Shown here in pieces: positions 1 through 64,000 of a DNA stretch of 64,000 bases. Both the position numbers and the translations under genes were made by a program. The DNA lies in assembly GCA_018304385.1 (NCBI GenBank), contig JAGVWJ010000005.1, forward strand, positions 2,814 through 66,813, written 5' to 3'. The notes beneath the pieces were generated by a model. It saw nothing but the letters and a program-made list of their open reading frames with translations, did not search any database and was not told the origin of the DNA. Position 1 is the first letter of the stretch. Every line of letters starts with the position of its first letter. The stretch comes from Candidatus Micrarchaeota archaeon. Lineage in GTDB: Archaea > Micrarchaeota > Micrarchaeia > Anstonellales > Bilamarchaeaceae.

Positions 1-32
1 AAGTAATTATCTAAATTAAATGAGGTGAAAAA

Positions 33-239
33 ATGCTAGATAAAATTTGGCAATCAATAAAAAGAAACCATTTTGCGCAAATGGCAATATGCTGCGCATT
101 ACCTGTAGTTATTATTCTTGCAATGACATTGATAGGCCTTAATAGTCCATGGCTTTACTCAATAGCGCTTCTGGTCTGCCTTGGCTCACATTTGATTATG
201 ATGTATTTTAACGCCAAGGAGGGAAAAACATGTCATTAG
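33..239 (+). CDS. small integral membrane protein (2 predicted TM helices), unknown function
   Basis: 68-aa ORF. GAGGTGA Shine-Dalgarno-like motif at 22-28, 4 nt before the ATG. Two hydrophobic helices (AICCALPVVIILAMTLIGL, LYSIALLVCLGSHLIMMYF). First gene of a co-oriented metal-type cluster. Confidence 0.4.
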   Translation: MLDKIWQSIKRNHFAQMAICCALPVVIILAMTLIGLNSPWLYSIALLVCLGSHLIMMYFNAKEGKTCH

Positions 240-358
240 AAATTCCGCAAAAATATAACCCATGGTTGGAAAATGGATTCTGGATCATCTTGTTTATATT
301 TTCATATGTAGCAATGATGAAAGTGATGCACCCAGGTTGGACGATATTTGGATTTTAG
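230..358 (+). CDS. candidate 42-aa small membrane protein (below the ORF-track cutoff)
   Basis: ATG at 230 preceded by AAGGAGGG (216-223). Hand translation: MSLEIPQKYNPWLENGFWIILFIFSYVAMMKVMHPGWTIFGF*. One hydrophobic helix. Overlaps the upstream stop by 10 nt. Confidence 0.3.
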   Translation: MSLEIPQKYNPWLENGFWIILFIFSYVAMMKVMHPGWTIFGF

Positions 359-406
359 CGGTTAATACGTATGTTCTGAAAAGATAGAAGAAAATAAAAA
401 AGTATA

Positions 407-1390
407 TTGAGTATGATGGATATGAATACTAAGATATTTGCATTGTTGTTAATCATATTATTTTTCTTTGCATTTGGCTGTTCAGCACCAGTAACCGAAG
501 AACCAGATAAGACTTCAAATAAAACCAATGAAACAATACAGCAAAGGAATGAGACTACCCAACCAAATACAATAACCAAAACGGAGGATAATAAATTAAA
601 TACATCACCAGAATCTACCGTTGATTTTGATAAAATCAGGGAAGAAGTAATCCCTTCAAAAGGAATTAATCTTGGAATAAAATGGCGGGATATTGGCCCA
701 AGAACAGTAAAAAGCGGTGCCTTGAATTTAACAAAATTCGAAATAATAATGAAACGAAATGGAAAAACACTTACTACTGAACAGATGCAGATACTGCAAA
801 ACGGCAGCAACGATTACATTATAATAGATCACGATAATTCGCTTTTTGTATTAGATGTTTTCTGGGCATTTGGTTTGGTAAGCAAAAATCCTGTATTGGA
901 AAGCAGCCCAATGACTGAGAATATGGATTTCATTCCTAGATTTGCAAGCACTGGTGGCTGGCCTGTTGGTAACGTAGGTGGGGGGGAATTATTTGCCAGT
1001 AAAAAATTAGTTACATTAACTGACGCGCAGCAGAAAATTGTTGAAGAAGTTGCAGCGAATACCTATAGACCATGTTGCAATAATCCAACTTCTTTTCCAG
1101 ATTGCAACCATGGTATGGCTGCGCTTGGTTTGGCAGAATGGATGGCTTATCAGAATGCAACCAAAGAAGAGATTTATGAAGCGCTGCTGGCTGCAAATAG
1201 CTATTGGTTTCCACAAACATATCTGGAAACTGCCGTGTATTTTGAACTTCAGAATAAGAGCTGGAATGACATTGATCCAAAAGAAATACTTTCTGCTAAT
1301 TACTCGAGCGCGACAGGATATTATAATACTAAACAAAAAATAAAGGACGTTCCGCAGCTCAGCACAATAAGTGGAAGCTGTGGGGCATAA
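407..1390 (+). CDS. secreted Cys-rich lipoprotein, possible metal-binding protein
   Basis: Signal peptide plus lipobox (LFFFAFGC|S), then a T/N/E-rich linker. Cys/His motif RPCCNNPTSFPDCNHGMAALG. The track start at 407 is TTG; the ATGs at 413/416/422 are more likely starts. Confidence 0.55.
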   Translation: MSMMDMNTKIFALLLIILFFFAFGCSAPVTEEPDKTSNKTNETIQQRNETTQPNTITKTEDNKLNTSPESTVDFDKIREEVIPSKGINLGIKWRDIGPRTVKSGALNLTKFEIIMKRNGKTLTTEQMQILQNGSNDYIIIDHDNSLFVLDVFWAFGLVSKNPVLESSPMTENMDFIPRFASTGGWPVGNVGGGELFASKKLVTLTDAQQKIVEEVAANTYRPCCNNPTSFPDCNHGMAALGLAEWMAYQNATKEEIYEALLAANSYWFPQTYLETAVYFELQNKSWNDIDPKEILSANYSSATGYYNTKQKIKDVPQLSTISGSCGA

Positions 1391-1402
1391 AATGGTATCG
1401 GT

Positions 1403-2020
1403 ATGAATAAGCTATCTCTTCCTTTTATTTTTTACATGTTAATTACGGGTGCATTGGTGTTTCTTATTTTTATTACTCCGTATTTGGCATTCCTGAAAAA
1501 TCAGTTCGCAAATTTTTTATACGATGATGTTTTTTCATACATCTGCCATCAGAAGATATCAAGATCACTATGCTTGTTTAAGGATGATGCAGGATACCAT
1601 GTTGAAGATTGTTTACCTCAAACTGGTGCTTATAGGAATGATCTGCGCTCTGAAAAATCTGCACTTCACGATGGTCTTTTGGGATATAAGTTTCCAGTAA
1701 GCGCAAGGGACATGCTTATCTATGTTGGAATGTTTACTGGCGGTATTGCCTTGTTTATAACAAACAGGGCCAACTCTAGAACTGTGCCGCATGCGATATT
1801 TTTCATTCTTGCCCTAGTACCTATTGGCATAGACGGGATAACACAATCAGTTTTAGAATGGCGTGAAAGCACAAATTTGATAAGGGCAGCAACTGGATTT
1901 ATTGCTGGATTTGCAACAGGCATTTATGCGCCTCTGATACTCAATCATAAGTTTCTTAAATGCCAGGAGGCTCCGCCCCCTAGCGCAACCCCCCGAAACG
2001 CTGAGGCGAGGAAAAAATGA
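1403..2020 (+). CDS. DUF2085-like multi-pass membrane protein
   Basis: Several TM helices. ICHQKISRS motif resembles the CHQ signature I associate with DUF2085. Co-oriented, with a 12-nt gap from the upstream gene. Confidence 0.5.
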   Translation: MNKLSLPFIFYMLITGALVFLIFITPYLAFLKNQFANFLYDDVFSYICHQKISRSLCLFKDDAGYHVEDCLPQTGAYRNDLRSEKSALHDGLLGYKFPVSARDMLIYVGMFTGGIALFITNRANSRTVPHAIFFILALVPIGIDGITQSVLEWRESTNLIRAATGFIAGFATGIYAPLILNHKFLKCQEAPPPSATPRNAEARKK

Positions 2021-2574
2021 AACTGAATTGGCTTTATAAAAATCCAATTAATGCAGGTATGCTGGGAGCACTAGCGCTTTTGTTATTTTATTTTATTATT
2101 TTAACAATAGCTAATTCACCTTCGCACGCAGTGCAGCAATTTTTAGATATGTGGTATTGGGTTGTCACGCTAGCTATAGGGTTTGGAATACAGATTGGAT
2201 TATACGTGCATATAACCAATACAAAACATCAACTAAGTAAAGGTGCAACTGCCAGTGTCGCGACATCAGGTGGCATGTCAACTGTTTCAATGGCAGCATG
2301 CTGTGCCCATCATTTAACAGATGTACTGCCTCTATTAGGCTTGGCAGCTGCAGCAACATTTCTAGTAAAATACCAAACGCTTTTTCTTTTGATAGGTGTT
2401 GTGTCAAATTTAATTGGAATTACAATGATGCTAAAAATAATAAAAAAAGAAAAACTAAGTGGCAACTGCAGTATCCTGAAAAAAATCACAAAATATGATA
2501 TGAATGCATTATTCAAATTAGTTCTTGCAATTGGTGCAGGTATAATTTTTGGTTATTGGTTGATAATGCTATAA
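2017..2574 (+). CDS. membrane protein with intramembrane AACCAHH motif (putative metal-handling)
   Basis: 185-aa ORF with an ATGA overlap onto the upstream gene. Four or five hydrophobic helices. The CC-x-HH cluster lies inside a helix (MAACCAHHLTDVLP). Confidence 0.5.
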   Translation: MKLNWLYKNPINAGMLGALALLLFYFIILTIANSPSHAVQQFLDMWYWVVTLAIGFGIQIGLYVHITNTKHQLSKGATASVATSGGMSTVSMAACCAHHLTDVLPLLGLAAAATFLVKYQTLFLLIGVVSNLIGITMMLKIIKKEKLSGNCSILKKITKYDMNALFKLVLAIGAGIIFGYWLIML

Positions 2575-2602
2575 ATAACCAAAAAAAAATATCTTTATAA
2601 AT

Positions 2603-2614
2603 ATATTCGAATAT
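2603..2614. promoter_or_regulatory. perfect 12-bp palindrome ATATTCGAATAT in the ArsR-family gene promoter (candidate operator)
   Basis: Read directly from the sequence. It lies 11 nt upstream of the ArsR ATG (2625) and abuts a TTTATAAATAT TATA-like box (2594-2604). ArsR/SmtB repressors typically autoregulate through inverted repeats. Confidence 0.35.
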
Positions 2615-2624
2615 TCTAATATAT

Positions 2625-2939
2625 ATGAAAAAGGAATTATACCAGATGCATGCCGATATGTGCAAGGTGTTTTCTAATTGCGTTAGATTGGAAATTTTAA
2701 ATCTTTTGAGAGAAGGTGAACTAACAGTATCTAAACTCGTAGATAAAAGTGGCCTGACACAAGTAAATATATCCCAACATCTTTCAATAATGAAAAGCAA
2801 GGGCATGGTAACATCAAAAAGAAAAGGTTTAAACATATACTACAAACTTTCCAATCCTAAGATCATAAAGGCATTTGATATTATTCGCGAAGTGTTAAGT
2901 GAAAGATTAACGGAAAATAAAAAATTACTGGGGAAGTGA
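2625..2939 (+). CDS. ArsR/SmtB-family metalloregulatory transcription factor
   Basis: Winged-HTH core: RLEILNLLREGELTVSKLVDKSGLTQVNISQHLSIMKSKGMVTSKRKGLNIYYKL. Confidence 0.85.
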   Translation: MKKELYQMHADMCKVFSNCVRLEILNLLREGELTVSKLVDKSGLTQVNISQHLSIMKSKGMVTSKRKGLNIYYKLSNPKIIKAFDIIREVLSERLTENKKLLGK

Positions 2940-3466
2940 TGAGGATGAATAAGCTATTAGTGCTATTAATTTTATTCGGGATATTTGGAGTGGCTTCAGC
3001 TGATGGAGATGCCTTTGAAGAAGGAAAAGGGTTGGTTGACTCTAATATAAGCTGTGATCAGCTTACAGAACATCAATTGGAGGAAATCGGTGAGTACATC
3101 ATGGAGCAAATGCACTCTGGCACAAGCCATGAGGCAATGCATGAGATGATGGGATTTAAGGAAGGCGATCCAGAGGAAGAAAAGTTTCACGTTAATCTTG
3201 CAAAAACCATGTATTGCTGGGATAATAAATCTGGTGGGATGATGGGAAGCGGAATGATGAGCAGAGGGATGAAAAGTAACATGATGCAAAATATGACGGG
3301 CATTGGTTCAGCTGGAACACCTTATGGAATGATGGGATATTATAACACCGCAAACATCTTTGGATGGGATGTTTTTCATATTCTGCTGCTGGTTCTTTTA
3401 ATCGGATTGATTATTTTAGTGTACCTTAACATATTGACTAAACTAAAAGAAGGCAAAAAGAGATGA
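2939..3466 (+). CDS. secreted, C-terminally anchored Met/His-rich protein (putative Cu/metal binding)
   Basis: Signal peptide (LLVLLILFGIFGVASA). Met-rich tracts (MMGSGMMSRGMKSNMMQNM, HEAMHEMMG). C-terminal TM helix. ATG overlaps the ArsR stop (GTGATGA). Confidence 0.6.
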   Translation: MRMNKLLVLLILFGIFGVASADGDAFEEGKGLVDSNISCDQLTEHQLEEIGEYIMEQMHSGTSHEAMHEMMGFKEGDPEEEKFHVNLAKTMYCWDNKSGGMMGSGMMSRGMKSNMMQNMTGIGSAGTPYGMMGYYNTANIFGWDVFHILLLVLLIGLIILVYLNILTKLKEGKKR

Positions 3467-3795
3467 AGAAAATGAGAATTGGCCTTATACTAAATACCAG
3501 TGATCCGGAAACAGTCTGGAATGTATTTAGATTAGCGCTTGCTGCTGTTGAAAAAAAGCATAACGTAAAGGTCTTCTTGTTAGGTAACGGCGTTGAGGTT
3601 GACCAGATTTACAATCCAGAATTCAACGTAGAGAAAGAGACGACTCTCTTTAAAGAAAAGGGTGGTGAGATTCTTGCCTGCGGAACCTGTCTATATTTCA
3701 GAGGCAAAGGTAAAAGCAATGTTTGCCCTATCTCATCTATGGATGAATTAGTTAAGATTATTGAGGAATCTGATAAAATAATTAACTTTGGGTGA
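3463..3795 (+). CDS. DsrE/DsrF-like family protein
   Basis: 110 aa. Pattern MRIGLILNTSDPE...FLLGNGVEV...ACGTCL matches the small DsrE-fold proteins. ATGA overlap with the upstream gene. Confidence 0.5.
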   Translation: MKKMRIGLILNTSDPETVWNVFRLALAAVEKKHNVKVFLLGNGVEVDQIYNPEFNVEKETTLFKEKGGEILACGTCLYFRGKGKSNVCPISSMDELVKIIEESDKIINFG

Positions 3796-3799
3796 TCAA

Positions 3800-4189
3800 A
3801 TGAACATGGAGGATTTTGCTTACATTGTTGAAACTAAAAAAGGTTTTAATGACGCAATAGTTTCTGTACTTAAGGCAGTTGATCAAAGAGGCTGGGTACT
3901 ATTTAACGTATATGATATAAAAGAAAGGCTGGCGGCAAAGGGATTTGACCAACCGCCATTAAAAATAATCGAGATCTGCTCAGGAAAATATGCCAATCGC
4001 TTTCTTAATAAAAACAGATTAGTGTCACTATGCATGCCATGCAAGATAAATGTTCTCGAAGAAAAAGGAAAAGTAAAAATCATTGGCATGAAGCCAAGCA
4101 TGATCCCTGAATTTTTCCCAGAAGTTACAAAAGAAGAGGTTGAAGATGTTGAAAAAGAAGTTAAGGAGATCATCGATAATGCCAAGTGA
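3800..4189 (+). CDS. DUF302 domain protein
   Basis: Core FDQPPLKIIEICSGKYANRFL...LCMPCKINVLEEKGKVKI resembles DUF302. ATG at 3800 follows the upstream stop (3793-3795); the track start at 3788 is TTG. Confidence 0.55.
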   Translation: MNMEDFAYIVETKKGFNDAIVSVLKAVDQRGWVLFNVYDIKERLAAKGFDQPPLKIIEICSGKYANRFLNKNRLVSLCMPCKINVLEEKGKVKIIGMKPSMIPEFFPEVTKEEVEDVEKEVKEIIDNAK

Positions 4190-4814
4190 AAGAAAAGGAA
4201 AAGTCAAAAGAAATCCTATAGTAGAAAAATTCATTAGGTTTTGCGCAAGTGAATTCGGACGAAAGGTAATGGAAACAGAAGCAGAATATCTGCGAAAAGA
4301 ACTTGCCAACAGAAGAAAAATTTTAGAGATTGGTTGTGGAATAGGTGCGTTTGCAGAGAGACTTGCTGACCTAAACATCACTGGATTGGATGAATCAGAG
4401 GCAATGCTACAAGAAGCTAAAAAGAAAAGCAATAAAAAATTCGTTCGTGGCAGCGCCTATGATTTACCTTTCTCAGACCGTTCTTTTGATGCGGTTTTCC
4501 TTGTCACAACACTTGAATTTTTGGATAATTATAAAAAAGCGATGGAAGAGGTCGTTCGCGTATTGGAAAAAGGTGGCAAGCTTATTGTTATGATGCTAAA
4601 CTCAGAATCAGAATATTTCAAAGCGCATTCACAAAAACCTGATGATTATTTTAGGAGAATACGACACACAAATTCTGAAGAGATTGAGCAATTTGCCTCG
4701 AGATTTTTTGAATTAAGAGGAGAGTATTTTTTAGGTATTCGTGGTGAAGAAATATTCGATACCACTGATACGCAGTTTGCTGCGTTATATATAATAAAAG
4801 GGATAAAAAAATAA
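4179..4814 (+). CDS. class I SAM-dependent methyltransferase
   Basis: Motif I ILEIGCGIGAFAERL and post-I LDESEAML. AAGGAG at 4164-4169 precedes the ATG at 4179. The longer track ORF (4140) overlaps the DUF302 gene. Confidence 0.75.
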   Translation: MPSERKGKVKRNPIVEKFIRFCASEFGRKVMETEAEYLRKELANRRKILEIGCGIGAFAERLADLNITGLDESEAMLQEAKKKSNKKFVRGSAYDLPFSDRSFDAVFLVTTLEFLDNYKKAMEEVVRVLEKGGKLIVMMLNSESEYFKAHSQKPDDYFRRIRHTNSEEIEQFASRFFELRGEYFLGIRGEEIFDTTDTQFAALYIIKGIKK

Positions 4815-4819
4815 ACCAA

Positions 4820-5737
4820 TTATTGAACATCCTGAATTTTCGTAATTGCTGTTACAAACTGTCCACAATTGCTTCCTATCTGATTTTCTTCAAGCTCGCC
4901 AATGCTTACAATTACATCAAAACCAAGCGAGCGAAGATCTTCTACTAGTTTATCGATTGAATTTTCATTCTCTGAATCTAATGCAGAAATAAGATTATTA
5001 TCAGTTGCTTTCTTCGTAGGGTTTAAAGGAGTAATCTTAACTAAAAATTTATTAGAATCAAAATATTCATCAATTACTTTTGGTTCAACTGGATAATCTT
5101 TCATAAGTGCGAAATTCAGTGTTATTTTTCTATCGCCTTCAACAAAAAATTTTTCTCCATACTCGCTAATCTGCTCAAAGCTCCATTTTTTAATTGGAAT
5201 TAACTTGTCGCGCTTTTCGAAGTCAGTTGTATGAATAGAAAACTGCATTTGAAATTTACCATGTTTATAATATTTGTTCTTAATTTCCAATAAACGCGCA
5301 AAAAAATCATCCCTACCTTCTGGCGCAATGGTTGAAACTGATGGAATTAGACCAGGCGCATTATACTGCGCTGGCAATTCTTCTAGTACATCAAGCACTG
5401 CATTGTTATACGCTGGCTCACCCATCCTGGTAAACTGCACCTTAAACTTGTCTGTTGGGATCTTTCTATCTGGGAACCTTCTGCTAACAATATGATCTAC
5501 CTGTGCAAGTATCTCTTCCTTTGAAAGATTGCCCCCAAACTGCTGTCCTGCATCGCACATTAAACATTTCACTGGACAACCATGCATTACCGAAAGTACA
5601 AGCACCCATTTTTTTTCTATTGGCAAATTCGGCTGGAAGGATTCTACGAATTCTATTAATTTGCCGCTTTTTGTACGCGCAATGAAAACTGTTGCGATAT
5701 TTTCTTTTCCATAATTTTGGATCACTTCGATTGACAT
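4820..5737 (-). CDS. radical SAM enzyme (RlmN/Cfr-like layout), substrate unknown
   Basis: CX3CX2C cluster in MHGCPVKCLMCDAG, followed by NLSKEEILAQV as in RlmN-type enzymes. Last gene of a 3-gene overlapping operon. Confidence 0.6.
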   Translation of the reverse strand: MSIEVIQNYGKENIATVFIARTKSGKLIEFVESFQPNLPIEKKWVLVLSVMHGCPVKCLMCDAGQQFGGNLSKEEILAQVDHIVSRRFPDRKIPTDKFKVQFTRMGEPAYNNAVLDVLEELPAQYNAPGLIPSVSTIAPEGRDDFFARLLEIKNKYYKHGKFQMQFSIHTTDFEKRDKLIPIKKWSFEQISEYGEKFFVEGDRKITLNFALMKDYPVEPKVIDEYFDSNKFLVKITPLNPTKKATDNNLISALDSENENSIDKLVEDLRSLGFDVIVSIGELEENQIGSNCGQFVTAITKIQDVQ

Positions 5738-6555
5738 GATAGAAACCTCCCTACTTTAATGGCGGTATTCAACCCATCACCAACTGCAATGGCAGTATGC
5801 CTGAAGTTTTGTAATTTAATGTCGCCAGCAAGAAAAATCCCTAATTTTTCCAAAGCGTCTGAATCATTTGCTAATAAATCCTGCCAGCTTTTGCTAATAA
5901 AGGGCAATTTTTTCTCTCTGCCAATTGCTACCAACGTATGATCAGAAGGAATTGAATCGAACTTACCAAATTTATATATTTTTATATTCTGCTTCTTTAG
6001 TGCGCGCTTATACAAAATGGGGATACATTTTGTTTTATTTTTAATGAATAGATTGACTTGTCTTGCAGCATTGGCTACGTTAATTGCGTAGTCAAATGCA
6101 ATATCACCACTGCCGATTATATTAATTGTTTTTCCTTCAACATCCGAAAGTTGATCCAAGTCATAAAACAATTTTCTCTTACTTAAATTTACTTCTCCAT
6201 TTAATTTTTTTGGAATAGAACCGCTTGCGATTATTATAGTTTTAGAACAAAAGGTTTTATGATTTGTTTTTATAAAAAAGGTGCTAGCTCTATTATCTAT
6301 GGATTTAACTTCCAGAAATTGCGGCTTTATATTATGCACTTCTAACTGCTTTTGGAATAACCTAACTAAATCAGCTCCAAAAATGCCGGCAGGGAAACCT
6401 GGATAATTCTCTATAAGACTAGCGTTATTTAACAACCCACCTACCTTCTTTCTCTCCAATAAAATTATGTTAGTACCTGCGCGCTTTAATTGAATGGCTG
6501 CTGCTATACCTGCTGGACCAGCTCCGATTATAATCACATCATACATTTTTATCAC
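5722..6555 (-). CDS. FAD-dependent pyridine nucleotide-disulfide oxidoreductase (thioredoxin-reductase-like)
   Basis: N-terminal dinucleotide fold YDVIIIGAGPAGIAAAIQL and a second GSGDIA site. No obvious CxxC redox pair seen. Confidence 0.7.
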   Translation of the reverse strand: MIKMYDVIIIGAGPAGIAAAIQLKRAGTNIILLERKKVGGLLNNASLIENYPGFPAGIFGADLVRLFQKQLEVHNIKPQFLEVKSIDNRASTFFIKTNHKTFCSKTIIIASGSIPKKLNGEVNLSKRKLFYDLDQLSDVEGKTINIIGSGDIAFDYAINVANAARQVNLFIKNKTKCIPILYKRALKKQNIKIYKFGKFDSIPSDHTLVAIGREKKLPFISKSWQDLLANDSDALEKLGIFLAGDIKLQNFRHTAIAVGDGLNTAIKVGRFLSCQSK

Positions 6556-7205
6556 TCGAAAAGGGCAATTGTTTGGTTAGTAGTTACAGGGTAAACAAAG
6601 CCATGAGAAAGCGCTAATATACTTGCTAAATGTAGTTCTTCATTATATGTCGCAGTTGCATCCATTACAAAATATACATTAAAACCACGCAAAAAGGCCT
6701 CACGCGCAGTAGTATCACAGCATAGGTGTGTCATCACCCCTGTTAATACTATCTTCTCAATATTATTTTCTCTTAGAATTCTCTCCAAATTGGTTCCATA
6801 AAAGGCACTATAGCTGCTCTTGCGAATTACCTTGTCATCTCTAGATCTCTTTAATGCTAATTTAGAATAAAATGTTCCTTCAAGCACAGCGTCTGCCCAC
6901 CATTTTTCCATCATACCAGTATCTTCGCCTTCAGCTAGCGCATAACGCGTAAAAATAATAGGTAGACCCAAACTTCTAAACATCTTAATTAGTTTTTTAA
7001 TGTTTTGAATGATAGCTTTCCCAGCAGGCACAAATGCATGTGATTTTTCATTCAAGAAAAAGTTCTGCATGTCTATTACTAAAAGAGCGCAGCTACGTTT
7101 TGTAACTCTAGGTGGCAGCCTTAATCTACTGTGTTTTCTTATTTTTCCGAGCCATTCTTCACATTTCTTTTCCAGCCCGCCACGTAAGTAGTTGGTTTTT
7201 TCCAT
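6552..7205 (-). CDS. isochorismatase-family cysteine hydrolase
   Basis: ALLVIDMQNFF and LTGVMTHLCCDTTAREA motifs. The likely start MEKTNY at 7205 avoids the low-quality N-extension to 7256. Confidence 0.8.
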   Translation of the reverse strand: MEKTNYLRGGLEKKCEEWLGKIRKHSRLRLPPRVTKRSCALLVIDMQNFFLNEKSHAFVPAGKAIIQNIKKLIKMFRSLGLPIIFTRYALAEGEDTGMMEKWWADAVLEGTFYSKLALKRSRDDKVIRKSSYSAFYGTNLERILRENNIEKIVLTGVMTHLCCDTTAREAFLRGFNVYFVMDATATYNEELHLASILALSHGFVYPVTTNQTIALFE

Positions 7206-7266
7206 ATACACATAAAAGGAAGTAGTATTTTTAATCCTAAGTGAAAAAAAATTCACAATAGATGTT

Positions 7267-7665
7267 TTACTTTTTGCAAGCCAAGCAAGGCTCCAGATTG
7301 TTAGATGGTATTTTTACTCTATCTAACCCTCTTTTCTTCATTATCTTGCAGACCTTTCTAAAAGAGCAGCCAGAGCAAACAAAATTCTCAATCAAGAAGA
7401 ATAATGGAGGAACAATTTGCTCATTGGCATAGTAAGTCCTTTCCTTGCCTTTTTTCTTAAAGGATATTAAATTAACCTTTAATAAAGTGGCTAAATTATG
7501 AGATACCAGCGTCCTTTCATAATTTAAGTCTTTTACTATTTCAGTTACATTCTTTTCTTTTTGTAATAGAGATTGTAGAACAGCAATTCTAATTGGGTTT
7601 GCAAGTGTTGAAAAAAACTGCATACAAAATCTTTCGTACTTAACCATGAAGGATATATACTTCAC
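7267..7665 (-). CDS. ArsR-like winged-helix regulator with C-terminal Cys cluster
   Basis: LANPIRIAVLQSLLQKEKNVTEIVKDLNYERTLVSHNLATLLKVNLISFKKKGKERTYY, plus CSGCSF...C..C at the C-terminus. The start may be internal (M7 or M15). Confidence 0.65.
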   Translation of the reverse strand: MKYISFMVKYERFCMQFFSTLANPIRIAVLQSLLQKEKNVTEIVKDLNYERTLVSHNLATLLKVNLISFKKKGKERTYYANEQIVPPLFFLIENFVCSGCSFRKVCKIMKKRGLDRVKIPSNNLEPCLACKK

Positions 7666-7728
7666 ATAAATTTAAAAATAGAGACAAGAAACTAAAAAAT
7701 AGAAAAAGAAAAAAGAAAAAAAGAAGAT

Positions 7729-8163
7729 TTATCTTCTTTTTCCACCACTTGCTTTCATTGCTGGTGGTAGGTTTAATTCATTACCCATACCTTCTTCTTG
7801 ACCAGATGCCATTTGGTATACTGATATTAACGCAACGACCAATGCTGCTGGTGCAACAAATACTGCTAATGCAGCCAAGAAGCCGGTTATTGCTGGAGCA
7901 ACTGATGCCAACGACTCTACTTGTAATAATGGAGTCAAAGCACTTGATACTCCTAATAATGCGATAGCAGCTACCAAGAAACCAACTGCTTCTTTTGGAC
8001 TTATGTTCATAAATCCAACCAATAACCCTAACAATGCTAGAACTGCATATATGCCTGCAACATTTTCTTGTACAACAGCAACACTACCTGCTAAAAGTCC
8101 TACGACTAGTGCTAGCAAAACTCCTACTAGAAACAATATTTCTCCTAATTTTGATTCACCCAT
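7729..8163 (-). CDS. Ala/Leu/Val-rich integral membrane protein
   Basis: 144-aa ORF with four hydrophobic helices and no recognisable motif. Confidence 0.5.
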   Translation of the reverse strand: MGESKLGEILFLVGVLLALVVGLLAGSVAVVQENVAGIYAVLALLGLLVGFMNISPKEAVGFLVAAIALLGVSSALTPLLQVESLASVAPAITGFLAALAVFVAPAALVVALISVYQMASGQEEGMGNELNLPPAMKASGGKRR

Positions 8164-8371
8164 TCACATCACCCTGATAGCCATAGCCTTTTGGCTGAAA
8201 CTCATCTTGGAGCTTCTAGCTATCTTTTTTTATCGGGAGGACACCCGAGTTAAAGGAAAAAGAAACAAAATGTTTATAAATACAGTAGTCGAATTTACGG
8301 CGATAGTCTAATTTTTAGCTGTTTTTGAATATGAAATTATAGAAGGAAACACAAATAGACTCACTGCAATG

Positions 8372-8425
8372 CAACACAGTCTAGCTCCTGAGGAAATTAT
8401 TTTGCTTATGAGCTAGACTGTGTTG
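8372..8425. terminator. perfect 16-bp-stem hairpin downstream of the 8469-9335 gene
   Basis: CAACACAGTCTAGCTC (8372-8387) pairs with GAGCTAGACTGTGTTG (8410-8425) around a 22-nt loop. Read directly from the sequence. Confidence 0.4.
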
Positions 8426-8458
8426 TGAGCCTTGGGCCATGGGCATTGGGCATTGAGC
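8424..8458 (+). repeat. GC-rich heptanucleotide array, 5 units (tgtgagc cttgggc catgggc attgggc attgagc)
   Basis: Strict 7-nt period, consensus NNTGRGC. Member of a 4-site family (see 34341, 35114, 41499). Confidence 0.8.
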
Positions 8459-8468
8459 CATGAAAAAA

Positions 8469-9335
8469 TTAGTAGTCTTTTTTAACAGATAAGCCTTCAT
8501 CATCCAAACCAACAAATATTGGCAAGAGGCGCCCACATCTTGAAACTACTTCTTGGATTTCCGCGTGGGAAGGAAGAGGATTACTTAAAATTCCTTCACC
8601 CCATTTGGCAAGCATTTTTCTTGTAATATAAAGTGGATGTAAATTAACCAAAACAAATGCGACTCCGAATTTATTTTGCAGCTCTTTAACTCTTTCGATA
8701 GTTCTTACTGCTTCTTCTACTGCATCACGAAGCTGCATAGTTGGTACGGGCATAAGCATGACATTTATCTGCAAGCCCAAGCCAAGTTCTTTTGCCAATT
8801 GAAAAACCTGTTCCATGTGCTTTTCGCTAATCATTTTATGCAACCCACCTTCAGAAGTTCTTAATTGCACATCTTGAGTTTCATAACCAACTATAACCTC
8901 AAATCTGATGCTTGTTCTACTTATAATATAAAGAGCATGTTCTATCCTTTCTTTTCCCATTCTTGAGATAGCTATCTCAGGACGAGAGTCAATCCCAATG
9001 CATTCTAGATTTCGAAACATTAACATAGAGGTAATCGCAAAATTAAATGTTTCGTCGCTTATTTCAATCCTGCTTAAAACATTTCCTGACCCGTATAGAT
9101 TAACCTGCTTTACGAGATCTTTTTCATCACCTAGTTTTACAATATCCTCAACTAGTAAGCGCTGGTTTTCTTTTGGGTTTATACCCATTCCTAGTGTTGG
9201 AATATCACAGTGGTTGCATTGTCTTCCATAGAATACACAACCTTTAGCATTTTCGTTTTTAAGAAGTACTTCAAATCGCGGCCCTCTTGGGCTTACCCTT
9301 ATTGATCCGATTTTTCCATTTGCCATTGTAATCAA
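8469..9335 (-). CDS. radical-SAM-related / TIM-barrel-like protein, function unknown
   Basis: 288-aa ORF. Non-canonical Cys triad GCVFYGRQCNHCD (C-x6-C-x2-C). ATGA-type overlap with the upstream methyltransferase gene. Confidence 0.4.
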   Translation of the reverse strand: MITMANGKIGSIRVSPRGPRFEVLLKNENAKGCVFYGRQCNHCDIPTLGMGINPKENQRLLVEDIVKLGDEKDLVKQVNLYGSGNVLSRIEISDETFNFAITSMLMFRNLECIGIDSRPEIAISRMGKERIEHALYIISRTSIRFEVIVGYETQDVQLRTSEGGLHKMISEKHMEQVFQLAKELGLGLQINVMLMPVPTMQLRDAVEEAVRTIERVKELQNKFGVAFVLVNLHPLYITRKMLAKWGEGILSNPLPSHAEIQEVVSRCGRLLPIFVGLDDEGLSVKKDY

Positions 9336-10165
9336 CCATTAACTTTGAAGTTTTCCCAACCAGCACCGTAAGTATAACTTATAGTAAGTGAGATAATTTG
9401 TCCAGGGACCACGGAAATCTCTTTAGGCAATGGAACTATCATTGCAGGCATTGTGTCGTTTGCAGCTCCAAAATAAATACCAGGATATATTTCTACAATT
9501 GAAGTAAGACGTAACGCATTGATCTGCACCTTTGCCATTGCAGTTAATGTAATTCTAATGGTTGCATCAGGCGACATACCAGCAGAAAATAGAATTTCAC
9601 TTGCTACTACTGATGGGGTAACATCTAGCGCCTTTTCAGTGCTATCAAATTCAAAATAAGTTGTTGGAAATCTAACAAGTCCTTCTTCATCACCAAATGT
9701 TGCGTGCACTCCTTGTACCAAATTAATTATTTTTCTTGGTACTAATATAGGCTTATTTTCTAAAATTTTTAACAGATGACTTATAACTGGTATTTGGGGC
9801 TCAGCAACACACCAGGTACTAAGAAGTTCTCCGCATACAATATCAACGCTAGGAATTTCAGTTAATGATAATGCATCACCTATCATCAGCTTAATGATTC
9901 CTAATCCGTTTCTTTCAAAGTTCCTACGAGCAATTTCTGCCATTTTTTCATCTTTCTCTATAGCAATAACTTCTCTAGCACCTGCACAAGCTGCGTATAT
10001 AGCCAGCAAACCAGAACCTGTTCCGACGTCTAAAACTGTTTTTCCAGATGCAAAGTGGTCAAATGCCTTTTTGAAGGCCTGGTTTCTTCTCCTATTTCTA
10101 ACAAATTCCAGATGCCCGGCTGGTGCAAATGAACCATTATCAGTGTGTCTCAAAGCTGTTTGCAT
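9332..10165 (-). CDS. SAM-dependent methyltransferase with PRMT-like two-domain layout
   Basis: Motif I VLDVGTGSGLLAIYAACAGA, post-I VIAIEKDEKMAEIA, then a ~140-aa beta-rich C-terminal domain as in protein arginine methyltransferases. Confidence 0.6.
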   Translation of the reverse strand: MQTALRHTDNGSFAPAGHLEFVRNRRRNQAFKKAFDHFASGKTVLDVGTGSGLLAIYAACAGAREVIAIEKDEKMAEIARRNFERNGLGIIKLMIGDALSLTEIPSVDIVCGELLSTWCVAEPQIPVISHLLKILENKPILVPRKIINLVQGVHATFGDEEGLVRFPTTYFEFDSTEKALDVTPSVVASEILFSAGMSPDATIRITLTAMAKVQINALRLTSIVEIYPGIYFGAANDTMPAMIVPLPKEISVVPGQIISLTISYTYGAGWENFKVNG

Positions 10166-10250
10166 TTATTCACCCAATATAACTAAATACCACACATTTC
10201 TTATATATAAACACTTGTCGTCCCAACTACAAACGACTATAAATATTCGT

Positions 10251-11015
10251 ATGCAAAATATTATTATGGATGAAAAAGAACTGCTTGCTAAAATAGGTTT
10301 GAGCGAGAATGAATGTGAAGTATACTTAGCATTGTTAAAGCTTGGACCACTGTCTGCTTATGAGATAGCACAAAAAACAGGAATTTACAGACCGCATGTA
10401 TATGATAAGATAGAAACACTTGCCAAAAAAGGACTAGTTAGCTATGTACAAAAAGGAAAGAAAAAAATATTTTCTGCTGCACCGCCTTCAAAGATAATGG
10501 ATTATCTTAAAGAGCAAGAGAAAGATGTGCAAGAAGATATTAAACTATTAGCAGATAATCTCCAGCACCTTAGTTCTTTGTATAGTGTTTCAAAAGAAGA
10601 CACAAACGTCCAGGTGCTTATAGGGGTTGAGGGACTAAAACTTCGATTAAAAGATACTTATGAAACACCACATAAAGAGAATCTGATATTTGGCTTGAAT
10701 GAGGAAAAATATAATAAAGCATTGCCAGTTTTTATGCCGCAATATTTCAAAATACTAAAAGAAAAAGGGATAAGGGAGCGTGTCATAACGTATAAGAAGA
10801 AAGGAGTTTTCATGTTTGATAATGAAGTTACTACCTATAGATTTTTAGATACTAAAGATATGAACCCAGTAAATACTATAATTTACGGAAATAAGGTTGC
10901 GTTTATTATATGGGGTATGCCAATAACAACGATAATAATTGAAAACAAGCAACTCGCACACACGTATAGTGAGCATTTTGAATATTTATGGAAAATTGCT
11001 GATAGAAAAAATTAG
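10251..11015 (+). CDS. TrmB-family transcriptional regulator
   Basis: N-terminal LGLSENECEVYLALLKLGPLSAYEIAQKTGIYRPHVYDKIETLAKKGLV. ATG at 10251. The track ORF start at 9894 runs antisense through the neighbouring gene. Confidence 0.8.
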   Translation: MQNIIMDEKELLAKIGLSENECEVYLALLKLGPLSAYEIAQKTGIYRPHVYDKIETLAKKGLVSYVQKGKKKIFSAAPPSKIMDYLKEQEKDVQEDIKLLADNLQHLSSLYSVSKEDTNVQVLIGVEGLKLRLKDTYETPHKENLIFGLNEEKYNKALPVFMPQYFKILKEKGIRERVITYKKKGVFMFDNEVTTYRFLDTKDMNPVNTIIYGNKVAFIIWGMPITTIIIENKQLAHTYSEHFEYLWKIADRKN

Positions 11016-11429
11016 ATGTATACGAAAGGGACGAAAATGAAAAAGATACTCGTATTCGGAAACCCACTTGTACCCCAGGATTCACTAGCACTTAAAGTTG
11101 CAAAAACATTGCAAAAAGAATTTGTAGATATAGAATTTAAGGAACTTGATGCAGTAGAAGAAATACAAAACGAAGGGAAAAACCTGATTATACTTGATGT
11201 TGTTCAGGGGCTGAAAAAAACAATAGTGATAGATAATCTTGATCAAATAAAAACAACTAGCATCTATACAATGCATGATTTTGACCTTGCATGGAACTTA
11301 AAACTGCTAAAAAAAATAGGCGCAATTGAAGAAGTGAAGATAATAGGAATACCAATGAATTACGCAAAAAAGAATGCAGTCAAGGAAACAAAAAAAATCA
11401 TAACCAGTTTACTCTTAAAAAATGAGTAG
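11016..11429 (+). CDS. hydrogenase maturation endopeptidase-like protein
   Basis: KKILVFGNPLVPQDSLALKV...LIILDVVQG...MHDFDL pattern resembles HycI/FrhD-type proteases. Convergent with, and 32 nt overlapping, the large-subunit gene. Confidence 0.5.
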   Translation: MYTKGTKMKKILVFGNPLVPQDSLALKVAKTLQKEFVDIEFKELDAVEEIQNEGKNLIILDVVQGLKKTIVIDNLDQIKTTSIYTMHDFDLAWNLKLLKKIGAIEEVKIIGIPMNYAKKNAVKETKKIITSLLLKNE

Positions 11430-12696
11430 CACAACTCATGCATGGGTCATATGCCCTAATCAGTTTTTCAATTTCATATTGTATTTCGCGCTTTCTCTTT
11501 CCTTCATACAGATTCTGTTCAACGAGACGTGCAACATTCTTTTCCATACTAATTTGATTTTGGGCTGTTGGGATTACTAGATTGGCATACGTTACCTGCC
11601 CTAATTTATTTATTTTGAGATGATAATATAACGTTCCGCGCGGTGCCTCGATTGCTGCAACACCTTCACTGTCTTTCTCCAGTTTCAATACTGGGGACTT
11701 ACGCTCTTTTGGCTCCAGTTCTTCTATAATATCTAATGAACGATCTACGCAGTTAACTATCTCAATTGCCTGGGCAAGATTATTATGATAGATATTATCA
11801 GATGGAAACACCCTGAAAGCAGAACCAACATCTTCGCGAGTTTTTCGATGTAAACTGCCACCATTCAGATTCATACGCGCGAGCGCGCCAACGATATATG
11901 TTTTGCCTTCGAATTTAAATCCAAGCGCCTGCGAATATGGTATTACATTCCTAGTAAGGTGGTTAGCAAACTGTTCTTCTGGGATACAATAGTTGCGCGT
12001 AGAACAAAGTTGATCTCCAAGATAGCTAAAATCATCGTTTTTAATCGCAATATATTCGGGTTCCTGCTCTTTAAATTCAAAATTACATTTATAAAATATA
12101 TCAACGAACTCGAGCGCGTATGCGCGAACTTTTTTAAGATCAACAGCTACTGCCTTCAAATCCTCTTTTTTTGGAATTCTTACAAAGTTGCCAGGAACTG
12201 GATACATTGCATGAACTGCCCTGCCTGCAACAATGGTACTTAGCTTGTTTCCTGCAGCCTTAACATCAAATGCCTTGTGAACAAGATCATGCTCATAGCC
12301 TTCATCTGCAAAATCAAGAAGAGAATCTTTTCCAAAAAGATCAGGCAGGCAGAACAAATAAAGGTGCATTGCATGATCGCGTATATTAAGGCCATACAGG
12401 CTAAGATGGCGCAGCATAAGCGTTTGATAAGATGGAACATGGTGATATGCTTTCTCCACTGCTTCAATACAGCAGGTTAAATGTGCGATGCTGCATGTGC
12501 CACAAATCCGGGAAACAAGTTGATGGGTTGCAATGGCAGGCTTGCCACGAACTGCATTGGTAAAAAATCTTTTATTCTCGGTTATCCTCAGTTTCACATC
12601 AGTTACTTTGTTTCCTTCTACTTTGATATCTAGGTCTGCATGACCTTCAATCTTACTCAGATTATTCATATTTATATCGAAATTTCCTTTGTGCAT
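11398..12696 (-). CDS. [NiFe]-hydrogenase large subunit
   Basis: N-terminal RICGTCSIAH (RxCGxCxxxH) and C-terminal DPCMSCATH (DPCxxCxxH) Ni-Fe ligand motifs. 432 aa. Confidence 0.9.
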   Translation of the reverse strand: MHKGNFDINMNNLSKIEGHADLDIKVEGNKVTDVKLRITENKRFFTNAVRGKPAIATHQLVSRICGTCSIAHLTCCIEAVEKAYHHVPSYQTLMLRHLSLYGLNIRDHAMHLYLFCLPDLFGKDSLLDFADEGYEHDLVHKAFDVKAAGNKLSTIVAGRAVHAMYPVPGNFVRIPKKEDLKAVAVDLKKVRAYALEFVDIFYKCNFEFKEQEPEYIAIKNDDFSYLGDQLCSTRNYCIPEEQFANHLTRNVIPYSQALGFKFEGKTYIVGALARMNLNGGSLHRKTREDVGSAFRVFPSDNIYHNNLAQAIEIVNCVDRSLDIIEELEPKERKSPVLKLEKDSEGVAAIEAPRGTLYYHLKINKLGQVTYANLVIPTAQNQISMEKNVARLVEQNLYEGKRKREIQYEIEKLIRAYDPCMSCATHFLRVNWL

Positions 12697-13194
12697 TTAA
12701 ATCACTTTAAACTTTTTAAGACAATTATCAAGAGTTTTTAAAAAAACATTAGGATCCATCGGACAACCTGGGACGCGCTCATCAACCTTAACAAAGCTCT
12801 CAAGAGGATGAACTTTTTCCAGAAGATGAAATTTCTTAATGAGCGGCTTAATTTCCTTTTGAAGTTCAGCTGAAAAATTGTTCCGCTGTGCTGAAGGAAA
12901 ACCAGTACACGCACATTCCCCTATAGCGACCAAGTATTTGGAAATATGCTTTATTTTTTCAAGCTTTTTTCTCTCTTTGTCGCTGGAAATCGCACCTTCC
13001 ACAAACGCAACATCAAACGGGCCAAACTGATTTATTGATTTAAGCATCTTACAATGTCTGAATTCAATAAGTTTTTTCCACTCAAAATAATGTTCATTCA
13101 GCAACTCAACAAAAAGTATTGAACTGTCTTCGCAACAGGTAAACGTAAACCATCCAATGGCAAGTTTTTTTTGCATATTGAAAATAAGTGGCAT
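12697..13194 (-). CDS. [NiFe]-hydrogenase small subunit, minimal NuoB-like form (proximal cluster only)
   Basis: 165 aa. Cys motifs TCCEDS, GECACTG and PGCP. Directly abuts the large-subunit gene. Confidence 0.75.
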   Translation of the reverse strand: MPLIFNMQKKLAIGWFTFTCCEDSSILFVELLNEHYFEWKKLIEFRHCKMLKSINQFGPFDVAFVEGAISSDKERKKLEKIKHISKYLVAIGECACTGFPSAQRNNFSAELQKEIKPLIKKFHLLEKVHPLESFVKVDERVPGCPMDPNVFLKTLDNCLKKFKVI

Positions 13195-13226
13195 AAATTT
13201 ATTAACTTATTCAGATTGAAAGAATC

Positions 13227-14141
13227 ATGAGCAATGAAAAGGGAATAATGTTTGGATTTATTACAGCACTAATTAGTGGTGTTTCAATATTTGTAAACAG
13301 CTTTGGAGTAAGCCTAAGCGATCCTTTTGTTTATACAACCATAAAAAACGCACTTGTTGTAGTATTCATATTATCAACATTTTTTATATTCAAAAATATG
13401 CGCGAACTTTCTGCACTTACAAAAAAGCAGATTGCGCAGCTAGTGATAATTGGTTTGATTGGCGGAAGCGTTCCGTTTCTCTTATTTTTTTACGGTCTTT
13501 CGCTTGGTATAGCCTCTGTATCCTCTTTTATATTTAGGTCATTATTTATCTTTGCGTCGCTTATGGCAGTATTCTATCTTAAAGAAAAAATTGATCATAG
13601 ATTTTTTATTGGTGCGTTAATTGTTTTTATAGGAAATTTTCTTTTGGTTAAGGGTGATTTGGCATTCGGCACTGGGCAAATAATGGTTCTTATTGCAACA
13701 CTTCTATGGGCAATAGAATATAACTACTCAAGAAAGGTACTTGCAGCGCTCAGTCCAAGGGTTGTTGCATTAGGTAGAATGTTTTTCGGATCTATATTTT
13801 TGCTGGTCTTTCTTGGCGCCACTGGTAAGATTAATGCGCTTTTTGTTATTTCTTATGATATATTGCCCTGGACAATAATCGCATCATTATTCCTTTTCCT
13901 GTACGTTACTTTCTTTTATAGTGCGCTTAAATATACAACCGTATCAAATGCAACAGCTGCACTTGCACTTGGCGGACCAATAACTGCCCTACTAAATGCA
14001 GTTTTTATTGGTAAGGTTCCTGTAATAACTGAAATAATTGGTCTGCTTCTTACTGTTATAGGGGCTATTGTAATAATAGGCATCTCATCATCATTAAAAT
14101 CGATACTTCATCTAAGAGAAAATATAAGTGCGTTAAGATGA
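13227..14141 (+). CDS. EamA/DMT-family transporter
   Basis: About 10 TM helices arranged as two similar halves, typical of the drug/metabolite transporter superfamily. Confidence 0.7.
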   Translation: MSNEKGIMFGFITALISGVSIFVNSFGVSLSDPFVYTTIKNALVVVFILSTFFIFKNMRELSALTKKQIAQLVIIGLIGGSVPFLLFFYGLSLGIASVSSFIFRSLFIFASLMAVFYLKEKIDHRFFIGALIVFIGNFLLVKGDLAFGTGQIMVLIATLLWAIEYNYSRKVLAALSPRVVALGRMFFGSIFLLVFLGATGKINALFVISYDILPWTIIASLFLFLYVTFFYSALKYTTVSNATAALALGGPITALLNAVFIGKVPVITEIIGLLLTVIGAIVIIGISSSLKSILHLRENISALR

Positions 14142-14857
14142 ATACTAAAAAATTAGGTGCCGAATTGCAGGCTCGTTACTCTTTTGTACCAAACTGCCTT
14201 GGCTATTGCGGACCAAATACTTTTCAAAAAATCTATGTTAGATACCTGCAGGGACAAACAAATATCAAAAATGTTGAAAGAGAATTAAAAAAATTTATAA
14301 TACCATTTGCATACCTGAAACTTATTGCAAAAGCAAACAAAATGAAACCATGGGATTACAAAGTTGTTGAGGCATTCTGGCTTGGAAATGAATTGCTGAA
14401 CAATATAAAATACAAACAACTTAGAAACTTTATTCTACACGATTTAGTTAGGGTTGGTCTTGATAAAGAACGTGCATTAAAACTTATAGAAAAAATGCCG
14501 AAAGGCATGGTGCCGAGCCACTGCTTTCATGTTATATTTGTGCAGTTTATAACAAACAAAGTAGATAAAACAACAAAAAACTTTGACAATTGCCATGTTG
14601 GCTGGGGCAGAGTATTAACTATAAAGCCAACATCAGTTACATTGAGATATGTCGCACTTGATAAAAAGAATAATAAATACATGCTAACACCTAAAGTAAA
14701 GACGATCAAACACAGCCTCCTAAAAAATGTAAAAAAGGGAGATATTGTAACAACGCACTGGAATACTGCTATCCAGAAGATAACCAATAAACAGGCGAAA
14801 AATCTTAAGAAGTATACACTATGGAATATGAATAGATTAAACCGCATCATCCATTAA
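14138..14857 (+). CDS. conserved-looking hypothetical protein (Cys motif PNCLGYCGPN)
   Basis: 239-aa ORF with an ATGA overlap onto the EamA gene. Lys/Asn-rich native composition. No family recognised. Confidence 0.5.
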   Translation: MNTKKLGAELQARYSFVPNCLGYCGPNTFQKIYVRYLQGQTNIKNVERELKKFIIPFAYLKLIAKANKMKPWDYKVVEAFWLGNELLNNIKYKQLRNFILHDLVRVGLDKERALKLIEKMPKGMVPSHCFHVIFVQFITNKVDKTTKNFDNCHVGWGRVLTIKPTSVTLRYVALDKKNNKYMLTPKVKTIKHSLLKNVKKGDIVTTHWNTAIQKITNKQAKNLKKYTLWNMNRLNRIIH

Positions 14858-15679
14858 CATTATTGTTCTTCCTAAATTCGCGCGAACTGCTAGGCCAGGA
14901 ATAACAAGTCTGCTATCTTGCGACTCTATTATGCCAAGGCCGACTAATTCTCTAATCGCTGCGCCGTATGTAACCAAGTCGACATCCTTACTACCAAGAA
15001 CTAATTTTAATAATGCGATCTCGGATTGAGATAATCTTGCAATCCATTGGCAAGGTTTTCTTGAAATAGCTCGAACTATCGAACTGTCATCTAATTCAGG
15101 AGATTCTCTTAGAGTACTAAATACCTGATCTATAAAATAAGCTGATCCTCCGCTTAATTCTAAAAGTCTGGATACAACCTGATCGCTTAAATGAATAACA
15201 AATCCATCCAAATTAATAGTGTGAATACGATCTCTTGCCTCTTCTAATGATAATTGTGCATTCAATAAATATCTTTCAGTTCCAGGAAAATGCTCGTCAA
15301 AAACAGCTTCAACATCTGGTGCTTTATGCAATGCAAAAACAACGCGGGCGCCATTTGCGATTAATCTTTTTATTTGATTAGTATATACGATTCTATCTGC
15401 ACCAGAATGCTGAAAATTGCAAAAAGTAATTGCTTCATCTATTAATAAAACACCTGCGCGTGCGCGAGAAAGAGTTCTATAATCCAAGTTCCCGGCAACA
15501 TTATCTAAAAGCGGAGATTTGTCTTTAAGCTCCTCTGCAAGTGCGCGTAGCAATGTTGTCTTCCCGGTTTTATCCAATCCAACTATTTTTACGTGCTTTC
15601 CTTTTCTCAAAAGCGCGGCGATTTCTCCAGCCTCTTTTTGTCTTAAGGCCATAGGAACTGAAACTGCTACTGCATGCAT
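14837..15679 (-). CDS. P-loop ATPase (archaeal-ATPase/ORC-like) with C-terminal winged-helix-like region
   Basis: Walker A GLDKTGKTTLL and Walker B VLLIDEA. Ala/Arg/Leu-rich composition. Last gene of the atypical operon. Confidence 0.7.
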   Translation of the reverse strand: MHAVAVSVPMALRQKEAGEIAALLRKGKHVKIVGLDKTGKTTLLRALAEELKDKSPLLDNVAGNLDYRTLSRARAGVLLIDEAITFCNFQHSGADRIVYTNQIKRLIANGARVVFALHKAPDVEAVFDEHFPGTERYLLNAQLSLEEARDRIHTINLDGFVIHLSDQVVSRLLELSGGSAYFIDQVFSTLRESPELDDSSIVRAISRKPCQWIARLSQSEIALLKLVLGSKDVDLVTYGAAIRELVGLGIIESQDSRLVIPGLAVRANLGRTIMLMDDAV

Positions 15680-15715
15680 GATAAAAACCTTGAAATAGTA
15701 TCGTTAGAAGAATTA

Positions 15716-16717
15716 TTAACCTCTCTGAAAACGTTCGAAGATCTCTTGAAATCTTTCTAATTTTACCGTTAATTCAATAACTTCTTTGCCAAGCCTATCA
15801 ACTTCTCTTTTAATGGCCAACTTAAGTTCTGCATTTTCAGTACGAAGCCTGTTATTTTCTTGTAGCACTGAATTAGCTGCGTGGGCTAGCTCAATGTTTT
15901 GCCTTGTAAGTGCAGCGTTTTCTTCTGCAAGCCTTTCAACTCTAGGAATTAATTCAGCTAATCTCCTTTCCATGGCTTGAAGATTTGCATGTGATTGGGC
16001 CATTGCCTGATGATATGCTGCTAGTCTTTGTTCTACTGCTCCGATTGCCTGATTAAATAAAGACTCAACAAAACTTAAGAGCGTTATTTCTAATTCAACC
16101 TGCATTTTTCTAAATTTAGTAAGAGGCCTTCCACTTTTAAATAATTTTGGACTTCCATCATCATTTAGTATATATCTACCAGTTTTATCATCACGAAGAT
16201 AATCTGCCATTATTGGTTGACCGCCACCATTTAGCACATAGTCATTTTCCAAAATGCCTACTCGTCTTAATATAACTTCTATCTCTCCAGTTATTGCATC
16301 ATTAAGGGCAGTATGTGAATTTACAAGTTGTGTAACTGGCCCTTCCCTTATTGCATCCATATAAGCAGTAACATAGATTTCAACTAATCTAAGAACAACG
16401 TCTTTAAGCGGACCAAGTTGAGCTAATAATTCAGGAGGTAGATTTACATTAACCTTAAGCGGGGGTAACTTTGTGCGCCCTAACAATTCTGAGTCTTCTT
16501 CTATAGTGATATCAAAATCTGCTGGTTTTGGTGCTGGTGGTGCTCTTGACGACCCTCCTCGTGGACCTTCTACAAGCTCACCTGGTTCTACCTTAGCAAA
16601 ACATATTAAGCTTAGCGCACGCGGACCACGTGCATGTAATGGTAAAACTGCTGCCAAAGTTGGTGGCATTACATCTGAACCAGCACGACAAAGAGAACGA
16701 AACGCTAATCCTCCCAT
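15716..16717 (-). CDS. coiled-coil protein with R/G/P-rich N-module (EGPRGG)
   Basis: 333-aa ORF. The C-terminal ~110 aa are heptad-like (ERRLAELIPRVERLAEENAALTRQNIELAHAANSVLQENNRLRTENAELK). The N-terminus is homologous to the upstream gene's N-terminus. Confidence 0.6.
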   Translation of the reverse strand: MGGLAFRSLCRAGSDVMPPTLAAVLPLHARGPRALSLICFAKVEPGELVEGPRGGSSRAPPAPKPADFDITIEEDSELLGRTKLPPLKVNVNLPPELLAQLGPLKDVVLRLVEIYVTAYMDAIREGPVTQLVNSHTALNDAITGEIEVILRRVGILENDYVLNGGGQPIMADYLRDDKTGRYILNDDGSPKLFKSGRPLTKFRKMQVELEITLLSFVESLFNQAIGAVEQRLAAYHQAMAQSHANLQAMERRLAELIPRVERLAEENAALTRQNIELAHAANSVLQENNRLRTENAELKLAIKREVDRLGKEVIELTVKLERFQEIFERFQRG

Positions 16718-16828
16718 CTATCCACCATTATAAAAACTGATAAAATATGTATGGTAAGAACTATATTTAAACGTTTGTTTTAATGAAAAAAGAAGGATTT
16801 ATATAAAAAAATAGAAAAAGAAAAAAAA

Positions 16829-17746
16829 TTATTTTGGTTCTGGCTCTGCTTCGTCTTCAACACCAACTAATTTTGCTGCTGTTCGAAGTGCACCTTGCAC
16901 AACTTTCTTAACAGCTGCCAAAACATCTTTTTTAGTTGGTCTTTCATCTAAAGCTGCTTTTAGTTCTGTATTTGCTGCTTCTAATGCTTCCACTCTAGCT
17001 GCAAGAGGTCTAACTGCCTCTTGAACTGCTTCTGCAACTTGTGCTGGGGTTGCTCGTCCATCTGCTGTTGATTGTGCTTCCGAAGCTGCACTTGCTGCAC
17101 TACCTGCTGCTGTTTCTGCCTCTCCTACTCTTCCTTCTAATGCTTCCATTCTTTTAGCTGCTGAATCAGATGTAGTTTGTAATGCTCTTGTTAATTCTGT
17201 TCTTAATATACCGACAGCTTCGCTTACTGCTGCTTTAACATCATCTGGAGTTGCTTTTCCTGCTAATGCTTCTGTTAATCTTGTTTCCAACGCCGAGCAT
17301 GCTGCATCTACTGCTTTTTGATCAACCTTTCCATCTGCTGTTGTTCGCGCTGTTGCTGCTACCTGTTCTGCTGCTCCAACTTTTTCTTCTACTGCAGTCA
17401 TTCTTTGAGATGCAGAATCAGATGTGGTTTGTAATGCTCTTGTTAATTCTGTTCTTAACGTACCGATCGCTTCACTTACTGCTGCTTTAACATCATCTGG
17501 AGTTGCCCTTCCTGCTAAAAATCCTTCTATTACGCCAGCCAAAGCAACAAAAGGTGCTTCCATAAAACCTAAATTAGGAAGAGACTTTACTGCAGTTATT
17601 AAAGCTGGTGGACTACCCCCACCTCTTGGACCTTCTGCATCTGGGTCAGGTCTATTAAAACAAGGACGATTGTGCGGTCCGCCTAGGCGAGTGCTTCTTG
17701 CTGGATCAAATCCTAAAACTCTTGCTCTTTCACCTACCATAAACAC
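16829..17746 (-). CDS. Ala-rich repeat protein with R/G/P-rich N-module (EGPRGG)
   Basis: 305-aa ORF. An 84-aa-spaced internal duplication (ATPDDVKAAVSEA[IV]G[TI]LRTELTRALQTTSDSA). Four [RK][AP]T...V..AV motifs. Acidic C-terminal tail. Confidence 0.6.
   Translation of the reverse strand: MFMVGERARVLGFDPARSTRLGGPHNRPCFNRPDPDAEGPRGGGSPPALITAVKSLPNLGFMEAPFVALAGVIEGFLAGRATPDDVKAAVSEAIGTLRTELTRALQTTSDSASQRMTAVEEKVGAAEQVAATARTTADGKVDQKAVDAACSALETRLTEALAGKATPDDVKAAVSEAVGILRTELTRALQTTSDSAAKRMEALEGRVGEAETAAGSAASAASEAQSTADGRATPAQVAEAVQEAVRPLAARVEALEAANTELKAALDERPTKKDVLAAVKKVVQGALRTAAKLVGVEDEAEPEPK
17163..17266. repeat. intragenic direct repeat, copy 1 (partner 17415-17518, offset 252 bp)
   Basis: The ~104-bp copies differ at only a few positions (e.g. 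gatgtagtttgtaatgctcttgttaattctgttcttaa vs gatgtggtttgtaatgctcttgttaattctgttcttaa). Confidence 0.8.
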
Positions 17747-17829
17747 ACCTCTTCAATTTATAAAAATTGATAAGAAATGTTTTATAACAAAGGGTATTTA
17801 AATGTTTACGGAGGTGGAAAATCCAGTAT

Positions 17830-18708
17830 TTACAGTCTACTTACCTTCGTTGCTTCAGGTGACCTAGCTATTTCAATTGCTTTTCCATGATACTCTACTG
17901 CATATGCCCTAAATTCTTCAGCACTTGCAATTCTATCTATTCTTTCATAATTAGCTGCAACCTTGTCCAATACAGAAGCAGCTCTATCATATGCATCTCT
18001 TATAGCTTGATACTGTTCAACAGATTGAGAATATCTAAGACTGCGGCGTGTAGCAAGAGCTATTTTAACATTTGCGCTGAATGCCTTCATGTACATTCTT
18101 CGCTCTTTTTCATGGTCTCCAAGTTTAGCATATAAGTCCCCTCCTAGTGTATAAAGCTCTGGAAGAAAACTAGCAAAATGCATATCTGATATAGCAGACT
18201 CAACAATCCTTATTGCCTTTTGAATAAGTTCTAAATGATTGCCATTACTACCTGGAATTGCCTGTCTAAGATCAGCAGCATGAGCGAATGCAGCTGCAGC
18301 TTCTACTGGCTTACCACTTTTTTCGAAACCAAGACCTCTTTTAATCAAGGTGGATATTGTTTCACGATGAAGACTAGATGCCTTTGTATAGCATTTTCTA
18401 GCATTTTCTCTATCATGGGACACTGTGTAATAACCTGCTGCCCTTCTATATAATAATGCAGCCTTCTCATAATCGCCATTTTGTTCTGCAATGGCCGCAT
18501 CTTGCTCGTAGATGCTTGCGGCAGATTTTAAATTTCCTTTGCTAGACGGTTCGCTAGATCTAACAACTATCTGTGCTGTAGCTGGTGCAGTAGTTATATG
18601 TGGTTTCTGTGCTGCGCAACCCATAGCAATAGTTGCAACCAATGGTGCTAAAAGTCTAAAATTGACATTAGCAGACCTACCTGATGCTGACTGATAATTT
18701 AGTTTCAT
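17830..18708 (-). CDS. TPR/SNAP-like all-helical lipoprotein
   Basis: Signal peptide with lipobox (LVATIAMGC|A). Repeated helical hairpins with A..Y..A signatures (YEKAALLYRRAAGYY, ARKCYTKAS, AIRDAYDRAA). Confidence 0.6.
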   Translation of the reverse strand: MKLNYQSASGRSANVNFRLLAPLVATIAMGCAAQKPHITTAPATAQIVVRSSEPSSKGNLKSAASIYEQDAAIAEQNGDYEKAALLYRRAAGYYTVSHDRENARKCYTKASSLHRETISTLIKRGLGFEKSGKPVEAAAAFAHAADLRQAIPGSNGNHLELIQKAIRIVESAISDMHFASFLPELYTLGGDLYAKLGDHEKERRMYMKAFSANVKIALATRRSLRYSQSVEQYQAIRDAYDRAASVLDKVAANYERIDRIASAEEFRAYAVEYHGKAIEIARSPEATKVSRL

Positions 18709-18851
18709 TCAAATACACCTCATTATTTCTAAGTATTTTTTTATATCAAGTTAGATGAATACAACTGATCGAGCAATCATTCTAACTGAAAAATTGTAAA
18801 AATATATTAGCTTGGAAAGATTAATAAATATATGTAAATGTGTGATTGTGA

Positions 18852-18956
18852 TTATTTCTTTTTTAGTGGTTTTTGTTTTTCTAAGAATAAGTACTCATAA
18901 ACAAAACTAGCAAGTAGCGCTCCGAATATCGGGCCTACCCAATAGATAAATTGTGT
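18852..18956 (-). pseudogene. orphan 3' fragment of an aquaporin gene
   Basis: Hand translation gives ...STQFIYWVGPIFGALLASFVYEYLFLEKQKPLKKK*. The intact AqpM C-terminus reads ...APQFIYWVGPIFGALIAGFVYEYLFLKEAKLGKK*. No upstream coding part is present. Confidence 0.8.
18934..18955. repeat. 22-bp perfect direct repeat CCTACCCAATAGATAAATTGTG (partner 19810-19831)
   Basis: Read directly. Identity ends abruptly on the high-coordinate side of both copies, at 18956 and 19832. The ~80 nt on the low-coordinate side of each copy (18852-18933 vs 19731-19809) are only ~75% similar. Confidence 0.85.
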
Positions 18957-18973
18957 AGAATTTTGAGGATAAA

Positions 18974-19726
18974 TTAAAGAAAAAATGGAGCAAAAAAATA
19001 ACCTATTGCCCCTACAATTGCACCGCCAATGCCCCCTATAACTGGTGAAAGAATACTAAGTACAAGATCTGATCCACTTGCAGCCATTTCATAACGCCCT
19101 GTACCAATAACAAAATATGAAATAACATTGAGTGGTAACCATACACTAAACCAAATCCAAAGAAGAATAATTCCTTGAATAACTAACCCAAGATCAAAAC
19201 CATTTTTAGTAAGTACCATAGAGGTGTAAAATGAAAGGACGATCATACCTATGATTAAAGTAAACATAAAAAAGAATCTTCTCAAAAGTTCTGACTTATG
19301 GAATAGAAGTAAAAAGATAACCGAAATTGAAACAACTATGGGCGGTGCTAAAAAATTAATGAGAATGCCTTTTGCTTGTACAAAATATATGTAATTTGTA
19401 TATATACTCACAAAAAACAACAGAGGAATAGAAAACAAAGACAATAGAAAAAAAAGTACGCCTATGGGAAAGAGTAATTTAAATCTACTAAAGCATATAA
19501 TAGCCAAAACAAATGAACCTCCACCAACCATAAATATGATAGATATATCAACATTAAATGGTGGTAATAAACCATTCAAAAAAAGACCAGTAACCAGCCA
19601 GAATATTATTAAACCGCTAGTTGAAAACAGGAGGCGTTTAAGATCAAGAGAAAAACCAAATTCTTCTCTTGGAATTTTTTCTTTTAAGATTTCTTTAGAA
19701 TTTTTTGGCTTCATAAGTACAACCAA
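18974..19726 (-). CDS. polytopic membrane protein, unknown function
   Basis: 250-aa ORF with 6-7 hydrophobic helices and a Gly-rich C-terminus (GGIGGAIVGAIGYFF). It starts 4 nt after the aqpM stop and ends 17 nt before the aquaporin fragment. Confidence 0.55.
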   Translation of the reverse strand: MVVLMKPKNSKEILKEKIPREEFGFSLDLKRLLFSTSGLIIFWLVTGLFLNGLLPPFNVDISIIFMVGGGSFVLAIICFSRFKLLFPIGVLFFLLSLFSIPLLFFVSIYTNYIYFVQAKGILINFLAPPIVVSISVIFLLLFHKSELLRRFFFMFTLIIGMIVLSFYTSMVLTKNGFDLGLVIQGIILLWIWFSVWLPLNVISYFVIGTGRYEMAASGSDLVLSILSPVIGGIGGAIVGAIGYFFAPFFL

Positions 19727-19730
19727 TTAA

Positions 19731-20405
19731 TTATTTCTTCCCTAATTTCGCCTCTTTTAAAAATAAATATTCATAAACAAAGCCCGCAATTAATGCGCCG
19801 AATATTGGACCTACCCAATAGATAAATTGTGGCGCCCATATACCACTTGCCAATGCAGGACCGAATGCGCGTGCGGGATTCATTGCTGCACCAGTTTGTG
19901 TACCGCCCATCACTATATCATATATTAATACTGCACCTATTGCAAATCCAAAGAAGCCAGCTGGCGCTTGTTTGTTTACTGCAACGCCATAAATAGTTAG
20001 AATCAAGAAGAATGTAAGGACTGCTTCTAAAAGCATACCAAATCCAAAACCAAGCTCTGCTGGAAAACCATAAAGCTGCTCTCCGCTCGCTTGTGGATAC
20101 AGAAATAATAATAACAAACCTGCAACGCTAGCGCCTAATAATTGCGAGATAATATAATACACTGCTTTTACTAGCTCGATGCGCTTATTCGCAAGCATAG
20201 CAATAGTTACAGCAGGATTAAAATGCGCTCCGCTTATATGCGCTAATGAATAAATCATGGTCATTAAAACTAAGCCATGTGCTAATGCTATTCCAACAAC
20301 GCTAACTGCGCCATTTGTAAGCCCATTGACTAGAACAGCACCTGCACCAATAAAGACTAAAGCGAATGTTCCAATGAATTCTGCTACGTAATTTTTAAGT
20401 GTCAT
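19731..20405 (-). CDS. aqpM: aquaporin (MIP family, AqpM-like)
   Basis: Two NPA boxes (HFNPAVT, AMNPARA) and six TM helices. 224 aa. Confidence 0.9.
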   Translation of the reverse strand: MTLKNYVAEFIGTFALVFIGAGAVLVNGLTNGAVSVVGIALAHGLVLMTMIYSLAHISGAHFNPAVTIAMLANKRIELVKAVYYIISQLLGASVAGLLLLFLYPQASGEQLYGFPAELGFGFGMLLEAVLTFFLILTIYGVAVNKQAPAGFFGFAIGAVLIYDIVMGGTQTGAAMNPARAFGPALASGIWAPQFIYWVGPIFGALIAGFVYEYLFLKEAKLGKK

Positions 20406-20526
20406 TAATGAAAAACTAAAAACTAAAGATTTTTAATATGAAGCCCTCCTATATTTTTTACTTTTTATAAGAAAATATTGAACGGCTGACGCGGAGGAAC
20501 CGCGTTGATTAGGAGGGCAAAAGACG

Positions 20527-21060
20527 ATGGGAATTAGACCTGCAAAAGCAATTAGAGATATAAATAAGGTTGCGTGGACACGATACTCGAAGAGCAAACC
20601 AAGAAAGTCATACATAAAGGCTATGCCACATCAGGATTTACAGCAGTTTAGAATGGGTATACAAAAAGAAGACTATGATGTTATATTAAATCTGGAATGC
20701 CAAGAAGATGTAATATTACGGGATAACACAATTGAAAGCGCTCGCCAAAGCGCAAACAAACTCTTAGAAAAGAACATACCTACTGGTTATTACTTTATTG
20801 TAAGGATTTTCCCGCACCACGTAATCAGAGAAAACAAAATGATTGCTGGAGCTGGAGCAGACCGTCTACAGAAAGGTATGCGACAAAGCTTTGGCAGACC
20901 AACTGATAAGGCAGCACGCGTATATTCTGGCAAAGCGCTATTTACTGTATATACATACAAGCAATACGAACAACTAATTAGGCAGTCACTCGAAAGAGCA
21001 AAAAGAAAACTATCTGGTAGATTTAAGATAATTGAAGCTAAAAAAGGAAAGGCAGCATAG
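20527..21060 (+). CDS. rpl10e: 50S ribosomal protein L10e (uL16)
   Basis: N-terminus MGIRPAKAIRDINKVAWTRYSKSKPRKSYIK, with the internal RIFPHHVIRENKM...GAGADRLQKGMR motif. Confidence 0.9.
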   Translation: MGIRPAKAIRDINKVAWTRYSKSKPRKSYIKAMPHQDLQQFRMGIQKEDYDVILNLECQEDVILRDNTIESARQSANKLLEKNIPTGYYFIVRIFPHHVIRENKMIAGAGADRLQKGMRQSFGRPTDKAARVYSGKALFTVYTYKQYEQLIRQSLERAKRKLSGRFKIIEAKKGKAA

Positions 21061-21179
21061 TTACTGCAACTAGTAATCAGCTTTTGGCAGTGGTTTTTAG
21101 TGTTAACATATATTTTTAAACCTATTATAACATAGTTATTTATACAACTTTAGTGAAATAACTGTAGAGGGGATATAGT

Positions 21180-22802
21180 ATGGCAGGGGAGGATCGTGTT
21201 AGCGTTGATGATGCACTAATCAGCACAGATGTTGATAAGTTAATAAGAACTATTTCTACTAAGAAAAGAGTAAATATATACGAACTAGAAAAAGAAACAG
21301 GCATACACAAAAAAACAATAGATAAATGGATCCATGTTTTAGAGGATGAAGGATACATCAGAATAGAATACAAATTCACAAATACTTATGTTGTTTGGCT
21401 CGGTGCAGTACCAGCTAGCGCTCCAGAGGAGGAAATAGAATATGAGGTAATTAAGGAGAGCGACTCACCATTCAAAACAGATATAAAAAATGAAATTGAA
21501 AAACCTGAAGTAACTGTGCCAGAGGTCGTTAGCAAACCGATAGAAACAGTACAAGAAATTGAAAAGGTAGATGAGGAAAATGGTAAAGAAGAAATCCCAA
21601 CTAATATCGAGGAACCAAAAGAGTATGAATCTATAAAAATTGAACAAATAAAGGAAAGAGTATACGCTTATAGCCCAAAAGAAACTGCAGAAAAGAAGAA
21701 GATAAAAGAGGTAGTAAACGAATATCTTGACGAAATAAACAGACAGAAAACTGAGATTGAAAAACTAAAGCAGGAGAAAGAAAAATTATACAGAAACAGG
21801 TATATGACATTGGAAAATAAAATAGAAGGAGATATCGTAGCTATAACAGAGCGCGTTTTGGAAAAGGAAAGTCGCATTTTAGAGCTTAAAGAAAGGGTAT
21901 TAGAGCTACCAGATAAGGTAGATGAAGTAGAAAAATTACACAAAACAATGGAAAGAATAGAGAGGGAAGGGCGCGCCATTATTAAGGTTACAAAAGGAAA
22001 GGTAACCGACTTTTTGGATCATCTAAAGAAATCAGAAGAAGCAATAAATGAAGGGATAGCAAGGGGAAAAGAAACAGTAGAAAACGAAAAAACCAAGGTT
22101 AACCAATTAGAACAGACAAGTATTTCTATAAATGAAAGAGTAGATAATATAAAATCAACAATCGATCAAACACAAGGTGCTATTGACCAACTTACAGATT
22201 CAATGAAAGAGATGCTAAATCAACTAGAAGAGGCAACTGAAACCAAGGTAGAGATAGCTGAGATTACCAATAGAGTAAGGGTATCTGTTGACAAAAAAGA
22301 ACAGGAGTTAGAAACATTAGAAAATGAATTAGTTGAAATCAAAAAACTAGAGCAATGGATAATGGAATATCTTAATGATTATGAAAACAAGATTGGCGAG
22401 ATAGAGCAATATGTTAAAAATAGTGACGATGAATTAGACAGAATAAGAGAAGCTGCTGAAGGAGAATATATAAGGAAATATCTAAAAGAACTCGAAGGCC
22501 TTACTAGCATGTATGAAACTGAGCTAGATTATGCAGTAGCAGAAGAAAAAGGAATAGAAGATAGGATTGGTGAGGCAAGAGGAAGATTAAACGAGTTAAT
22601 ATTAGATAGCAAAACCATGATAAAAAAACTTCATAAAGATTCTACAAGTTTAGAAGAATTTGAACCAGTTGTTAGAAAGGTAAGGGACAAAGCAGAAAAG
22701 ACAAAGAAAACTGTTGAGGAAAAGGAAAAGGAGCGCGACAGGCTTAGCGAGGATATTAGAGGAAGAAGGACAAAGAAGAGTAAGAAAGGGAAGAAGAAGT
22801 AG
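21180..22802 (+). CDS. long coiled-coil protein with N-terminal winged-helix domain
   Basis: 540 aa. N-terminal wHTH (VNIYELEKETGIHKKTIDKWIHVLEDEGYIRI), then ~400 aa of E/K-rich heptad sequence and a basic tail. Confidence 0.6.
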   Translation: MAGEDRVSVDDALISTDVDKLIRTISTKKRVNIYELEKETGIHKKTIDKWIHVLEDEGYIRIEYKFTNTYVVWLGAVPASAPEEEIEYEVIKESDSPFKTDIKNEIEKPEVTVPEVVSKPIETVQEIEKVDEENGKEEIPTNIEEPKEYESIKIEQIKERVYAYSPKETAEKKKIKEVVNEYLDEINRQKTEIEKLKQEKEKLYRNRYMTLENKIEGDIVAITERVLEKESRILELKERVLELPDKVDEVEKLHKTMERIEREGRAIIKVTKGKVTDFLDHLKKSEEAINEGIARGKETVENEKTKVNQLEQTSISINERVDNIKSTIDQTQGAIDQLTDSMKEMLNQLEEATETKVEIAEITNRVRVSVDKKEQELETLENELVEIKKLEQWIMEYLNDYENKIGEIEQYVKNSDDELDRIREAAEGEYIRKYLKELEGLTSMYETELDYAVAEEKGIEDRIGEARGRLNELILDSKTMIKKLHKDSTSLEEFEPVVRKVRDKAEKTKKTVEEKEKERDRLSEDIRGRRTKKSKKGKKK

Positions 22803-23366
22803 TTACTCTTTATTCCTGCTTCTGGCATCATCCACTGCTGCAAGCCAGGAATCTGCTATTTTTAATAGATAATTACCAAATGTTTTGCTAAATGAAATAC
22901 GCATTGGTCTGAATTTTCTTTTGCTTTCTAAAGCAACAATTGTATCCCGTTCTATTTTTATCATACCTACTCTGCGCAAGCGTGGCAAAACACGATTATA
23001 GAATGTTGCTTTTGAGAGGTTATTTGATTTTATATAATTTGAGATTTCTTCTCCAGTAATATGTGTTTTATCATTTAGCAGCTTTAAAAAACCTAGGCTA
23101 ACTTCATAATATTTTGATTGATATTTTTTTGAAAACACAAAATTTGTTAGTTCTTCCAATGTCCATAGATTGCGTGTTGCATTCTCATCCTTATCTTGAA
23201 AATTGCGAAGCTCTTCACTGTCAAAGCGGGGAAAATAAAGTGATTCGCTTGATGGCACGCCACGTGAGGCAATTGATTGGTTTTGGGTCTTGGGTCGTGA
23301 GTCTTGCGTTTCGGATTCTTCTTGGTCGCTCATTTTTTCACCGGTAAACATCATCATGGTGGCCAA
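22803..23366 (-). CDS. hypothetical protein with C-terminal winged-helix-like segment
   Basis: 187-aa ORF. ISNYIKSNNLSKATFYNRVLPRLRRVGMIKIERD resembles a wHTH. Confidence 0.45.
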   Translation of the reverse strand: MATMMMFTGEKMSDQEESETQDSRPKTQNQSIASRGVPSSESLYFPRFDSEELRNFQDKDENATRNLWTLEELTNFVFSKKYQSKYYEVSLGFLKLLNDKTHITGEEISNYIKSNNLSKATFYNRVLPRLRRVGMIKIERDTIVALESKRKFRPMRISFSKTFGNYLLKIADSWLAAVDDARSRNKE

Positions 23367-23640
23367 AATTAATAAAACGAACTACTTTTTCATTTTCTCT
23401 GATTTCAAAAATTAGAACGTAGCTACCAATATGAGTTCTGCAACAGCCTTTCAAAACGTTTCCTAGCTCTTTATAATGATGCGGATTTTCTAAAATCTGG
23501 CTTATTTTCTTCTTAACCCGTTCATATGTTTGAGGATCATGTTTGGCTAATTTTTTCATTAAATCAAAAAAATAAGCGCTTTGTTCAATTGAGTAGGGCA
23601 AAGGATCACCCGCTTTCTTTGATGGCCCTGTCCATTTCAT
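23338..23640 (-). CDS. RelE/ParE-superfamily toxin
   Basis: C-terminal pattern CRTHIGSYVLIFEIRENEKVVRFINFGHHDDVY. Overlaps the upstream small antitoxin-like gene. Confidence 0.65.
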   Translation of the reverse strand: MKWTGPSKKAGDPLPYSIEQSAYFFDLMKKLAKHDPQTYERVKKKISQILENPHHYKELGNVLKGCCRTHIGSYVLIFEIRENEKVVRFINFGHHDDVYR

Positions 23641-23818
23641 CTACCGAACTAAAGCTTACTTTTTTCCCTTTTTCCATCTCTTTTCTAAGTTCCTCAGTTT
23701 TCTTAATAAAGTTTTCTTTCATTGGCCTCTCATGTAGCTCTTCTTCTACGATGTTCATTATGTATTTATACTTAAGTAATTCTTCGTACTCGGTTTTTGA
23801 GATAGTAACACTTTCCAT
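23606..23818 (-). CDS. antitoxin-like small protein
   Basis: 70-aa acidic ORF immediately upstream of, and overlapping, the RelE-like gene. Confidence 0.5.
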   Translation of the reverse strand: MESVTISKTEYEELLKYKYIMNIVEEELHERPMKENFIKKTEELRKEMEKGKKVSFSSVDEMDRAIKESG

Positions 23819-23862
23819 CTTATCACCAACCAGTATATAGTTAAGAAGAAATAAAATACTTA

Positions 23863-24180
23863 CTAGCTGAACATTGATCCAAAACCAGCTTCTGCGCCTT
23901 CGTCTTCTGCAGATATTTTATCTAAGATTTTCTTCTCTTTCTCACCGCTGAGCACTGTCGCAACAGGCTTAAGCTTTTCATCTGCTTTTTTTATATTTTC
24001 CTCAGAAGAAGAAACATAAATGTAAATCTTTGACTTATCCTCGCCAAGGCTTGCACCTTCACGAAACTTATACCCAATACGCTCTAAGCTATCTGTTGCA
24101 AATTTGTCAGCCTCAAGAATTTTTAAAAGATCTTTCTTTTTTGATAGGTCGCACTCGTAAACGCGCTTCATGATAATCAA
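23863..24180 (-). CDS. small acidic protein with ribosomal-stalk-like C-terminal tail
   Basis: 105-aa ORF ending ...AEDEGAEAGFGSMFS. ATGA-type overlap with the upstream membrane-protein gene. Confidence 0.45.
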   Translation of the reverse strand: MIIMKRVYECDLSKKKDLLKILEADKFATDSLERIGYKFREGASLGEDKSKIYIYVSSSEENIKKADEKLKPVATVLSGEKEKKILDKISAEDEGAEAGFGSMFS

Positions 24181-25055
24181 CTATAATCCTCTTCTTCTTT
24201 TTCTTCTTTCCTTTCCTTTTCTTTAATCTCTTCTTTTTCCTCTTTCTTTTCTTCCTTTTCTTTTCTCTTTTCTCTTTTCTTAGATTTATATTTAGTTGAA
24301 GCTGCTGCAACTGCAGGTGTAGCTGTAACTTTTCCACTTATAATTTTCTGAAAATAAAGTATCATGGCAGTATAAACTATTGGGAAACTAACAAAAAAGG
24401 TAATTATATTAATGACAGGAACAAACTGTGTAAGCCAAACTATTGCATATGCAACATATAAAATTAAAGCAAACACATGTGTGAATTTTAAAAACTTAAA
24501 ACAGTTCTTAAGTGAATCCTTTATTCCAGAATCATAAACTGCTGCTGAAACAAATGCGCCATAAAATACATAGTGTACGATAAATGTAAATAATAAGGAA
24601 AAAAATGCCACAATTGCGTCTGCATAAGGAAGATTCCAATTTTTTATTACGAAAAAGTAAAGTGCAGCTAGAACACCAGTTGGCAGTAATTCGAAAAAAG
24701 AACGGACTAAAAACAAACCAAAAAACCGTGGTGCCTTTTTTAATGAATAATGATAGAAATCAAAAAAACTAACCTTATCGCCATTTAGTACGTTCAAATA
24801 TCCATTCAACGCAGCACCTTTTACACCTGAAGAGAAATAGAAGAATAAAATTGCCAGGATAATAGCTAATGCAATTAATGGCGGTGAATCAACTGGAACT
24901 TTTACAACAGATGCAATAAAAAATCCAATAAGAAAAACACCAAGTAAGGCGAATAAAACAAGCAATTGTAATGCTAAATGAATAAATGCAACGCCAACAA
25001 ACGGAACTGGCTTGCTTGTATAAGAGGAAATTGCACGCTGAATAGAATCGAACAT
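24177..25055 (-). CDS. polytopic membrane protein with Lys/Glu-rich C-terminal tail
   Basis: 292-aa ORF with about 6 TM helices. Tail KKREKRKEKEEKKEEKEEIKEKERKEEKEEEDYS is encoded by the purine/pyrimidine tract at 24180-24290. Confidence 0.55.
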   Translation of the reverse strand: MFDSIQRAISSYTSKPVPFVGVAFIHLALQLLVLFALLGVFLIGFFIASVVKVPVDSPPLIALAIILAILFFYFSSGVKGAALNGYLNVLNGDKVSFFDFYHYSLKKAPRFFGLFLVRSFFELLPTGVLAALYFFVIKNWNLPYADAIVAFFSLLFTFIVHYVFYGAFVSAAVYDSGIKDSLKNCFKFLKFTHVFALILYVAYAIVWLTQFVPVINIITFFVSFPIVYTAMILYFQKIISGKVTATPAVAAASTKYKSKKREKRKEKEEKKEEKEEIKEKERKEEKEEEDYS

Positions 25056-25108
25056 GGTTGATTTATCAAAGATAAAGTATTTAAATATTATATTGTGATT
25101 TCCTCTTC

Positions 25109-26578
25109 ATGACTAATATTAAGGTATCACGCTGTATGTCAACGCAGCACCCAGATAATATAAATACACCGTTCTTTTCCGACAGCGAGGTACTAACTGG
25201 AGAGGCAGAGATAAAGGAGGCATTCTATGTATTCTCTCAGCTTGGCTGCAGAGAGCAAATGTGGGATAGCGAAGGAAAGGAAGTTGATGATGAGGTAATT
25301 GAAAAATTGCTTTCTAAATATACTGAATTCTTCAAAAAGAATATAATCGGTAAGGACGTCTTCCTAACTTACCGTGTGCCTAATCCAAGCGTTCAAAAAG
25401 AGCAAGGAAAGGTATTATTAGAAACACTGCATAGCATCCCACGCGCATTTGATGTTGCCGGCGTGCTTGGCCAAAACGTAGCACCGATATTTGAGGTAAT
25501 ATTGCCAATGACTACAACCCATGCTGAGATTGAGATGGTAAAAAATTATTATGAACGCGTTATAGTTGGTCAAAAAAATGCAAAGGTTTATCCTTCAAAA
25601 ACAGTCAAGGAATGGGTTGGCGATTTCCAGCCAGAGCATATAAATGTTATTCCGCTATTCGAAACTTTTGAGGCATTCCGTGATGCTCCTGGGATAATCG
25701 AGGAATATGTAAAAGGCAAGCGTTTAGAGTATCAGCGCGTGTTCCTTGCGCGAAGCGATCCAGCACTTAATTATGGAAGTGCTAGTGCGGTGCTTATGGC
25801 TAAGGTTGCTTTACTAGAATTGCACGAAGTACAGGAAAAGACCAGTGTTGAGATACTACCTATTCTTGGTGTTGGCAGCGCGCCATTTCGAGGAAACTTC
25901 ACCCCAGATAATGTAAGCAATTGCGGTGATGAATACCCAAGTGTGCAAACATTTACTGTACAATCCTCTTTCAAATATGATCATCCTTTTAGGGATGTTG
26001 CAAATGCAATTGATATTTTGAATCTAAGTCACAGACGCCCACCCTTGCCAATAGACAAGAAAAAAGCATTGAAATTTATCCATAAGATAAAGAACGAATA
26101 CCAGAAACAAATAGTGAGCTTAGCTGATTTAATTAATAGTATTGCTAAATACGTACCAGAGCGCCGTGGTAGAAAACTCCATGTAGGCTTGTTTGGATAT
26201 TCACGTTCTCTTAGGGGTATAAGTCTGCCCCGTGCGATAAAGTTTTGCGCTGCATTTTATTCCTTGGGAGTACCATCCGAGCTTTTGGGTTTAAACGCGC
26301 TTAGTGAGAAAGAATTCGAAGAATTGCATGAAATTTATGTTAAGCTAGATGAAGATTTGATAGATATTTGCAAATATGTTAATCTATCAAATATAAAGAA
26401 AATGCCTAATGCTGTAAAGAATGGCTTGCTTAAAGTGCTGGAATGGACAGAATATGAAGAAAATGAAGAATATGTTGAAATAACTTCCAACATTTATAAT
26501 GCAATTTCAAAAGGACAGAGCGCAACGCTAGTTGAAGATATTAAGCGCGCAGCATGGATGAGAAGATTTTTAGGATAG
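25109..26578 (+). CDS. ppcA: archaeal-type phosphoenolpyruvate carboxylase
   Basis: N-terminal signature R.MSTQHPDN. Length ~490 aa, typical of atPEPC. Confidence 0.85.
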   Translation: MTNIKVSRCMSTQHPDNINTPFFSDSEVLTGEAEIKEAFYVFSQLGCREQMWDSEGKEVDDEVIEKLLSKYTEFFKKNIIGKDVFLTYRVPNPSVQKEQGKVLLETLHSIPRAFDVAGVLGQNVAPIFEVILPMTTTHAEIEMVKNYYERVIVGQKNAKVYPSKTVKEWVGDFQPEHINVIPLFETFEAFRDAPGIIEEYVKGKRLEYQRVFLARSDPALNYGSASAVLMAKVALLELHEVQEKTSVEILPILGVGSAPFRGNFTPDNVSNCGDEYPSVQTFTVQSSFKYDHPFRDVANAIDILNLSHRRPPLPIDKKKALKFIHKIKNEYQKQIVSLADLINSIAKYVPERRGRKLHVGLFGYSRSLRGISLPRAIKFCAAFYSLGVPSELLGLNALSEKEFEELHEIYVKLDEDLIDICKYVNLSNIKKMPNAVKNGLLKVLEWTEYEENEEYVEITSNIYNAISKGQSATLVEDIKRAAWMRRFLG

Positions 26579-26611
26579 ATAGCTTCGCGAATTATAAACA
26601 GTGGCATTTTT

Positions 26612-27718
26612 ATGAACAGAGAAAATATGGTTGTTGAACTGGCTAAAGAACTCGTATCCCATGATTCTAACTGTGTTGAAGGAAAAGAGGGCGAGGTCGC
26701 ACAGTTTATTTTTAATTATTTAAAAGATCTTGGTTTAAAACCGGTAAAACAATTTTATGATGAGAAGAAAAATCGTTTTAATGTTCTTGTTTTTGGAAGC
26801 AATGAAACTAACCTTATGATTAATGGACATCTTGATACTGTACCAATAAACGATCCAAAAAACTGGCAGCGCAATCCATTCGGCGAAATTGCTAATGGAA
26901 AACTTTATGGTCGCGGAGCATGCGACACCAAAGGAAATATCGCATGTCTACTCGCATCTATGAGCGAGTACTTTAATGAAAACCTGGTTTATGTTTTTAA
27001 TGTTGAAGAAGAAATAACCCTTGGTGGAATAGAAAGGGTTTTAGAGTTACGAAAATCAAAACTAAAGAATATAACATATTCCTTATCCCTTGAGCCTACT
27101 GATGGAAAAATAATGGCTGGCAACAAGGGGCAATATGCATTCGAAGTAATTGCAAGAGGGAAAACTGCACACGCAAGCCAACCGTATCTTGGGGAAAACG
27201 CGATATACAAGATAGCTCAGGCTACACTCAGGATTCAAGAGTATAATAAAAAAATAAATAAAATAACCCATCCGCTATTTGGCCATGCAACAGCTAGCGT
27301 TGGTATAATTGATGGCGGAACAGCGTCAAATGTTGTGCCAGATCTTGCTAGCATAAATGTGGACAGAAGAATATTACCAAATGAAAATTCAGGTAAAGTC
27401 GAGAAAGAATTGAGAGAATTGGTCTCGCCGTTGGAGACAAAATTTATTAATAGAATAGAAGCATGCGAAACACCACTTGGTTCCAAAATTGTAAAAGAGA
27501 TGCAATTAGTTTTAAAAGATTTAAATATGGATAATAAAGCATATGGATTTACTGCAACATCAGAACTTTCAGAAATTAGATCGCATGGTATTGAAGGTAT
27601 AATATTTGGAACTGCGCAACTTGCACAGGCGCATAAGCCGGATGAATTTATTACCTTAGAAGAACTTAAAAGAGGAACTGAAATATTTAGTGCATTATTG
27701 AAAAAATGGCGTGCTTGA
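26612..27718 (+). CDS. M20-family metallopeptidase (ArgE/DapE-like deacylase)
   Basis: Motifs NGHLDTVP, GRGACDTKG and EEE...GG, with a dimerisation-domain insert and a C-terminal AHKPDE. Confidence 0.75.
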   Translation: MNRENMVVELAKELVSHDSNCVEGKEGEVAQFIFNYLKDLGLKPVKQFYDEKKNRFNVLVFGSNETNLMINGHLDTVPINDPKNWQRNPFGEIANGKLYGRGACDTKGNIACLLASMSEYFNENLVYVFNVEEEITLGGIERVLELRKSKLKNITYSLSLEPTDGKIMAGNKGQYAFEVIARGKTAHASQPYLGENAIYKIAQATLRIQEYNKKINKITHPLFGHATASVGIIDGGTASNVVPDLASINVDRRILPNENSGKVEKELRELVSPLETKFINRIEACETPLGSKIVKEMQLVLKDLNMDNKAYGFTATSELSEIRSHGIEGIIFGTAQLAQAHKPDEFITLEELKRGTEIFSALLKKWRA

Positions 27719-27785
27719 TCTCATTTTTACCTTTTATCGATAATATTAAAAATTGACTAAGAGATTAATACATTAGGTGAAATAC

Positions 27786-27968
27786 ATGAAATATGATAAT
27801 AATGTAACATTAGAAGAAATCCATAGGGATGTCGAAGAAATTAAAAAACAACTATCTTTTATAAGTGCGATACTAGTTGAAAAGATGAGTGAAGAAGATA
27901 TAGCTGATTACGAACAGGCTATGAAAGAATATAAGGAAGGAAAAACAACAAAGCTTTCAGACTGGTAG
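27786..27968 (+). CDS. antitoxin-like small protein
   Basis: 60-aa acidic ORF. AGGTGA lies 5 nt before the ATG at 27786. A 4-nt gap separates it from the toxin gene. Confidence 0.5.
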   Translation: MKYDNNVTLEEIHRDVEEIKKQLSFISAILVEKMSEEDIADYEQAMKEYKEGKTTKLSDW

Positions 27969-27972
27969 TTGC

Positions 27973-28233
27973 ATGGCTTATACTGTTCACATTGCTAATA
28001 AACCGAAAAAATTTGTAGAAAAACTTTTCCCTGATTATAAAAATACTATAAAAGAATGGTTGAAACAATTAGAAAACGACCCTTATCCAAGAGGCTGTAT
28101 ACCACTTGAGGGCAAACCGCATTGCTATAGGGTAAGAATAGGGTCATTTAGAGTTCAGTATGCTGTTTCAGAGCAAGAAAAAATAATCATGGTTTTTAAA
28201 ATCTCTAGGAGAGATGAAACTACATACAAATAA
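27973..28233 (+). CDS. RelE/ParE-superfamily toxin
   Basis: Pattern YRVRIGSFRVQYAVSEQEKIIMVFKISRRDETTY. Confidence 0.7.
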   Translation: MAYTVHIANKPKKFVEKLFPDYKNTIKEWLKQLENDPYPRGCIPLEGKPHCYRVRIGSFRVQYAVSEQEKIIMVFKISRRDETTYK

Positions 28234-28243
28234 AGTTGGTGCC

Positions 28244-29392
28244 ATGTCTCTCGAATCAGAATCCCTTGAATTACACAAAAAACTTCGTGGAAAGATTAGC
28301 ATTGCTGCGCGAGCTAAGATAAAAAATACAAAGGATCTTTCATTACTTTATACTCCAGGGGTAGCAGAACCAAGTAGAATCATTGCAAAAAATAGAGACG
28401 CAGCATATGATTTAACTAATAAATGGAACAATGTTGCAATTGTCACTGATGGAACACGCGTACTTGGCTTAGGGGATATTGGCCCTGAAGCCGCGCTCCC
28501 TGTAATGGAAGGCAAAGCACTAATTATGAAAGAATTTGCAAATATTGATGCATTCCCATTATGTCTAAAAACAAAAGATACTGATGCAATTGTTGAAACT
28601 GTAAAAAATATAGAACCTGTATTTGGAGCAATTAATCTAGAGGATATTGAAACCCCAAAAGTATTTGATATAGAAGAACGCTTAACAGAAGAATTAAACA
28701 TTCCAGTTTTTCATGATGACCAGCATGGAACTGCAATGGTTGTGCTTGCTGGCTTGATAAATGCATTAAAAATAACTGGAAAGAAAAAAGATGGTGTAAA
28801 AATCGCTGTTAATGGGGCTGGCAGTGCAGGACACGCGATTGCAAAACTATTATCTGCGTATGGAATCAAAGATATAACTGTATTTGATAGACAAGGTGCG
28901 ATATACTCCAATAGACCAAATCTCGAATCGCATAAAGCAAAGATTGCAGATATAACAAACAGAGAAAAGTATAGTGGAACGATTGCTGAATTTAAAAACG
29001 CAGATGTAATAATTTCTGCTACTGCGCCAGGTGCGCTTCCACATGAAACAATAAAAAATATGCACCAACCAAGGATAGTTTTTGCACTTGCCAATCCTAT
29101 TTCTGAAATTTCACTAGAAGAAGCGAAAAAGCGGGGCATTGCTGTTTTTGGAACTGGAAGAAGTGATTATCCGAATCAACTCAACAATTCTGTAGTGTTC
29201 CCAGGATTTCTTCGAGCGCTTTTAGACTTAAGAGTCAGGAAAATAACTGAGAAAATGAAAATTGCTGCTTCTGAAGGCATTGCGAAGCTGGTAAGTAATG
29301 CTGAGTTAAAAAAAGGAAAGATAATCCCAGATGCATTTGATAAAAGGGTTGTCAAAAGCATAGTTAACGAAGTGAAAAAATCTTTGAATTAA
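28244..29392 (+). CDS. NAD(P)-dependent malic enzyme (short form)
   Basis: LSLLYTPGVAEP, FHDDQHGTA and the dinucleotide fold VNGAGSAGHAIAKLL. The start MSLESE at 28244 avoids overlap with the toxin gene. Confidence 0.85.
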   Translation: MSLESESLELHKKLRGKISIAARAKIKNTKDLSLLYTPGVAEPSRIIAKNRDAAYDLTNKWNNVAIVTDGTRVLGLGDIGPEAALPVMEGKALIMKEFANIDAFPLCLKTKDTDAIVETVKNIEPVFGAINLEDIETPKVFDIEERLTEELNIPVFHDDQHGTAMVVLAGLINALKITGKKKDGVKIAVNGAGSAGHAIAKLLSAYGIKDITVFDRQGAIYSNRPNLESHKAKIADITNREKYSGTIAEFKNADVIISATAPGALPHETIKNMHQPRIVFALANPISEISLEEAKKRGIAVFGTGRSDYPNQLNNSVVFPGFLRALLDLRVRKITEKMKIAASEGIAKLVSNAELKKGKIIPDAFDKRVVKSIVNEVKKSLN

Positions 29393-29564
29393 GATAACAA
29401 GGTAGTTTTTTAATTGTTGCTAGTAAAATAGGTATATGGGTGGGGCCCTACTAGCTAGAAGTGTTGTTGGACGATCAGCTAGTAAGCCAAGAATAAATGG
29501 AGAACCTTTATTAGATGAAAGAAAACCAACAGTTAGCGTCACTGCAAGTAGTAGAATAACTAAT

Positions 29565-30014
29565 ATGATAATAAAGACGCCAAAATATTGCCTAACTCAT
29601 ATCAAATTTAGACAACTGGGTTTTGAAAAACTTGTTGCTATTTCTCGTGCTATTACTTATGTTGAAAGGAATTTTGCATCTGGAAAAGGAATGTATAAAG
29701 AATGTGCCATTATTCTTGGTGACAGAAACGGAAAGTCAAGAAATAGAAGAGAGATAGAGGCAACTAGCAAAAAATGTTTTTGCTGTAATAGTAGGGATGA
29801 TCTAACTAATCATCATATTGTCCCAGTCTCACGTAATGGGGCAGACTGCAAAGAAAATATAGTAAGAATTTGTAGTGGGTGCCACGCTGAATTAGAAACT
29901 AGGATATCTCGTATGGAACAGGACTCAGATACTAAAACATGCTACCTGGATTATATTGCAATATTAGTTGTATTTGAGTTAGAAAAGATGAATCGAACTA
30001 CTTCTTCGCTATAG
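29565..30014 (+). CDS. standalone HNH endonuclease
   Basis: CFCCNSRDDLTNHHIVPVSRNGADCKENIVRICSGCHAELE (C..C...HH...N...C..CH). The upstream part of the track ORF (29436) has poor coding character. Confidence 0.7.
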   Translation: MIIKTPKYCLTHIKFRQLGFEKLVAISRAITYVERNFASGKGMYKECAIILGDRNGKSRNRREIEATSKKCFCCNSRDDLTNHHIVPVSRNGADCKENIVRICSGCHAELETRISRMEQDSDTKTCYLDYIAILVVFELEKMNRTTSSL

Positions 30015-31392
30015 TTTCGCTTGGCCCTAAAGCACTTGCAATTATTCTTTCAACTTCTTTTTCGCTTAATAGCTTCTTTTCTATTATCAGTTGTTTAAGA
30101 GATTTGTTTCTTGTATATGCTTCTGTTACTAATTTAGAAACTTGTGAATAACCTAAATATGGATTAAATGCAGTTGCATATGCAAATGAATTGTCAAAAT
30201 GTTCTCTACAGCGCTTTTCATCGACTCGCAATCCATCAATGCATTTCTCTCTAAACATTTTTGTAGCATTTTTTAGAAGGTCTAAAGCTTGCATTAGATT
30301 ATAAGCTATTAATGGAGTCATCCAGTTAAGCTCAAGCTGACTGGAATTTGCTGCTTGCAATATAGCGAAATCATTAGCCATGACTTGCACACATACCATG
30401 TTAACTGCTTCTGGCGCGCTCGGGTTTATTTTACCAGGCATAATGCTTGAACCTGGCTCAACTGCTGGCAAGATTATTTCAGCAATACTGGTTTTTGGAC
30501 CGCTTGCTAATAGACGCAGATCATTTGCAATTCTATTAAGCGTTGTTGCATAATTTCGCAATGATGAAGATGCAGATAAAAATGAGTTCGTATCTTGTGT
30601 AGTCTGAATGCTACTGTCTGCTGCTTTTAGTTTTAGGCCAGTTATTTTCGATAAATGGAAAACCATTTTTTCCTTAAACTTTGGATGTGTATTTATTCCT
30701 GTGCCTATCGCAGTACCGCCAATGCCTAAATACTCCAAGCACTCGAACAGATAGCCAATACGATAAACATCATCGCGAATAGATTTTGAATAAGCATCAA
30801 ACACCTGGCCATAGCTTATTGGAACTGCATCTTGCAGATGCGTTCTTCCAACCTTAATTAGTTTCTCGTATTGTTTTGCTTTCTTTTCAAATGATCTTTG
30901 AATTGCTTCGGCTTCTTTAATTAGATTCTTTACTTCTAAAAGTGCTGCGATGCGAATTGCAGTTGGAGTAACATCATTAGAACTTTGCGCCATATTTACA
31001 TGATTATTTGTATGGACTAAGTACTGGCCTTTTTTTCCCCCTAAGAGCTCGGTAGCACGATTCGCTAGCACTTCATTTACATTCATATGCATAGGCGTAC
31101 CTGCGCCAGCTTGGAATGCATCTAAGATAAACTGATCATTGAATTTGCCATTTAGCGTTTCATCACATGATTTGATAATTGCATCTGCAACTCTCTTATC
31201 TAAAACACCAAGTTCGCTATTCGCTAAAGCTGCGACTTTTTTTATTAATATGTATGCACGAATAATACGCAAATCAACCTTCTGACCAGATAATTTGAAT
31301 GTATTTGCAGCGCGCACTGTAAATGCACCATAATAAGCATCTGCTGGTACTTCCACCTTTCCGAGAAAATCTTGTTCTGTACGGTTTGCCAT
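29998..31392 (-). CDS. aspA: aspartate ammonia-lyase / class II fumarate hydratase family enzyme (aspartase-like N-terminus)
   Basis: SS-loop signature GSSIMPGKINP. N-terminus EQDFLGKVEVPADAYYGAFTVRA resembles aspartase more than FumC. 464 aa. Confidence 0.75.
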   Translation of the reverse strand: MANRTEQDFLGKVEVPADAYYGAFTVRAANTFKLSGQKVDLRIIRAYILIKKVAALANSELGVLDKRVADAIIKSCDETLNGKFNDQFILDAFQAGAGTPMHMNVNEVLANRATELLGGKKGQYLVHTNNHVNMAQSSNDVTPTAIRIAALLEVKNLIKEAEAIQRSFEKKAKQYEKLIKVGRTHLQDAVPISYGQVFDAYSKSIRDDVYRIGYLFECLEYLGIGGTAIGTGINTHPKFKEKMVFHLSKITGLKLKAADSSIQTTQDTNSFLSASSSLRNYATTLNRIANDLRLLASGPKTSIAEIILPAVEPGSSIMPGKINPSAPEAVNMVCVQVMANDFAILQAANSSQLELNWMTPLIAYNLMQALDLLKNATKMFREKCIDGLRVDEKRCREHFDNSFAYATAFNPYLGYSQVSKLVTEAYTRNKSLKQLIIEKKLLSEKEVERIIASALGPSETIAKK

Positions 31393-31444
31393 ATCAAGTA
31401 TTCATGATCTCATATTTTTAAATTCTTTCATTTACGTTTGAAAC

Positions 31445-31786
31445 ATGGCAGAAGAAAAGCAAAAACCGGATGAAAAGATTGATCTAGCAGTGGTCTTAGT
31501 ATCGCATCTATTTTTAGGTGGGGGTATTTACATATTAGGAAAAACACTTAAAAACAAAAAAGAAGAGGTGTTTGGATTAATTTTTGCAATATTATCCATT
31601 GGTACATTTCTTTATTTTCTGTTTTTACCTTGCCAAGATGCAAAAAAAGAATTAATTGGTGGGGAATGTGAGTTGACAACTATTCTCTTTATTATTGGAG
31701 CACTATCATGGATTTATGTAATTGCAAGGGTAATACAAAATAGGAAGAAAGTTATATTGAGTCTAAAAAATCTAGGAGAGGCATAA
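31445..31786 (+). CDS. small membrane protein
   Basis: 113-aa ORF with three hydrophobic helices. Confidence 0.45.
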   Translation: MAEEKQKPDEKIDLAVVLVSHLFLGGGIYILGKTLKNKKEEVFGLIFAILSIGTFLYFLFLPCQDAKKELIGGECELTTILFIIGALSWIYVIARVIQNRKKVILSLKNLGEA

Positions 31787-31790
31787 CGTC

Positions 31791-32765
31791 CTACTTTTTG
31801 CCAATCAGCACAAACTGAGCAAGCATTGCTTCTATTTGAATTCGCTCATTTGCGCCTTCGACCATTCTAAAATTATACTCACCGAGCTTATCAATCAGCG
31901 TAATCTTTTTCTCTTCTGCAATTTCCAGATTAGGAATCTCACGATAAACCTGTAATAAAATATCCTCACCACTAAGACCATAATTAATAATAAGCTGATC
32001 TAAATTTTCTCTTGCTTTTACAAAATCTCCTTTTAATGCCAGGCTAAGCATATCCTGGATTTCTTTTGGCCTGGCGCGAGAGCTTATTTTATGTACAAGC
32101 GCAGCAGTAATGTGTTTAGCATGCAAAGACGCACCTTGCAAAACATTGAGCGCTCGGCGCATATCGCCTTCACTAACATAGAATATTGCTTTTATCGCAT
32201 CCTCATCTAACTTAAGATCCTCTGCCTTTGCAACGCGCTCGAGCATCTTCTTAACATCCTGTTCGTTTAATGGCAGAAATCTAAATAAAGCACATCTGCT
32301 TTGCAAAGGCTCAATAATTTTACTGGAATAATTCGCAGATAAAATAAACCTTGTAGCAGTACTAAAACTTTCCATTGTTCTGCGCAGCGCATGCTGTGCA
32401 TCGCTTGTAAGTGCATCGCTTTCATCCAGAAAAATAAGCTTAAATGGTACATCTCCTAATGCCACACTGCGTGCAAAATCCTTTATACGACCGCGGACTA
32501 TGTCTATGCCACGGTCATCGCTTGCATTAAGTTCTGCAAAATTTCCTGCAAAATCATGCCCAAACAGATCCCTTGCCATGGCGAGCGCTGCAGTTGTTTT
32601 TCCTACGCCAGGCGGACCAGCAAATAATAAATGCGGCATGTTTTTTTGTTTGACAAATGCCTTCAGACCTTTTACAACCTCTTCCTGCCCTATAATATCC
32701 TCAAGTGAAACAGGTCGATATTTCTCTGTCCAAGGTAAAAGCTCATTTGAATTTTCTTTTGGCAT
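31791..32765 (-). CDS. rfcS: replication factor C small subunit
   Basis: PWTEKYRP, intein-free P-loop GPPGVGKTTAAL, DESDALT, SRC motif (QSRCALFRF). Confidence 0.92.
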   Translation of the reverse strand: MPKENSNELLPWTEKYRPVSLEDIIGQEEVVKGLKAFVKQKNMPHLLFAGPPGVGKTTAALAMARDLFGHDFAGNFAELNASDDRGIDIVRGRIKDFARSVALGDVPFKLIFLDESDALTSDAQHALRRTMESFSTATRFILSANYSSKIIEPLQSRCALFRFLPLNEQDVKKMLERVAKAEDLKLDEDAIKAIFYVSEGDMRRALNVLQGASLHAKHITAALVHKISSRARPKEIQDMLSLALKGDFVKARENLDQLIINYGLSGEDILLQVYREIPNLEIAEEKKITLIDKLGEYNFRMVEGANERIQIEAMLAQFVLIGKK

Positions 32766-32775
32766 AATTAATCAA

Positions 32776-33372
32776 CTAGTTTATCTTGAAATCTAGATCT
32801 GGGGCTTTTTCAGTACCTGCTGCAGCCTCAAAGAGTTTGCGTTCTTTGAATCCAAAAAGACTAGCAAAGAAATTTCCTGGGAATGTCTTTATTACTTTAT
32901 TATATTCAGTTACTGCATCGTTATAGCGGTTGCGTTCTACGCGCACGCGATTTTCCTGGCCTTCATATGTTGTCCTGAAATCCTTAAACGCTTCAGCAAA
33001 TTTTATATTTGGATAGTTTTCTTGTAGAACTATTGGAAAAACTGTGCTAATCGCGTTATCAAAATCTGCAGAAGCAGCAACCTTTTCATCAGTATTTCTT
33101 GCGCTTAAATAACGAGCGCGAGCATCTGCGAGATTCTTTAATATCTCTGTTTCAGCTTCTGTCTGTGCAACAACACTTTGCACGATACGTGGAATTAAAT
33201 CAAATCTTTCCTGATAAACAGTTTCTACCTTTGACCAGGCATTATCCACTTCTAGATTAAGAGATTGGATAGAATTATATTGCATAATAGTAAACAATAT
33301 GCCCAATACTACAAAACCAGCAAGCGCTGCTAATATGATCACAAATCCTTTTTTTGTTTGCATATATACCAC
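32776..33372 (-). CDS. LemA-family protein
   Basis: N-terminal TM helix plus RYNDAVTEYNKVIKTFPGNFFASLFGFKERKLFEA. Confidence 0.85.
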   Translation of the reverse strand: MVYMQTKKGFVIILAALAGFVVLGILFTIMQYNSIQSLNLEVDNAWSKVETVYQERFDLIPRIVQSVVAQTEAETEILKNLADARARYLSARNTDEKVAASADFDNAISTVFPIVLQENYPNIKFAEAFKDFRTTYEGQENRVRVERNRYNDAVTEYNKVIKTFPGNFFASLFGFKERKLFEAAAGTEKAPDLDFKIN

Positions 33373-33412
33373 CAGATTAATTACAAAGATAAGATATTAA
33401 AATATGAGGCTA

Positions 33413-34285
33413 TCACCAGCTGCCGCTTGCGCCTCCACCTCCACTCATACCACCACCAAACCCACCCCAACTACTTCCGCTAGAACTCCAACTTCCTCCG
33501 CTGTAACCACCAGACCAGCTTCCGCTTGTATCAGACCAACCTCCGCTTGTATTAAACAGGCCACCCTGCCATTTTGAAATAGATCTTCCAATGTTTGTAA
33601 ACTTCATAAAAAAAATAAATGGCAAAAACGCTATTGTTGCTGATATGAATAGATTTCCTACATATATCTCTAAGATAGCAAATAAAACCAAAGGCAATAC
33701 AAAAGGAAGTAAAAATAGAAGAAATGGCAATGAAAAAATTACGATAAATAAACCCCCTATGATATCAAAGATATCTAAACCATCATCTTGTTTGGCAACC
33801 AAAGAAGGTTCGTATCCGCCAGTTTCTATAATCTGCTTTATTGCAAGTACTGCATTATAAATTCCTTCTCCGTATTTCTCTTCTTTAAATTTCGGTTTTA
33901 TTATATTGTCTATTATATCCTTAGTATGAATATCTGTGAGTACGCCTTCTAATCCATAACCAACTTCAATGCGCATTTTTTGATCATTTAACGCAACTAA
34001 AATTAGCACACCATTGTTCTCATTTTTCTGCCCTATACCCCATTCCTTATATATCTCAACCGCATATGTTTCGATGTCCAAACCGTCCAAACTATTAACA
34101 GTAAGTACTGCAATTTCTACAGTAGTATTTTTTTCAAAAGCTGAGATAAGGGTATTTAGTTCCACTTCATACCCTTCACCAATAATGTCTGCATAATCAT
34201 TAACATAACCGATTGACTGTGGATAATTTTGTGCAAAACTAACTGAAAAAAACAAAAATAACATTAAAAACGTGCGGAAGTGCAT
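33413..34285 (-). CDS. TPM-domain protein (YgcG-like) with Gly/Ser-rich tail
   Basis: YVNDYADII...VEIAVLTVNSL...NNGVLILVALNDQKMRIEVGYGLEG. C-terminal TM segments and a GGxS-rich tail. Classic pairing with LemA. Confidence 0.85.
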   Translation of the reverse strand: MHFRTFLMLFLFFSVSFAQNYPQSIGYVNDYADIIGEGYEVELNTLISAFEKNTTVEIAVLTVNSLDGLDIETYAVEIYKEWGIGQKNENNGVLILVALNDQKMRIEVGYGLEGVLTDIHTKDIIDNIIKPKFKEEKYGEGIYNAVLAIKQIIETGGYEPSLVAKQDDGLDIFDIIGGLFIVIFSLPFLLFLLPFVLPLVLFAILEIYVGNLFISATIAFLPFIFFMKFTNIGRSISKWQGGLFNTSGGWSDTSGSWSGGYSGGSWSSSGSSWGGFGGGMSGGGGASGSW

Positions 34286-34340
34286 GCTAGGATAATGGTA
34301 AATAATTTATTAAATGTATTCGAAGAATATAGACTACTGC

Positions 34341-34410
34341 AGTGGGCAATGAGCAGTGAGCAGTGAGCCAAATGAAACGAGGCTCAAAGCTCAAGGCACA
34401 GGGCTCAAGG
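34341..34410. repeat. inverted pair of heptanucleotide arrays (4 x NNTGRGC, 13-nt spacer, 4 x GCYCANN)
   Basis: agtgggc aatgagc agtgagc agtgagc (34341-34368) faces ggctcaa agctcaa ggcacag ggctcaa (34381-34408). Pairing gives 5-bp helices separated by 2x2 mismatches. Confidence 0.8.
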
Positions 34411-34428
34411 CCAAAAGAGGTAATATTT

Positions 34429-35115
34429 ATGGATAGAGTAGCTACTGGAATAGAAGGATTAGATAAGATGCTTAATGGGGGTATTCCTGCAAGAAGGCAT
34501 GTTGCATTATATGGCGGACCTGGTGCTGGTAAAACAAGCTTTGCTTTTGAATTCTTATATCGTGGTGCAAAATTAGGGCAGAATGGCGTATATATAACGC
34601 TAGAGGAAACAGACGAAGATATAATAGCAAATATGAAAAATACCTTTCCAATGCTCACTGACATTGATGACGTAGTAAAACAAAAAAAACTAGAAATAGT
34701 AAAACCCGATAAGTTGCAATTAGAAGAAGTTGCGAATGTTTTGGAGGATAGAATAACTGAAAATGATATTAAACGCGCTGTTATTGACTCTGCTACTATG
34801 ATAAATCTATCATTTGAAAAACAAATAGAGTATAGGCAAACACTATTTGAATTTCTATCTCTTTTAAGAAACCTAGATTGCACAACCATAACAACATTAG
34901 AAGCAGCTACAAGTAGAAAAGAAGAGATGAGATTTGATATTGAACATTTTGTTATGGATGGAATTATAAGTTTGTATAATCTTGACAGAGAGGGCACGCG
35001 AATACGTGCTTTAGAAATACTGAAAATGCGTGGTACAGATCACGCACGCGATCTTGTTCCGTTTAAGGTTACGCCTTCTGGAATTAAGGTTTATGTAGGG
35101 GAAAAGGTATTCTGA
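34429..35115 (+). CDS. KaiC/RecA-superfamily ATPase (single-domain KaiC-like)
   Basis: MDRVATGIEGLDKMLNGGIPARRHVALYGGPGAGKTSFAFEF (Walker A). Walker B-like VIDS. Start chosen at 34429 because the track start at 34363 lies inside the heptad array. Confidence 0.75.
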   Translation: MDRVATGIEGLDKMLNGGIPARRHVALYGGPGAGKTSFAFEFLYRGAKLGQNGVYITLEETDEDIIANMKNTFPMLTDIDDVVKQKKLEIVKPDKLQLEEVANVLEDRITENDIKRAVIDSATMINLSFEKQIEYRQTLFEFLSLLRNLDCTTITTLEAATSRKEEMRFDIEHFVMDGIISLYNLDREGTRIRALEILKMRGTDHARDLVPFKVTPSGIKVYVGEKVF

Positions 35116-35148
35116 TTGGCCATGGGCTATGAGCAATGGGCAATGAGC
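35114..35148 (+). repeat. GC-rich heptanucleotide array, 5 units (gattggc catgggc tatgagc aatgggc aatgagc)
   Basis: Begins at the stop codon of the KaiC-like gene. Same NNTGRGC family. Confidence 0.8.
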
Positions 35149-35247
35149 AAAGTGATGTTTAATTTACATAAGAGAACATTGAATGACCGAATCGGGGTGC
35201 CGAACGTAGTGAGGTGGGGTCCCGATTCTAACCTAAGAAATCCATGA

Positions 35248-35601
35248 GTGCTGGAACATATGAACACACAAGAGATGCGAAAAATATTTTTTGTAATAAC
35301 TACTACGATTGGACTAGCAGTATTGCTCGCTGTATTAAAGTTCCGTGGAATTGAGATGAAGCAAGCACCGCTATTGTTTGTTGGTGCACTGCTTGGGCTG
35401 ATAATTTATATGCAAGAAAAAGAGCACAACATAATTGCATGGCTGCTTGCAGGATTTCTTGGGTTTTTAGTATTCCCAATAACCTATGAAAACAGGAATC
35501 TAAGCCAGCTTGCGATTTTTGCCTTGATATTTACGATTTTTGTATTGATGCCACCAATATTAATAAAATTAAGAGAACGGATTTTTACAGAAACAGTATA
35601 A
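35248..35601 (+). CDS. small membrane protein
   Basis: 117-aa ORF with four hydrophobic helices. Confidence 0.45.
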   Translation: MLEHMNTQEMRKIFFVITTTIGLAVLLAVLKFRGIEMKQAPLLFVGALLGLIIYMQEKEHNIIAWLLAGFLGFLVFPITYENRNLSQLAIFALIFTIFVLMPPILIKLRERIFTETV

Positions 35602-35625
35602 ATGTTAAAAAGAAAGGTGTAAACA

Positions 35626-38451
35626 ATGTATGATCATAAGCAAGTAGAAAAAGACATAGCGAAATTTTGGAAAGAAGAAAAAATATACGAAAAAATAAAA
35701 AAGAAGAATTCAAAAGGCAAACCATTCTATTTTTGCGATGGGCCACCTTATGCTACAGGTAGTATACATCCTGGCACTGGTTGGAATAAAACAATAAAAG
35801 ATTCTATATGCAAATACCTGAGATTGCGTGGCTATAATGTACGCGCGCAGCCAGGGTATGATACCCATGGCTTGCCAATAGAGGTAAAGGTCGAACAAGA
35901 ACTAAAGTTGAAGCATAAGAACGAGATCGAAAAACTTGGCGTGGAAAAATTTATTCAAAGATGCAAAGAGTTTGCCACTAAATATATTGGAATAATGAAT
36001 GACCAGTTCCTCTCTCTGGGCGTTTGGATGGAATTTGACAAACCATACATCACATACAAAGATGAGTATATAGAAAAATCATGGCAAACGCTTAAGCGCG
36101 CGTGGGATCGCGGACTTATGCATGAAGGTATATATGTATTGCCATATTGCTACAGATGCGAAACAACAATAGCGAATTACGAATTAGAATACGGCGAAGA
36201 AACGGATCCAAGCATATATGTAAAATTCAAAGTAAAAGACAATGAATATTTGATAATCTGGACAACCACGCCATGGACGCTTGTTGCGAATATGGGTGTA
36301 ATGGTTCATCCAACACTAAAATATGTAAAAGTGAAAGTTGATGACGAGATTTGGATAATCGCAAAGGATAGATTTGATTTTGTAATGAATTTAATTGGAA
36401 AAAGCGCAACAGTAATAGAAGAATTAAGCGGTAAAAAATTAGAAGGAAAAAAATACGAGCATCCATTCCAAGATAAGATCGCAAAGAACTATGAACGACG
36501 CGTTGTATTGAGCGATGAATATGTAACAACAGAAGAAGGAACTGGCTTAGTGCATACTGCACCTGGTACTGGACCAGAAGATTTTATAATTGGAAAACGC
36601 TTTGGCATAGAGCCATTCTGTCCTGTTGATGAGCATGGGAATTATACAAAAGAGGCAGGCGAATTCTTCCATGGGAAAAACGTGAAGGCAACAAACCCAG
36701 AAATTATACAGATACTTAAAGATAATGGAACGCTTGTGCAGGAAGAACGCATTCGTCATAGATATCCTCACTGTTGGCGTTGTAAAACTCCGCTAATATT
36801 TGTAACAACAAAACAATGGTTTATAACAATATCAAAAACAAAAGAAAAAATGCTTGAAGAAATAGAAAAAATAGAGTGGTATCCTGATTTTGCAAAGCAA
36901 CGTTTTAAGGAATTTGTAACCGTTGCACCAGACTGGTGTATATCCAGACAACGTTATTGGGGTATTCCACTGCCAATATGGAAATGCAAAAAATGCGAAA
37001 AAACAAAGGTTATAGATTCAAAAAAAGAATTACCAAAGATTAAGGAACTGCATCGCCCATACATAGATGAAGTAACATTCAAATGTACATGTGGAAGCGA
37101 GATGAAGAGGATATCTGATGTGTTAGATGTCTGGTTTGATTCTGGCAATGCAGTTTGGGCATCTCTAGATGAAAGTGATTCAAAAGAATTTAGTGAAAGA
37201 ACAGATTTGATAATAGAGGGACAAGATCAGATACGTGGATGGTTTTACTCGCTGCTTGGCTCAGGAATTGTAAAATATGATGCATCCCCATACAAAAGAT
37301 TGCTAATGCATGGATTTTTTGTTGATGAGAAAGGAGAAAAGATGAGCAAAAGCGTTGGAAACTTCGTCCCATTAGAAGAGATACTCACAAAATATGGTGC
37401 TGATAGCTTCAGATTATGGGGCTTAAGCAATACAATTTGGGAAGAGCTTAAGTTTAATTGGGAGGATATCAAAAAGGCAAGCAGTGATTTGAACATAGCA
37501 CTTAACCTAGTTACATTCCTGGGGAGATTTTATCCAAATAAAAAAATACAAAAAGCTGAGCTTAGCCCTGAAGACCATTGGATAATATCTCGAAAGAATA
37601 GTGTAATAAAAAATTTTAGGGAAGCATTTGAAAAGTATGAAATAAATCAAGGCATTAAGGCATTACGTAACTTTATAGTTGATGATATTAGCAGATTCTA
37701 CATGAAAATAGCCAAGGATAGAATAGGAAAAGGCGAGAACGCTGAGGCTGCATTGTACACGACTTACGAGTGCATCTTTGCATCATTGAAAATGCTTTCT
37801 GTTATATGCCCATTCATTAGTGAATATTTATATAGAACGTTCTTCAAAAAATTTGAGAAACAAGAAAGCGTATTTATGTTTGCCTTTGAAGATGAAGACT
37901 CAACAAGGATAGACGCAGCAGTAGAAAGGCAGGTGGAAATTGTAAGAGAGTTATGCACTGCTGCACTTAATGCTAGACAAGCAACACAAATAAAAGTACG
38001 CTGGCCATTACGAACCCTTTGGATAGAAACAAAATCCCAAGAGATAAAGGAGAGCATTTCAAGATTCAGTGAAATAATACTGCGCTTGGTTAATGTAAAA
38101 GAGGTTAAAGTAGTAGAACAGATAGAAAAAAAGGATCACGTAATGCAAGAGATCGTTAATGGAAAAATATATATAGAGAAGAAAATCGATGAAGAGCTTT
38201 ATGAAGAAGGACTAGTTAATGAGGTTAAGAGAAGAATCCAAATGCTTAGAAAAGAGGCTGAACTTGTAGAGAAAGATAAAATAAGCGTGAGACTTAGTGG
38301 AGAGGAAGAGCTAATTGCAATAGTACAAAAGTTTCAGGATAAAATTGCCAAGGATGTTAATGCAAAGGAGATAAAGATTGCAGAGGAAAAAGAGATGAAA
38401 GAGTTTGAGATTGATGGCCGGAAAGTTAGGATAGCAATAAAAAAGGTTTGA
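35626..38451 (+). CDS. ileS: isoleucyl-tRNA synthetase
   Basis: FYFCDGPPYATGSIHPGTGWNKTIKD...GYDTHGLPIE, an editing-domain insert, KMSKS (GEKMSKSVGN), and a Zn-type CxxC pair (CWRCKTP). Confidence 0.85.
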   Translation: MYDHKQVEKDIAKFWKEEKIYEKIKKKNSKGKPFYFCDGPPYATGSIHPGTGWNKTIKDSICKYLRLRGYNVRAQPGYDTHGLPIEVKVEQELKLKHKNEIEKLGVEKFIQRCKEFATKYIGIMNDQFLSLGVWMEFDKPYITYKDEYIEKSWQTLKRAWDRGLMHEGIYVLPYCYRCETTIANYELEYGEETDPSIYVKFKVKDNEYLIIWTTTPWTLVANMGVMVHPTLKYVKVKVDDEIWIIAKDRFDFVMNLIGKSATVIEELSGKKLEGKKYEHPFQDKIAKNYERRVVLSDEYVTTEEGTGLVHTAPGTGPEDFIIGKRFGIEPFCPVDEHGNYTKEAGEFFHGKNVKATNPEIIQILKDNGTLVQEERIRHRYPHCWRCKTPLIFVTTKQWFITISKTKEKMLEEIEKIEWYPDFAKQRFKEFVTVAPDWCISRQRYWGIPLPIWKCKKCEKTKVIDSKKELPKIKELHRPYIDEVTFKCTCGSEMKRISDVLDVWFDSGNAVWASLDESDSKEFSERTDLIIEGQDQIRGWFYSLLGSGIVKYDASPYKRLLMHGFFVDEKGEKMSKSVGNFVPLEEILTKYGADSFRLWGLSNTIWEELKFNWEDIKKASSDLNIALNLVTFLGRFYPNKKIQKAELSPEDHWIISRKNSVIKNFREAFEKYEINQGIKALRNFIVDDISRFYMKIAKDRIGKGENAEAALYTTYECIFASLKMLSVICPFISEYLYRTFFKKFEKQESVFMFAFEDEDSTRIDAAVERQVEIVRELCTAALNARQATQIKVRWPLRTLWIETKSQEIKESISRFSEIILRLVNVKEVKVVEQIEKKDHVMQEIVNGKIYIEKKIDEELYEEGLVNEVKRRIQMLRKEAELVEKDKISVRLSGEEELIAIVQKFQDKIAKDVNAKEIKIAEEKEMKEFEIDGRKVRIAIKKV

Positions 38452-38633
38452 ACAACATGGAAAAAGAAAAATGTCCGAAATGTAGCTCAGAGAAAGTTGT
38501 AGCGATTCTCTACGGTAAGCCTGCAGCTACAGCAATGGAATCTGCAAAAAGAGGAGAAATTGTATTAGGTGGCTGTTGTATAGAGAAAAATGCTCCACAC
38601 CGGCATTGTAAAAATTGCAAAAATGAATGGTAA
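38448..38633 (+). CDS. zinc-ribbon protein
   Basis: 61 aa with CPKC...CKNC. ATGA-type overlap with ileS. Confidence 0.5.
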   Translation: MNNMEKEKCPKCSSEKVVAILYGKPAATAMESAKRGEIVLGGCCIEKNAPHRHCKNCKNEW

Positions 38634-38635
38634 AC

Positions 38636-39112
38636 TCACTTGTTCCAATATTTTTCAATGTTATCTCTATTTATCTCCAAAAATTTCTCTCGAAAATGAT
38701 AATTTCTAAGCAAGCCCTTATCTTCAATGCCCGTCACTATCAATTTAGCAACAAACATGCATTCTATGCTTCTTAAACCACCATCTGGCCTAATGCTGGA
38801 TTTTTTGGTTCTTGGGTAAGCAGTCTTAAATCCACTAATGCTTCTTCTTTGGATGTCTTGGGGAAAACGCTTAGAAAGCTTTAGTGCATCCTTCCAGCCC
38901 ATGTCAATTAAGATTAGATCTTTTCTATCATCTCTAGAAGTAAGCGGTTCTGCCCCAATCTGCAAAAGGATTTTATCAGCAAAATGCCAGGAACCTACGG
39001 TTCCTAGCGCAACCTCCCTTTGTTCATAGATAAAAACATCTTCTCTATCTTTAATATAATTTACAGAGCAGTCTCTATTTTTATCATTCCAGAAAATATG
39101 AAACTGAATCAT
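38636..39112 (-). CDS. hypothetical protein
   Basis: 158-aa ORF with reasonable coding composition and no motif recognised. Confidence 0.45.
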   Translation of the reverse strand: MIQFHIFWNDKNRDCSVNYIKDREDVFIYEQREVALGTVGSWHFADKILLQIGAEPLTSRDDRKDLILIDMGWKDALKLSKRFPQDIQRRSISGFKTAYPRTKKSSIRPDGGLRSIECMFVAKLIVTGIEDKGLLRNYHFREKFLEINRDNIEKYWNK

Positions 39113-39242
39113 ACATAATATTAAATACTAAATAAATTTAAGTATCTTCATGAAAAGGAAAAACTTAAATGTAAAAAATGTGGCACGTGGCAGAAGGATT
39201 AATATCCCAAATGTACCAAACTTAAACTCACCAATTTGTTAC

Positions 39243-39884
39243 TTATACAACAGCAGGTCTACGCTTTTGAACTGATGCCCCAAGTTCAGGTGTTTCTTTT
39301 GTTCTAGCATCATAAACTCTAATAATTATTAAATCTCCTTCCATCTTTAATTCTCCTAATCTTAAAACTAAACCAGGTTTATGATTATAACCAAATATTT
39401 CATTCCACACTTTTATCAAATTCTCAATAGCAACCTTTACCTCGCTAAAAGCCTTTTGTCTTTTGGCCATATCACTCTCTCGAACTCTTAATATGACATC
39501 TCCTTTTAGCCCTAGTTTAGTTGTCCGTCTTAAGCTGTCAAAAGTTTCAAATGAAACCCCCAACCTATCGCAGGATTCTGCTAACAACAAAAGATTTCTT
39601 CGATAAAAAGAATCTGAAACTGAACCCTTTCCTCGGTCTAAATGTCCTTCTCCTGCAAAGGAGAATCTATCAACCCTGGTTAACCCTTCTTTATACGTCT
39701 TTAAATATCTTTCAACATCTGCCTCTATTTTGAGAATTGCTGGTTTGAACCCTTCCCCTTCACTCACTAATACGCCTCCCTCAACGCCCTTTGCTGATGC
39801 ACCCATATGCAAAAGTGCATTTCTATACCTAAGCTCGTCATCCTGCAATACAGGTACTTTCTTTGAATCTTTATCACCTGACAT
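39243..39884 (-). CDS. hypothetical protein
   Basis: 213-aa ORF with no motif recognised. Confidence 0.45.
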   Translation of the reverse strand: MSGDKDSKKVPVLQDDELRYRNALLHMGASAKGVEGGVLVSEGEGFKPAILKIEADVERYLKTYKEGLTRVDRFSFAGEGHLDRGKGSVSDSFYRRNLLLLAESCDRLGVSFETFDSLRRTTKLGLKGDVILRVRESDMAKRQKAFSEVKVAIENLIKVWNEIFGYNHKPGLVLRLGELKMEGDLIIIRVYDARTKETPELGASVQKRRPAVV

Positions 39885-39917
39885 ATTAAATCACCTCATT
39901 GCACCAGCACAGAAGGA

Positions 39918-40103
39918 TTAGGCGTTCTTAAACTGCCTTCTATTTCTCATAACTCCCCAACAGTTTTTGCAAATTGCCATATGTTTAATCTTATGCACTT
40001 TCTTAGTGCTTCTTATACAAGAAACACAATCATTCTTGCTGCAATAATTGCATTTTGTAAGTTTTGCTGTTTGTTTGCTGCATCGTTCACAACTCAATAT
40101 CAT
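39918..40103 (-). CDS. Cys-rich zinc-finger protein
   Basis: 61 aa with four C..C pairs (CERC, CNYC, CVSC, CKNC). Confidence 0.5.
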   Translation of the reverse strand: MILSCERCSKQTAKLTKCNYCSKNDCVSCIRSTKKVHKIKHMAICKNCWGVMRNRRQFKNA

Positions 40104-40186
40104 AAGTATACCTCCAACTAAATAAATAAATAGATTAAACTATTTCATATAGGAATATTTTTAAAGTTTAATCAATTTGTGAATAC

Positions 40187-41479
40187 ATGGCTAAAATAGA
40201 CTGGTATGATGAATTTGTTGATTTTCATTATAAACCTGCAAAGGATGATTTAGTTTGTCTCTACTATTTTGAACCTGGAGAAGGCATAAGCGCAAAGGAG
40301 GCAATAGGCAGAATTGCAAGTGAAAGCTCTTCTGGAACTTGGACAACACTATATAAGCTGCCAGCGCGTGTTGCAAAGATTAAGGCGCGTGCGTTTGTAG
40401 TAAAAGGTAATTATGTGAAAGTAGCTTATCCAATAGACTTATGGGAAGAAGGAAACGCGCCACAATTACTAAGTGGAATTGCAGGAAACATATTCGGTAT
40501 GAAAGCGCTTAAGAATTTACGATTAATGGATGTAACGCTACCGCATGCTTATCTTAAACATTTCAAAGGGCCAAGCTTAGGTATTCACGGAATAAGGAAA
40601 AAAATGCGTGTTGCAAAACGTCCGCTAACTGGCGCAGTTCCAAAACCAAAAATAGGCTTCAGCGCGCAAGAGCATGCAGACATTGCATTTGAAACATGGA
40701 TGGGTGGATTTGATATTGTAAAGGATGATGAAAATTTGACTACAACAAATTTCAATAGATTCGAAGATCGAGTAAAGCTGATGACAAGATTGCGCGATAA
40801 GGCTGAAAAAGAAACAGGTGAGTGCAAAGATGCATTTCTCAATATAACTGGCGAAACAAACGAGATGATCCGAAGAGCGAAGCTGCTGTATGACAGTGGA
40901 TGGAGATTCGCAATGATAGACGTAGTAACTGCTGGCACTGCTGCAGTGCAAACTTTACGCGATGTGTGCGCCGAGCTCGGCCTAGCAATACATGCGCATC
41001 GCGCAATGCATGCTGCATTTGATAGGAATCCAAAACATGGAATGACAATGTATTTCTTAGCAAAATTAATGCGATTAATTGGAGCTGATGAGATTCATGT
41101 TGGAACTGCTGTAGGAAAATTAGTTGGCACGGCCCAAGAAGTAAAATCAATAGCTGATATGCTAAGAGAAAATCGCATAAAAGAAGGAAAATTAAATCTT
41201 GCGCAGGATTGGGGCAATCATAAACCAATGCTTCCTGTTTCTTCAGGTGGATTGCATCCTGGCCTAGTGCCAGCTGTAATGAAAATATTTGGAAATGATC
41301 TTACGCTTTTAGTTAGTGGAGGCATTCATGGTCATCCTAAAGGCACGCGCGCTGGTGCTAAAGCAGCAATGCAGGCAATAGAAGCAACAATGAATGGCGT
41401 AAGCCTAGACGAATATGCGAAAAAGCATGTTGAACTTGCGCAAGCATTGGAGAAATGGGGATACTACAAACCGAAGTAA
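40187..41479 (+). CDS. rbcL: RuBisCO large subunit, form III-like
   Basis: GIAGNIFGMKAL, PKPKIG, GGFDIVKDDENL (carbamylated-Lys motif), HAHRAMHAA, SSGGLHPG. 430 aa. No small-subunit gene nearby. Confidence 0.9.
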   Translation: MAKIDWYDEFVDFHYKPAKDDLVCLYYFEPGEGISAKEAIGRIASESSSGTWTTLYKLPARVAKIKARAFVVKGNYVKVAYPIDLWEEGNAPQLLSGIAGNIFGMKALKNLRLMDVTLPHAYLKHFKGPSLGIHGIRKKMRVAKRPLTGAVPKPKIGFSAQEHADIAFETWMGGFDIVKDDENLTTTNFNRFEDRVKLMTRLRDKAEKETGECKDAFLNITGETNEMIRRAKLLYDSGWRFAMIDVVTAGTAAVQTLRDVCAELGLAIHAHRAMHAAFDRNPKHGMTMYFLAKLMRLIGADEIHVGTAVGKLVGTAQEVKSIADMLRENRIKEGKLNLAQDWGNHKPMLPVSSGGLHPGLVPAVMKIFGNDLTLLVSGGIHGHPKGTRAGAKAAMQAIEATMNGVSLDEYAKKHVELAQALEKWGYYKPK

Positions 41480-41498
41480 AAAGCAATGCGCAAACGTG

Positions 41499-41533
41499 GC
41501 TCAATGCCCATTGCTCAAGGCTCATGGCCACTG
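41499..41533 (-). repeat. GC-rich heptanucleotide array, 5 units in reverse orientation (gctcaat gcccatt gctcaag gctcatg gccactg)
   Basis: Starts 20 nt after the rbcL stop. The reverse complement reads cagtggc catgagc cttgagc aatgggc attgagc. Confidence 0.8.
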
Positions 41534-41588
41534 TTTATATATCTTTTTGAATAATATGATTCCACTAGTTATCGTTTTGGGTGGATGA

Positions 41589-42686
41589 ATGTCTTTAAGA
41601 ACTGAAACACCAGCAAGAGGGATAGTTGCGACTGTAAGTACGCATGACATAAGTAGGGTTGCCCCTCTAGTAGATAGGCCAACATTAGGCCAAACACTTA
41701 GATTTACAAGACTCAACTTAGATGAAACTGAAGAAAGAAAGAAAGCGATTGCAATACATAATGCAGCATGGCGTAATGAAGCATTAATGAGAAAGCAAGG
41801 ATTTACAAGCACGGAAATAGAACGATCAAAAGCACTAGAAATAGATGAAGATGAATTAAGAGTAAGATTCGCATTGTTTCCAGAAGGTCAGATAGTTGGA
41901 AGAACAGAACAAAGTGCATTAGTTAGCATGTTAAATACCAGACTTATTTTTATTAGAAGCGCAGATGAGATACGCGCAGGATATAAAAGAATGTCTTCAG
42001 AACCAATGGAACCAGATGTTAGACAAATTGATGGTATTGCACAAATTGCAGATCATGTTGGCATTCTTGTTTGCTTTTCAATCGTAACTGATCCGCAATT
42101 CCAAGGAAAAGATGTCGCATTAGCAACGCTTGCACACGGAATAGAGATTGCATCACAACTCGGCTTGGCAGCAGTGCCTTATAGCGCGCCACGCGGATTT
42201 GGCGCGTACAGAAAAAGATTCCCAGAGGTAGAAATAATGACTTATTTGCATATTACCAAGCCAGCAAAGACTGATGATTCAATGGCTGAAATGTATAGAA
42301 GGTATACGCAAGCGCTCGAGCGATTTAATAATGCTAATACAGCAAGAATATATACACAAAGACTTAAACCAATCGATACCACATTATTCACAACTGAAGC
42401 ATTTGCACCAGAAGGCTTTAGCGCATATTCAGAATTTAAATTTAGGCATGGCTCATGGTTTAGAGCGCAATACGGTCGAGAACCAACAGTAGTTGATTAC
42501 ATAAGAATAACTGGAAGGCAGCATGTTGATCCAGTTATGAATATGCATATCCAATTTGGCGCTGATTTTATTTATGATAGGGACGGAAGAATAACCTGCG
42601 TTTTTGAGGATTCTAGATCAGAGGATGTTATGGCAGGCGGCTATAACGTTGCGCTCACGTACCATCATAGAAATATTTTTGTCTAG
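41589..42686 (+). CDS. hypothetical protein, possible GNAT-like acyltransferase core
   Basis: 365-aa ORF. The segment VCFSIVTDPQFQGKDVALATLAHGIEIASQLGL loosely resembles GNAT motif A. Weak call. Confidence 0.35.
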   Translation: MSLRTETPARGIVATVSTHDISRVAPLVDRPTLGQTLRFTRLNLDETEERKKAIAIHNAAWRNEALMRKQGFTSTEIERSKALEIDEDELRVRFALFPEGQIVGRTEQSALVSMLNTRLIFIRSADEIRAGYKRMSSEPMEPDVRQIDGIAQIADHVGILVCFSIVTDPQFQGKDVALATLAHGIEIASQLGLAAVPYSAPRGFGAYRKRFPEVEIMTYLHITKPAKTDDSMAEMYRRYTQALERFNNANTARIYTQRLKPIDTTLFTTEAFAPEGFSAYSEFKFRHGSWFRAQYGREPTVVDYIRITGRQHVDPVMNMHIQFGADFIYDRDGRITCVFEDSRSEDVMAGGYNVALTYHHRNIFV

Positions 42687-42711
42687 TAAAAGAGAACAAG
42701 CACGAAATTTC

Positions 42712-42755
42712 GCAAAATTTTGTGCGCATTGTAAATTATCAAATTTACAATACAA
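42712..42755. promoter_or_regulatory. 44-bp conserved element A with 10-bp perfect inverted repeat (ATTGTAAATT-atca-AATTTACAAT)
   Basis: 43/44 identical to 62637-62680. Lies 105 nt upstream of the pilin-like gene start. The two copies fall in different reading frames of the track ORFs that cover them, so they are non-coding. Confidence 0.7.
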
Positions 42756-42859
42756 TTAAAAATCTAAACTTGGCGAATAAGAATATGGCAAAGGCACAGG
42801 TCGCTATTGGTTTGAACACCCGATTGTTCGACGAATCGAACAATGGGCCCATAAATCGA

Positions 42860-43366
42860 ATGTCGATTTATCGGGAGTTCAAAGCTCGCAACTTACGCGG
42901 TCAAGTTGCGATTGAATACTTAATGACTTACGGCTGGGCAATATTAGTACTACTTATAATAATTGGTTTAATATTGGGAAGCGGTATAGCCTCGCCAATA
43001 ATCTCAGAAGACTGTAATCTAGGTTCAAAAATTACATGCAGACATTTCCTATATAATGATGGTGCAAATCTAAAGCTATTAATAAACATGACAAATGGCT
43101 TTGAACATAAGATAAAAATAAAAACTATCACAGTAACGCTAGTTGGAAAGGGCAATATGGCAACTGTACTCACAAATGATGATCCTGAAAGTGGAGAGAG
43201 CTCAAGTATAGAAGCTACGTTCGCAGGCTATAACGCGCCAAGAGACAGCTCAAAAACAATCCAGGTTCTTATAAACTATTATTCGTGCGCGCCAGAGGTT
43301 AATCCTAGCTGCGTAGATATTGCAACGCACCCAATAAGCGGAAAGATAAGCGCTAAGGCTAACTGA
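42860..43366 (+). CDS. class III signal-peptide (archaeal type IV pilin-like) protein
   Basis: MSIYREFKARNLRG|QVAIEYLMTYGWAILVLLIIIGLIL: a basic leader, RG|Q cleavage motif, Glu at +5 and a hydrophobic helix. Confidence 0.7.
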   Translation: MSIYREFKARNLRGQVAIEYLMTYGWAILVLLIIIGLILGSGIASPIISEDCNLGSKITCRHFLYNDGANLKLLINMTNGFEHKIKIKTITVTLVGKGNMATVLTNDDPESGESSSIEATFAGYNAPRDSSKTIQVLINYYSCAPEVNPSCVDIATHPISGKISAKAN

Positions 43367-43762
43367 CTATCGCTTCCATTCTTTAATATCAGGATGAAAA
43401 TCGACTTGATACTCTGGGATTCCTAAAGAAACACCATACTTTCTGGCTTCATCATACTGTGCTTTGCTAGTTCGATCTATTTTGAAAATTTTGTTGCGGA
43501 AAATTATATAGTGATATTGATCGTTTTTAAAATCCGCATACCAGTCATTGTGAACAGAATCTAAAGAGGTACTGATTTCTTCTGCTATTTCATCAGCCCG
43601 ATTTTCAGGAACCTCAACATTGTATAGTGTCCACTTCTTCAAATATGGCGTTTGATGTCTCTCAGTAACTTTTTCAATTTTTGTAGCAAGTATCTTCACT
43701 TTTTTTAAAACATCTTTATTTCCAAGACTTTCTTCAATTATGACGCCCGTATAGTTAGACAT
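43367..43762 (-). CDS. hypothetical protein
   Basis: 131-aa ORF. Its start codon overlaps the valS stop codon by 1 nt. Confidence 0.5.
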   Translation of the reverse strand: MSNYTGVIIEESLGNKDVLKKVKILATKIEKVTERHQTPYLKKWTLYNVEVPENRADEIAEEISTSLDSVHNDWYADFKNDQYHYIIFRNKIFKIDRTSKAQYDEARKYGVSLGIPEYQVDFHPDIKEWKR

Positions 43763-46152
43763 TACGAGACCTCAACTTTAAATTCTCCTTTTTCCTGTTC
43801 AACTTCTTTTATTTTTCCTATTGCCTTAAGCTCATTTACTAATTCGTAGCTCAATAATGTATCCAATGATAATTTTATTTTTGTAAGCTCAGCATTTTGT
43901 GGCATTTTATTCTTAGATTTATATTGACGAACCTCGCCAATAACCTGATTAAATGGCCCCATTGTTTCTACTGACTTTTCATCAATCTCCTTAGCTTCTG
44001 GCCATTCGCTTAAATGAATTGATTTTGTTTTTTTCGCTTCTTGCTCGAAAAGCGCATGATATAACTCTTCGCTTATGTGCGAAGCAAATGGCGCAAGCAA
44101 TTTTATTGTATTAAACAAAATATAGCGTAAAACATACTGCCCATTGTGTTTTGCCTTTTTATCAATTCCATATATTCTATACTTTACATATTCTAGATAA
44201 TTATCACAAACATCATGCCAAAAGAAGGTATGTAATTTATTAATTGCCTGCTGGAATTCGAATACTTCCATATGCTCAGTAAATGATTTTATTAGTTCGT
44301 GCAATCTTGATAGAATCCATCTATCTACTAATGACAAATCTTTGAACGAAACTGATTTGCCAGTATAATCATCTGTGCTCTTTTCCACTAAACGGGCTGC
44401 ATTCCATAGTTTGTTAAGAAAACTTTTCGCATATTTTATATCCTCATAACTAAATGGCCTGTCTTTTGCCATTGCTCCGCTCATGGCTGCCCATTGTCTA
44501 ATTGCATCAGTTGGATATTCCTGCTGAAGCTGCGAAGGGGATATGATATTGCCTAAGCTTTTGCTCATCTTTTTGCCATCTGGTGCCAGCACATTCCCAT
44601 TAAGCAAAATGTTTTCCCATGGTTTCTTGCCAGTTAAACCAACCCCGCTTCTATAAATTGTATAAAATGCCCATGTACGTACTATCTCTACTCCTTGCGG
44701 CCTAAGCGAATTTGGATAAAGCTTAGCAAATTTTTCTTTATCATCTGGCCAACCAGATATAATCAATGGAGTAATAGAAGAATCCACCCAGCAATCACAT
44801 GTGCTTGTTTCTGGCTTTAGTTCTGCGCCACACTTGCATTTTTTTGGTGTTGATTTCTCTGCATAATATGGTAGCTCATTAATGTCTGCAGCAATAGTTG
44901 CGTTACATTTTCCACAGTAATAAAATGGTAATGGTGTACCAAATACCCTCTGTCTGGAGATAACCCAGTCCCATTCTGCACCCTCCACCCAATCAATAAG
45001 ATAGGTAATGCCAAAATCCGGGAACCATTTAACTTCGTGCGCAAGATCTTTTATTTTTTTTCCAGTAGTTCTAATATCAGCAAACCACTGCTTACTTGGA
45101 ATAAGCTCAACTAATGTTTTGCATCTATCATGAACTTTTACTACTTGCTTGAGATTTTTCTTGCCTACTATTTTGCCATCTTTTTCTAGTATCTCAACTA
45201 TTTTCTTTTTGGCTTCTGTTGCTTTTAGCCCATCAATCTCTTTTATTCCAGTATTCTTCATTTTTCCGAATTGATCTATGCAATCAATAAGAGGCAATTT
45301 GTATCTGTGCATCCATACTACATCCATCTTGTCTCCAAAGGTACAAACTTGTAAAATACCTGTTCCAAATTCCTTGTCAACTTCTTTATCTGGAATTATT
45401 GGAACCTCTTTTCCTAAAGCAGTTTTCGCCTTCTTTCCTTGCAAGCTTTTATAGCGCTCATCTTCTGGATTAAACATTACTGCTACGCAAGCAGGAATGA
45501 GCTCTGGCCTAGTTGTCGCTATAATTAAATCTTCACCATTTGGCCCAGTAAACTTAATATCATAGATAATTCCATCCTTTTCTTCATCATCAAGCTCTGC
45601 CTTAGCTATTGCTGATACGCATTTCGGACACCAATAAACAGGATATTCAGCACGATATATTAGTTTTTTATTGTACATCTCAATAAGTGAGATCTGCACT
45701 TTTTTATGATATTCTGGATCCATTGTCCTGTATTCAAATTTCCAATCTGGGCTAAACCCCATTTCTATCATTTGCTGCTTCATTCTTGCTATGAACTCGC
45801 CAGTCCATGCTACGCATTTTTCTCGAAATTCTGCTGGCTTTAGCCTTCCAAACTTTTGCTCTACTTTTACTTCAGTTGGAAATCCTTGGCAATCCCAACC
45901 CTGTGGATAATAGACGTTATAACCGTTCATGCGCTTATAGCGCGCAACAAAATCAAAAAAGCTATAGCTAAGCACATGGCCCATGTGGAGTTCGCCACTG
46001 GTGAAAGGAGGAGGAGTATCGATTGAGTAATGTTTCGAGTTTCCTGTTTTCAGTTTCGTTTCGTCAAACTTAAAAATTTTATTCTCTTGCCAATACTCTT
46101 GCCATTTTTTTTCCATTGATTTGTCGAATCGTTCAGGTAACATAGAGATCAC
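43762..46152 (-). CDS. valS: valyl-tRNA synthetase (short form)
   Basis: YSIDTPPPFTSGELHMGHVLSYSFFDFVARYKRMNGYNVYYPQGWDCQGFPTE, YWCPKC and KMSKSLGN. 796 aa. The start may be the M at 46143. Confidence 0.85.
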   Translation of the reverse strand: MISMLPERFDKSMEKKWQEYWQENKIFKFDETKLKTGNSKHYSIDTPPPFTSGELHMGHVLSYSFFDFVARYKRMNGYNVYYPQGWDCQGFPTEVKVEQKFGRLKPAEFREKCVAWTGEFIARMKQQMIEMGFSPDWKFEYRTMDPEYHKKVQISLIEMYNKKLIYRAEYPVYWCPKCVSAIAKAELDDEEKDGIIYDIKFTGPNGEDLIIATTRPELIPACVAVMFNPEDERYKSLQGKKAKTALGKEVPIIPDKEVDKEFGTGILQVCTFGDKMDVVWMHRYKLPLIDCIDQFGKMKNTGIKEIDGLKATEAKKKIVEILEKDGKIVGKKNLKQVVKVHDRCKTLVELIPSKQWFADIRTTGKKIKDLAHEVKWFPDFGITYLIDWVEGAEWDWVISRQRVFGTPLPFYYCGKCNATIAADINELPYYAEKSTPKKCKCGAELKPETSTCDCWVDSSITPLIISGWPDDKEKFAKLYPNSLRPQGVEIVRTWAFYTIYRSGVGLTGKKPWENILLNGNVLAPDGKKMSKSLGNIISPSQLQQEYPTDAIRQWAAMSGAMAKDRPFSYEDIKYAKSFLNKLWNAARLVEKSTDDYTGKSVSFKDLSLVDRWILSRLHELIKSFTEHMEVFEFQQAINKLHTFFWHDVCDNYLEYVKYRIYGIDKKAKHNGQYVLRYILFNTIKLLAPFASHISEELYHALFEQEAKKTKSIHLSEWPEAKEIDEKSVETMGPFNQVIGEVRQYKSKNKMPQNAELTKIKLSLDTLLSYELVNELKAIGKIKEVEQEKGEFKVEVS

Positions 46153-46174
46153 AATAAAAAAGAATAAATATCGT

Positions 46175-46504
46175 TTAGCTCAACTCTACTATAAGTCTCT
46201 TTTCCTTTGCTTGTGTAATTATAACTGGTTTCGAAGAACTTGAAATACCAAGTGCCTTTGCAACACTAGATTTAAGAGCAATTGCAAGATTTCCACCTAT
46301 TTTGTAAATGGTAGCTTTTTCTGAACCGAATAAACCAAGTTCTTTCATTTTACTTTCTATCCTAGCAGCTTCTTTTGAATTAAATATCTGTTCGTCACAA
46401 GCATTACAAATCTCTGCTTTAAAATGTCCAACAAATATCCCATGACGGACAACGTCTACAATTTTTTTTGTTATCTTTCCTTTCTCACATATAGGGCATA
46501 CCAT
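46175..46504 (-). CDS. zinc-finger + AbrB/SpoVT-like antitoxin
   Basis: MVCPICEKG...CNACDE zinc ribbon, followed by IYKIGGNLAIALKSSVAKALGI (a swapped-hairpin-like segment). Located downstream of the toxin gene. Confidence 0.55.
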   Translation of the reverse strand: MVCPICEKGKITKKIVDVVRHGIFVGHFKAEICNACDEQIFNSKEAARIESKMKELGLFGSEKATIYKIGGNLAIALKSSVAKALGISSSSKPVIITQAKEKRLIVELS

Positions 46505-46512
46505 AAAACCAC

Positions 46513-46719
46513 CTACGTGCGATAGCACGTTATTATTAGCCAGTATCCTTTTTCCTTTTGCGCAACAACTTCAAGGCCGCGATAATAAAACTTATATTTT
46601 TTTTCTGAAATGCGTGTCGTTTGGCTAGACTTTATAATTGTCTCTTCTACCTCATTTGTTGTTATTTTTTCATCTGGCATGGATTCCAGAATAGCGTGCT
46701 TAGTGTACTTCAAGCGCAT
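46513..46719 (-). CDS. DUF4258-like toxin
   Basis: 68 aa. MRLKYTKHAILESMPDEKITTNEVEETI... resembles DUF4258-type toxins. The toxin-first gene order matches HigBA/MqsRA. Confidence 0.5.
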   Translation of the reverse strand: MRLKYTKHAILESMPDEKITTNEVEETIIKSSQTTRISEKKYKFYYRGLEVVAQKEKGYWLIITCYRT

Positions 46720-46721
46720 AG

Positions 46722-46741
46722 ATATTTAATATATTAAATAT
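46722..46741. promoter_or_regulatory. 20-bp perfect palindrome ATATTTAATATATTAAATAT upstream of the toxin-antitoxin operon
   Basis: Read directly. Starts 3 nt upstream of the toxin start codon (46719). Confidence 0.35.
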
Positions 46742-46821
46742 ATTTAATACTATCGTTTTATGATAAATAAAATTTAAACGGATTTACCACGCCATCTCTA
46801 AGAATAGATAATAAAAAATAA

Positions 46822-47658
46822 TTACAAAAAATCCCAAACCCTTTTCCAAATCCTTTGCCCATCCTTCGCCGCAATGCATGCAATACCAGTAGCATTTTCA
46901 ACCTTTTTCGCTTCTTTATCTGCTACAGGTATCATCTTCATGCCCATATGCGAAAGAATCGCCAGCTTTGGCTTTGCAATCTTTAATATTTCTATTACAT
47001 CAAGCGTTGTCATGTGGCCATGATATGGATCTGGCAGGGGTTTTAGACAATTCAAAATTAAATAGTCGCATCCATGATAGCTTTCACCAATTCCTTCATA
47101 ATACTCCGTATCACTAGTATAACCAATCACTGCACCATCAATCCAAAGCTTAAAGCCAAAGCAGCTTTTTTCATCATGTTTAGTTCTAATAGATTCTATT
47201 TCGAACTCGCCTTTTTTTGTTTTTATTTTTTTCTTTTCGCCCCAATTACCAGAATAAACCTGGCCAGCTAGGCCTTGGTGATATAAAGAAACTCCACGAT
47301 CGCCACGTTCATCTCCATCTATCGTATATTTGCTACCAATGAGCGTGCCACCTTTCTTAAGCGTATTTCCAGACATTGCTTCTACAAGAAGTTGCGCATC
47401 GTTTACATGATCAACATGATAATGTGTAACAATAACAGCATCTAATTTATGAACATCTTGTTTCAATCGCAGGCTATGCAATAATGCACCAGGCCCCGGA
47501 TCAACATGGATATTCGCAGATTTTGAATTAATTCTAAATCCAGCTGTTGCACGTATTTGCTTTAGTAGATTAAATCTACCGCCTCCTGTGCCTAAGAAGA
47601 GAATTGAGAAATCCGAAGGATTTCGAGAGCTTTGAACTCTGTTCAAATTAAGTTCCAT
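46822..47658 (-). CDS. MBL-fold metallo-hydrolase
   Basis: VTHYHVDHVND (HxHxDH) and a later H in LSHMG. Start MELNLN at 47658. Confidence 0.75.
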   Translation of the reverse strand: MELNLNRVQSSRNPSDFSILFLGTGGGRFNLLKQIRATAGFRINSKSANIHVDPGPGALLHSLRLKQDVHKLDAVIVTHYHVDHVNDAQLLVEAMSGNTLKKGGTLIGSKYTIDGDERGDRGVSLYHQGLAGQVYSGNWGEKKKIKTKKGEFEIESIRTKHDEKSCFGFKLWIDGAVIGYTSDTEYYEGIGESYHGCDYLILNCLKPLPDPYHGHMTTLDVIEILKIAKPKLAILSHMGMKMIPVADKEAKKVENATGIACIAAKDGQRIWKRVWDFL

Positions 47659-47888
47659 ACGAAAAATTAGAAGAGAATGTTTTTTAATAATAGCAAAGCT
47701 TAGAAACATTTTAATATAGTTGTTATTAATATAACACTATGAGATTATCTTCAAGTGCAGTTGCTGCAGTAATAACATCTAGCCCAGAAAGACGTTCCTT
47801 CCCTACACCAGTAACTGCAGGACCAAAAAGAATAAAGCTTGACATATGTTTTGTTTTTACTAACTACAATCCGAATGAAGTGTATATT

Positions 47889-48227
47889 ATGATATACAAG
47901 GGATATATAAGTGATGGCGAGTCTACAGGTAGCACCACAAAACCAACACTGATAAAAATTGCATCCTTTAGTGAAAGGTCATTAAAGCTAAAGAGCCTAG
48001 CTGAGTTACTTCCAATGAACGAGAACTTAGAAGCACGTTTAGCTCAGCAACAGTCAGGAAAGGTATTAGGGGCTGCTGTTTTTAATTACTTAATAGAAGA
48101 TATTGGAACAAATGGCAACGGCATTGAGTTAAATGGAAAATTAAAACCAGAGTTTGTTGAAGCTTTATTTGCTAAAGACCAAGCAAGATTAGATGATATC
48201 GCAAAAAGTAAAGATATTGAATTATAA
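47889..48227 (+). CDS. hypothetical protein
   Basis: The 112-aa core from the ATG at 47889. The upstream part of the track ORF has atypical composition. Confidence 0.35.
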   Translation: MIYKGYISDGESTGSTTKPTLIKIASFSERSLKLKSLAELLPMNENLEARLAQQQSGKVLGAAVFNYLIEDIGTNGNGIELNGKLKPEFVEALFAKDQARLDDIAKSKDIEL

Positions 48228-49154
48228 TTAGACGGTTTGTAATTTTTCAATCATTCCACAGAATACGCAAATTTCATTAGCAGAAGGCTCCTTGCATTGC
48301 TTGCAGTATTTCATTTCTAGTTTTTCGCCATCTTCTGCTAGACCTTTTCTAAGTGCTTTCTCCATTGCAAAAAAGCTGTTAACTATTTTGAACTTTGTGC
48401 CTGTATACTTTTCTTCTGTTTCATTTAGCTGTTCACGCACATGAGCACGAAATGCATGTCTTGCGTATGGGCACTCTTGAAAATCTATTTCTATGCCACT
48501 TGTCAAAGCATACACAGCAACTTCTTTTTCTGGAGTTCGCATTAACGGACGAATCCGTGGAACGAATTTTTCATCCTCTACAAGCGGTTCGTTAAGGCGA
48601 GCAAGACGTTGTGGTTCATTGCGCATTATATTCATTAAAACTGTTTGTGCAATATCATCAAGATTATGCCCCAATGCTAGTTTATCTGCGTTTAGCTCGC
48701 GAGCTGCATTATTTAATAGACGGCGACGCATAACACCACAGTAACTGCATGGTATCTCTTCCTCACCTTTTTTCTTCATTATTTCATCTAAGCTTAGACC
48801 AACTTCTTTTTTATAAGAAAAAGTATGATGTTCTATGCCTAGCTTCTTGCATTCTGCTTTTGCAAATTCAAGTGTTTTATTCCTATATCCTTCAATGCCT
48901 TCATCAATTGTTATTGCAATTATCTCAAATGGTAATGTCTCTCGCAACCGTGCTAATGAATATAAAAGAACACAACTATCCTTTCCACCGCTTAGCCCAA
49001 CAGCAATACGCTCATTCCTTTTAATCATTGCAAACTCGCGAATAGTTGCCCTGATGCGCTTATCAAACATTTCCTTGAAATGTTTTTCGCATAAATGTGT
49101 TTTTGAATATGGTAAGTAGATGATTGCTGGAGATTTACAAGAAGAACAGAACAT
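48228..49154 (-). CDS. ttuA: tRNA 2-thiolation protein, TtuA/NcsA (Ncs6/Ctu1) family
   Basis: PP-loop GLSGGKDS. N- and C-terminal CxxC zinc fingers (CSSC...C, CKQC...CVFC). Fe-S Cys in CSYCG. LALGHNLDD. Confidence 0.8.
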   Translation of the reverse strand: MFCSSCKSPAIIYLPYSKTHLCEKHFKEMFDKRIRATIREFAMIKRNERIAVGLSGGKDSCVLLYSLARLRETLPFEIIAITIDEGIEGYRNKTLEFAKAECKKLGIEHHTFSYKKEVGLSLDEIMKKKGEEEIPCSYCGVMRRRLLNNAARELNADKLALGHNLDDIAQTVLMNIMRNEPQRLARLNEPLVEDEKFVPRIRPLMRTPEKEVAVYALTSGIEIDFQECPYARHAFRAHVREQLNETEEKYTGTKFKIVNSFFAMEKALRKGLAEDGEKLEMKYCKQCKEPSANEICVFCGMIEKLQTV

Positions 49155-49171
49155 AGATATTACCTAAATAA

Positions 49172-49555
49172 TTAATGAATTCGTTCGATTCCTGGGATTA
49201 GATCAAAATCTGAGTCGAATGAAATTATTTTCTCAATATTGAATTTTTTCATTATGATAATATTGCTAGCGTCACCGAAACTAAGCCCATCGTATTTTTC
49301 TACAAAATACATAATCTGTTCTATCCCCTCCTTTATTTCTACAACAGCAATATCTGATTCAATAATTTTTTCCCAAGTTTCCATGGATTTTTTACCGCCA
49401 TCCCTGCTCTTTATTACTGTAATGATTTCAGATAGAATAATAGTTGTTATAACACCTCGTTCTTCAGAACCTTGAACAAGTTCTACTGCTTTAGAATGCT
49501 CTTCTTCCCTATCTCGAAAAAAAGCAATAAGAACATCTGCATCTAAAAGAATCAC
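49172..49555 (-). CDS. vapC: PIN-domain toxin (VapC)
   Basis: MILLDADVLIAF (Asp4/6), E in SEIITV and a C-terminal FDSDFD: the classic PIN acidic quartet. Confidence 0.8.
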   Translation of the reverse strand: MILLDADVLIAFFRDREEEHSKAVELVQGSEERGVITTIILSEIITVIKSRDGGKKSMETWEKIIESDIAVVEIKEGIEQIMYFVEKYDGLSFGDASNIIIMKKFNIEKIISFDSDFDLIPGIERIH

Positions 49556-49837
49556 TTAAACACCATATACGATTTTATCTATGTCTTTAGAAGAACCTTT
49601 AGGCCCGCCTTTTATGAACCCCGCATATTTTAATAAACCAAAACCCTTCCTCGCTTTTTTTCCTTCGAGATATCCATATTTTTCCTCTGCCACGTGCTCA
49701 AGCGCCATTTCGATTACTTGCGCCTCAGTCACTCGTTCGCCCTTCTCAAGTTGCTCATGAGCCTGAACATATTTGAGGATTACGTCCGCTTGCTTGGGAA
49801 TCTTCTTGGTTATATATTCGCTTGCCATAAATACCAC
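49556..49837 (-). CDS. VapB-like antitoxin
   Basis: 93-aa ORF directly abutting vapC with no gap. Confidence 0.55.
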   Translation of the reverse strand: MVFMASEYITKKIPKQADVILKYVQAHEQLEKGERVTEAQVIEMALEHVAEEKYGYLEGKKARKGFGLLKYAGFIKGGPKGSSKDIDKIVYGV

Positions 49838-49883
49838 CTTTTACACTAATTACACTTTTTACACCAAAGAATTTAAAAACGTG

Positions 49884-50072
49884 CTATCCACCAAAAACAA
49901 CTTTAATAACTTCTACTGTGTCGCTTCCATCAACCTTAGTTGTTTCGGGCGCTAGCTTACCATTCACCTTTATTACTACTTCCTCGCGGCGCATGCCTAA
50001 TTGCTTTATAAGCTGTTCTGCAGTGCCTTTAAACTCTAGCTGTTTCTTTTCATTATTTAGAATAAGTTGCAT
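49884..50072 (-). CDS. ThiS/MoaD-fold ubiquitin-like protein with C-terminal Gly-Gly (SAMP/TtuB-like)
   Basis: 62 aa ending ...VEVIKVVFGG*. Pattern VNGK...V.DGD.VE is typical of ThiS/MoaD. Confidence 0.75.
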   Translation of the reverse strand: MQLILNNEKKQLEFKGTAEQLIKQLGMRREEVVIKVNGKLAPETTKVDGSDTVEVIKVVFGG

Positions 50073-50102
50073 TGCATGATATTACCTTGATTGAATTGTT
50101 TA

Positions 50103-51036
50103 TTAAGGATTTACTATTGGCCAGATCTGCTTTCCTTTGTGATATACGCTCCCAGCACGTATTGCTGCTTCAAATAATGGCCCCGACATATTCCCATTAA
50201 TGTGTATTTCACCGCCATACATGCTACATGCAACTGTTATTCCAACGTCGCCCATAACCAAAATACTGCCTCCATGCATCTCTGCACCTAGAGTATGGCC
50301 ACAGTTTCCTTGAACGATTATTTTACCGCCTCTCATCTTCAACCCAACATAATTTGAAGCATTGCCTTTTATTTTGATAGAGCCTCCATTTAGCATAATC
50401 CCTGCAAACGGTGCAGCATTACCATAAACAATAATCTTACCTTTCATGCAATTTCCGAGCCGTTCACCTGCATTTCCCTTCACTATGACTGTACCACCAT
50501 CCATTAGCGCGGCGCAATCATATCCTGCGTCACCTTCGACAATGATGGTTTTTCTATTATAAATTCCTAAAAGGCCTAGGTCGTCTAGATGACGAGTAAA
50601 TATTGTGTAAGTAGAATCCGACCCATTATTTATCAATGCACTCAGGAACAAACCAGCTCTTTTAGCAAAATCTTTTTCATTCTGAAATTCTCTTATTTAT
50701 CAATGCACTCAGGAACAAACCAGCTCTTTTAGCAAAATCTTTTTCATTCTGAAATTCTCCAAGAGCAAGGTTGAAATTCTCGATATCCGCTTTAGTGTAT
50801 GCGAAACTTCGAATAAGTTCTAATGCTTTCTGGTAACTTTTTCTTGGGTCGACAACAGCCATATCGTCTTTAACAAGCTCGAAGTTTTGCCATGCCTGCT
50901 TTAGAGCTCTTAATGTTTCGTTTTCTTTTATCTCTGCTTTTCTAACTGCGTGTGTAGGCTCGCGTTTATATCTTCGAAATTGATCACTCGCTCGAGCATC
51001 CGAAACTTTTGCGATTCTCCTTTCAACTAGCATCAT
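50103..51036 (-). pseudogene. GXGXG-repeat paralog split by a 67-bp tandem duplication
   Basis: Track ORFs 50677-51036 (N-module, ends ...AGLFLSALINKRISE*) and 50103-50651 (starts MFLSALINNGSDS...) are two halves of one gene. 934 nt minus 67 nt gives 867 nt, which is 289 codons. Confidence 0.85.
50626..50759. repeat. perfect 2 x 67-bp tandem duplication
   Basis: 50626-50692 equals 50693-50759 base for base (ttatttatcaatgcactcaggaacaaaccagctcttttagcaaaatctttttcattctgaaattctc). The flanking bases differ. Confidence 0.95.
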
Positions 51037-51910
51037 TATTCACCGGATAAATTAGTTTACCTTTATGAAATACCTTACCTCCCATCTTATTAACACCAAG
51101 CGAATGGTAATCTCCATTCAAATGAATTTCTCCGCCTTCCATTGCTAAACCAGTATCGTGACCACAATTACCTTCAATTACAATAAGCCCTCCTTTCATA
51201 CATCTTCCGAACTCTTGGTAAGGAGCATTTCCATATACATGTATCCTTCCGCCCGTCATAGAACCTCCGATATACGGCCCAGCATCACCTTTTATTATAA
51301 GCTCGCCACCATGCATATTACTTCCGCTGCCATAATCGCCATATCCTTCAACAATAATTATTCCGCCTTGCATTTCAAGCGCAGCAAATGCAGACGCGTC
51401 CCCTCTTACAATAATAGTTCCTCTTTCCATTTTATGTCCTATGCGCGTTACGTCATTTCCATAGATTATTATGTTTTTAACATTACGAAAACCCAGATCA
51501 TATATTGTTGCATCGTTAGGTGGTTTTATTAAATACCTGGTATCTACAGTATAATTTTCTTCGCTTCCAGTATTGATTAACGCACTTAGTAATAGCCCTG
51601 TTTTTTGAGCAAACCATTTTTCATCTTGAAATTCTATCAATGCGATAACGAATTTTTCTACATCTTTTGCAGAAACGCTTAGGTTTCCTATAAGTCCTAA
51701 AACCCGAACGTATGCCGCATCTTCATTATCTTGCCCATACGCGAATTTATTCCAGATATTTCTTAGTTCTTTGAGAACTACGTCTTCTTTTACATCTGGT
51801 GCTCGAACTTCGTGCGGAGTTTCGCGTTTATATTTACCAAAAATATCGCCTGCGTGTGCAATAGCTGAAACATTTGACACACCCCTTTGTCTTTTTGTAA
51901 TTTTAATCAT
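51023..51910 (-). CDS. N-module + GXGXG beta-helix repeat protein (paralog 3)
   Basis: 295 aa. N-motif GDIFGKYKRETPHEVR, then repeats IIVRGDASAFAALEMQGGIIIVEGYGDYGSGSNMHGGELIIKGDAGPYIGGSMTGGRIHVYGN, and tail FHKGKLIYP. Confidence 0.7.
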   Translation of the reverse strand: MIKITKRQRGVSNVSAIAHAGDIFGKYKRETPHEVRAPDVKEDVVLKELRNIWNKFAYGQDNEDAAYVRVLGLIGNLSVSAKDVEKFVIALIEFQDEKWFAQKTGLLLSALINTGSEENYTVDTRYLIKPPNDATIYDLGFRNVKNIIIYGNDVTRIGHKMERGTIIVRGDASAFAALEMQGGIIIVEGYGDYGSGSNMHGGELIIKGDAGPYIGGSMTGGRIHVYGNAPYQEFGRCMKGGLIVIEGNCGHDTGLAMEGGEIHLNGDYHSLGVNKMGGKVFHKGKLIYPVNNDAS

Positions 51911-51937
51911 TTTAAATCACTCTTTTTCGGTACGGTC

Positions 51938-52741
51938 TCAGCCTATCATAAAAACGTCTAAAGGGGAAGCATTCCAATCAGCAAAGATTTTCTGCCTAGT
52001 TCCTCCTAGATAATCACGAACCAAAGGTCCAATATAAAGGTTAACTCTTTTTAGATTTCTAGTTGTGTTATCTACTTGTTGGTCCTCCATCTTATCTCCT
52101 ATTGGAATTCTAAATCTTTCATCGTATTTGTACCAACCAGCTTCTCTAGGAAAGTTTTCAACTAAGCTAAGATTACTCTCATTGGTTACTCTAAGTTCAT
52201 AGTTATTGCCCCCCAGGGCAACTAGCTCAAAATTCGGATACTCCACTACCAATGCACAATTTATTTTACTTTGGAATTGTTTTGGAACATGAAACTTAAT
52301 ACAATATTCTACATCTTCTTCATCTAACAACCTATATTTGATCCGCTTCCCAAATTTTTTATCAGGTGCTTCGTATATAATAAATGTCCCTGTTATTACT
52401 GGGTAATCTGGTGGTATTCCACTCTCTCCATAATTCGTTTCAGTTAAAATTCTATCATGAATATCATTAGGAACTATTAGCTTGTTTTCTCTTTGTGCTA
52501 AAGCTATAGCTTTAAAGAAATTTAAACTTCCACAATATTCCAATAGTGCGATTACTGCTTCGGGCTTCATACCTCTCAGCATTTCTCTCGTTCTTTGTAT
52601 TCTTTCAGCTAAAGATTGATCTGTAACATCTGCCGATCTAACTGCTTGTGGTTTTTCTTTTTTGTATCTTCTAAATAGATCACTCGCCCGCGTAACAGCA
52701 GAAACAGATCGAACTCTTTCTATTTTCGTAGTTGTAATCAT
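51938..52741 (-). CDS. N-module protein with unrelated C-terminal domain (paralog 2)
   Basis: 267 aa. N-motif SDLFRRYKKEKPQAVR. No GXGXG repeats. The C-terminal ~170 aa are unrecognised. Confidence 0.6.
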   Translation of the reverse strand: MITTTKIERVRSVSAVTRASDLFRRYKKEKPQAVRSADVTDQSLAERIQRTREMLRGMKPEAVIALLEYCGSLNFFKAIALAQRENKLIVPNDIHDRILTETNYGESGIPPDYPVITGTFIIYEAPDKKFGKRIKYRLLDEEDVEYCIKFHVPKQFQSKINCALVVEYPNFELVALGGNNYELRVTNESNLSLVENFPREAGWYKYDERFRIPIGDKMEDQQVDNTTRNLKRVNLYIGPLVRDYLGGTRQKIFADWNASPLDVFMIG

Positions 52742-53448
52742 TTAACATCACTTTTTTCTGGCCATAGTTGTTTGCCTTTGTGATAAATTTTAATATCAGA
52801 TTTAGGGTTACGATGTAGGAAAAGTTTTGAAAAACGGGGTTTGTCTCCATTAACATGTAATGTTCCTCCTCGCATGCTCATGGCAACCCAACTACCAGCA
52901 CTGCCTTCCACTATTACCGTTCCACCGTCCATATTCCATCCCAAATATGCACCGCAATCTCCTTTTACTAATATCCTGCCTTGAGTCATGTGGTCGCCAA
53001 TCCTTATTCCAGCATCACCGTTTATAGTTACGTTCTTGATATTCCCGTACACAGGCGTATTTATCCTTACTGAAAGATGATGCGTATGTATTGTAATTTC
53101 TCTATCTTCACAATTATTGATTAATTGGCTGAGAAAATACCCTGCCTTCCATTCAAAACCCTTTTCATGTTGAAATAATATAAGACTAAGGCTGAACTTC
53201 TCAATATCTTTTGCAGTATATGAAATACCTCTCAATAAGTATCGTGCCTTTGCACGCGCTTTCCCTTCTTGTAAACCTGGTCTAAATTTTTTCCATGCAT
53301 CTGTTATTTGTTTTAGTGTTTGGTCTTCTTCGACTTTAACTTGTCTGACAGGTTGGCGCTCTTCTTTTTTATATCTCCTGAAATAGTCAGCAGCAGCTAA
53401 TCGTTCATGTCCTTTTGGTGTTCCTCTTCGTTGTCGCATTTTTATCAC
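52738..53448 (-). CDS. N-module + short GXGXG beta-helix repeat protein (paralog 1)
   Basis: 236 aa. N-motif ADYFRRYKKEERQPVR, repeats VTINGDAGIRIGDHMTQGRILVKGDCGAYLGWNMDGGTVIVEGSAGSWVAMSMRGGTLHVNGD, tail YHKGKQLWP. Confidence 0.7.
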   Translation of the reverse strand: MIKMRQRRGTPKGHERLAAADYFRRYKKEERQPVRQVKVEEDQTLKQITDAWKKFRPGLQEGKARAKARYLLRGISYTAKDIEKFSLSLILFQHEKGFEWKAGYFLSQLINNCEDREITIHTHHLSVRINTPVYGNIKNVTINGDAGIRIGDHMTQGRILVKGDCGAYLGWNMDGGTVIVEGSAGSWVAMSMRGGTLHVNGDKPRFSKLFLHRNPKSDIKIYHKGKQLWPEKSDVK

Positions 53449-53548
53449 ATAAACTATGGTAAAAAGTGTTTAAAAAGGCATTGTTTTTAATGACAAACAC
53501 GGTCGTGCTAAATTTAAATAATATACTGGCGAATATCTCTTGATTATT

Positions 53549-54799
53549 ATGAAAATCAAATCTATCTTTGCTAGAGAAATCCTAGATTCTCGAGGAACCC
53601 CAACCGTAGAAGTAGATGTAACAATCGAGACACAAGACTCGAAACCGGAGACTGCTCGCGGCGCGGCGCCTAGTGGTGCTAGCACTGGTGCATATGAAGC
53701 AATGGAGTTGCGCGATGGTGAGAAACGCTATTTAGGAAAAGGCGTACAAAACGCAGTTGAAAACGTAAATAAAAAAATAGCAAAAGCACTTGTTGGTAAA
53801 AATTTAAAAGATCAGAAAGATGCAGACGAACGCATGCTAAAACTAGATGGTACGGAAAACAAATCAAAGCTAGGCGCAAACGCGATTGTTGCAACTTCAA
53901 TGGCAATTGCTAGGGCATTTGCAAAAGAACAAGGAAAAGAATATTTCGAATTTTTAGGCGGAAAAAAACTTCCGCAGCCTATGTTTAATATCTTAAATGG
54001 AGGAAAGCACGCTGGCGGAAAGTTAGCAATACAAGAATTTATGATAATACCAAAAGGCAAGACTTTCTCAGAAACGCTACAAATGGCGAGCGAGATTTAC
54101 CATATTCTTGGAAAGCAGCTTAGCGAAAAATATGGCGCAAGCGCTCGCAATGTAGGTGATGAAGGTGGTTTCGCTCCGCCAATGGATAAATGCGAAGATG
54201 CAATCATTGCGATAGTTAAGGCAATAGAAGAAGCTGGATATACGAAAGAAACAAAACTCGCATTTGACATCGCAGCTAGCTCTTTCTATGATGGAGTAAA
54301 GAAAACATATGCACTAGATGAAGAAGAGATAAGTAAAGACATGTTAATGGACTATTATATTGATCTAGTAGAACGCTATCCTACAATAGCAAGCATAGAA
54401 GATCCATTTCAAGAAGATGATTTCAATTCTTTTTCCACATTAACGAACGAACTCGAACCTAAAGTTATGATAGTTGGGGACGATTTACTAGTTACAAACC
54501 CAAAGCGCATTCAAAATGCGCTCAAGACAAAGGCATGTAATGCACTATTGCTTAAAGTAAATCAGATTGGCACAGTTAGCGAGGCGATTGATGCAGCTAA
54601 GCTTTGTAGAAAAAATAACTGGAAAATAGCAGTAAGCCATCGCTCTGGAGAAACAGAAGACACATTCATAGCTGATTTGGCAGTTGGAATAAATGCAGAA
54701 TTCATAAAAACAGGTTCGCTTGCACGAAGCGAAAGAACAGCAAAGTATAATCAATTGCTAAGAATAGAAGAAAAATTAACAGATAACTATGACCATTAA
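53549..54799 (+). CDS. eno: enolase
   Basis: MKIKSIFAREILDSRGTPTVEVDV..., LLLKVNQIGTVSE, SHRSGETED. ATG at 53549. Confidence 0.95.
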   Translation: MKIKSIFAREILDSRGTPTVEVDVTIETQDSKPETARGAAPSGASTGAYEAMELRDGEKRYLGKGVQNAVENVNKKIAKALVGKNLKDQKDADERMLKLDGTENKSKLGANAIVATSMAIARAFAKEQGKEYFEFLGGKKLPQPMFNILNGGKHAGGKLAIQEFMIIPKGKTFSETLQMASEIYHILGKQLSEKYGASARNVGDEGGFAPPMDKCEDAIIAIVKAIEEAGYTKETKLAFDIAASSFYDGVKKTYALDEEEISKDMLMDYYIDLVERYPTIASIEDPFQEDDFNSFSTLTNELEPKVMIVGDDLLVTNPKRIQNALKTKACNALLLKVNQIGTVSEAIDAAKLCRKNNWKIAVSHRSGETEDTFIADLAVGINAEFIKTGSLARSERTAKYNQLLRIEEKLTDNYDH

Positions 54800-55190
54800 A
54801 CTAGGTCTGATGAAAGTTTTTATAAGCCTAATAAATACCATCGGCTCAATATTAGTGCTGCTTGGGTTTTTTATCTTTCTAAATGCTGAAGAAACGACAT
54901 TATTAATTATTGGGTTATTTTTAATTATCATCACAGAGGCAGCAAGCATAAATATGCTTAATTATGAGGAGAAGAGAAAACTAGAAAACACAAAAGATGA
55001 GTTTCTAAAGAACATAGGCATGATATTTGCATGGCCCGTATTATTATTCATCTTATACATGATGTCGCCAAACAAAGCAGTACTATCTTTTACATTCATA
55101 ATGACTATAACAGCAGCTATAAAAGCCATTTCGTTAATAATAAAAGTATATCTGATTGATAAAAGAATAGTAATTGGAAGGCAGGAATAA
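54789..55190 (+). CDS. small membrane protein
   Basis: 133-aa ORF with four hydrophobic helices. Overlaps the eno stop by 11 nt. Confidence 0.45.
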   Translation: MTIKLGLMKVFISLINTIGSILVLLGFFIFLNAEETTLLIIGLFLIIITEAASINMLNYEEKRKLENTKDEFLKNIGMIFAWPVLLFILYMMSPNKAVLSFTFIMTITAAIKAISLIIKVYLIDKRIVIGRQE

Positions 55191-55191
55191 A

Positions 55192-58100
55192 ATGGTTGAC
55201 TCTAAAAAATCAAGTTCAGTAGATGCAAAAACTTACTATCAGCTAGGCAATGATTTCTACGAGAAAGCAGATTATGAGAAGGCTATTGAAAATTATAATA
55301 TGGCAATACTGCTAAACCCAATATTTTCAGAGGCATATTTTAATCGGGCTTTATGCTACTACCAACTAAAGAACTTTGATAAATCTATAGTTGATTACTC
55401 AAAGGCTGCAGAACTAGATCCTCCAAACTCAATTATATATAATAACCGAGGCGACGCCTATTATAGAAAGCAGGATTTTAAAGAAGCAGTAAAGGATTAT
55501 GATAAGGCCATTCAACTTAACCCTAATTATCTAAAGGCATTTTATAACCGCGGGTTATCTTATGCTAGCCTAGAAGAATATGAAAAAGCAATAGAGGATT
55601 TTAGCAAAGTAATCCAACTTAAAGAAGATTTTGCAGAGGCATATCACTTACGCGGATTATGCTTTGAATATGCAAATAATCTAAGTACTGCGATAGAGGA
55701 TTATGAAAAGGCACTAAAGCTTAATCCAGATTTAACAGAGGCAAAGCAGCATTTAGAGGGGGCAAAAGCAAAGCAAGCGCAGGAAGGAACAAAAGAGGGA
55801 GAAGGCAAGGCAGGCAGTGATATAAAAATGCTCCAAAAACCCAATATGAGTTTTGAAGATGTAGCTGGCATGATTAAAATGAAAGAAGAAATCAGAGATA
55901 CCATAGTTTATCCAATGATTAATCCAGAGCTTGCAAAACATTATGGGAAGCTAGGTGGGGGCGGCATATTGATGTATGGGCCGCCGGGATGCGGTAAGTG
56001 TGTTTCTGGTGATACCCCGGTACTTTTAAGCAATGGCGACCTTAAGCCTATCAGTGCCTTATACGAAGAAGCAAAATGCAATAGTAATGAGAAACGAATT
56101 AATGAAAATGAAACAATTGTTGAAAATCCTGATTTGGAAGTACTTTCATTTAATAGAAAAACGGCAAAAATGGAAAGGAAAAGGATTAACTTTGTTTATA
56201 AACAGAGATATAAAGGAAAATTATATGAGATTGTCACGCATTCCGGAAGAAGAATCGAGGTAACACCGGAGCATCCGTTTATTTCGATCAATAATGGCAT
56301 AGAAAAAATAAAGGCTGACCTTTTAAGAAAAGGCACTTATATCGCAATACCACGCGAAATTTCTACTATTCCAAATCAATTAGATAAAAAAATCCAAAAA
56401 CTCGAACAATTCAATAATATTTCAACTCCAACCGGAGATATGTTAAGATATATATCATATAGACATCCGCATACCAGAGCAATTCATCCAATATATGAAG
56501 TAAACCAAGAGCTTGCCAATTTTTTTGGAATGGTTTTATCAGAAGGATCGGCGATTCATGGTACTTTGTTTTTCTCTAATTCAGATCATGAGCTTATTGA
56601 TTGCGTGGCAAACACCTCTAAAAATATGTTTGGAATAACACCGCGAATAAATCCTGATACTTCAGAGGGTGTTTATAAAGTTGAGATAGGTTCTGTTGGA
56701 TTAATAAAATTCTTGGAGCTCGCTCATGGATTTAAAATGCAGGGATCAAGAAACACAAAAATTCCAAAATCTATAATGGAATCAGATGAAGAAATAGCTG
56801 GCGCTTTCCTAAGAGCAGTATTTGAATGTGAAAGTAATATACGAACAGATGTTCCTGAGATAGAATTTACAACTGCAAGTAAAGAATTTGCTAATGGAAT
56901 TTCTTATTTACTTTTAAGATTTGGAATAGTGGCTAGAATAAAACCAAAGATAATAAAAGGAAACGATCATATTTATTGGAGACTTTATATAAGTAGTCAT
57001 ACTAATCTTACATGCTTTGAAAGAGAGATAGGACTAATTAGTGAAAGAAAAAGAAAGGCATTAGAAAAATGGACAAAAAGAAACATAACCGGCTCTACTA
57101 ACGTAGATGTAATTCCGAACATAAGCGCATTATTAAAACGAGCCAGGGAATCACTTGGGCTCAGTAAAGAAAGATTCTATCAATCTAAAAATGGTTATAG
57201 GTATGAACTTTCAAAAAATATAAGTAGAGACTACCTTAAAAGAATAATGACTGGCAAGGAAAAAACAGAGGAAGTAAAAAAATTGAGTATTATCGTTGAG
57301 AGCGATGTCTTATGGGATGAGGTAATTGAAGTCAATGTTCAAGAGGTAAATTGCAACGTATATGATTTAACAGTAGAAGACAACCACACATTTATAGCTG
57401 GATTTGGCGGGATGGTAGTCCATAATACTTACATAGTGAAGGCTGCTGCTGGCGAATGTAAGGCTGGTTTCATAAACGCAAAATTAAGCGATTTATTAGA
57501 TATGTACGTAGGTAACACAGAGAAAAATATACATAAGGTTTTTGAACTAGCTAGAAAAAATTCACCGTGCATATTATTCTTTGATGAAGTAGATGCTATT
57601 GGCGGAAGACGTGACCAAGGAGAGGGTGCGCAGTACATGAAAATGGCGGTAAACCAAATGCTTTACGAGATGGATGGTATAGAAGCGCATAACGAAAATG
57701 TATTAGTTATCGCTGCTACTAACGCACCATGGGATGTTGATCCTGCATTAAGAAGAAGCGGTAGATTTAGCAAGGCTATATATATCTCAGAACCAGACAC
57801 TACATCAAGAGAGGCAATAATAAAATTACATGCTAAAAAGAGGCCAATGGCAAAAGGAATTCCGTTTAAGTTACTAGCCTGGGCAACATATGGGTATGCA
57901 TCTTCAGATTTAAAGGCACTGGTTATGGAATCTACGGATATCCCATGGAAAGAGGCATACCTATCAATACAAGCAAAATCCCAACAATATATAAAACAAG
58001 GAATAGCCCAGGAAGAGGCAGATCAAAGAGCAAAAACAGAGATACAGCCAAGGCCTGTTACAACCAGAGATTTCCTAAATGCGTTAGGTAAAAGAGATTC

Positions 58101-58341
58101 AAGCTTGCCTCCTTGGTACGGCCAAGCAAAGAAACAAATAGGTAAACAAGAAGAGATAACAATGATAGATGGAAAAGAGCACAAAAAAGTCGGTGAACCA
58201 AAGATGGGTCCAGAAGAAAGACAGCAGTTTAAGGCATTGCTAGGACAGATAGAAAAACGAAACAAATCTTGGTATAAACTGTATATAAAAATGATAAGAG
58301 TATTTGCAATTGGATTATTACATTTAAAATCTATATTTTGA
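55192..58341 (+). CDS. TPR-repeat AAA+ ATPase, intein-containing
   Basis: About 5 TPR units (AYFNRALCYYQLKNFDKSIVDYSKAAELDP...). AAA+ core split at the Walker A: YGPPGCGK|C...HN|TYIVKAAA. Walker B ILFFDEVD. Arg-finger region PALRRSGRF. ATG at 55192; the track start at 55174 is TTG. Confidence 0.85.
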   Translation: MVDSKKSSSVDAKTYYQLGNDFYEKADYEKAIENYNMAILLNPIFSEAYFNRALCYYQLKNFDKSIVDYSKAAELDPPNSIIYNNRGDAYYRKQDFKEAVKDYDKAIQLNPNYLKAFYNRGLSYASLEEYEKAIEDFSKVIQLKEDFAEAYHLRGLCFEYANNLSTAIEDYEKALKLNPDLTEAKQHLEGAKAKQAQEGTKEGEGKAGSDIKMLQKPNMSFEDVAGMIKMKEEIRDTIVYPMINPELAKHYGKLGGGGILMYGPPGCGKCVSGDTPVLLSNGDLKPISALYEEAKCNSNEKRINENETIVENPDLEVLSFNRKTAKMERKRINFVYKQRYKGKLYEIVTHSGRRIEVTPEHPFISINNGIEKIKADLLRKGTYIAIPREISTIPNQLDKKIQKLEQFNNISTPTGDMLRYISYRHPHTRAIHPIYEVNQELANFFGMVLSEGSAIHGTLFFSNSDHELIDCVANTSKNMFGITPRINPDTSEGVYKVEIGSVGLIKFLELAHGFKMQGSRNTKIPKSIMESDEEIAGAFLRAVFECESNIRTDVPEIEFTTASKEFANGISYLLLRFGIVARIKPKIIKGNDHIYWRLYISSHTNLTCFEREIGLISERKRKALEKWTKRNITGSTNVDVIPNISALLKRARESLGLSKERFYQSKNGYRYELSKNISRDYLKRIMTGKEKTEEVKKLSIIVESDVLWDEVIEVNVQEVNCNVYDLTVEDNHTFIAGFGGMVVHNTYIVKAAAGECKAGFINAKLSDLLDMYVGNTEKNIHKVFELARKNSPCILFFDEVDAIGGRRDQGEGAQYMKMAVNQMLYEMDGIEAHNENVLVIAATNAPWDVDPALRRSGRFSKAIYISEPDTTSREAIIKLHAKKRPMAKGIPFKLLAWATYGYASSDLKALVMESTDIPWKEAYLSIQAKSQQYIKQGIAQEEADQRAKTEIQPRPVTTRDFLNALGKRDSSLPPWYGQAKKQIGKQEEITMIDGKEHKKVGEPKMGPEERQQFKALLGQIEKRNKSWYKLYIKMIRVFAIGLLHLKSIF
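55999..57426 (+). mobile_element. intein (476 aa) with LAGLIDADG homing-endonuclease domain, inserted in the P-loop
   Basis: Cys1 block A CVSGDTPVLL, block B VTPEHPF, LAGLIDADG-like motifs FFGMVLSEGS and AGAFLRAVFECES, block F VYDLTVEDNHTFIAG, terminal VVHN followed by Thr+1. Excision restores GPPGCGKT. Confidence 0.9.
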
Positions 58342-58346
58342 TATAA

Positions 58347-59876
58347 TTAACCGAACATCCCACCATCTGATATCTTTCCTGTTTTTTTACCATACATGTT
58401 CTGCATTCTTGCTAAATCATCATATAATTCTGGATAAAGCTCCCTTAACTCCGCTCCCATAATCATTCTACCAAGAGAGGTAAACCACTCTGTTAAATCA
58501 GATCGCTCTTTCCTTATTGCCTCGTCTATCAAATTATTTGTCACTGGTGCTTCCTTACCTGATTTTAAAGATTGCGTATATGCAGCCTCTGCTGCAGCCT
58601 CACAAACTGCTTGAACGTCTGCGCAGGAGAAATGCCAAGTCTGCTTTGAAAACTTTTTATGATTTAGATTTTTTTCAACTGGAATATCCTTTAGATACAT
58701 CTTAAAGAGCGCTTCGCGCGATGCGCCATCTGGGGGGCTTACATAAATCAATTTTCCAAACCTACCGCTTCGTTTAAGTGCATCATCTATAAACCAAGGC
58801 GCATTTGTCGCACCTAAAACAAGAACGTTTTCATTTTTCTTATCAATCTGATCAATCTCAATAAGTAATTGCGCAATCATGGATCTCTCCCATGAATGCT
58901 CTGCCTCAGCCCTACGCCATCCTAGCCCATCTAATTCATCTAAAAATAATATACATGGCGCGTTTTTCCTTGCAGTTTCAAATGCTGCATGTATATTCTT
59001 CTCGCTATTACCAATCCATTTATCAAGAATATCGCTTACTTTTATATTTATTATATTTAGTTTTGTCTCTCCAGCTAAAGCCATAGTAATCGAGGTTTTT
59101 CCACAACCTGGAGGACCATATAATATTATTCCGCCGCCAATTTTTTTCTTATATTTCTTAGCCAATTCTGGATTCTTCAGTGGCTCGATAATAGAGAATT
59201 TCAAACGCTCTTTTAACTCGTCCATGCCAGCAACGCTTGCGAAATTAGTTTCTGGAATCTCTGGCTTGAATGATTCTGAGGTTTGAGCTCCTCTATTAAC
59301 TGCTTGCGCACCCCCTAAATTATCTAACGCCTTTTTTGCTTCTCTTAGAAGAGGGTCGAGTTCGAGCGCTTTTTTATAGTCTGCCTTTGCCTCTTCTATT
59401 TGGCCCATTTGTTGATATACTAAACCCCGTAGGTCATACGCCTTTGCATACTTAGGATTAAATTCTAATGCATTATTAAGATCATTTAATGCGCAATCAG
59501 CATTTAATTTATAATAATAGTGCAATACTGCCCTACCGTAATAAGCACGCCAAAATTTAGGATAGAGAACTATAGAAGCATTATAATGTGCAAATGCATT
59601 TCCATATTCTTTTTTTTCATAGTAAACCAGACCCAAATCACAATGTACAGTTGCATGTTTTGGATTTATTTCGAGCGTTCTTATATAATCTAATAGGGCT
59701 AGATCAAACTCTGATTTATAATAATGCGAAACCCCCCTACGATAATGTGAATCTGCATTCTTTGGATCAAGCTTAATTGCCTCACTGAAATATCTTATCG
59801 CATTATCGTAATCGCTGCTCTTATAATAGCGCTCGGCCTCAGATAAAACCTCTTTTATATTATTTTTATTTGGCAT
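58347..59876 (-). CDS. TPR-repeat AAA+ ATPase, intein-free paralog
   Basis: TPR units, then YGPPGCGKTSITMALAGE, Walker B ILFLDELD, and ALKRSGRF. Convergent with its paralog; the stop codons are 5 nt apart. Confidence 0.85.
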   Translation of the reverse strand: MPNKNNIKEVLSEAERYYKSSDYDNAIRYFSEAIKLDPKNADSHYRRGVSHYYKSEFDLALLDYIRTLEINPKHATVHCDLGLVYYEKKEYGNAFAHYNASIVLYPKFWRAYYGRAVLHYYYKLNADCALNDLNNALEFNPKYAKAYDLRGLVYQQMGQIEEAKADYKKALELDPLLREAKKALDNLGGAQAVNRGAQTSESFKPEIPETNFASVAGMDELKERLKFSIIEPLKNPELAKKYKKKIGGGIILYGPPGCGKTSITMALAGETKLNIINIKVSDILDKWIGNSEKNIHAAFETARKNAPCILFLDELDGLGWRRAEAEHSWERSMIAQLLIEIDQIDKKNENVLVLGATNAPWFIDDALKRSGRFGKLIYVSPPDGASREALFKMYLKDIPVEKNLNHKKFSKQTWHFSCADVQAVCEAAAEAAYTQSLKSGKEAPVTNNLIDEAIRKERSDLTEWFTSLGRMIMGAELRELYPELYDDLARMQNMYGKKTGKISDGGMFG

Positions 59877-59922
59877 ACTTTATCACGCTATAATTTAAAT
59901 AAATACTAGATTAAATAACATT

Positions 59923-61074
59923 ATGCAAATAAATGGAAGGATGTTTTTAAAAAACCAGATAGTTGAAAAGGGCATTGTAATTGAAGATGGGATAATTAAA
60001 AAAATTGCAAATATTGCGCAGAGCGAGCAAGAGAAACAGGATCAAGTAATTAATGCGATTAACATGTTAATTCTGCCCGGCTTAGTTGACGTGCACGTCC
60101 ATATGCGCGAACCTGGTGATACCTATAAAGAGGATTTTCTTACTGGAAGTAAGGCAGCAATTGCTGGAGGCATAACAACAGTTATAGATATGCCAAATAA
60201 CAAGGTACCAACAGTAACTGCAGCACGCTTAGAAGAAAAGAAAAAGCTTGTAAAAAAAGCAATCTGTGATATTTTTTTTCATATGGGTACTACTTAGCAT
60301 AACTTTAATTAAATAAAAAAGGCAGATCCGATTTCATTAAAAATATACGCAAGCGAGACAACTGGAAATATGAAAATAAATGATGAGAATATAATTAAGA
60401 AACATTTTGAAAACTTTGATAAAAATAAACCAATAGTTATTCATGCAGAAGGACAACAATTAATAGAGAAAATCGCTGCACTTGCAAAGAAAACAAAAAG
60501 AAAAATACATCTTGCGCATGCAACAACTGCAAAAGAAATAGAAACTATTAAGGCAATTGGCGCAAGTGTGGAAGTAACACCACATCATTTATTCTTATCA
60601 AAAAAGCATGAGGAAAAACTAGGTAAGCTTGCTCCAGTAAAACCACCTTTGCGTGATGAAACTAGCAGAAAATCGCTTTGGCAAAATTTAGATAAAATAG
60701 ATTGCATAGCAACAGATCATGCACCGCATAGCCTAGAAGATAAAGAAAATGGTGCATATGGCTATCCTGGACTGGAAACTAGCTTAGCATTAATGCTAGA
60801 TGCTTACAACAAAAGACTGCTTACGCTAAGCTGGATTGTAGAAAGAATGGCAACAAACCCTGCAAGAGTATTTGGACTAAATTGTGGCGAGATCGCAACA
60901 GGTAAGAAAGCAGACTTGATTATTGTTGATGTTAAGGGAGAGTGGCGCGTTAACGGTGAAGAACTAGAAACAAAATGCAAATGGTCGCCATTTGATGGCC
61001 AAATGCTTAAGGGAAGGGTAAAAACTGTAATTAGAAATGGAAAGGTAGTTTACGAGAACGAGGAATTTTATTAA
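59923..61074 (+). pseudogene. pyrC: dihydroorotase interrupted by two in-frame stop codons
   Basis: N-part LPGLVDVHVHMREPG...TTVIDMPN and C-part ...IVIHAEG...ATDHAPH are in the same frame. TAG at 60295 and TAA at 60310 interrupt it (FHMGTT*HNFN*IKKADPISLKIY). Confidence 0.75.
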
Positions 61075-61517
61075 TTCTTAACACTAACTTTCTGTCCGTC
61101 ATAAGAAATATTAAATCTTTTCAAGCCTTGTAATGGTTTATCTATTGTTAATTCATCAACTGGAAAGCGCACAACATTGACAAAATCAGTTTCTCCGCTT
61201 TGAGTAGAGGCTTTAACAATTACTTCACCACCACGGCCAAGGTTTTTCAACTTTACAGATTTCACATTTCCAGGAATAAATACTTCAACTATCAGAGAAG
61301 ACCCCTCTCCTAGATTTCCAATCGCATTTATTAGACTGGCGATTCGACCTGATGCAAGTTCTGCTTGCACCTGCGCTAGCTGCTCATTTGCTTCGTTTGT
61401 TTTAAAATAAACATGCAAAAGTAGGGGGATAAAAAGAGCTAATATAGCGGCAATCATAACCATTAACTCAATACTTACCTGCGCCCTACTGCTTTTGTAT
61501 CCCATACTATTCCTCAA
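61071..61517 (-). CDS. class III signal-peptide (archaeal type IV pilin-like) protein
   Basis: MRNSMGYKSSRA|QVSIELMVMIAAILALFIPLLL: a basic leader, Q+1, E+5 and a hydrophobic helix. Overlaps the upstream CBS gene by 11 nt. Confidence 0.65.
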   Translation of the reverse strand: MRNSMGYKSSRAQVSIELMVMIAAILALFIPLLLHVYFKTNEANEQLAQVQAELASGRIASLINAIGNLGEGSSLIVEVFIPGNVKSVKLKNLGRGGEVIVKASTQSGETDFVNVVRFPVDELTIDKPLQGLKRFNISYDGQKVSVKN

Positions 61518-62595
61518 TACGTGATTTCTTCCTATTTTTAACTATGCCCTTCTTTTTATTTAATAATGTGTAAACCTCCTTGGATAATTTTGCAATGGTA
61601 TCATTAAGCTTGTAATCCTCTGCTGAAACCGAAAGCCGATCTTTATCCAAGTCCACTAATATCTTAGCAATATAAACAGATTTGTTTTTCTTAATGTGCA
61701 AGGATACACTAACTATAGTAAATGATTTTGAAAATTTATCAAGTGTATCCATAATTGTTTTGCGAACATCCTCGTGGTATTGCTGATCATCTTCAGTCAG
61801 CCCACTAATCGAGATATCTATATGTTCTTTGGAGAGATCGAGGACTTCTTTGAAAATGTCCAAGGCAGCCAACAGGCCTACTGGTTTATTATTAGAAACA
61901 ACAAGTAAAGACGGCGATGTATGCTCAATCATTTTCTTTATAGCATCCTCAAGTTGACTATCTTTATTTACAACAGTTAGACCCTCACGCAATAATTCTG
62001 ACAAAGGCATGTCACCTTCTTTATCTACTTCTGTAATAAATCTCTCTCCCCTTCTACCTTTTGGTTTTAAAATCGCGGCCATATCAAATGTTGATAAGAT
62101 CCCATATGGATAACTATCTTTCAGAACAACAAGGCGATGCGTCCCAAGTTCTTTCATTTTAGTCTTAGCATTAGCTAATGTACTATTAATATCGATAGTA
62201 TACGCAGGTGTTTTCATAACCTCTGATATAGATTTTCTTGGAATTAGCCTAAGCGCCAATAGATCCTTAAGAACTTCAATCCTAGTAATTAAACCCAATG
62301 GTAAGCTCTTTTTTATATCAACAACAGGTAGTGCCTTAAAATGACCTGTTAAAAATGCGTTTAGCTTATCCAATATTGTAGATTCCTTGTAAAGCACTGA
62401 TGTTTTAACACAGGAATGTTCACATTTTGCCTTACTAACATCCGTAATGCCTAAACGAATATTTCGATCGTCTATTAACCCTAAATAGGAACGGTTTTTC
62501 ATAATAATAACTGCTGTTCCTGTACGCAATATCTCATTTAAAGCCTTTGATAAAGGCTCATCTGCATCAAGTATTAGTGCATCTTTTACTTCCAT
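61507..62595 (-). CDS. CBS-domain protein (about 4 CBS motifs) with HPF/RaiA-like C-terminal domain
   Basis: Repeated CBS-type beta-alpha-beta-beta-alpha segments (e.g. THRLVVLKDSYPYGILSTFDM). The C-terminal ~100 aa (ISISGLTEDDQQYHEDVRKTIMDTLDKFSK...VSLHIKKN...AKILV...AEDYKLNDTIAKLSKEV) resemble the hibernation-factor fold; this part is weak. Confidence 0.6.
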   Translation of the reverse strand: MEVKDALILDADEPLSKALNEILRTGTAVIIMKNRSYLGLIDDRNIRLGITDVSKAKCEHSCVKTSVLYKESTILDKLNAFLTGHFKALPVVDIKKSLPLGLITRIEVLKDLLALRLIPRKSISEVMKTPAYTIDINSTLANAKTKMKELGTHRLVVLKDSYPYGILSTFDMAAILKPKGRRGERFITEVDKEGDMPLSELLREGLTVVNKDSQLEDAIKKMIEHTSPSLLVVSNNKPVGLLAALDIFKEVLDLSKEHIDISISGLTEDDQQYHEDVRKTIMDTLDKFSKSFTIVSVSLHIKKNKSVYIAKILVDLDKDRLSVSAEDYKLNDTIAKLSKEVYTLLNKKKGIVKNRKKSRIEE

Positions 62596-62636
62596 TTTCT
62601 CCCTCCAAATTAAGAATTATTGATAAGGACAAAATT

Positions 62637-62680
62637 GCAAAATTTTGTCCGCATTGTAAATTATCAAATTTACAATACAA
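62637..62680. promoter_or_regulatory. 44-bp conserved element B with 10-bp perfect inverted repeat
   Basis: 43/44 identical to 42712-42755. Lies in the divergent intergenic region, 42 nt upstream of the CBS/pilin operon start (62595) and 41 nt upstream of the scpA ATG (62721). Confidence 0.7.
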
Positions 62681-62720
62681 AAACAAATATATAAAAACAA
62701 ATAACATTAATAAACCTAGT

Positions 62721-63407
62721 ATGCATCCCCATGCAACGCAAGTGTTCAGCTTAGAGTCTATAGTATCAAAACCAACCTGGAAAGAGATACTCCTAGAATT
62801 AATAGACACCAAAAGATTAGAACCGTGGAAGATAGATATAGTCCAAATAGCAGACAATTATATGAAGAAAATTAGAGAGATGGAAAAAATAAGCCTGGTT
62901 ATACCCGCAAATATAATATTAGCTGCTTCTATTCTTCTAAGATATAAAAGTGAGTATCTACGATTTGAAGAGCCAGTGCAGGTAATTGTACCGCTTGAAG
63001 AGGGCGCAGAATTTGAAGAAATGCCGCAACTAGAGCTAAGCGCAAGGATTCCACCAAAAAGGCAGATAACATTGGATGAACTAATCCAAGAGATGGAAAA
63101 AATAATAAAATACGAAACGACTGAGCGCGTTATAAAACATCGTGGTGGCATAGAAGAATTTGTTAACCTGCCATTAAGGGATGTTGATATTGAGAAGAAA
63201 ATGAATGAAATATTGGGCAAGATTAAGAATAGTGTTGATGATCAAGGCTGGACTCTATTCTCTCGCGTAATAGATAAAAATGATAAAATAGAGATAATAT
63301 ACACATTAGTCTCAATTCTGCATCTAACTCAAAAGCAAACAATAGATATAAAACAGGATGAAATATTTGGAGATATATTCATTTATTTATTAAATGAAAA
63401 AAATTAG
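62721..63407 (+). CDS. scpA: segregation and condensation protein A (kleisin)
   Basis: EPWKIDIVQIADNYMKKIREME...IPANIILAASILLRYKSEYL and a C-terminal winged-helix-like segment. ATG at 62721; the track ORF start at 62547 runs through the promoter element. Confidence 0.7.
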   Translation: MHPHATQVFSLESIVSKPTWKEILLELIDTKRLEPWKIDIVQIADNYMKKIREMEKISLVIPANIILAASILLRYKSEYLRFEEPVQVIVPLEEGAEFEEMPQLELSARIPPKRQITLDELIQEMEKIIKYETTERVIKHRGGIEEFVNLPLRDVDIEKKMNEILGKIKNSVDDQGWTLFSRVIDKNDKIEIIYTLVSILHLTQKQTIDIKQDEIFGDIFIYLLNEKN

Positions 63408-63419
63408 AAATAAAAACAT

Positions 63420-63443
63420 TATTTATTGGCGAACCAATAAATA
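63420..63443. terminator. perfect 10-bp-stem hairpin (TATTTATTGG-cgaa-CCAATAAATA) between convergent genes
   Basis: Read directly. Lies between the scpA stop (63407) and the sepF stop (63478). Confidence 0.4.
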
Positions 63444-63445
63444 TG

Positions 63446-63474
63446 CCCATTGTTGCTGCAAAGCAACAATTGGG
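63446..63474. terminator. 12-bp-stem hairpin with GCAA (GNRA-type) tetraloop and one bulge
   Basis: CCCATTGTTGCT-gcaa-AGCAACAAtTGGG, immediately after the first hairpin. Confidence 0.4.
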
Positions 63475-63477
63475 AAA

Positions 63478-63873
63478 CTATAATGACCTACTTCCTGAAG
63501 ATGCAACTGCCTTTGGTTTTGATTTAACGATTTTTACATTTGTTGGTGTTAATAAAACCGCATCTTGCGAAAGCAATGCAATATCACCATTCATTTTATT
63601 TGCTTGAGATTTCAGTTTTGCTAAAATACCTCGCAAACGATTTGGTTGTTTTGATAATGGTAGAATGTTCATTATAATTACATTCTTTTGTGAAAGTTCT
63701 TTTGCTGCAAGATCTGCATCACCTTCGTTTCGCAAATCAATGCGCTTCACATAGAAATCTGCTGGAGGACTTATTACATCTCCTTCAGAATCCATTACCT
63801 CTTCCAAATCTGGAAATTCAGCTGATTCACTCTTCCCAAAAAGCTTATCTAAAAGTCCCATCATATCACCCAA
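63478..63873 (-). CDS. sepF: SepF-like cell-division protein
   Basis: FYVKRIDLRNEGDADLAAKELSQKNVIIMNILPL...LRGILAKLKSQANKMNGDIALLSQDAVLLTPTNVKI matches the SepF/DUF552 pattern. Confidence 0.65.
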   Translation of the reverse strand: MGDMMGLLDKLFGKSESAEFPDLEEVMDSEGDVISPPADFYVKRIDLRNEGDADLAAKELSQKNVIIMNILPLSKQPNRLRGILAKLKSQANKMNGDIALLSQDAVLLTPTNVKIVKSKPKAVASSGSRSL

Positions 63874-64000
63874 TTTATAATTATTATATTCGCCTTATAG
63901 CATATAGAAACAATTAATTTTTAAATGCTCGCACAACGCATATTAAGAATTTATGACGTAGAATAACAAGATTAAAGCAATGATTACTGCTAATCCTGCA

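Follow-up and report, generated by a model that had tools for sequence, protein, structure and literature searches.

We analysed a 64,000-nucleotide stretch of DNA, hereafter the window, which spans positions 2814-66813 of contig C12 in the draft genome G000 (1.53 Mb in 65 contigs, 89% complete; G+C content of the window 36%). Positions 50103-51036 on the minus strand hold one GXGXG gene that the deposited sequence presents as two open reading frames (ORFs): an N-terminal half of 119 aa (50677-51036) that ends in AGLFLSALINKRISE followed by a stop codon, and a C-terminal half of 182 aa (50103-50651) with a TTG start that begins with MFLSALINNGSDS. Between the far ends of these ORFs lies a tandem duplication in which a first copy of a 67-bp unit (50626-50692) is followed with zero spacing by a second one (50693-50759). 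Tandem Repeats Finder described positions 50626-50759 as 2.0 copies of period 67 with 100% matches (score 268), and string comparison agreed that the copies are identical base for base and that their flanks differ (A before copy 1 and C before copy 2; T after copy 1 and C after copy 2), just as an earlier, sequence-only reading of this locus had described them. An exact repeat of 67 bases cannot have arisen by chance, and the duplication is real as a feature of the deposited assembly; its presence in the organism's own DNA is a separate matter.

Deleting one copy in silico yields a single open frame of 867 nt that encodes 288 aa. The sequence-only reading had proposed exactly this structure, with a frameshift that splits the gene into the two ORFs and a one-copy form of 288 aa that is colinear with the 295-aa product of the neighbouring gene at 51023-51910, and all of these points were upheld. 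On the minus strand, the 67-bp unit encodes ...(G)EFQNEKDFAKRAGLFLSALIN..., which is more conserved than any other motif in the protein family, and residues L109 and S110 in this region are invariant in an alignment of 47 sequences.

The C-terminal ORF matches Pfam family PF01493 (GXGXG) with 45.4 bits at a cut-off of 32.5, and so do the neighbours at 51023-51910 and 52738-53448 (paralog scores of 41.0 and 37.9 bits). An AlphaFold2 model of the restored protein built from the 47-sequence alignment (mean pLDDT 93, pTM 0.85) shows a helical N-terminal domain up to around residue 115 and a beta-helix from residue 120 to 283. When the model was compared to the PDB with Foldseek, only the beta-helix found matches, which were FwdC (8rja_C and 5t61_O) and FhcC (6s6y_C) with a probability of 1.00, rmsd values of 2.0-3.3 Å over 133-163 aligned columns, and 27-34% identity, followed by a weaker match to the C-terminal domain of glutamate synthase. 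By its PF01493 match as well as by superposition, the beta-helix part of the restored protein resembles FwdC, FhcC, and, more weakly, the glutamate synthase C-terminal domain. Unlike these proteins, it is preceded by a helical N-terminal domain of 115 residues without any match in Pfam or, by Foldseek, in the PDB, and its gene belongs to tandem arrays of paralogs rather than to their operons. Subunits of formylmethanofuran dehydrogenase or glutamate synthase were not found among the gene's neighbours, which are paralogs, a ThiS/SAMP-like gene, a PIN toxin pair, a TtuA-like PP-loop enzyme, and enolase.

Proteins with this N-terminal domain and a GXGXG beta-helix form a family with around 17 or more full-length copies in the 1.5-Mb genome (e.g., C8:13006-13695, C1:811-1605, C57:6058-8302, C29:50229-50987, C14:299-928, and C37:71-949). 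Even more copies are found in a congener (G002; 74 matches), while the family is absent from a second congener and from most of the taxonomic family. Tandem arrays and the vicinity of contig ends are frequent locations of these copies. The closest named relatives of the protein come from metagenome-assembled genomes (MAGs) labelled Candidatus Micrarchaeota and Candidatus ainarchaeum, and a scan with the single protein found two distant relatives only, which likewise point to a Micrarchaeota-like lineage. The organism is accordingly a DPANN archaeon of the Micrarchaeota kind. Roughly the first 50 residues of family members, with the motif F.RYK.E....VR, also head proteins whose remainder is unrelated and without a Pfam match, both in the window (51938-52741, minus strand) and elsewhere in the genome (C20:85121-85297, C15:1738-1878, C19:20901-21020, C36:1146-1295, C7:25189-25344, and C40:41458-41580), and this head looks like an N-terminal module common to different bodies. 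Directly downstream of the paralog array, the minus-strand genes at 48228-50072 encode a ThiS/SAMP2-like protein of 62 aa whose last residues are GG, a toxin with a PIN domain and its small upstream partner, and a TtuA-like PP-loop enzyme that carries a LIM-type zinc finger at its N-terminus; together they look like a set for tRNA thiolation or a SAMP-type sulfur carrier.

The sequence-only reading had pointed to sibling genomes as a way to judge the duplication, and we compared seven loci (L010-L016) from six further assemblies of this groundwater population, i.e., five ENA contigs with k141 (MEGAHIT-style) names, the scaffold ANAN16-1...scaffold_20091, and a contig from JGI. All seven contain a single 67-bp unit with identical flanks, and the junction between two copies was found in none of them. 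Six of these loci match the one-copy gene at all 867 nt, while the seventh differs at three synonymous-looking sites. Protein databases give a matching picture: Protein P0069, which is recorded on 9-10 contigs (JGI/IMG and ENA), is identical to the restored 288-aa sequence, and P0068, a 118-aa fragment in NCBI nr, is the sole member of the cluster that comes from the NCBI record of this genome. Programmed frameshifting or another form of recoding across the duplication was considered as well and rejected because the duplication is absent from the DNA of every other assembly.

We further examined eight public sequencing runs that hold the sequence (X1-X8; groundwater and soil metagenomes of 2015-2016) in the form of Logan contigs (k=31), which drop rare variants. 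Position 50625 is joined directly to position 50693 in five of the eight (X1, X2, X6, X7, and X8) by contigs of 231 to 4911 bases, i.e., with copy 2 following on directly from the left flank or, equivalently, one copy skipped. In the other three (X3, X4, and X5), contigs break only at a bubble of strain-specific single-nucleotide polymorphisms (SNPs) and leave 50678-50704 uncovered. No Logan contig of any of the eight runs contains the copy-to-copy junction, a result obtained at the contig level where rare variants may drop out. A 60-mer composed of junction words only matched no public run either, though this is a weak test that sampled just two words. As far as public data show, one of the two copies is therefore missing from the organism's DNA.

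How a second copy would look in such graphs was simulated with k=31 unitigs for either form alone (two copies or one) and for both forms mixed. As soon as the two-copy form is present at all, the graph breaks at 50655, 50692, and 50730, and the two-copy form itself appears as a left unitig up to 50655, a 67-bp unitig, a 60-bp junction unitig, and a right unitig starting at 50730. The observed contigs pass through these break points, which means that the graphs lacked the junction words, at least at any abundance that passes the assembler's filter. SNP patterns singled out no run as the source of the assembly, since 3-8 SNPs over 16 kb separate the window from every run tested (8 differing sites for X1 and 3 for X6). 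The contigs of X1-X5 that carry the window haplotype show zero differing bases over 50300-51100.

The surroundings of the duplication vary between co-occurring strains. On its low side, a graph branch point lies at 50584-50623 where the sequence of the window meets a P0003-like allele (268 aa) whose C-terminal half is different; this allele has a depth of around 5.5 vs 7.3, and a loose end, GTATTAAAGGCGCCTAGCGAGTTTATATTT, precedes 50584. Proteins of the P0003 type share the N-terminal 125 residues and then diverge. The co-occurring alleles are mosaic in that P0071 combines a variant N-terminal domain with the beta-helix of the window, and P0003 combines this variant N-terminal domain of P0071 with a different, shorter beta-helix. 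The alleles switch within the conserved LFLSALINNGSDSTYTIFT stretch, a pattern suggestive of modules having recombined. On the high side, the SNP bubble of a second strain covers positions 50738, 50758, 50788, 50795, 50797, and 50803 in the Logan contigs, and the first two of these fall inside the 67-bp unit (positions 46 and 66 of the unit). Further on, a deletion of 2211 bp (51233-53443; joint 51232 to 53444) removes three of the four tandem paralogs, i.e., those at 52738-53448 and 51938-52741 as well as most of the one at 51023-51910. This deletion has a few bases of microhomology (AAATGC) at its junction and was seen in four runs at a depth of 4-7.6, similar to the 5.4 of the undeleted path, and also in the independent assemblies L011 and L014; it is a real population variant.

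A second duplication that is specific to the window, of only 5 bp (TTGCA TTGCA, TTGCATTGCA; ATGCAATGCA on the minus strand), lies at 50067-50076. It sits at the start codon of the ThiS/SAMP-like gene at 49884-50072 and leaves the ORF undamaged. The duplication is absent from L010, where the alignment has a 5-base gap, and from the Logan contigs of the four runs tested. Two Logan contigs, 42726-50072 and 50043-50623, meet exactly here, and we regard the 5-bp duplication as probably another artefact of joining contigs. The second of these, a contig of 576 bp, is bounded by a branch point on either side, and at or next to both of them the window contains one extra duplication: The 67-bp duplication starts 3 bases past the contig's high end at 50623. 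The ends of the 67-bp unit itself (50626 and 50692) differ from the k=31 unitig ends (50623 and 50670). Misassembly through paralogs was rejected as a source of the branching, since the nearest other genomic copies of the stretch are only 70-77% identical; the branching therefore comes from strain variants and not from paralogs.

A scan of all 65 contigs for exact two-copy tandem repeats revealed that the 67-bp duplication is not alone in this genome. In total, we found 12 such duplications with periods of 21, 23, 26, 27, 30, 31, 35, 40, 41, 42, 67, and 88, while there are zero cases with periods of 15-20 genome-wide and a handful below 15. Besides the one studied here, they are located at C1:375 (30 bp), C2:17454 (40 bp), C8:2169 (26 bp), C11:411 (23 bp), C11:10630 (41 bp), C14:394 (27 bp), C20:484 (21 bp), C31:396 (88 bp), C43:6167 (35 bp), C55:1334 (42 bp), and C65:6589 (31 bp). 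Five of the 12 sit 375-484 bp from a contig end. Eight have a length that is not divisible by 3, which is what one would expect in the absence of selection, and for seven of these eight frame-breaking duplications the deletion of one copy restores a longer ORF (from 192 to 409 aa, 51 to 208, 705 to 814, 210 to 279, 120 to 289, 190 to 200, and 52 to 177). Among the restored proteins are PurD (phosphoribosylamine-glycine ligase), PEP synthase or pyruvate phosphate dikinase (PPDK), subunit E of the A-type ATPase, a cyclase, and an HD hydrolase. Each of the five duplications that were tested (67, 40, 41, 42, and 88 bp) occurs as a single copy in Logan contigs: Beyond the 67-bp case, this holds for the 40-bp duplication in one informative run, for the 41-bp duplication in four runs (with X1 matching perfectly at this locus), for the in-frame 42-bp duplication in four runs, and for the 88-bp duplication in three runs. 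The eleven further duplications are most likely the same assembly artefact, and a cell in which all such genes are freshly frameshifted is not credible.

The way in which scaffolds of this genome were joined has left another kind of trace. At two of its ten N-gaps, the bases before the gap are repeated exactly right after it (31 bp at C28:22268-22282 and 23 bp at C38:691-724); both are contig overlaps that were left unmerged in scaffolding and could simply be closed. Chen et al. 2020 (PMC7111523) described this error of duplicated flanks at joins in scaffolds of IDBA-UD and CLC, and found local assembly errors to be prominent in the output of IDBA-UD. The two N-gaps fit their description exactly. 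The gap-free duplications share with it the exact duplicate at a contig join, the setting of a scaffolded groundwater MAG, the false frameshifts and truncated proteins, and the location at sites of strain variation. Unlike the variant with Ns described there, no Ns separate the copies at 50626-50759, where the contigs abut directly, and the 12 gap-free duplications would be explained most simply if the same event took place with the gap estimated at zero. Our guess, given the ANAN16 sibling scaffold and the N-gaps, is that the assembler was IDBA-UD.

Taken together, we are highly confident that the 67-bp duplication is an artefact of scaffold joining in which an overlap between two contigs was left unmerged. 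Several strains of one Micrarchaeota-like population co-occur and diverge on both sides of this conserved stretch, and the assembler would have broken its contigs at this locus. The breaks would have occurred here because the strains diverge, with the alternative C-terminal allele, the SNP bubble, and the 2.2-kb deletion all close by, and this neighbouring strain variation is probably what caused them. As for the exact software step, we infer that two contigs sharing 67 bases were set end to end during scaffolding or local re-assembly and that the shared bases, with the overlap unmerged, were consequently written twice. An assembly artefact was among the options that the sequence-only reading had listed, and it is this option that the one-copy assemblies and runs, the recurrence across the genome, the position at graph branch points, and the duplicated flanks of N-gaps support.

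Two biological explanations have to be weighed against the unmerged overlap. The first holds that a rare but real duplication of the RecA type exists in a small fraction of cells of the source sample and was captured by the assembler; gained and lost as the two copies recombine, it would reversibly switch off one member of a fast-recombining paralog family. The locus is indeed variable, given the 2211-bp deletion, the alternative C-terminal allele, and the SNP bubble; the paralogs are numerous and seem to recombine; and low-frequency variants can be missed by Logan contigs. Nevertheless, we consider this explanation very improbable: The junction occurs in none of the eight runs and in none of the seven independent contigs, and the assembly contains eleven similar duplications, several of them in housekeeping genes, and the runs lack the four of these that were tested. 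Known slippage switches, moreover, are built from short units in many copies and not from two of 67 bp.

Phase-variable contingency loci typically change by slipped-strand mispairing of units of 1 to around 9 bp that are present in many copies and vary among reads and strains. The locus studied here resembles them in that a change in repeat copy number shifts the frame of a member of a multi-copy family, but it differs by its 67-bp unit, its two copies, and the lack of copy-number variation in any of the runs and assemblies. Accordingly, the reversible on/off switch by slippage that the sequence-only reading had envisaged found no support, and its suggestion that copy number might be heterogeneous in the population is at odds with the one-copy state as the only one seen outside this assembly.

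The second biological explanation, a real and recent duplication that is fixed or dominant in the binned strain and has turned the paralog into a fresh pseudogene, is more improbable still: The deposited sequence and the zero divergence between copies would fit a very recent event, but X1-X5 carry the window haplotype without the junction (with X1 and X2 joining 50625 to 50693), six independent contigs equal the one-copy gene at every base, and it is implausible that a strain would carry seven or more freshly frameshifted genes that include several core genes. The idea of a very recent event with pseudogenisation, raised when only the window had been read, is not supported, given the single copy in independent assemblies and runs and the lack of any junction there. 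Both biological explanations would additionally have to account for the eleven more duplications, for the absence of the four tested ones from the runs, and for the two duplicated flanks of N-gaps.

Returning to the unmerged overlap, the finding carries no biological weight since the gene is intact, and it has a small weight for data hygiene. The false duplications of this genome (at least 12 in tandem, two at N-gap flanks, and one of 5 bp) create false frameshifts and truncated proteins, and such artefacts could pass for pseudogenes, programmed frameshifts, or phase variation. They can be flagged by screening for N-gaps whose flanks are duplicated and for exact two-copy tandem repeats of 20 bp or more, above all in the vicinity of contig ends. 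Caution is also called for with any other finding in this genome that builds on perfect short duplications, which should not be taken as biology. At the locus itself, the frameshift, both half-ORFs, and the two truncated proteins in databases are almost certainly products of the assembly error. Nothing biological is thus likely to take place at the duplication, and the organism's real gene is almost certainly present in one copy that encodes an intact protein of 288 aa.
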